A model generated the notes under the pieces. That model made no database searches, was not told the origin of the DNA, and saw nothing but the letters and a program-made list of their open reading frames with translations. A stretch of 63,716 bases of DNA, filler included, from Octopus bimaculoides (lineage: Eukaryota), in NCBI RefSeq assembly GCF_001194135.2. It is 5 parts of 4 records of this genome, joined end to end, with 100 filler letters (N's around TTAATTAATTAA, not from the genome) between each part and the next. Parts side by side here need not be neighbours in the genome. Positions count along the whole stretch, not along the records: positions 10,322 to 40,718 come from NC_068991.1; 4 more parts are not named here. The stretch is one strand, 5' to 3'. Positions 1 to 63,716 of this stretch are shown in pieces (within the stretch, counting starts at the first letter, position 1; every line of letters starts with the position of its first letter). Made by a program: the position numbers and the translations under genes.

Positions 1-25999: not shown

Positions 26000-26475
26000 T
26001 ATATTTGTAAGGAGGTTGTGTTGTTGAGGGAACAAATATAGGAAGACTATCAAAACTAATTTAATATATGATGATTGAAAGATTTTCTTAAGTTTTGAAA
26101 TGTATATTTTTTAAAACCTGTATTGTTCCATTATAAAAAACAGTTACAGATGAATGTCTAAAGTAAAACTCCCTCTTTATTTAGCCCACATTAATATGAC
26201 TTTTACCTCCTTTTTATCATGGTTTGTATTCTATTTTCTAATTTCCAATGACTAGCATGGAAAGCGGATGTTAAACGATGATGATGAACTAGCTAAACCC
26301 TCCATTGTCTCCTGTGTTGAGTGTTGTTCCTTCAGTAATATTTATTAAACAGTCATTGCTGTTGTTTTTTTTGTTGTTTTTTTTACCTGGATACAAGATT
26401 GGGTAGGGAAGTTGTCTCTTTTATCTTTGTGGAATGTCTAATTCTAGAACATTTCTGAAATTTCTTGTTACTTAG

Positions 26476-26637
26476 GCTGAAAAGCTCTTGAAGAAACAGA
26501 TGAAGAAAGAACGAGCTGATAGAATTTTAAATGAACATAAACGGCTGAAACAGGTGTTGTTGATCCAAAACTTGTTGGACAGTTTTGGAATGGAGCAGGT
26601 TCGCAATGATTTCCGAAATGGCTGGCATTCAGCAGTT
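26476..26637 (+). CDS. CAPRIN1: Caprin exon (AEKLLKKQMKKERADRILNEHKRLKQVLLIQNLLDSFGMEQVRNDFRNGWHSAV)
   Basis: cttag|...|gtaagt; 162 nt, phase 0-0; Caprin dimerisation-region similarity (KRLKTVLELQYVLD...VRTDLKQG). Confidence 0.93.
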
Positions 26638-27379
26638 GTAAGTATTCATATAGAACTTAAGTAAGTTGGGATTTGTGAAAAAAGACATTATTGTATAAAG
26701 TCAGAACCAAAATTTAGTTTCATTTCTAACTTACTGAAAGATCAATTAACTTGATTAATTTTAATATTCTTTTAATTTGAATCTTGTTATTTTACAAATT
26801 TGCAAAGACAATCTTTGCTTCTTTGACATGTCTAGGTAGGCAGGGTTGCATGGTTTTTGGGGTTCAGTCTCACAGCATCTTGAACAATTTTCTTCTGCCA
26901 AAGCTTCAGATAAGCTAACATTCTGAGAGTAAAATTTGCAAGACAGAAGCTTGATAAAAGTCCATTGGAGAGACTGGTCTTGTTTTTGGGTTGAAGATTT
27001 AATCCATTACCTGTCCTTTAGTGAAGTCCACTTTGTACTTTACCTTCTCTCACACCAGTCTCAGAGAACGCATAAACAGTCTTCATTGCTCTTCCTTCTC
27101 TGTGTTGAGGAAACATTACAAAACATAGATTAGCTGAAACTGTAATTTACGTCAAACTTATGTTGATTTATGAATTTCATTGTCAAGACTATAGAATGAA
27201 GAACTAGTCAGGTTTTGTTACTTCTCAACATAAAGCATTGTTGATTCCACTTAGGTTTGTTGTCAAAATTACAAGATGTTTTCTTTTACTATTTTCATCA
27301 GTCGTGCTTGTCGGAATATTTTTTTTTAAAGGATTCGGTTGATGTTTATAAAGTTAATTTTTAATTTTTTTTTCAACAG

Positions 27380-27620
27380 GTTCTGACTGAAGAGAATCTG
27401 ACTCAGCTGGATAATATATACAAACATATAAGTCCATCTCGAGATAATCAACAGGATTTTATTACTGCTTCTGAACATTTATGTAGCTTATTGGATGGCA
27501 AAGACAAAGCTGTTCTTGGCACCACTTATAAAGAATTAAAGAAGCTGATAGATTTAATTCTTGCGTGTGGCTACTTTGAAAATGCTCCTCGTTATGACGC
27601 CAATGGACCTTCAACAGAAG
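27380..27620 (+). CDS. CAPRIN1: Caprin exon (VLTEENLTQLDNIYKHISP...ASEHLCSLLDGKDKAVLGTTYKELKKLIDLILACGYFE...)
   Basis: aacag|...|gttagt; 241 nt, phase 0-1; matches ASIHLWDLLEGKEKPVCGTTYK. Confidence 0.95.
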
Positions 27621-29951
27621 GTTAGTTGCTTCACTTCTCTCCTCCCCCCCCCATTCTGTCTGTGAGAACTGCAAAGTTAATCAAATCATCCTTTTGTGTT
27701 TTTCATTACTATTTTCCAAATTATTTTGTTACCCACCCAGAACCTTAAATAGGATTTCTGTATAAAAAGTTCTCTTGATCAGTTTTGTTTATTAGAAGTG
27801 AATATAGATTTGAATATAAAGTGTTAGTGACCAGCTGCTAACAGGGATTGTCTTGCACAGTTGTTTAAAGAAGTACTTGTAATATACTGAGATATGTAAC
27901 ATCATTCCACTATGAATTATTTCTAGAAATTTGTGGCTTTGTATATGAAATGATTATTTGAAGTGGTGAGGTCTATAAAAGGAGGGTTAATTGAATGTTC
28001 TTTTTTGAAAAAATTACATTTGATTACATTTGTGGGTGTTTTGAGATGAAATATGATAGCATTGAAAGAAAGGGGTCAATCCCTATATACAAATTGACAG
28101 GGATCAAGGGATGTTTGTACACACAGTCTTTGACACCTTGTATTCCATACACTTATGGTAGCTTCTAGAGATGAGAATGTTCTTAGCATTCAATATGTGG
28201 GTTTTGCTCATATTCAGTGTTGTATGTATGCATACAACACTCTGATGTTACTTATGAGTTGTGATATGTACAGCCACCTGCCTAAAGCTTAATCTCTGCT
28301 TCTCCAATAGTGTCATGGATTTGTAAAATATAATCTAAGTCTTTAGGAAAGCTATACATAATGTTTGAACATCTTTAAAAACTTGTTATTCATAAGTTTG
28401 TTAAACCCAAGCATGGTTAATAGATTAAGGTAAGTAATAGTATTTTGTTGTTTTTTTTTTCTAAATTTCTGACTAAAAAACATTTTTTTAAAATGCATTG
28501 CTTAGGAAGTATTTCAGTAACTTTTTATCTGATCACTGTCGCACGAGTTCAAACCCATTGAAAGACATTATTGTGACCTGCGATCCTTCCTTTTAAATCC
28601 AGTCTATGTATAATTCAGTAAAGCTCCATTTTATGTTGTGGTGATAGGGTCTGCCCTGACTGGTGTCTATGGTTACATTCAGGACATGGAAGCTTTTCTT
28701 TTTTTTCCCAGAGGAGGTAGCTTTCAATGTTTTCAGATGATAGGTTACTGTGTTGAAGTGGACAACTGCAGTCATTCTGACTATGCATGCTTACACACAC
28801 ACACACACACACACTAATGAATGGTGATGTGATTGAAATCTTTTGCAATAATAATGTTCCAGATTTGTCTTTCATCATAACCTTGGGTAGACAAAAAACA
28901 AAATTAATGAAGTCTTGAACCTTTGGTTCAATTAATTTTAATAAAATTCTGAAGAATTTAGTATGAAAAAAAAACTTTGCTGTAAACTTGGTGAGTGGAA
29001 GATAACATGCAATTTTAATGGTAGGTTTTTAGTAAAAGGGAAGTTTGTATCCTAGAACCAGGAATGGTCTCAGTTGGATTGGTATTGAAAGGGGGGTAAA
29101 CACTGGAAGAGAGTTCATGGGTACAACCAATTCTTGATTTTTTCCAAAAAAATGATTTAAGAATTAAAGTTCATAAACATAGATTATGGTGAGTTTTTGG
29201 TATTGTATATAGAATTAATGTAACTAAATATCGAGTACTTACTTTAGAGTGGTTTCTTTTATGATCACCAGTTCTGAGGATTGTTACTGTTTGGAAGTAT
29301 ACTGCACATAGATTCTGGGTTTATCATGTTGAGGTATACTTACACAATTCTAAACACAGTTTTTAATGAAAATAAAATATTTTAATTACTTGAAAATACA
29401 TTGAGAATATTTTCACTCCATAGTTTAGTGATGAAAGACTGAGAAATGTAAGGATCAAATGATAATTTGATTTATCTCAGTTTTTGTGAGTTTTTATTGT
29501 CATAAGAGGGGTTATTTTTATTAAGTCTGTCCAAAATTTTGATTATTTTAGAAATAAAATGCACGAACAGTATTTAATTTGAGACAAGGTCATGAAAGGG
29601 TCAAGTGGTTCATCAAAGAAATATCTTTGTTAATCAGCTAGTAGTTAAATTATTTCATCATCATCATTTATTGTCCATTTTCCATGCTGGTATGGGTTTA
29701 AGCATGGTTTTTGTGGCTGAATGCTCTTCTTAATGCCAACGACGTAATAGAGTGGACCTTTTCTAATTAACAATATTAGATTAAAATAACACTTTTTGCT
29801 GCAGTTAAATTTCTGGAAAACCACATTGGATTTACAAACATAAAATGTTTTCAGTTATTGTAAATATCTGTTTATTGATAGTTAAAAATCTGTTTTGTTA
29901 AATCATAATTTCTTCTGTGAGATATTTAAATTTGAACACATTGCATATCAG

Positions 29952-30272
29952 CTCCTGTTGCTGAAAAATCCAGTGAAAAACCCGCGGAAGAACCAGCTAC
30001 AGTTGTTCCTGTTGAAGTGAACCCAGCTGAGCTGAAGCAACACACAGAGGAAGTTGTAGCCCCAAAACTGGAACCTGAGAAACAGCCCGAAGTCATACTA
30101 GAACCAGTGGACAACAGGAAAAACAATACAAGACTGGAAAATCACATTGATAACGATTCTTCTTTCTTCACGACTGGCTCTTCTTTTCCACGTCATCGTC
30201 CTTTCCAAGAAATTGTTTCTTCTGTACAAGGAAGTTTTAACTTCTTGCAGGAATCTACCATAGATTTAGATT
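29952..30272 (+). CDS. CAPRIN1: Caprin exon, acidic linker plus G3BP-binding segment (RPFQEIVSSVQGSFNFLQESTIDLD)
   Basis: tatcag|...|gtaagt; 321 nt, phase 1-1; matches QGPYNFIQDSMLDF (G3BP NTF2-binding YNFI motif). Confidence 0.92.
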
Positions 30273-30859
30273 GTAAGTATGTTTTCTTCAAATTAGTTGT
30301 GTCAGAGATGAGAGAATGATATCAACTCAATTTTCATTGAAGCAATCTTGGGATGTTCATAAATTTTAGATCTTTACAATCATCCCATTCAGTACCTTAT
30401 TTTTTGTGCAGTAATCTAAGTTTGAGCAGTTTAAATTTTGTTAGAACATGGTCTAGGAATATTTATAGAAACTAAATTTCAAATTCAAAACAAGAAGTGC
30501 AAATTGAAAATTAAAGAAAGAAAATTCTTCTGTATATTGAATATGAATGACAAAAGAAAAAAAATATTACCATAAATTTGGGATCACACCTTGCTTGATT
30601 GGTGTTGACCTGTTGTTATATTTGCATCTTAAATATATTTTCACTGACCCCATAACTACTCATTTCACTAACAAATTAACACTAAATCATTGCCATCTTA
30701 ATTACAATATCTATAAATAAGAATTAATTAGTTATAAAAGATGAATTTAGATTTTCATTTAGTTTAGTATTTTGCTGCTTATAATGATCAACTGTATAGT
30801 TCTGAAAACCATTTCCATGGTTGAGTGGTTCTGTGGGATGTGGGAAATGGCACTCCATC

Positions 30860-31140
30860 AGTTGCGATGATGAGGGTTCAACAGAACAGCTCGCTTGTGA
30901 AATTATGGTGCAAATGGCTGAGTACTCCACAGACACGCATACCCTTAATGTAGTTCAACATGACACAGAATGTGACAAAGCTGGCCCTTTGAAATAAAGA
31001 CACAACCCATTTTTGTCAGTTGAGTGGACTAGAGCAATAAAGTGAAATAAAGTGTCTTGCTCAAGGACACAACATGTCGCTGAGAATTGAACTCATGATT
31101 GTGAACTGAGTCCCCGAACCACTAAGCCATGCACCTTCAC
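30860..31140 (-). mobile_element. Degraded family-B SINE
   Basis: gaacagctcgcttgtgaaatt...gagtactccacagacacgcatacccttaatgtagttc, similar to 4740-4830. Confidence 0.75.
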
Positions 31141-31336
31141 AGAAATAAGTTGTTAGGAATTGTTTCTTAGTTTTCCTTTGTTGTCATCCAAGGTTTCTTT
31201 TTTTTTTTTTTTTTTTTTTCTTATAAAATATTTTCTTTGGTAAAACTTTGCTAATTAAAGAAATTTAATAGTGAATAATTTTTCCTGTTTTTGAAAGATT
31301 TTGATTTTCGTGAAAATGTGAATTTTGTTTTTGTAG

Positions 31337-31977
31337 CTCCACAACATATGGACCCCGCGGTAGTAGCTGCTCACCCGATGCCAGCAGTCCGACATGCACC
31401 AAATACATCGGTAGATGTTAACAGTCTCACTCAGGCAGGATTTGTTGCTCCTGGCTACGACCAAACTGCTGCTGCTGTCGCAGCAGTTGCTGCTGCACAA
31501 TCTCAACAACAACAACAACAACAACAACAGCCGCAGCAGCAGCAACCCCCACATCAACCAGCACCACCACCACCACCCCCATCAACAACTGTGCCTGCTT
31601 CACATCATCCAGTGATTAAGTCTACACCTCAGCCAACTGTGCAACATGTGCAACAAGCACTTCCACCATCAGTGCAACCTAATTCAGCAGTGACATTGGA
31701 TGTTGCATCTGCTAATCCAGCTCAGGCCCATGCTACAGCTCTCTTATCGACTACGCCTGCTGCTGCTGCTGCCGCTGCCAATGTGGTCAGCCAACAACTG
31801 GACTACTCGAACCAAGCATTCACTCAGAATGCAATTTCTCAAAATTTATCCACCGATTCTTTATTCCATTCGGTGGAAGACTGCCCACCCACTCACTCTA
31901 TGATTGGCCAATCTGTAAACGATACTTCTGTACCTGCATTTGAAATTCCGACCATTCCCTTGCCAAACCAAACACAA
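31337..31977 (+). CDS. CAPRIN1: Caprin exon, Q/P/A-rich disordered region (SPQHMDPAVVAAHPM...PLPNQTQ)
   Basis: ttgtag|...|gtgagt; 641 nt, phase 1-0; MDPAVVAAHPM matches LDPAIVSAQPM; polyQ, polyP and polyA tracts. Confidence 0.92.
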
Positions 31978-33300
31978 GTGAGTAGATTTCTGTTCTCAAC
32001 AATTTTGTTGGTTTCAGATTTGACATTTTTGTGAAAAGTAACAAAATTTAAAGCCTACAGACATAAAAAAAAAAAAAAGATTAAATACTGAAACTTCTTC
32101 CCCCCCCCCACTCCTACAAAATGCCTCATAGAATCATTCAGTTGTGTTAGCTTTGAAGAATATTTTTACTGTTTATTTTTGAGTAAAAGAAAACGATAGA
32201 ATATAAGAATCTTCTGGGTTTCTTAATTAAAGATGAATTCTAGAAAGATTCATTTTACTTGGGGAATAGAATGTGATGGATGGACAGAGAAATAAAGCTC
32301 TTATTATATTCAAATGGACTTTTGATTTGTGGGAAAATAGGTTTATTTAAAATCTGAATTCGTTTTCAGAAATCCATGTTCTATCAAAAGATACGACTTC
32401 GCAGTACATAAATGTTACTTCCAGTCTCTTCCAAGTATTAATGATTTGTAGAAACATTTGCTGTTAGAGGGGAGATAACCTCTTCTCTGTAGTAAAGCTG
32501 ATGACCGTCCAAGTTTGTCATTGTTTCCATCGACTGACTCGATTCAGTTATGAACTTGTTTACACTCTCCACACTAAGCTATGATGTTAGCCATAACTCA
32601 GCTTGCTTCACTCTAAACTGATCAGTTTTGCTCTTTTTTCTTCTTTTTCTTTTCTGAAGTACCATCCTATTACTTGGTGGTGTTTTTATATTGTGATTTG
32701 GATTGACCAGTGGCTTGTGGGTGCCATACAACCCATGTATTGATGAGAGTTGGCAATCGGTATAGCAACAAATTTAGTGTACATTTTGCCAAGGTTCAGT
32801 CCCCTCTTGTTTATCATAAGTCTTCTAGGCTGTAACAGAGGAATTTAAAACTGGTTGCTCTTGGGCGTTTCTCTATACGTATGACCTGGTTCTTGCAACT
32901 GAATTTATGTATGTTTTTGTGTTTTATACATACATATATATATATCCCTATGTATATGCATGCGTATGTGTGTGCACTCATGTTTGCATAGGCTGATTTG
33001 TTGGTCTTCTGCACTCTTCCTGTCTATGAAATTCCTCTCCTGACGAAGATATTGGTCCACCACTGGCTCAAGTCAGTTATTTATCCAAGGTGCTCTACAA
33101 TGGTGGAAGACTTGGGAATTACTCAGGAACATTGAACAGAACCAAGACAGGAATATTATTTTACAAGCAATTGAAATTATAACTCTGTTTCCTCTCTGTT
33201 TTTGAACTTATTTCACCTGTGTACATTTAAATTGTCTCTTTCATGATTCATGCAGTATTTCTTCAATTATTAACATGTATCCTGTTTATGAATTTTCCAG

Positions 33301-33333
33301 TTAACAGATGGAGCTATCAGTCCTTTTGTGAAG
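33301..33333 (+). CDS. CAPRIN1: Caprin candidate micro-exon (LTDGAISPFVK)
   Basis: aattttccag|...aag|gtaact; 33 nt, phase 0-0, in frame with both neighbours. Confidence 0.6.
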
Positions 33334-33717
33334 GTAACTCTCTAATCTTTACTATACTACTACCCTACTTGGAGCCAGAAAGATCTTAATAGGTTTTTGT
33401 TTAATTGTACTATTTATAATCTAATTAGTTTATTTTGTTTTAAATTATGAAAATAAGTGTGAAGTCTGTGTAATGATAATTATTATTTTTGTGATTTTGG
33501 CCAGTATCAATTTCTTTGGAATCATTTTATTTTGATAATGACTATAGTAAAGGCATGAACATCACTGTTTACCATTTCCCATATCATTCAGAGACTTAAT
33601 ATTTAATTATGTAAATCCGTTTAATTACTTCTGGCTCCAGTTTGTTTATATTTTTATCTCATCACAACTGGAATAGGACGGAAATTGTACCATTCACAGA
33701 AACGTTATTATTTCCAG

Positions 33718-33892
33718 GATGCCAGCTCCCAGTCTCACGCTGTTAAAAAAATTACCAACTTAAATGCCAATGCAGCCGTATTCCAATCTATGAATGCCAA
33801 TGCAGCTGTGTTCCAGCCACAACATACAGACGCCACCCCGAATAATGAAGTGAAGAGTCAGTTATCACCTCAACCTACAGATTACAATCAGG
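33718..33892 (+). CDS. CAPRIN1: Caprin exon with duplicated PAM2-like motif (TNLNANAAVFQSMNANAAVFQP)
   Basis: tttccag|...cag g|gttggt; 175 nt, phase 0-1, consistent with the next exon. Confidence 0.85.
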
Positions 33893-33965
33893 GTTGGTAA
33901 AGTTTCATGAAATTATCTCTGGAGTTTGGTTTCTGGGATTTGTTACAGCAATATGTATGTGCGCG

Positions 33966-34002
<37 letters not shown>

Positions 34003-34539
34003 CACTGTGTGTATATTTACAATATTTATGTCTACACAGTCTTTTGATTTCCAATGGATGTGAAATGATGATGATGAATCATCTTTGTGTCTTATTCTTG
34101 GGTATATCCAGGTTTCCTTACTGGATTGAAGTAAGAAACCTTTGTTCATAAAGTAAGACTAGTGGTGTCTTGTTATCCATTGTCGATGCACTTGGAAGTG
34201 AGGATTAGAAGATGTCATTGCTACATTAGTTTTAAAGACCTGCAATCTTAGTTAAAATCTTGATATGTATCAAGCAATGAGCTTAGTGGCTATATGTTGA
34301 GAGGTATGTATATATAGCTTCATTTATAGCGCTGGTGGTTGTATGTTGATATTGAACAATGACACCACATGACAATCATAAATTAGATCAGAATGATTGA
34401 AATGTTGTTGAGTTATAATTCATATTTTATAAACATACTTTTTAAAGAAGAGGAATATGGGAGATGGGACCTTTTTTGCGGGCACAGATTGGGCTCATGG
34501 ATAGGGTCCTGTGAGTGAATCGACATAAATAGAATGCTT

Positions 34540-35330
34540 TTAGGACATCACTTTTGCTGTGACAGACTGATCTTGAGCTGCACAGCAAATTGCCATTATC
34601 TCAGTTGTTTGTTGTCTCCTCTGTGAGGCTCAACATCTTGAGATTAGCCTTCACCACCTAATCCCATATCTCCCTGGGTCTCCTTCCACAAGTTCCATTA
34701 ACTTTGAGCAATCAGCACTTTACACACATGTCATCACCTGCATACATCCTCTGCCCATACTGGTGCAGTCTGCTTTCTTGCACATGACATTTGATACCTC
34801 ATGCCCAATTCTCCTCTCAGTACATTTGCACTTTGCACACCCAGAAGAGCATACTAGCTTCATTCCTTGTTTTCACATATCCACTGCATTCAGGGCCCAC
34901 ATTTCACTACCATGTGGCATTGCTGTTCAACAAGCATCATACAATCTGCTTTTCATTCTGAGAGAGAGAGAGAGAGAGAGAGACCTTTTGCCACCAACAG
35001 TTGTAATAGCTCTCTGACATTTCTCCATTCTATTTTTATTCTAGCAACTTTATTTTCAGAAGAACCTCCCCCCACAGCTAATTAGGTCATCTAGGTAATA
35101 GAAATTCTCACCTGGGCATTCAAGAAAATTTACTTCCTGTATGTCATGCAAAGACTAGTTTCTTTAACCTTCCTGCAGAAAGGCCTCATAAAACCAGCCC
35201 CTTTTTGTTCATCTGCCAGTTATGATCAAAGAACATATGCAGATATAAAATGCTGTTGCTCTGTTTTCTGAGACTTAATTGTCCTATTGACCACTTTATC
35301 TACTCACCTTAACATCATTCTTGTAACTAT
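34540..35330 (-). mobile_element. Decayed RTE LINE (RT C-terminal part)
   Basis: rc reads RNVRELLQLLVAKGLSL...MLHGSEMWAL, homologous to 15290-15420 and 51030-51150. Confidence 0.75.
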
Positions 35331-37031
35331 GGCACGTATCTCATCCGCTTTTGTGCTGCCAGTTACTCCCCACTCTCCTTAGAACCCTTTCATTTTAACT
35401 CCATCCCTCAATTTCAACGTCATCCTTTTCTGCTTTATTTTCTACTGCTCACCCTTTTCTGTGTGTCTCAAGGCATCTCTTTCTCTCTCCTCAGACAGAG
35501 CTTAGGACTACCATATCTTTAACACCCTTCCATATCTGCTCTCATTCTCATTACCCTTTTATATCTACAGTCCACTGTCCCCACCTCTCTCTTTATACTC
35601 CCTTATACATCAGATCCTCATCACTCTCACCCCCTACTCTTTACTTTCTGATCTATCTACAGGATTACACTGCTGCTCTCCACTCCACCTGTACTGCTTC
35701 TTATCTCTCACCCTTCCTCCTTAGCTGCTCCTATTTCTTTTACCCCTACCCGCATATTAATGTTTACCATTGACCATCCCCCCACCCTTGTTCTTTTTAC
35801 TACATTCACCTCTCTTCTCTCTCTCTCTCTTTCTCTCTCAAATGAACTTATCTACCCACCCAGTTCCTATGTTCATATTCTCTCTCATCTTCACTTTGTA
35901 CCTTGAGTACGTGCACTGACACCCTGTCCCTACCATCTTTATCTCTCTTTCCAGTTACTCTCACCCACCCTTATCTAAGGCAGAGTATCCATGTGTCTTC
36001 TCCACAGCAAAATACTTGTCTCTCTTTCATACTTTAGCCTGTCTATGACAGGCATAAAGCCACTTCCCTTTTTACTGTAACCCCACTCATTCGAAGGGTC
36101 TTTTTCCTTGTGGCTTACTTGGCAAATTCACTGAGAAAAGCCCCTTGTACACACTGTAAAAGGGTTGGTGTTAGGAAGGGCATCCAGCTGTAGAAGTAAT
36201 CGCAATGCAGACATTGGAACTCATTGGATCCTGCCAAACCACCTGACTCTTGCTTGCCTGGAATATGGTGATGATGATGATGATCAAAAGCTGATCACTT
36301 GCTCAAGGTGCTGCACAGTAGGACTGAACTTCAAACTACATGGTTGGGAAACAAGCTTCTTACCTTCACAGCCAATGATTTCATTTTATAATTATTCATC
36401 CCTTGTTATTTTTACAGATTATGTCAATAATATTGGGTTTAGTTACTGCTACTACTATTACTCCTACTACTATTAATAATATTAACAAGAACATTGAATT
36501 TGAGTGCATTTAAGCAGGTATATAGGTAACCTAACAAAATAGCAGCCAAACCTCTCTGATATAGCCTATAATATCTTAAAAATAAGAAGGGTAAGTTAAA
36601 AAATGTAACTGTAAGCAACAGATTTAGTGGATCAGGGCCTGAACTGGGGACTGAGCAACAAAAATAACACTAGACTCCCAAATGGATTAAAGGGTTGAAA
36701 AGAGGGAAACAAATGTTTCATGAAATTTTGTCCCATTTTTAATGAATTAAGTTGGTTTATTCGAAGGCAAAGAGTTCAACTCCCAGGAGAGTTGTTGTTT
36801 TGTGCCTTTAAATCTCATTATACACCACAATATTCACACTTACAATCAGCTTAAAAACTTCTTTCTCCTATATTCCTCTCTTTTCCCCTGCAAACTATCC
36901 CAGCTGATCATCAATATTTCTGATCAGAAGTAACTGTTCTGTTGCTTATGACACAGCACAAATCTAAGTTAATGTAACAAATAAAATGATTTGACTGTTG
37001 ATAAAATTGTTTAATTACTGTCTAATTTCAG

Positions 37032-37205
37032 GAAACAGTTATTCTCCTGGATATTTCCCAAGAGGAAGCTTTCAGAATCGTAATTACCGTGGTAACAGAG
37101 GCAGTCGAAGTGGTTTAAACAATGGCTTCAATCGGAACAGTAGTGGTAGTAGTAGTGGAGGAAGTGGCGGTGGTGGTGGTGGCAACCGAGGAGCTTACAC
37201 CAGGA
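37032..37205 (+). CDS. CAPRIN1: Caprin exon, RG/RGG-rich region (GNSYSPGYFPRGSFQNRNYRGNRGSRSG...GGNRGAYTR)
   Basis: atttcag|...|gtaagt; 174 nt, phase 1-1; RG-rich like the Caprin-1 C-terminus. Confidence 0.9.
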
Positions 37206-37344
37206 GTAAGTATCTTCTCCCTTTTTTTTGGCTCGTTTAAATTGTTACATTAATGATTGATGTGTTAATTACAAATCTCTATAAACATGTAGTTAAATAC
37301 TTCAAATAATGATTTCATTATCACCAACATAAATCAATAGTTTT

Positions 37345-37625
37345 CTTCAGCCAGTGCCACTTGACTAGCACCTGTGCCGTTGGCTTGTAAGAAGCACCAT
37401 TCGAGTGTGGCCAGTGTCAGTGCCACCTGACTGGGTTCTGTGCTGGTGGCACATAAAAAGCACCCACTACACTTTTGGAGTGGTTGGCGTTAGGAAGGAC
37501 ATCCAGCTGTAGAAACCTTGCCAAATCAGACTGGACCCTGGTGCAGCCTCCTGGCTTGCCAGTTCTCATTCAAAACCACCCAACCCATCCCAGCATGGAA
37601 AGCCGACATTAAACAATGAATTTGA
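37345..37625 (+). mobile_element. RTE LINE 3' tail fragment
   Basis: ggcacataaaaagcacccactacac...ggcgttaggaaggacatccagctgtagaaa...caacccatcccagcatggaaag. Other tails at about 36140-36285 (+), 53215-53410 (+), 39785-39880 (-) and 29655-29750 (-). Confidence 0.8.
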
Positions 37626-38819
37626 TTGTGATGATGACACCAGTGAAGGCCTTGAACCAACTCACCACTCTCTCTCTCTTTTTGGTTGGAATGTTTAGAA
37701 CAAGATACCTTAACAACAACAACAGCATGATTGATTCATTACTCGACTTGCTATGTGATATATAAACTCTACTCCGTCTTCAGTCAACACATAATCAGCA
37801 CCATCTGACAGCCACTCCATCTCTTTTTCTAATAAATGTAAACAAAAAACCCCCCAAAAATTGGTTTCTCTATTTTAATCAAGACAACATCAGATGCATC
37901 TGTTTCTATTTTGTGAATATTTTTGTTAAATTATTCCATTGTCATGGTTGAATACAAGGTTTTACAGCCAATTCCAAATTGTGCTGTTTTCTCACCTGAT
38001 TCTGTTACCATTTTTTACTTATTTCACCAGTCATCTGCCTAACTCCACTTCATCAAATTACCGTCATCATCATCATCATCATCTTTCCTCACTTCAACAT
38101 TCTTAATGTCTGTGGACCTACTGACCTGAACATTGAGTTCCTTTCCTGCAGACACAGATCTTTATGAAGGACACAGTTTTGGGAGTAGGGTACTGCTCCT
38201 CCTTCAACTTTCAATTATATTGTTAGAATATCTTTTGATACAATTTCTATCCAAGTTGCAATATAAATGAATATTACTCTTAATTTTCTAATTGTGACAT
38301 ATAAAACTGAACAAATACTTCCAAAGTTCACTATTTGGAATGGGTTCTGTAAATGTCAATTCGAAAAACCATGAATAAATTCTGGAATTAAATCTTGTGG
38401 AATTAATGACCAGTTTTAGAAACATAAATTCTTTCATCTCAACTTCACACAAAAATCAACTGCAATCACATACATGTCATTAGATTGCAGTTTCTCTTTC
38501 CCTCCTTACAATTGGTTTAACCATGTCCTTTGTAAACTTATCCAAACTTGTCTCTTTTATTCATGCTTAAATGATTGCAGTATATTTTCAACATGTATAA
38601 ATGTGTGTGTGTGTCATGTTTTCATGTATATGAATATACTGATATATATATATATATATATATNNNNNNNNNNNNNNNNNNNNNNNNNNNNNNNNNNNNN
38701 NNNNNNNNNNNNNNNNNNNNNNNNNNNNNNNNNNNNNNNNNNNNNNNNNNNNNNNNNNNNNATATTTAATGCATGTCTGTGTGTATATATAAGCCATGTG
38801 TGAATGTATATATTGCTTA

Positions 38820-38861
<42 letters not shown>

Positions 38862-39050
38862 ATGTATTTATGTGTGTATACATATGTAATGTGTACATAT
38901 GTATATGTACTTGTAAAGGTATGTGTAGATGTGTGTGTGTGTATATGTGTTTGTGTAGATGTGTGTGTATATATATATGTATGTATACATGTATTTGTAG
39001 TTCTGTGTAGTCTCTAATGGAATCCCTGTTTCTCTTCCGGTCACCTGTAG

Positions 39051-39298
39051 GCAATTACTCGGCTTTCTCCAGTGGCCGTGAGTACCGGACAGCTGACAAT
39101 TATGGCGCTGCATTGAATGGTACATCGTTTGGAAGTGGCTTCACCAAACGCAGCAGTGCCAGTCCGGGAAGCACTGGAAATACATCAAGTATCGCTCGCA
39201 CTGGAACCGGCAGTAGTGGGACCAGTGGAAATGGGGGCAGTATGCGAGGTGGTGGCACAGGAGCTGGCGGAGGTGTGTGCGGTGAGGAGCTCATCTAA
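39051..39298 (+). CDS. CAPRIN1: Caprin last visible coding exon (SNYSAFSSGREYRTADNYG...GFTKRSS...GGGVCGEELI*)
   Basis: cctgtag|; phase 1; FSSGREY and FTKR resemble FSAPRDY and NFKR. The ten exons total 2145 nt, divisible by 3. An internal donor (gtgagg at 39282) may give a different C-terminus. Confidence 0.8.
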
Positions 39299-39367
39299 AA
39301 ACACTCTCTTCCATTCCGTTGATATTAATTCTGTAATTTGATGATAAATGTTTTTCTGTTTGGAATT

Positions 39368-39575
39368 ATTACTATTAAGACAGCGAGCTTGCAAAACCAT
39401 TGACACACTGGGCAAAATGCTTTCTGAGTTTGAATTCTGCTGAGGCCAACTTTGCCTTTCAACATTTCAGGGTTGATAAAATAAGTACCAGTCATGTACT
39501 GGGTCAATGTAATTGACTGGCCCCTTCCCTCAAATTTCAGGCCTTGTGCCTATAGTAGAAAGGATTATTATTAAG
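39368..39575 (+). mobile_element. Family-A SINE
   Basis: gagcttgcaaaaccattgacacactgggcaaaatgc...ttctgagtttgaattctgctgaggccaactttgcctttc...gataaaataagtaccag. Confidence 0.8.
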
Positions 39576-39887
39576 GCAATCATTAGTAGTGTGGTGAACA
39601 ACAATTGGCAGCATTTAGTCCCATCACTTTAACATCAATTGTTCAAATACCAGTGACATCTACTTTACTTTTGAAAATTCAGGGATCAAAATTAGTACCT
39701 GTCTAGTACTAATGTTGCTATAACTGACTTATATGTATATCTATTTATATATATATAGTGTGTGTGTGTGTGTGTGTGTGTGTAATCGTTAACGTCCATT
39801 TCCCATGCTGACAGGAGTTGGATAATTTGACAGGAGCTGGCAAGCCAGAGGACTGTGCCAAGCTATACTGTCTGCTTAGGCATAATA

Positions 39888-39934
<47 letters not shown>

Positions 39935-40835
39935 CCATTATATAAAAATCAATAAGTTTAAAATCCTCTTAGTCTTTTTAAATGTATTAATTAAAAGTGC
40001 CAAGTTTGTCTACTTATCAGAAAGAAATAATCAGTTTTTGTCATTTATTTACGCTTCTCTCTCTCTCATTTCATTGTAACCGTCCCTCATTTTTACTTCT
40101 TGGCTATCATTGCTTTATAATGAATACCATTTCTTACCATCATCATCATCTGTTGCTGGTTTTATTCAATTAACTTTTCTCACTTTAAGTTACTTTTGCT
40201 TATCATAAATGGAAAGTAAGTTTTCCTTATTAAATATTATTTCCCAAAGATATGATTGAAACCCCCCACCATGTTTAATGTGACTGCATCAACTATAAAC
40301 ATCAGAATATTGGTAGCATTTCAATCCATGCCATGGTGCCTGTCTGCTAATGCTCTCCTCTGCTGAAGTTTCTTAATCTACAGCTAACATTGGCTGGGTT
40401 TGAACACAGTAACTATATTTAATTACGTCTTCATGGCACTCTATTTATGAACCAGTGGCACCCATGCATGCCTTACTATAATCTCGATGTGATTAATGTT
40501 AATATTTACCAACTGCCTATATCTCACATCATTAATTTAGAAAGATTTTTCTGGCTTATGTGGGAGGTTGGCTTAGAGCAGAGGTTGACACAGAGGCTAA
40601 ACTATTTCTTTTACCTTGTAAGTTTTCTGATATAAAATTTAATAATGTTCTTCTCCATTTTATATTGTAAAATTTATTGCAAGAATTTATTCTAAGTTCT
40701 TTATTATAGAACTAATTTNNNNNNNNNNNNNNNNNNNNNNNNNNNNNNNNNNNNNNNNNNNNTTAATTAATTAANNNNNNNNNNNNNNNNNNNNNNNNNN
40801 NNNNNNNNNNNNNNNNNNTATATATATATATATAT

Positions 40836-41075
40836 GGCCTAGTGGTTAGGGAGTTGCATTCCTGATTCCTAGACTGGTTGGTGCGTTGTGTTCTTGAGCA
40901 AGATACTTTATATCACGTTGTTCTGTGATCACTTCGACACCTGACGCGTGGCAGACCGTGTACCTGTTCAAACAACGTCGATTTGATGGAGGGAGTAAGC
41001 TAATGTATGGCACATACATTTGATCACTATAAACGATCATTCGTGCAGATCGTTCGGCAAAATGCTGAACACTCA
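40836..41075 (+). mobile_element. Family-B-related tRNA SINE
   Basis: ggcctagtggttagggagttgcattcc...gttcttgagcaagatactttat; a related copy lies at about 59494-59760. Confidence 0.7.
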
Positions 41076-41179
41076 TACGATGGGAGAGTCTACCATATAT
41101 ACGCTATACACATGCGCATATACACAAATGTATTATACATATAAATGTAACAGTTAAATATTGCTTATATGTATGTATA

Positions 41180-41220
<41 letters not shown>

Positions 41221-41364
41221 TGTGTGTGTGTGTGTGTCTGTGTGCGTGTGTGCGTGCGTGCGTGCATGTGTGTGTGTCTGTATATATATGTTTATTCACA
41301 TATGTATATGTATGTATGCTTTTTAGATGTGTGCACGTGCGTATATATACATCTACATACATAC

Positions 41365-41401
<37 letters not shown>

Positions 41402-42515
41402 TGAATTAGTGAACGATCATGTTTATCAAAGAAGAAAAATAAGAAAAATACCCAATATATACAATATACTTTCAAATTTTACTAGAAACTGAAGTTTCTT
41501 GCATCGTTTCTCTGATTCTCCTGTTGCCGATAATTCAAACGATTGAAGAAGCGAAGTAGCATGACAATATACAGGCGAATTATGATTAGTCATTGAGTTT
41601 TGACTAGTTACCAAAATAATCTTTATGTCAAAGTATTCTCCACTCGGTATTTAAATGTAGAACACGTGATATACTTACCATTCACATTTTAAAATATTTG
41701 ATAGTTTCATGTCTTTTGTATCTCATATGTAAAACATAAAATCAATACAAGTGACTGGTGTTAGTGCAGTTTTAGTGTTGATGAACTACTGAAGGATTTG
41801 TTGTTGTTGTTGTTGTTGTTGTTTTAATGTGCCACCATTTTCAGAGAATTACACTCTTTGTGGTAGGAAATATACTATTTTAGCCAGTTAGCATTTGCAA
41901 ATTCTCCAATAAATATCAATCGATATGTCTGCAGGAATTTACTAATTCTGATCTTTTGTTTAAAATTGCAAAAGACCCTAATACGATGTTACACTTCTTT
42001 GAGAAACAAAAACCACTCCTGGGTTTTCTCTAATGTAAAGAGATACATGTTCTATAATGGACTGATCAGTTTTGTAGCTATTAATATTATCATCTCTGGA
42101 AATTTCAGATGTATATGGACAGTGAGTTGGTGACTTCTTTCTGAGTGTTAGGATAATATGCCTATATGCGAGTATGTAAAGCTGGCATTCTGTTACTCTT
42201 TCTTCGCTTTCAAAGATGTCTAACACTTCACCTCTTTCACACTGCAGCAACGGAGAATGAAGTACAGGCGGCCAATGATTCCTGACTACTCTTGCCTCTG
42301 CTACACCTTTTGTGTGATGAGCTCCACTGAAGTGGGGCTACTTTTTTGTTACAGACGTGCGTAAAACGCCGTTCGCCGCCACGAAACGCCCACCATCTGT
42401 TTGTGGATAGAAAGAACTCGAGTACTGACTTATTCTGAATTTGGTATATGGTGAGGGAGGACCAACCTCAAGGATGCGCTGGGGTGATTGCGTGCGCGAG
42501 TATGAGTTTATGTGT

Positions 42516-42747
42516 GAGTGAGCGCATGCTTGTGTTGTAAGAGTGTGAGCGCATGCTTGTGTTGTAAGAGTGTGAGCGCATGCTTGTGTTGTAAGAGTGT
42601 GAGCGCATGCTTGTGTTGTAAGTNNNNNNNNNNTGTAAGAGTGTGAGCGCATGCTTGTGTTGTAAGAGTGTGAGCGCATGCTTGTGTTGTAAGAGTGTGA
42701 GCGCATGCTTGTGTTGTAAGAGTGTGAGCGCATGCTTGTGTTGTAAG
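42516..42747. repeat. 27-bp minisatellite (gagtgtgagcgcatgcttgtgttgtaa), about 8 copies
   Basis: Identical units with no spacers; one 10-N gap inside. Confidence 0.95.
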
Positions 42748-42863
42748 TTTGTGTGAAGAATTAGTTATGTATTTCTTTTCACAAATAATAAAACCAATCT
42801 TTATGTTCGATTATTTCTAACAAACTTGAAGACTTTTTATTTTTGCTTTTGTTCTCTCCGAAG

Positions 42864-43074
42864 GTTGGTCAACGCAATTACATTTAACAGCAGTAAACTT
42901 AGCTCAGTCGAATCAGATCAAAATGATATATGGAATACCTTTGAACAATATTTTATGCTTACGCGTAATCTGATTCGTTATAAACCTGTATTCTCAAAGT
43001 ACATTCATCAGGGTTTAATTGAACTATTTAAAGACAATATCCAACACTTTGAAATACGCATGTCTTTGTCATCG
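42864..43074 (+). CDS. ADA2: Single internal exon of an ADA2/ADGF (CECR1-like) adenosine deaminase
   Basis: ccgaag|G TTG...TCG|gtaagt; 211 nt, phase 2-0; DQNDIWNTFEQYF..TRNLIRYKPVFSKYIHQGLIELFKDNIQHFEIR aligns to ADA2 [46 protein letters not shown]. Confidence 0.88.
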
Positions 43075-43844
43075 GTAAGTACATGATTCTATTTCCTTTT
43101 GTTTTCTATAAACCAGTGAATTTTATATTTCTTTTCTTCGGCTGTCTGAACAGAAGTGATGAGTTTTAGCCCTTATTTAACCCCCCCCCNNNNNNNNNNN
43201 NNNNNNNNNNNNNNNNNNNNNNNNNNNNNNNNNNNNNNNNNNNNNNNNNNNNNNNNNNNNNNNNNNNNNNNNNNNNNNNNNNNNNNNNNNNNNNNNNNNN
43301 NNNNNNACACACACACACACAAAGGTACACTCAGAGGATTCAGTATTACATCGCAGCGACTCAGTCATGAACGGAGATGTGCAAAATTAAGTATATTACT
43401 CATGCACACAACTGAACAAATGTTGATTTGATCAAAAATCCATAGGCTTATTGTCTTACACTTTATTCACCGACTCATTTAATTCTCACCGTTGAACGAA
43501 CGGGAAACAAATAGGTGGATGAAGTTTGTGTGATGCTTGTGTGATTCTAATTCAATGAAAACTACTGAAGGTTTGTGATTTATGCGAAAACACAGGCAGG
43601 AAAGAATTTTTAAAGAAAGCTTAGTATTTCGCTTAGTCATGTGAAAAACGGTGGACTTAAAGTAAAGGTAGCAAAGGCTTCTAAAACACTCTAACTATCT
43701 GATTGCTTATGAGCCATCCCCTGAACTTCTAATAGTAAGATCATGAAGAAATGGCTTTAATAGTTTACAGAAAACATTAAAGAAATGCCATTTTAGATGA
43801 TTCTCCACTGTAACTTCATACACCTATACTCTTACTTTTATCTG

Positions 43845-44040
43845 TAACTTGTTTCAGACATGAGACTGCATCCATACTGGGGCACCGCCTTGAAGGGTTT
43901 AGTCGAACAAATTAATCTCTGTGCTTAATTTTTAAGCCTGATACTTATTCCATCGGCCCCTTTTGCCGAACTACTAAATTGCGTGAATAAACTAACACCA
44001 GCCGTGAAGCGGTGGTGGGGTACAAGCACAAACACATACA
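43845..44040 (-). mobile_element. Family-A SINE (3' part)
   Basis: cttgtttcagacatgagactgcatccatactggggcaccgccttgaagggtttagtcgaac; the same tail occurs on + at about 49555-49655. Confidence 0.7.
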
Positions 44041-44229
44041 CATTTATGATGATGCCTATCCACTCGTGGCCGAGAAAAACCACCACTGACCATTACCCAA
44101 GCAAAATGTCAGCAATGCCAGTGCATAAACGTATTGCACCCGTGGTCAAATTCACCCGGGCTCGCGCCCGCGACTTATGTGCTCCCTGTAGCGCCCTCCT
44201 ACTCGACCTCGCTGGCGATTGTGCAACCT

Positions 44230-44410
44230 AAAATTTTAGGTTAAATAAGGCTTTCACAACATCTCACAGCCCTTTCTACCCTACTGACATGATCCAGAGA
44301 CAAGTTAGGACAAGATATCTAGTGCCAACTTGAGTCAGGCTCAGGAATTTTGAAGCGTCATGATCCCAGAAATATCAAATACCATTCATATACATTCCCG
44401 GTTTTATATC
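44230..44410 (-). mobile_element. Possible hAT transposase C-terminal dimerisation-domain remnant
   Basis: Frameshifted FWDHDASKFLSLTQVGTRYL...SRVERAV resembles FW....KFP.L..LA.RYL...SS..VER.FS. Confidence 0.4.
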
Positions 44411-44589
44411 AGAGTGACCTTCTCCAAGAGACATGCTTTAACAAAAGCTCATGAGTGCCTCACTCCCAGTGGTCTTCCAGCACGCCGAACACCAACCCGA
44501 AATTTCTGAGGACTCGTGTTATTACTAGATAGTCATTGAACCTACATTAGGTTCAACCGTTCTTTTGACTAGTCTTATTTTTAGTCCTT

Positions 44590-44760
44590 ATATATATATA
44601 TGCAACAGGCTTCTTTCAGTTTCAGTCTCCTATATCCGCTCACAAGGACTTAATCGACTTGCGGCTATAGTGGAAGACAGTTACTTACCTAAGGTACTAC
44701 GCAGTATCACTGAATCTAAGACATCATGGTTGGAAAGCAAGCTCCTTAACCACATACCTA
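44590..44760 (-). mobile_element. Family-C SINE fragment
   Basis: aggcttctttcagtttcagtctcc...ctcacaaggact...tatagtggaagacagttac; other fragments at about 50040-50170 (-), 56095-56186 (+) and 56510-56705 (+). Confidence 0.7.
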
Positions 44761-45003
44761 TACATGCGCTTATAAAGCCACCTATGCACTTTTAAAGCCA
44801 TGAATGCGCCTATAATATCACACATGCGTCTATAAAGCTACGCCTGTGCTTATAAAGCCACCCNNNNNNNNNNNNNNNNNCGCTTATAAAGCCACCTATG
44901 CACTTTTAAAGCCATGAATGCGCCTATAATATCACACATGCGTCTATAAAGCTACGCCTGTGCTTATAAAGCCACCCCTGCACCAATAAAGCCACGCCTG
45001 CGC
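44761..45003. repeat. 20-bp minisatellite (gcttataaagccacctatgc variants) with apparent 80-bp higher-order unit
   Basis: Four diverged 20-mers recur in the same order on both sides of a short N gap. Confidence 0.8.
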
Positions 45004-45195
45004 CAATGTTTTTTTAAATAATGTTTTTTTTCTCTCTTTTACATTACAACTGATACTGCAATTGAAAACTTTCATAGACCCATATACAACATGTCGACCA
45101 CTTTTCAGTCTGTCTATGATTCTGTGTGACGTAAGACCGGAGTTGAGAAAAAAAATTACCTATCCATTTAACATATATAAGCACGTATGATAATA

Positions 45196-45493
45196 GAGTA
45201 TTGTAGTTCGCTTGAAGCATTGTGTATTGTTTGTAAAGAATAAAAGGTTTAGAATGGTACAACAATGCACTATAGAACAAAAAATGGATTATATACCTGT
45301 TGTAATTTGGTTATCTATAGTCCGATGATATTTCGGAATTGCAATTCCTTCTTCAGATCTTCTTAGCTGGAGTCTCTTATAGCAGAGACTCCAGCTAAGA
45401 AGATTTGAAGAAGGAATTGTAATTACAACAGGTATATAGTCCATTTTTTGTTCTATAGTGCATTATTGTACCATTCTAAACCTTTTATTCTTT
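45196..45493. mobile_element. TSD-flanked foldback insertion containing a minimal hammerhead motif
   Basis: 13-bp direct repeat acgtatgataata at 45183-45195 and 45494-45506; arms pair around a 6-nt loop near 45380; rc of 45324-45359 = gat-CTGAAGA-a-ggaatt-gc-aattcc-GAA-ATAT-C-atc. Confidence 0.8.
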
Positions 45494-45755
45494 ACGTATG
45501 ATAATATTTTACGTTCTATAAATTTAACAATTACTCATGGTTTGTATTTAATATCAATATGGACAGTTTATAGCGTTTGAAACTTTGGAAGTTATCATAT
45601 AAACCTGAATATTCTGCGGGTAACAATTTGGACGAGAGCGTTTTACTTCGTTTAACACAAATTATCTCTCTTACACACTCATACACACGTGCGCGCGCAC
45701 GCATTCACGCACACATACAAATGCTCCAGCTATATAGATATATACATATGTATAC

Positions 45756-45817
<62 letters not shown>

Positions 45818-46616
45818 AATGGCTATTCGGGAGGTAATTATGTATTTCACTGCAATAAATTTGTCAGCTAACTAAGGGATGACGACGCTTAAATGATAGA
45901 AAACGACAACTAGGCATCTAGTTCCAGTTTATCAACTTTTCTATCCAGTAATGTTTATTATAAAGTATAGTAATGCTTAATCCCTTGAAAGATAAAGATG
46001 ATATTAAAGAGCAACATATTCGCCTTTGTTTACCATATGAATTTCGAACGATTAGAATTGTTACACTGGCAATGAAAAACATTTACGGCGTAATATATTG
46101 AAGCAGAGAAGGCTTGTTAGTATTGTTTATGAGTTCAAAAAGTTCAAAATGACAGCTATGATTTTTCTGATCAACAACGGAAATTACGCTTTGAGAGAAA
46201 CAGTTGAATCAGATCTTTGTCAAAGCATGAGAGATTTGGTGCATAAACTGAATGCATTAAGTTCAACTGTCCACGAACGTCTCACAAGAATTGGAAAGTG
46301 TACAAAGAGAGGATTTGGCTTTCTCGTATACTCAACGTTCTACCATCTGCATCGTTTCTTGAACAGGAAATAATATTTTCTGTATTATTTGTAACCGGCG
46401 ATGAAAAATAGATATAGCATGTCAACAGAACAAGACAAAAGAATCAACGATTATCAGTAAATGAGAAACCAGTGCAAACACCAAAACTAAGACTTCATCT
46501 GCAAAACACGATGCTATGCATCAAATAGTACATGAAATGTTGTTCATTTTGTGTTACTGAAATTAAGAAAGATCATTACTATGAGAGCTTATTGCCTGTA
46601 AATTGATAGTCTAAAT

Positions 46617-47359
46617 CAGTGGTTTCCAAGCATTTTTTTATCTATAAACCCCACTGATTACTATTTTGTTCTGGTGGACAACCATAGCTATTCGATGTTT
46701 AACTAGTTTTATTGAGACTTCTTTCAGAATCCCCATTTTGTTATTCACGCATTAGCTTGCATAGGTAAAACGTTAGAGAAATAAACCTAGCTGTTTCTTA
46801 CAATAGATACATTTAAATCAAAACTTTGCATGGACACTTAAAATATTACTGTGGATCACCAACCTATTTTTTTACTAGTGTGGCCCCACCAAAAAATCTT
46901 ATATGGACTCCCAAGGGTCATAAGCACCCTGGTCGAGAATGTTTGTTGGCACTCGGTCGCTTACGACGTCGAGGGTTCCAGTTGATCCGATCAACGGAAC
47001 AGCCTGCTCGTGAAATTAACGTGCAAGTGGCTGAGCACTCCACAGACACGTGTACCCTTAACGTAGTTCTCGGGGATATTCAGCGTGACACAGTGTGACA
47101 AGGCTGACCCTTTGAATTACAGGCACAACAGAAACAGGAAGTAAGAGTGAGAGAAAGCTGTGGTGAAAGAGTACAGCAGGGTTCGCCACCATCCCCTGCC
47201 GGAGCCTCGTGGAGCTTTAGGTGTTTTCACTCAATAAACACTCACAACGCCCGGTCTGGGAATCGAAACCGCGATCCTATGACCGCGATCCTATGACCGC
47301 GAGTCCGCTGCCCTATCCACTGGGCCATTGTGCCTCCACACCCTGGTCGAGAAACACTA
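46617..47359. mobile_element. hAT-type MITE with 8-bp TSD
   Basis: Termini cagtggtttccaa / gtcgagaaacacta; TSD gtctaaat at 46609-46616 and 47360-47367. Confidence 0.85.
46940..47338 (-). mobile_element. Full-length family-B SINE nested in the MITE
   Basis: 15-bp TSD caccctggtcgagaa at 46925-46939 and 47339-47353; internal 14-bp duplication gatcctatgaccgc in the tRNA-like head. Confidence 0.93.
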
Positions 47360-48339
47360 GTCTAAATGAAGCATTACATCGAAAATGTCCATGTTTGGTA
47401 AACAGAAGTTGTTCTCCAGCAAGACAGCGCAAGGCCTCATCGTACAAAACGAACCCAAGAAAGATGAGACCGTTAAGATGTGTAAGATCTTCCGCATTTC
47501 CCATAGTCACTGACTTTAGCACTTTCGAACTATAATTTGTTTCGATCACTATGGTATCTTATGCGTAGCAGAAGCTTCAGAAACAAAGATGTTGAAAACT
47601 GTGTCAAACCTTATTTTTCGGGAAAGATGCAAAATATGCACTGACTTTCCGGACACCCTAACACACACACATACACACACGCACACACACACACACACAC
47701 GCAGACACACACACACGCACACACAGATGCACACATACACACACACACACACAAATACATGCATGCGTGCATGCATACATACATACATACATACATACAN
47801 NNNNNNNNNNNNNNNNNNNNNNNNNNNNNNNNNNNNNNNNNNNTTAATTAATTAANNNNNNNNNNNNNNNNNNNNNNNNNNNNNNNNNNNNNNNNNNNNA
47901 CCGGAAGGGGAAAAAGGGCAGAGGGAGCCTCGATCGGCATTCGTGCCTTCTTCGAATGGGGCTGCGGTCAGGACAAGACGTGTTAAGCGACGGTCTAGGT
48001 TTGGGAAGGTTTGGGAGAAGCAGCTGCTATTCCCGGCGTACTTTGGGTCGGGGCAAGCTTCGAGGATCGGATACCGCAAGACGGACTCGCAGTCGAGGAA
48101 AGGAAAACCGAGGTAAGGCGATTACATCTACTCGTACGCACACACCACAGTATATATATATTAAAGTAATAAAATTAATGTCTGGTCATAGAGTGACCAA
48201 TGATTTCACATCCACGAAGGATTTAGCTGAAGACAATTGTAACTTTTCACCTCTGGGAGGCAAAATCTGTTACAGTCATTTGGTCAATCGATCATCAAAG
48301 AATAGTCTGGTGTCAATGAGGATGGGTTATCTCACTTAG

Positions 48340-49540
48340 ACAAGTTATTTGTGGGCTGGGAGATGGGGAAACAAGAGATTTATCCCTTGGGCTGCTTCTG
48401 GATCACAAGGACCCTTCCAGGCTTAGCCAGACAATAGGGAATTCTATGCTTGCAGCTGATAATGCTTGGAATGGGTGCAGGGGCTGAAAATTTCTTGATG
48501 AGTATTCAGTGATCCAGCTTTCAGGGTGTCTTTGAGTATCTTTGCTTGCTCAGCTATGCAAAGCTTGCAGTGTACACTCCTGTTGATGTAGGGTCCCAGC
48601 TGCTCTAAGATCTTCCACTTGATATCATATGGGGTCCCTTTATCTTTGAGGTACCACACATGGCTAGCCAGGAATGTGATGAATTGTCTTCCTGAAATCC
48701 TGAAGGAGGACCTGTGGTTGAACAGACATTTCTTGAAGCTGTCCTGGCTGACACAATATATTTCCAACCTTGGGTGTTGGCTGTACTCACATTACTGGTG
48801 CATCTTTGGTTGGCTCCAGACCTGGAGATGTTGTTGTTGCCACTAGTGTTGTTGGGACTGCTGTTATCATCACAATATGTGGGTCCAGTGATATCACTGT
48901 GGCTGCTGTCAACACAGCTTCCTGTGACCCAGCTATCATGTTCAAGAACCTAGTGAAGGGTGTCAGCAAGAGGATCTTGAATCTATCCTCAAAGTTAAGA
49001 TATCTTCAATGGCTAGCCTACTATGAGGCACTGGCATCCAGTGGGTTTAAGGACATCTACATGCCAGGCCCTAACACCTACAAAAGGAAGTGCCACCAAA
49101 ACATCATTTAGTTTGCCCTACCCTTCTCACTCAACGTGTGTGGGAAGAATATTCCTCAGGTTAGTAGACAAACACTTTACACAGACACACAAATATGGAC
49201 ATTTATTCAATAGGCACAATCTAAGGGTCTCCTTTAGTTGTGCACCCAACATGAAAAATATATTAACTAACACTCATAAAACACAGGAGGAGGCAGATTG
49301 TTCTTGCAGGATGTACAATGACTCAGTGGGAGGCCAATGTGAGGCTGAGGGAGTTATCTATGAGGCTGTGGTGATACCCAGGCCTAGAGATCACAGTAAT
49401 GGCAGCAACAGATTGAATCATCCAACAACATCGATGGTATCAGAAGCAGTGACAGCAGTAGAAACACCAGCACTGAAGCCAACAACCCCAGCACCAGCAC
49501 TATGGCCAGAGAAGATGACCAGCAAAAGAGACCAATAGAA
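48340..49540. mobile_element. Penelope-like element (Neptune-type) 3' fragment with internal inversion
   Basis: + 48925-49535: KNLVKGVSKRILNLSS...QNII*F...VGRIFLRLVDKHF...NRHNLRVSFSCAPNMKNI...CSCR...QC...VIYEAVV. - 48925-48440: KYIVS / SFKKCLFNHRSSFR...WYLKDKG..YDIKWKIL...CKLCIAE...LNTHQEIFSPCTH. Confidence 0.88.
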
Positions 49541-50299
49541 TAAATACTAGGCTTAAAAAGAATAAGTTCTGGGGTCAATTTCTTCGACTAAAACCCTTCA
49601 AAGTGGTGCCCCAGCATGGCAACAGTCAAATGACTGAAACAAGTAAAAGAATAAATATGTTATCTCTAATTCCACTAATTATCTAGTCATTCCTTCCTTA
49701 AGGAGAGCTGACTGGATGTTTGTCTGTTCATTCATTTGGTTGTACACCTATATTTCTGTACTGGTATGGGATAGATGACATTAGCAGAGAGAAGTAGATA
49801 TGGTATGGCTATATGCTGTTCCCATTGCCAGTCCTTATCTGCTTGGCCAAGTAAGATATTTTTCATTTCACTGGTCCTTACACTTTGACAGCTGAAACTA
49901 GAACATTTTTTTACTTTCCAGATACTGTAAAGGTAAACACCTTTTTTGTTAAGATGATTTTGAGGACACGTGGAATATCATTCACATACATATGTGTGCA
50001 CATACAAGCAAATACATCCACATGCACACAAATATACACAATAGGTTGCCTCTCAGTTTCCACCAACTGCTTCCAGTCACAAGTAAAAAACATTAGTCCC
50101 CAAGGTACTATACAGTAATTGAACTCACAATCATGTCTGTGAACTGAGCTTTGTAACCACACACTCATGCCTAAGACTATTCTTGGGATTTAGTAAGGAA
50201 AAACCTGGGAGCTTTCCTGCTGTTTTCTCTTGGTGGGGATAAAATTTAATATTTTTAAAGAAAAATTAAAATGATGAAGCTAGTCAAGGACACTCATCA

Positions 50300-52010
50300 T
50301 TGTCATCATAATTCAACATCTATGCTGTTTTGGCATGGTTTCTGCAGCTGGATGCCCTTCCTAACACCAACTACTTTATAGAATGTGCTGGGTGTTTTAC
50401 ATGAGACACCAGCATGAATGCTTTGAATGTGATGCCAGCATGAGTGCTTCTAATGTGGCACCGACATGAGTCCTTTTAACATGGCGCCAGCACAAGTGTT
50501 TTCAATGTGGTGCTGCTAATATGTCACTGGCACATATGCTTTTAATGTGCTGCTGGCATGAATGCTTTTAATGTGGCACCAGCACAAGTGCTTACAATGT
50601 GGCCCCAGTATGGGTGTTTTTCTCCACGACACTGAAACAGGTATGTATGGACGGCTGTGATTTTACATAGCTAGACATACCTTCTCAAGTACAGCAAATA
50701 ACCAGAAATCTCAATCCTTTGTCATCTCCACAGTGAAGCTCAACATCTGAGATACTTTCTCACCACTTTGTCCTATGTCTTCCTGGGTCTACCCCATCCA
50801 CAATCATAGATTGGCACTTTTTGATGCCGCTGTCCTCATCAATATACATCATATGGCCATACAAGTGCAGTCTTCTCTCTTGCATGCAACATCTGATGCC
50901 TGTTATACCCAATTTTTCTCTTAAATCATTTACATTCTGTTGTACGTGCACACTGACATTATCCATCCAGTGGAGCATACTGGCTTCATTTCTTTCAAGC
51001 ATTTGCATGTCCTCAATAGTCAGCCCATGTTTCTTGCCATGCAACATGGCTGTACTTGCACAGACTTCATACAATTTGCCTTTCACTCTGTGGAAGAGGC
51101 CCTTTGTTATCAACAAAGGTTCGAGCTCTTTGAACTTTGCCCAGCCCATTCTTATTCTTGAAAATTAAACTTTCAGAACTTCCACTATTAACTTGGTTAC
51201 TTAGGTATCAAAAGCTATCTACTACTTCTAAGGATGTCCCTAGATATTCTTAGTGTTTATTGTACCTGCACCTTACTATGCACAAAACTGCTTTCTCCAT
51301 TAACCTTCCAGTGATAACACTGCACAGTTTATGTGTCCATAGCTTTCACAGGGTACACCATATGGAACTTCTACCAACCCCTTTCTGACATTGAGCAGGG
51401 CCATCTCCCTGAATAGATTTGTGAATTGTCTGTTTTCCTACTTAATAGGACTTTGCTTTTTGCTAAATTACTCTGAGGCCCTTAGATTCCAGTCTTTGCT
51501 TCCACACTTGAAATTTCCTCTCTAGTTCAGGTGGTGATTAAGCTATAAGAACAAGTTCATCAGTGTAGAGGAGCTCCCAAAGGCAACCAGTCTTGAATTC
51601 CTCTCTTATGAGTTGGAGGACTATGATAAACAAGAGGGGGCTGAGAACTGATCCTTGGTGAACTCCTACTTATACAACTAAATTCATTGCTATACTCATT
51701 ACCAACCCCCACCTTACTGACAACATCGCTGTACATCACTTGTACAACTCCCATCAATCATCTATCCTTAGCTTTCTGGTGAGAATGTAGTCAATCTGGC
51801 TTGTGTGTCCACCATATGGATAGGTGAACAGGTGACTGGCTGATTTCCTGAAGTTAGTACTGCAGATCATAAAGTCATTTTTGTCCCAGAACTCCATCAC
51901 CTTGGTTCCTTCCTCATTGGGAAATCAACTCCATAGCCTCCATGCACTTCATGGAAGCCTCCTGGATGCTGTTCAACCTGTCCATGAAGAGAAGGTTGTT
52001 GTCATTTGTT
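50300..52010 (-). mobile_element. Decayed RTE LINE with internal deletion and tandemly repeated 3' UTR
   Basis: EN fragment (YGGHTSQIDYILTRK, about 51770-51830) lies close to the RT part (GVHQGSVLSPLLFIIVLQ; WAKFKELEPLL; LHLYGHMM); about 26-bp repeats at 50400-50625. Confidence 0.88.
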
Positions 52011-54507
52011 GGTGAGGTAGTCTGCAAAAATTGAATTCAGAATAAAATTGGAAAAAAATAAAAAATAAAAACACTAGAAGACAGAAAATTAAGTTTGGAC
52101 ATTTTCTTTTTGTATCTGTAGATCTCACCTATTGCATTGCTTAAGGCAAATGGAACTTGTGAAAGTGAGAGACTCAGAAAAAATCATAGGACAATGTAAT
52201 GAATATTGGTCTCAGGACCTCGAGTCTCATGGTGGATATGATGAAGAACCAGGATGACTGGCAATATGCAATGCTACAGAAAACATGCCCATCTCAGCAA
52301 AACTGAAGTTCTGAAAGTATAATGTATATATACACAAATGGGGCCTCTTGCCTAATTTCCTCATCAAGCTTTCCCTCCACCTCTTCATTTCTCTATCAGT
52401 GATCTCTCAATCATTTGCCTAACAGCAGTTTTCTACTGCTATAATTAAATGGGGGTAGAACTATATATGTTATCATCTTTACTGTGATACCTGAACCATC
52501 CTGCTTTCATAATATTGTTGTTCTCCATTTACATTAATTACCCCATCTTTCTATGCTACCAAATTATCTCTCTTTCTCCTCTCCAGTGATTCATAGACTT
52601 GCCTATATCACCATACATCTCACACTTTCCCCATACACTACATCTCCACTCACACTTTTACAACCTACTTACTCTCATGTAATCTCCATTTCTCTCATTC
52701 TTCTCTGTAGGTTGGGGAGAGCAGATGCAGAATGGTATCTATTCTCCCAGACCTTCCCTCAAACTCATATTTATCACTGATCTCCCCTCCACCATTCACT
52801 ACATACCCACCAAATCTCTAGTCATTATCTTATCTCTCCCACCTTCTATTCAATTCATATTTATCATCAACCCTTATGCCCTATCTCTCTTGTTCAATAT
52901 TTTACTCCTACTCCTTCTTTAGCAATCACTCACTCTCTCTATCTCTCTCTCTCTCTACACACTCTTACAAGCTCTACCTACTCCCCCTTCCCATTCTTCT
53001 TTCTCTAGGCTCCACCCTGGTACCTTGTTGCTATCATCTTTATCTCTCTTTTCAGCTCCATACTAATTACTCCAGCCCATTCTTGTGTAATGTAAGCTGC
53101 CATGTATCTCTTCTACAACAAGGAATTTTTTCCAGTTTCTTCCTTCATATTCTAACCTTTCTTCACCTAGAATAAAGCTGCCTCTATCTCTACAGAAGCC
53201 TCATTCAGTTGAATAAAATCTTAGTCTTGCAAGGTATGCTAGTGCTGGTGTCATGAAAGAAGCACCAGTTACACCCTGAGAAACGGTTGGCGTTAGGAAA
53301 GACATCTGATTGTAGAGGCCATGCCAAAGCAGACATTGAAATATGGACCTTGTCAAACTATCCAAACCATACCAAGTTGGAAGACAGGTGTTAAAATATG
53401 ATGATGACGACAATGACAATGGTATTGATGATATCAGCTTGCTTTTTTGTAATTTCATCAAATGAAGTTTTTAAATACTACTAATTGCAAGGGTGAGAAG
53501 GATGTTGTAAATAGAGTCAATTAGTTAATTTTATTTATTTATATTTTGTGTGTTTTGGAAATTACTAACTCGCTGATCAGTCCCATACACTCAGGGAACT
53601 GTAACACAAAAAATTTTGTGATAGTAGTGTAAGATTATATATATAAATATATATACAAGGTGGGGCAGAGAGGATGGATGTTTTTGAAAAATTCACAAAA
53701 TCATTAATTTTAGCAACAAACAAATTTTATTGACATCAATGTGTTTCTTTTGAATTAGTATTTGTTAAAATCAAGTGTGGAAAACAACACTCTTGTGGGT
53801 TCGAACCCACAAAAGTTAAAAAGTGAAACAGAGACAGGCAGAAACAAGAAAAATGCCACTGTTACTTGAATACTATACAAATATGTCTTTAAAAAGACTT
53901 TTCTTTTAAATTTACCAAAATTTAATTTTTAAACAATTTTTCAAAAATCTATTATTCATATTTACTGTTGAAAAGATCTCAAGGATCGAAACCGGTTCTG
54001 TAATGTNNNNNNNNNNNNNNNNNNNNNNNNNNNNNNNNNNNNNNNNNNNNNNNNNNNNNNNNNNNNNNNNNNNNNNNNNNNNNNNNNNNNNNNNNNNNNN
54101 NNNNNNNNNNNNNNNNNNNNNNNNNNNNNNNNNNNNNNNNNNNNNNNNNNNNNNNNNNNNNNNNNNNNNNNNNNNNNNNNNNNNNNNNNNNNNNNNNNNN
54201 NNNNNNNNNNNNNNNNNNNNNNNNNNNNNNNNNNNNNNNNNNNNNNNNNNNNNNNNNNNNNNNNNNNNNNNNNNNNNNNNNNNNNNNNNNNNNNNNNNNN
54301 NNNNNNNNNNNNNNNNNNNNNNNNNNNNNNNNNNNNNNNNNNNNNNNNNNNNNNNNNNNNNNNNNNNNNNNNNNNNNNNNNNNNNNNNNNNNNNNNNNNN
54401 NNNNNNNNNNNNNNNNNNNNNNNNNNNNNNNNNNNNNNNNNNNNNNNNNNNNNNNNNNNNNNNNNNNNNNNNNNNNNNNNNNNNNNNNNNNNNNNNNNNN
54501 NNNNNNN

Positions 54508-55470
54508 GATATCGACTCCTTACTTGTTTTTCTAAAATGCACCGTAAATGTTCAATAATATTGAGATCTGGGGACTGTGGTGGCCAGATAAGATGTTCAA
54601 CTTCACTAGAATGTTCCTTGTGCCATTCAGTAACAACTTTAGCTGTGTGAATTGGTGCATTATCATCCTGAAAGATTGCGTTTCCCTCTGGAAACAGTTC
54701 TGCAACCATAGGATGAATTTGATCAGATAAAATGCTTAAATAGTCTTGACTATTGATTCTGCCATGAAGGGAAACCATTGGGCCGGCAGATTTCCAAGAT
54801 ATAGCTCCCCAGATCACCACAGATATTCCTCTATGTTTAACAGTTGGAAGAAGGCCGTCTGAGTCAGATGCCTCTTTTGGCTGTCTCCACACATATACTC
54901 GGCTGGTGGTCGAAAATAGGGTAAAGGATGTCTCATCTGAGAAAATAACATGCTTCCACTGCTCTAGGGACCAATTCTGTAGATTTTTACTCCACTATAA
55001 ATGCTTTGCAACGTTTGTTTTTGAAAGTAGTGGTTTTCTGATTGCAGCCTTCCCATGAAATCCAGCTTTGTGCAGCTCCCAGCAAACAGTTTTTGTGGAA
55101 ACTGGGTTCTTGAGGTGGTCATTAAGCTCTGCAGTAATTTTGGGAGCTGTACTTTTGTGATACTTTCTAACAATTTGCGTAAGAGTCCGACTGTCCCTAT
55201 CTGAAAGTTTTGGGTTTTCTTCCAGAGTTTTGTTCTGAAGAGGAGGTTTTTTCCCTCTTTCTCAAAGGCTGTCATTACTTTTGAGACAGTACTTCTTGAT
55301 ACACCAAACATTTCAGCTGTTTTCTTTACACTAGTACCTGCCATACAAGCACCAACAATTTGACCCCTTTGAAAGTCCAATAGATCTGTCATTTTAATGA
55401 ATTTTAATTACCTTTTTCTGATAATATCTGAAAAGAAACAGCAATTTTATCAAAACATATTAAGCAACAC
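54508..55470 (-). mobile_element. Tc1-like transposon with DD36E catalytic triad (Incomer-type), disrupted
   Basis: ATG at 55392, MTDLLDFQRGQIVGA...; VIFSDET (D at 54935-54937); FQDDNAPIH...WPPQSPDLNIIE with 36 residues between D and E; one frameshift and one stop; 3' end lost in an N gap. Confidence 0.88.
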
Positions 55471-55785
55471 TAATAATAAATCAAAAAACATAAAAATAAA
55501 CAAACTATTAAACTGAAAGTATCTCATCTTACAATAGAGAGATGTTTATTGTTTCACTTTTGACATGTAATACTGAAATAGTGTAAGAGATAAGAGATTG
55601 CACTGGGCTCACATTAGGCAAGAAGTTGAAAATTTTTTTGGTCCATGACACTGCATGGACCCTAAGTAAGGCATGTGAAAAATTTGAATGGAATCAGTTA
55701 TGTAGTTCTTGAGTTTTAGGGATTCACACAAACAGAAAGACAGACAGACACACACACACACATTCTCATAATATATATAGATAGA
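55470..55785 (+). mobile_element. Helentron/HINE-like non-autonomous element, copy 1
   Basis: Ends aatttgaatggaatc...tagttcttgagttttagggattcacac(acag)n(ac)n-attctcataatatatatag, a DINE-1/HINE-like 3' architecture. Confidence 0.55.
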
Positions 55786-56045
55786 TATACATGCATACAT
55801 GCATGTATGTAGGTTGGACTGCTGAACTCTACACATTTTTTTCATTTTTAATTCTCTCTCGCTGACCAAAACATTCAATTTTTTTTCTCCATGTTTTTCT
55901 TCTTGTTTTCTCTGTATTCTTTCTGTTGAAGAGCGTAGCTCGAAACGTTAAAGACTTTCTGTATTCCCGAGCGTCAAACTAACACACCCTTTTGTTGTTT
56001 ACACCACCTGCCCTCGTCAGTTGTTTTTTTTTTTCGTACATTCTC

Positions 56046-56095
<50 letters not shown>

Positions 56096-56239
56096 CACCA
56101 CCTAAGGCAAGTGTCTTCTACTATAGTCACAGACCAACCAAAGTATTGTGAATGGATTTGGTAGACTGAAACTGAAAGAAGCCCGGGTACTTTTGTTTAT
56201 ATCCCCCAACTAAAAAAATTGTTTAACCCTCAATAAAAC

Positions 56240-56502
56240 AAAAACAAAAAAAAAATTAATAAACATGAAAACTGAAAAAAATTAATAAACAGGAAAACTG
56301 AAAATATCACACATTACAAAAGAGAGATGTTATTGTTTCACTTTTGACACATAATACTGAAAGAGATAAGAGATTGCTCTGGGCTCACATTAGTAAGGCA
56401 CGTGAAAAATTTGAATGAAATTGGGGTTGAGTAGTTCTTGAGTTTTAGGGATTCACACAGACAGACACACACACACACATTCTCATTTTTATATATATAG
56501 AT
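56240..56502 (+). mobile_element. Helentron/HINE-like non-autonomous element, copy 2
   Basis: Same family as 55470-55785 but lacking an internal block of about 55 bp; ends attctcattttatatatatag. Confidence 0.55.
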
Positions 56503-57064
56503 AAATGTACATTATTATTTTGCTGAGAGATTGTGATACTAATAACCTGGTGTGAGAATACAATATACTTCATATCTGACCACAAGGAAATATTACCAGA
56601 CTCAGAAGCAGTTGAAGGCTGGTGACAAGAAAAGTCTCTGGCTGTAGAAAATCTACATAAACAATTTCCGTCTGCCCCACGCAAGCATTGAAAAGTTTGA
56701 AACAATAATGATTTAGTTTAACGTTCTACTAATTCAACCATCTTTAGTGACAGAAGTATTTTCTATCAATATTTTGTATTTTTATGAAGATTTGTTTACT
56801 ATTTGTGAATTTCGTAAATCCAATTTTTAATACTATCCCAGTAAAAAAAAAAAAAATTTAATATTTTGTAATTTACTTGTTTTAGTTATTTGAAACCAAG
56901 TGTAAACTTCTTATAATTAATGAAGAAAATATCAAGTTTGCAATCACCAAAAGTACAAATCAAAACGACAAGGGATATTTCTCAATTACAACATTAAACT
57001 AAACATACATTTACTCATGAAAAAAGAATATAAAAAGTAATGTTAAAACTTAGGTTTATATATA

Positions 57065-58292
57065 TAGGGTGTGATGGTATATTTTTAATTTCGCTCATGC
57101 ACATTGTTTCTTTTTGATTTTGTCAACTACACAGTCTAGCAGGGTCAGTTGAGTACCGTCTGAGTAAAAACAGCACCATGATGCAATTCACTCTACCAGA
57201 AATTTGGAAACAACATGCTGTACTGTTTGACATACGCACAAGAAGCTCCAATATAAACATTTCAGAGTGCTTGGGTGTCAATCTAAAAACAGTGCAAAGG
57301 ATTTGGAAAGAGTTGAACGAGTGGGAAAGAGTTGAGTGATTACAAAGGCACGGCAGTTTGAAAAACTCACTCTGATCGTTTTGATGAGAAAAGAACTCCT
57401 GAATTTGTTGGTGAGATCCAGGCCATAATTGACAACAATCCCTCCAAGTCAATCAGGTCCATGGGAGTGTATGAGTTTCTTGTCAGGCAGTAGTACATGA
57501 AGACATACAGTATTCCTCATAGATGATGAGAAAGGCCCAATTTTTATCCCAAGCCATCAAGGGCAAGAGGAAAGACTATGCTACAAAGCTTTTGAACAAA
57601 TTCAAGCATCCCCTCCAACCAAACATGCCTTGGGTTTTCTCAGATGAGAAAAATTTCTGCTAGAATCAGATCGTAAACACACAGAACAACTGTTGGCTTG
57701 CTATGTCCCCAAAACATCTACCGAGAGTGATAAAAATCAAACATCCAGTCAACATCATAGTATTTGGAGTGATCACTAGTGATGGTGATGTTATGCCTCC
57801 ATTCATCTTCCCACACAGCCTCAGACTCAACACAGAGGCCTACATCAAGTGCCTGGAGGAAGTAGTGATGTCCTGGATGAAGAGGGTGGCTGCTGGAAGA
57901 TCCTATATCTGGCAACAGGACTCTGCACCATGCCACACAAGCAGGAGAACCCAGTCATGGCTGTCAGACAATTTCTGCAACCACATCACCCCTAACATCT
58001 GGCCACCTAACTTCCCAGACTGCAACTCCCTTGATTATTATGTGTGGGGTGCAGTTGAGTGAGAGACCAAGAAAACTCCTTGTAACACCAAAGACGAACT
58101 GAAGGCAAGTATTATGGCAGCATTCACCAACTTAAACAAGGAGACTGTCCAGAAGAGTTGCAGGAGATTCTGAAGTGGTCTGGAGGCTGTGGTTGAAGCC
58201 AATACCAATTTTATCGAATAAATTTACACTTTAGTAGTATTTCAAGATATTTCAATGTAATTTTGGTAAATATATCTATTAAAATGAGATGT
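57065..58292 (+). mobile_element. maT (DD37D) Tc1/mariner element, pseudogenised
   Basis: TA-flanked left end tagggtgtgatgg; ORF about 57178-58221 with FSDEK and QQDSAPCH...WPPNFPDCNSLDY (37 residues D to D); in-frame stops at about 57661 and 58060. Confidence 0.88.
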
Positions 58293-58999
58293 NNNNNNNN
58301 NNNNNNNNNNNNNNNNNNNNNNNNNNNNNNNNNNNNNNNNNNNNNNNNNNNNNNNNNNNNNNNNNNNNNNNNNNNNNNNNNNNNNNNNNNNNNNNNNNNN
58401 NNNNNNNNNNNNNNNNNNNNNNNNNNNNNNNNNNNNNNNNNNNNNNNNNNNNNNNNNNNNNNNNNNNNNNNNNNNNNNNNNNNNNNNNNAATATATGTAT
58501 AGTTTAGGATAATCAGTAAGTTGTCATAATAGTCTATTATGACAACTTACAGATTATCCTAAACTATACACATATAAATATCCTCTATTTATCTAATATC
58601 GAGGTCTCATTCTTTTGTTGTCACTTTTATTATTATTATTATTATTATTATAAATTATTAAAGATATATGGGGATAGAAATTTAGCATTAAATTTAGCAA
58701 TATTGGAGCTGTTTTAAAGAGAGGTAACTGAGGCTGTAAGAAAAAATTTTAAGTTCCTCTTCTGGTATAACTCAGTGAAATGTATTCACATTTATGGTTA
58801 AAAATGATCCATTTCATTTACAGATATATGATTGGTTTCTATAAATGTTCAAACAGTTTGACAGAAATTAACTTTAGAAATGCTATGGGGGGAGCAATGA
58901 TGTTGAATTTAGAAATTTTATCAATTTAAAGAAGGGACAGCATACATGACAATTTCAAGGTTCAACAAACTGGTGTGATAAAAGTAATTGATGGTCAGT

Positions 59000-59470
59000 T
59001 TTTAAAATTATGTCCAAATGATCTCTGCAGAAAAAAACAAAGGGAGGGAAGGAATTCCAGAAGATTGTATTTGTAAGAGTGAATGACTGGGTGATAAGTT
59101 TAGTTCTGGATTTAGGAATTGATATATAATTGGGCTGACAGGTAAATGAGAAATAGGTAGATGGTGTGAGTAAGTAGAAAGCAAGTTGAGGGGAGCAGAA
59201 GCTGTTGTAGTAATAATGATAGAAGTAGTCAAATGAAGAAACAGTTCATCTGTGAGCTAATGAGTGAAGATTGGTGATTATGGAACTTTTACTAATGAGT
59301 TGAATGGCTTTCTTTTTAATGTGGTCTAGAATGTTTGTGTATATAACATCAATGCTGTACTGCAACTTGTCCTACTTGAACTTGGTAGATAGTCAGTAAT
59401 TGATTGGGACTGAAGTATTTTCTGACTGTAATGAAGAAGCCTTGTCTTCAATGTAATTTTGGCAATGCTA
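59000..59470 (-). mobile_element. CR1/Zenon-like LINE 3' remnant
   Basis: rc translation RKYFSPNQLLTIYQ...KKAIQLI...NLHSLAHR...FWNSFP; same clade as 2970-5320. Confidence 0.7.
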
Positions 59471-60741
59471 TAAACACAAAATATGAAAGTGCATGGCCTA
59501 GTGTTTAAGATGTTGCATACACAATCACAAGATTGTAGTTTTGATTCCCAGACCAGCGGTGTATTTTGTTCTTGAAAACACTTCGTTTCATGTTGCTCCA
59601 GTCCATTCAGCTACAAATGGGTAACCCTGTGACAGACTGGCATTCTGTTCAGAGGTCATTTTGGTCTGCCTGCCAAGCCAGTAAATAGGCTTCATTTAAA
59701 AGCTACAACAATGTAGGGAGCACATTGTGGCTAGCAGCATAAACATCTGATAGTCTGATCAAGTAATCTAATTTGTTTATTGTTATTTACGATTTAAAAA
59801 AAAAACTTTAATTGTATCCCTATAATATTCCTGTAGTTTATACACCTCAAAGATCTGTTTTAAAAAGTGGACAACACATGCTTTAGTTTACAAATAAGTG
59901 TCAATGAATGTCCAGCAGGCCTTAAAAATGCAACTCTTAAAACATATTTCCTGTCCTTGCAAAAATAGAAATCCATTTATCACACTGGAATTAAAATCTA
60001 TTTCCTGTCCTTGTAAGAAAAAAAATCCATTTATCACAATAGTTAAAATCACCTTAAGGAAAACCAAAACAACGTGGCTGTGAAAGATTTAGTTCAGATT
60101 ACATTCGTTTTATATAATTAGATTAGTCATCTGAACAAACCGAGATTTCAAGATATGTTTGTTTAATAAAAAACAAAAATAATAACATTTTTGTCAGTTA
60201 CTTTGGAAATTGAATGTAAGAATGAAAGAACTCAATGTTATTCTAATATTGTTTTCACAATAATTAGAATATATCTATTCAGTTTGTAATAGTTTAATCA
60301 ACAATGAGAAATAATGAGTAAAATCTGATGCGACAATTTTTTTTTCCAGGCGCACCGCAGTATAATTATATAAGGGGTATCGGCTTAGCATTACATTCAG
60401 CTAGGTTAGATAACGTTAAGTGGTAGATGAACATTGTACAATACACAATATATTTTTATGTCGAATCATAGCAATGTGAGAAAGAACATAGCGGAGGCTG
60501 GTAGTAGATTTAGTGTTACCATTATCAGGAGCAGCGGCCGTTACAACACAGTAAGCAGCAGAATTAGCAGTTGCGGTTGCTGTCGCCGGAGAGGCAGGAC
60601 CAGCTCTGTATTAGACAGAGTTCGGATACATTTAAGCAATTACCTCTTGTTTCGATATTTTTTCAGGAGTAAACGGAAACATTCAGTTTGTGAACGAAAA
60701 ATTTAGTACCTTTACCGTTACAGAAAAAGCTGTTCGCCAAC

Positions 60742-61205
60742 ATGGATAGTTCTAATAGTTCTGATAGCGACTTCAGTGGGAACTGTGCTAAAGATATGTC
60801 TTATTCTTCTTTACAAGAAATCCCTGATGATATTTTGGATAAATCATTCAAACTTAGGGCCCTGTCTCTTTCCCACAATCAACTTTCACCTTGCCTCGGT
60901 CCAAAAATAGCTGGATTTAAGAACTTAATTAAACTCGATATCAGCAACAACAATCTCTCACGATTATCGGAAGATTTTCATCATCTAGTGAAGCTTCGTA
61001 CACTTATAGCTCGAAATAATCAGTTTAATACTGAAGGAATTGGTAAATCTCTCTCGTCTCTTAAAAATCTTGAGGATATCAACATGTCCGGCAACCAGTT
61101 CACCGAGATTCCACCCTGCTTTCTCAAATTGTGTAGACTTCGATACTTACATATGGGTGCAAATCAAATTCGAGAACTTCCCAGTCAAGTAAAAGAACTC
61201 ACACA
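60742..61205 (+). CDS. LRRC58: LRRC58-like leucine-rich repeat protein, first coding exon
   Basis: ATG in ccaacATGG context; five LRRs; LRTLIARNNQF...LEDINMSGNQFTEIP...LRYLHMGANQIRELP resembles LRRC58 LRTLLAKNNRL...LQVLNLSGNCFQEVP...LQTLSLGGNQLQSIP; phase-2 donor ca|gtatgt. Later exons not seen. Confidence 0.75.
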
Positions 61206-62519
61206 GTATGTCAAATGCATATTTCTTTAAATCGTTTTTATTTGTCCCATACTAATACACACATACGTATGCATGTATGTATGTATGTATTTGTTTATTC
61301 CCAGGTGATTAACTCGATCTTTTTACTTTTTCTTATTTAATACGGTGCTCTGCTATGGTCTAAACCTGCGTGAAATGAACAAATTGTAAAACACACACAC
61401 ACACACACACACACAGAGTCTGTACATAAATTATCGAATAACGATATTTCAATCTCCTCCTCTGAGCTGTTTCATTCCTGTCTTTATAGTAATGATACAC
61501 AACACAAACTTTTCTAATAAAGATCATCTGCTGCCAGTTTAGAAAAATAACAAACAAAATTTTACGAAAATAAATTCAACAGAAACCGTGCGTGATGAAT
61601 GTAAATAACATAGAGATAATAATTGTTTCTAACATAGGCACGAAGGTTGGAGGTAAAAGACGTGTAAACTACCTATTTCCAGTGGGGTTTTTTTTTCTCT
61701 TTTTCAAAAATTTCTTCGGATTTCTATATTTTCGATATAGGAGAATACGATTTTGCCCAAAAATCAAGTTTTCAAAATTTTATTTTCCTCACCCCAATTT
61801 CATAACTTTTTTCTAATTTTTTTTTAATCCATGTAAAAAAATACAGAGATTACGAATTTGGGAATTTAAAAAAATGCCCCTTCCACCAATCACCTCCACG
61901 CTTTCGTCTGATCTTTCACGCATGCGTAGAATTCGACTGGAATAGCAGACGTCAAAACTATCAGACCACCACCAGAAAATCCGACGTGCTAGAAACNNNN
62001 NNNNNNNNNNNNNNNNNNNNNNNNNNNNNNNNNNNNNNNNTTAATTAATTAANNNNNNNNNNNNNNNNNNNNNNNNNNNNNNNNNNNNNNNNNNNNATAT
62101 ATATTATATGTATACAATATTATATACATACAACTACACACTTACACACAGACACACATGCATACATGCACAAATATATATTTATATGTATGAGTGTGTA
62201 TGAGAGCGCGCGCGCGCGTAATGATAATTTCGCCTATATACTCGTACTGCCAGCTTGCATATGCGAGAATCTAAGAAACATGTCTGTTGGAACTTTAGTC
62301 TTTTGTTGATGGAGAAAAAACTTCCAAACTGGAGGAAAAAAAACATGCATCTCTATTCCTGTCCAGACTCAAATGATTGAAACAAGTAAAAGAAGAAAAG
62401 AATATAAAAATATACACCGAAATGACAGAAGTAAATAGACACCTTTATAATTGTTAAAAATTTATCTAAATCTGAAATTATACATTCAAATTATTTGTTA
62501 ATTATTATATTTCGAAGAC

Positions 62520-63060
62520 ATGCCCTTCGCGTTTTTCAGTGCAAGGACCGTATTGGGCATACTGCCGACCAGATGAATATTCTCTTAATGAATCTAAGCC
62601 ATGTTTCATGCAGTAATCTCAAAGAATCTGGATTTGATGATGCTTTCTTGTTCTTTTTTTGAAGTGCCCTGAACATTATGCCCACAGAGGTGTTCAATAG
62701 GGTTCATATCTGGCGACTGGCTTGGGCACGGAAGCTTGGGGAACAACCAAAAGTCACCTAGAGCGTGGTCTGGACTGTGGGGAGGGTGAGGGACAGTTTT
62801 AATGCCCATCTCTCACTCTCTCTCTCACTCTTGTGCCAGCGAAATCAGATGCTCAGCTCATACAAGTTAATCCAGAAGCAACTTGGAGCATTTCATACAT
62901 GTTTGCCCTGTTCAACACAAACCTTTACTGTATGGCGAGCTTCCAAATTGTTCTCACGCCCCAACTGCATTCCGCAAACCAATCAACATGGTCAAACAGT
63001 GTTTAGCAGGGTAGGTTCGAAGTGCTGTAAAAAAAAACTTCTCCTTTAATCTGGAATTTG
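62520..63060 (-). mobile_element. Composite of deleted mariner and Tc1 transposase fragments
   Basis: MGIKTVPHPPHSPDHALGDFWLFPKL (mariner) runs directly into PSQSPDMNPIEHL (Tc1 DD34E type). Confidence 0.7.
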
Positions 63061-63178
63061 GCAGGTCAGATTATTAGATGTACAGTTATAATATTAAAAT
63101 TACAATAATCAACAACAGTTACAACTGCGATTCCTAAAGATGTCTGAAAGCTTCTAGAATGCACCTCGTTTATGTATG

Positions 63179-63232
<54 letters not shown>

Positions 63233-63683
63233 CACACATATTTGATAGATATGTATGTACTGTATATGTATAAATATATTTGTGTATGTATATATAAGTC
63301 TATATATGACATTATATAACTTACATAAAAGTGCGTATGTTGCACTTAGATACACACACACGCCCACAGACATGAACACACACAGACACACAGACATACG
63401 CACATATTAGGAAATTAATGACAGATTCAGTGGAGCGTCAGATAAAATGATTTGTGATATCTCATTACTTGCTATTATGCTAGAAAAACATCCGGCAATG
63501 TTACTGAACCGGTTCTAAACACTGGACCGTGTCATTCTTCTTTTAAGAGAATTGGAAAAACAGTACAGACATACAGGCATACATACATACATGCACACAT
63601 AGACACATAGGCACATACAAGTATATATATGTATATATATATTTTGTATATATACATATTTATATGTATATATATGTATATAT

Positions 63684-63716
<33 letters not shown>

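What the first reader, a model, noticed from the sequence alone, without database searches (positions are those of the whole stretch)
33754..33819. Tandemly duplicated PAM2-like motif in caprin, differing only at synonymous sites
TNLNANAAVFQS-MNANAAVFQP fits the PABP MLLE-binding PAM2 pattern (L/M-N-x-x-A-x-x-F-x-P) twice, reminiscent of the paired PAM2 motifs of eRF3. The two DNA units (aatgccaatgcagccgtattccaa and aatgccaatgcagctgtgttccag, 30 bp apart) differ at three positions, all synonymous third positions, which suggests selection on the peptide. From memory, vertebrate Caprin-1 has a single similar segment (INVNAAPFQSM). I do not know of a PAM2 described for caprins. If real, caprin would bind PABP directly, and this lineage has doubled the site.
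Basis: partly seen in the sequence, partly recalled or inferred. Interest (0 to 1): 0.72.

Follow-up and report, generated by a model that had tools for sequence, protein, structure and literature searches.

The report
Doubled PAM2-like motif in octopus caprin
An octopus caprin-1 gene encodes two back-to-back copies of a short peptide that looks like the motif used to dock onto poly(A)-binding protein; one copy is conserved in caprins from molluscs to humans, where it holds the ataxia mutation P512L, but binding to that protein has not been tested.

Summary
Window 33754-33819 (+) encodes TNLNANAAVFQS-MNANAAVFQP inside a spliced exon (33718-33893) of an octopus caprin-1 gene. Two 24-nt units lie 30 nt apart and differ at three third-codon positions.

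The motif is old and single-copy in molluscs, annelids, nemerteans, an echinoderm, a hemichordate, amphioxus and vertebrates ([MLI]-N-x-[NS]-A-x-x-F-Q-S). In human CAPRIN1 it is I506-M516, and the ataxia mutation P512L falls at motif position 9.

The doubling occurs only in the cephalopod caprins, in two clades. Their 26-residue peptide is invariant, while 7-20 of its 26 codons differ synonymously between lineages.

The motif lies in a predicted disordered region. It meets the published PAM2 definition at positions 3, 4, 7 and 10. A profile built only from caprin motifs picks two MLLE-bound PAM2 peptides as its best two matches among 177,635 PDB sequences.

Against a PAM2 reading: Ser12 and Gln11 are conserved where PAM2 has Pro12 and a variable residue; caprin-2 breaks Ala7; sampled arthropod caprins lack the motif; binding is untested. 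It is not the G3BP-binding motif, which sits elsewhere in the protein. I found no paper describing a caprin PAM2.

Verdict: a real, selected linear motif and a plausible but unproven PABP MLLE ligand.

The parts
33718..33893 (+). Caprin-1 coding exon carrying the motif. It starts in phase 0; the last G completes a codon in the next exon.
   Evidence: Open frame and splice signals. tblastn of O. sinensis caprin-1 X2 residues 553-624 aligns here.
33754..33789 (+). PAM2-like 12-mer, copy 1: T1 N2 L3 N4 A5 N6 A7 A8 V9 F10 Q11 S12
   Evidence: It has the upstream context (KK-I/F-T) and the FQS ending of the single-copy motif of other caprins.
33784..33819 (+). PAM2-like 12-mer, copy 2: Q1 S2 M3 N4 A5 N6 A7 A8 V9 F10 Q11 P12. 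It overlaps copy 1 by two codons.
   Evidence: It is present only in the cephalopod caprins.
33763..33822 (+). The two 30-nt (10-codon) duplication units, NANAAVFQSM and NANAAVFQPQ. The first 24 nt of each differ at 33777, 33780 and 33786.
30191..30271 (+). Context in the same protein: homologue of the G3BP NTF2L-binding motif of human Caprin-1 (RHRPFQEIVSSVQGSFNFLQESTIDLD; core SFNFLQES at 30233-30256). It is separate from the finding.
   Evidence: The human motif 370-YNFI(Q)-374 within 356-386 is described in PMC10170197.
26476..27622 (+). Context: two exons (26476-26640 and 27380-27622) encoding the Caprin-1 dimerisation domain (HR1).
   Evidence: Pfam PF18293 match to residues 39-150 of the joined exons. 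tblastn. AF2 pLDDT above 90 over HR1.

Best explanation
The stretch is a short linear docking motif in the disordered C-terminal half of caprin-1. It was inherited from the bilaterian ancestor and tandemly duplicated (one 10-codon unit) in an ancestor of the sampled cephalopods. Its most likely partner is the MLLE (PABC) domain of cytoplasmic poly(A)-binding protein, so it would be a PAM2-type motif. In that reading, Leu or Met at position 3 and Phe at position 10 fill the two hydrophobic pockets of MLLE, Asn4 contacts the MLLE glutamate, and Ala7 packs on the MLLE methionine. Caprin would then bridge PABP on poly(A) tails to G3BP (through its separate FNFLQES motif) and to RNA (through its RGG region). 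It would compete with other PAM2 proteins such as PAIP1/2, eRF3, ATXN2 and USP10. The two cephalopod copies start 10 residues apart and their 12-mers overlap by two residues. They therefore probably cannot hold two MLLE domains at once; more likely they raise apparent affinity by offering alternative registers, as shown for eRF3. Shown here: the motif exists, is ancient, lies in predicted disorder, is under strong purifying selection, is doubled only in cephalopods, and fits the PAM2 core. Inferred: the partner, the stoichiometry and the functional consequence.
For: Gene identity. Motif in non-cephalopod invertebrate caprins: F1-x-M3-N4-[PAV]5-[NS]6-A7-x-[VEIM]9-F10-[QR]11-S12 over about 40 distinct 12-mers. 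It is also present in a hemichordate, amphioxus and an echinoderm and in vertebrates. It stands as an island of conservation (KKFxMNxNAxVFQSxY) among non-conserved columns. AF2 gives pLDDT 34-39 and no secondary structure over residues 566-592 of the O. sinensis protein, against more than 90 for HR1. The peptide TNLNANAAVFQSMNANAAVFQPQHTD is invariant in four cephalopod lineages whose caprins are 66-89% identical overall, with 7-20 of 26 codons differing synonymously and no replacements. The published PAM2 definition is --Phi-(P/V)-A--F-P, with Ala7 and Phe10 invariant, Asn or Ser at 4, and Leu at 3 as a major determinant (PMC2854688). Both octopus copies meet positions 3, 4, 7 and 10. Bivalve caprins read MNPNATEFQS, and three caprin representatives read LNPNADMFRP, MNANAAIFQP and MNPNAAMFHP, which include Pro12. 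An experimentally validated PABC ligand, Hendra virus P LNPAAVPFVP (PMC10132805), closely resembles human INVNAAPFQS. A profile built only from 29 caprin motif segments, searched against 177,635 PDB sequences, gives superPAM2 (8smo_B) and the Paip2 PAM2 peptide (1jgn_B) as its two best hits. The two residues that changed after the duplication, Met3 to Leu in copy 1 and Ser12 to Pro in copy 2, both move towards the canonical PAM2 (inference). USP10, another G3BP partner, has a functional PAM2 (PMC4810302).
Against: No binding data exist, and I could not model a complex. Ser12 and Gln11 are nearly fixed in caprins, whereas PAM2 has Pro at 12 and no conservation at 11; this suggests constraints beyond MLLE. 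Both octopus copies have Ala at position 5, and a Pro-to-Ala change there cost Paip2 five-fold in affinity. Position 3 is mostly Met, and it is Thr in amphioxus. Echidna caprin-2 has VTVNTAPFQAM, which replaces the invariant Ala7 and Asn4, yet it keeps the downstream block MQTVFNVNAPLPP. Vertebrates conserve about 23 residues (506-528), more than a PAM2 needs. The sampled arthropod caprins (bees, a sawfly, mosquitoes, a cricket, a mite) have no such motif. The PDB profile E-values (0.095 and 0.41) are not significant on their own. The PAM2 papers I read do not mention caprin.
Confidence: 0.5

Rival explanations
1. It is a conserved docking motif for a different, still unidentified partner. The PAM2 resemblance is coincidental, and the cephalopod doubling adds a second site for that partner.
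For: Gln11 and Ser12 are nearly fixed, and in vertebrates the conserved block runs on to residue 528 (FQSMQTVFN[ML]NAPVPP). PAM2 rules explain neither. Caprin-2 keeps the Phe-Gln-x-Met-Gln-Thr-Val-Phe part while losing Asn4 and Ala7. Arthropod caprins lack the motif. Composition alone predicts that a loose pattern such as [LMIFV]N.[NS]A..F.[PS] occurs a few times by chance in a proteome (my own estimate, not a tool result).
Against: Conservation is strongest at exactly the PAM2 contact positions: N4 and A7 in at least 90% of sequences and F10 invariant in the motif alignment. Some caprins have a fully canonical PAM2 that includes Pro5 and Pro12. The PDB search returns PAM2 peptides first. No alternative partner is known for this region. 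The mapped FMRP and G3BP sites lie elsewhere (PMC9499908; PMC10170197).
Confidence: 0.33
2. It is not a docking site. It is a local structural or solubility element that tunes caprin self-association or condensation. This is the reading suggested by the human P512L aggregation phenotype.
For: P512 is position 9 of the human motif. P512L causes insoluble aggregates enhanced by RNA, and the authors propose that the conserved stretch adopts a specific fold (PMC9499908).
Against: AF2 predicts no structure and no contact for this region, with pLDDT 34-39. Solubility elements rarely need position-specific invariance of N4, A7 and F10 across phyla. P512L is described as gain-of-function, so it says little about the normal role. 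The two readings are not mutually exclusive.
Confidence: 0.1
3. The second copy is a neutral product of replication slippage in an Asn/Ala-rich stretch and has no function of its own.
For: The unit is short (30 nt) and the region is compositionally simple. Within one genome the codon identity is no more than chance given the peptide.
Against: Both copies are invariant at the protein level in four lineages and two clades, while their synonymous sites have diverged (7-20 of 26 codons). The flanking sequence does change.
Confidence: 0.03

Closest known systems
PAM2 motifs of PAIP2, PAIP2B, ATXN2 and PAIP1 (ligands of the PABPC1 MLLE/PABC domain)
   Same: A 12-residue linear motif in a disordered region with hydrophobic-3, Asn/Ser-4, Ala-7 and Phe-10. 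Known sequences: SNLNPNAKEFVP, SNLNPDAKEFIP, STLNPNAKEFNP, SKLSVNAPEFYP. Caprins: TNLNANAAVFQS and QSMNANAAVFQP (octopus), FPMNPNATEFQS (bivalves), GINVNAAPFQS (human). The Paip2 peptide and superPAM2 are the top PDB hits of a caprin-motif profile.
   Different: Caprins have Ser rather than Pro at 12 (except octopus copy 2 and a few others), a conserved Gln11, mostly Met rather than Leu at 3, and Val/Pro more often than Glu at 9. Binding to MLLE is not shown.
eRF3/GSPT1 overlapping PAM2-N and PAM2-C
   Same: Two adjacent PAM2-type sites in one protein. In eRF3 the pair raises affinity about three-fold while keeping 1:1 stoichiometry (PMC2854688). The Asn-Val-Asn turn of PAM2-N matches N-V-N of human INVNAAPFQS. 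From my own memory, not checked with a tool here, eRF3 PAM2-N reads LNVNAKPFVP.
   Different: In eRF3, Phe76 is shared: it is position 10 of PAM2-N and position 1 of PAM2-C (peptides 67-81 and 76-90). In cephalopod caprin the offset is 10, so Phe10 of copy 1 falls at position 0 of copy 2, and copy 2 has its own hydrophobic residue at position 3. The eRF3 pair is a proven MLLE ligand; this one is not.
Human CAPRIN1 residues 506-516 (INVNAAPFQSM), site of the ataxia mutation P512L
   Same: It is the orthologous single-copy motif. Pro512 is motif position 9 (PMC9499908).
   Different: It is single-copy, has Ile3/Val5/Pro9, and is followed by a second vertebrate-specific conserved block (QTVFN[ML]NAPVPP) that is not PAM2-like. 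The paper treats it as a conserved region of unknown fold near the prion-like domain, not as a docking motif.
USP10 (FGDF motif plus PAM2)
   Same: A G3BP NTF2L-binding partner that also carries a PABP-binding PAM2 (PMC4810302). Caprin would have the same two-handle layout, one G3BP motif and one PABP motif.
   Different: The USP10 PAM2 is experimentally functional and lies next to its FGDF motif. In O. sinensis caprin the two motifs are about 250 residues apart (317-323 versus 568-589).
Hendra/Nipah virus P/V/C 186-LNPAAVPFVP-195
   Same: A validated PABC ligand with Pro at position 9 and Ala at positions 7 and 8 side by side, as in human NVNAAPFQS (PMC10132805).
   Different: It is viral mimicry, and it has canonical Leu3, Pro5 and Pro12.

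Membership tests
PAM2 motif (MLLE/PABC ligand), definition of Kozlov & Gehring 2010 | Hydrophobic residue at position 3 (usually Leu, occasionally Pro or Phe) | tested here: met
   Copy 1 has Leu and copy 2 has Met. Other caprins have mostly Met, some Leu or Ile, and Thr in amphioxus. Met is hydrophobic but is not among the residues listed.
PAM2 motif (MLLE/PABC ligand), definition of Kozlov & Gehring 2010 | Polar residue at position 4 (Asn, less often Ser) | tested here: met
   Asn in both copies and in at least 90% of aligned caprin motifs.
PAM2 motif (MLLE/PABC ligand), definition of Kozlov & Gehring 2010 | Pro, Val or occasionally Thr at position 5 | tested here: not met
   Ala in both octopus copies. 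The feature is met in many other caprins: Pro in bivalves, Val in vertebrates. A Pro-to-Ala change at this position lowered Paip2 affinity five-fold.
PAM2 motif (MLLE/PABC ligand), definition of Kozlov & Gehring 2010 | Invariant Ala at position 7 | tested here: met
   Ala in both copies and in at least 90% of caprin motifs. The exception is caprin-2, with Thr.
PAM2 motif (MLLE/PABC ligand), definition of Kozlov & Gehring 2010 | Invariant Phe at position 10 | tested here: met
   Phe in both copies, and an invariant column in alignment A2. It is lost in the slug Arion.
PAM2 motif (MLLE/PABC ligand), definition of Kozlov & Gehring 2010 | Pro (usually) at position 12 | tested here: inconclusive
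   Copy 2 has Pro and copy 1 has Ser. Ser is the rule in caprins (32 of 41 distinct invertebrate 12-mers, all vertebrates), and Pro occurs in a few. The definition says 'usually'.
PAM2 motif (MLLE/PABC ligand), definition of Kozlov & Gehring 2010 | Lies in an accessible, disordered segment | tested here: met
   AF2 pLDDT 34-39 with coil over the motif. It is a conservation island in an otherwise unalignable region.
PAM2 motif (MLLE/PABC ligand), definition of Kozlov & Gehring 2010 | Physical, Phe10-dependent binding to an MLLE domain | not testable with these tools
   No complex prediction or binding assay was available. The phage-display tables that might list CAPRIN1 peptides were cut when stored.
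eRF3-type overlapping PAM2 pair | One Phe shared between the sites (position 10 of the first = position 1 of the second) | tested here: not met
   The offset is 10 residues, so Phe10 of copy 1 is position 0 of copy 2. The two 12-mers share only Gln-Ser (compared).
Caprin family | Caprin-1 dimerisation domain (HR1) plus a C-terminal RGG-rich region | tested here: met
   PF18293 E 8.6e-36. 94% identity to O. sinensis caprin-1 X2. RGG-type exons at 37034-37207 and 39053-39286.
G3BP NTF2L-binding motif of Caprin-1 (considered for this stretch) | Y/F-x-F-I/L-Q-D/E-S core (human 370-YNFIQ-374) | tested here: not met
   The finding's peptide has no such core. The octopus homologue SFNFLQES is in another exon at 30233-30256.

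The most novel reading that the evidence does not exclude
[quoted passage not shown] The early-onset ataxia mutation P512L lies inside that motif. Cephalopods have doubled it into a near-overlapping pair analogous to eRF3. Arthropods have lost it.
Probability: 0.45. Interest if true: 0.75.

Novelty: new member of a known kind. Interest (0 to 1): 0.6.

Why it matters
Caprin-1 is a core stress-granule and neuronal mRNP protein whose mapped handles are HR1 dimerisation, the FMRP site, the G3BP motif and RGG RNA binding. A direct PAM2-type link to PABP would add a fourth, testable connection. It would tie poly(A) tails to the G3BP network and put caprin in competition with PAIP1/2, eRF3, ATXN2, USP10, Tob and PAN3 for the MLLE domain. 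It would also give a concrete hypothesis for the strongly conserved stretch around human Pro512, whose P512L change causes childhood ataxia and is so far explained only by aggregation propensity. The cephalopod doubling would be a natural affinity-tuning experiment on that site. If the motif does not bind MLLE, it still marks an unassigned, deeply conserved docking site in caprin that deserves a partner search.

Tried and rejected
1. My first recollection was that this stretch is the G3BP-binding motif. That was wrong: the G3BP motif is human 356-386 (YNFIQ), and its octopus homologue is in another exon.
2. phmmer of the single 35-residue octopus peptide against the PDB gave no hits. Only the profile of many caprin motifs worked.
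3. Tandem Repeats Finder found nothing at score 30 or above.
4. I compared paralogue and orthologue codon distances to look for gene conversion. Eight codons are too few, and the numbers overlap (2-5 within species, 1-7 between), so the result is inconclusive.
5. Codon identity within the window as evidence for a recent duplication is not significant (P = 0.24).
6. I tried to name the taxa of the second cephalopod clade (P0003, P0004). The run accessions appear in no paper and the clusters carry no names. I infer, but do not show, that they are decapodiform cephalopods. No Nautilus sequence was found, so the duplication cannot be dated deeper.
7. The deep-mutational-scanning matrices for PABC with ATXN2 and PAIP1, which would show whether Met3 and Ser12 are tolerated, were cut when stored.
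8. The proteome-wide phage-display tables for the PABPC1 bait hold no CAPRIN1 entry, but the main table was also cut, so this absence says nothing.
9. A global MAFFT alignment misplaces the vertebrate motif, so I located it by pattern and re-aligned short segments.

Full report
OBSERVATION. The piece 10322-40718 is eukaryotic genomic DNA (about 35% G+C, microsatellites, introns). Frame 1 from 33718 reads DASSQSHAVKKITNLNANAAVFQSMNANAAVFQPQHTDATPNNEVKSQLSPQPTDYNQ, and the other two frames are closed. The 22 codons T-N-L-...-Q-P occupy exactly 33754-33819. The repeat finder reports a single direct repeat, 33763-33785 and 33793-33815, with spacing 30 and 91% identity. The 24-nt units differ at 33777, 33780 and 33786, all third codon positions.

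GENE. The open frames on the + strand assemble into a caprin. The joined exons match Pfam Caprin-1_dimer (E 8.6e-36) and are 94% identical to Octopus sinensis caprin-1 isoform X2. tblastn of that protein places exons at about 18905, 23944, 26476, 27380, 29951, 31300, 33298 (a micro-exon), 33718, 37034 and 39053. The motif exon runs 33718-33893, with a ttccag|GAT acceptor and a CAGG|gttggt donor. The organism is an octopus close to, but not identical with, O. sinensis.

THIS IS NOT THE G3BP MOTIF. I first recalled this stretch as the G3BP-binding site, which was wrong. The crystal-structure paper places that site at human Caprin-1 356-386 with core 370-YNFI(Q)-374 (PMC10170197). Its octopus counterpart, SFNFLQES, lies in another exon at 30233-30256.

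THE MOTIF IS ANCIENT. Among the 88 caprins found with the window's protein, nearly all molluscs, annelids (Owenia, Helobdella), nemerteans (Lineus, Tubulanus), a sea star and amphioxus carry one copy at the equivalent place. Examples are KKFTMNPNAGVFQS, KKFQMNASAPVFQSMY, FPMNPNATEFQS, and KPFTMNANAAVFQSMY in a chiton. A hemichordate has INVNAPPFQS. The logo for non-cephalopod invertebrates is F1-x-M3-N4-[PAV]5-[NS]6-A7-x-[VEIM]9-F10-[QR]11-S12.

In vertebrate caprin-1 the segment GINVNAAPFQSM occurs unchanged in 109 of the 120 listed proteins, from fish to human, followed by Q-x-VFN[ML]NAPVPP; the remaining listed proteins gave no match. A probe written from memory matched a database protein at 100% identity. 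Numbering anchored on Y370 gives I506-M516, with Pro512 at motif position 9. Pro512 is the residue changed in the de novo ataxia mutation P512L, whose authors noted an unexplained, highly conserved surrounding sequence (PMC9499908).

The motif is absent from the sampled arthropod caprins: bees, a sawfly, mosquitoes, a cricket and a mite. It is degraded in the slug Arion, where Phe10 is lost. It is altered in echidna caprin-2, which reads VTVNTAPFQAM.

THE DOUBLING. Two copies occur only in the cephalopod caprins: the window, O. sinensis, Argonauta hians, and two unnamed transcriptome proteins (P0003 with two cluster members, and P0004). P0003 and P0004 are 89% identical to each other and 66-69% identical to the octopods, so they form a second cephalopod clade. 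It is probably decapodiform, but I could not establish the taxon. No other doubling appears among the 150 best representatives of 1,602 caprin-like clusters.

The 26-residue peptide TNLNANAAVFQSMNANAAVFQPQHTD is identical in all four lineages for which I fetched DNA, while 7-20 of its 26 codons differ synonymously between them. That is strong purifying selection on both copies.

The two peptides are identical, so any DNA difference must be synonymous. Five of 8 identical codons is what independent codon choice gives 24% of the time. Tandem Repeats Finder does not see the repeat. The DNA is consistent with an old duplication of one 10-codon unit (MNANAAVFQS, as in the chiton). Afterwards Met3 became Leu in copy 1 and Ser12 became Pro in copy 2, both towards the canonical PAM2; this ordering is inferred.

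IS IT A PAM2? The refined published definition is --Phi-(P/V)-A--F-P. Ala7 and Phe10 are invariant, position 4 is Asn or Ser, position 5 is Pro, Val or Thr, Glu is preferred at 9, and Pro is usual at 12 (PMC2854688). Loss of the position-3 Leu in Paip2 costs about three orders of magnitude in affinity.

Copy 1 (T N L N A N A A V F Q S) meets positions 3, 4, 7 and 10 and fails 5 and 12. Copy 2 (Q S M N A N A A V F Q P) meets 3 (with Met), 4, 7, 10 and 12 and fails 5. Other caprins fill the gaps: bivalves have MNPNATEFQS, and three representatives have LNPNADMFRP, MNANAAIFQP and MNPNAAMFHP.

Known ligands quoted in papers I read are SNLNPNAKEFVP (PAIP2), STLNPNAKEFNP (ATXN2), SKLSVNAPEFYP (PAIP1) and Hendra virus LNPAAVPFVP.

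As an independent test I built a profile from 29 caprin motif segments only and searched all 177,635 distinct PDB sequences. The two best hits were superPAM2 (8smo_B, E 0.095) and the Paip2 PAM2 peptide of the PABC complex 1JGN (E 0.41); the third hit was unrelated. superPAM2 is a high-affinity chimeric PAM2 from a PAM2/MLLE study. The E-values are weak, but both top hits belong to the tiny class of MLLE-bound peptides.

AF2 on the O. sinensis protein with a 59-sequence alignment gives a confident HR1 (pLDDT above 90). It gives pLDDT 34-39 and no secondary structure over the motif. A linear motif embedded in disorder is expected to look like this.

EVIDENCE AGAINST. Gln11 and Ser12 are nearly fixed in caprins, which PAM2 rules do not explain. 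Position 5 is Ala in the octopus. Position 3 is Thr in amphioxus. Caprin-2 replaces Asn4 and the invariant Ala7 while keeping the downstream block. The vertebrate conserved block is about 23 residues long. Arthropods lack the motif.

No paper in the searchable library links caprin to PAM2, MLLE or PABC as a caprin feature, and none contains the peptide strings. The data sets that could have settled tolerance of Met3 and Ser12, or shown a CAPRIN1 peptide among PABC phage-display hits, were truncated in storage. Binding could not be modelled here.

MECHANISM (best reading, confidence about 0.5). The motif is a PAM2-type handle by which caprin docks on the MLLE domain of PABP. It would add a poly(A)-tail link to caprin's G3BP motif, HR1 dimer and RGG region, and it would compete with other PAM2 proteins. 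USP10, the other NTF2L ligand of G3BP, has the same two-handle design.

In cephalopods the two 12-mers overlap by two residues. They are therefore more likely to act as alternative registers that raise apparent affinity, as measured for eRF3 (about three-fold, 1:1 stoichiometry), than to bind two MLLE domains at once. The parallel to eRF3 is loose: the offset is 10, not 9, and Phe10 of copy 1 falls at position 0, not 1, of copy 2.

RIVALS. (a) It is a docking site for another, unknown partner (0.33). (b) It is a solubility or structural element, as suggested by P512L (0.1; not exclusive of the main reading). (c) It is a neutral slippage product (0.03; contradicted).

NOVELTY AND SCORE. That the stretch is a real, selected, cephalopod-doubled motif is established. 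That it is a PAM2 is a well-founded but untested hypothesis, which I could not find in the literature available here. I rate it a candidate new member of a known kind, with interest 0.6. The interest comes mainly from the conserved human counterpart at the P512L site rather than from the octopus doubling itself.

Noticed in passing
window 31939-31971 (+): A second conserved island lies about 30 residues upstream of the motif: F-E-I-P-T-I-P-L-P-N-Q. The family consensus is PPxIPxPP / IP[LM]PNQ. It is also present in amphioxus (PTIPMPNQ), a leech (IPLPNQ) and several unnamed caprins. It may be another unassigned linear motif.
   Followed up: partly
window 33298-33333 (+): A 12-codon micro-exon (LTDGAISPFVK) matches O. 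sinensis caprin-1 isoform X2 residues 544-555 exactly. It lies just upstream of the motif exon and is probably alternatively spliced.
   Followed up: partly
window 33894-37033: The exon encoding DFAIRMKSSVDLKGR of O. sinensis isoform X2, expected between the motif exon and the RGG exon, was not found in any + frame of the piece. It may be isoform-specific, diverged or missing from this assembly.
   Followed up: partly
window 37406-37637, 14559-14789 (-), 22874-23049, 36132-36226: A dispersed intronic repeat of about 95-235 nt at 78-81% identity, with an inverted pair at 22874-23234. It is probably a SINE-like element. Its open frames (..LALGRASSCRN..) are not genes.
   Followed up: no
P0220, P0221, P0244 (caprin cluster representatives, taxa unknown): These caprins carry a motif that is a fully canonical PAM2 including Pro12: AFLNPNADMFRP, FTMNANAAIFQP and QGMNPNAAMFHP. 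So Ser12 and Pro12 interchange within the family.
   Followed up: partly
P0078 (Tachyglossus caprin-2) residues about 683-705: Caprin-2 keeps PFQAMQTVFNVNAPLPP but has Thr at motif positions 4 and 7. The vertebrate-specific downstream block therefore seems to be conserved independently of the PAM2-like half.
   Followed up: no
window 33955-34001 and many introns; N runs at 11179-11852, 22539-22684, 25606-25722, 38664-38761: There are (CA)n and (TA)n microsatellites and several assembly gaps inside introns of the gene.
   Followed up: no
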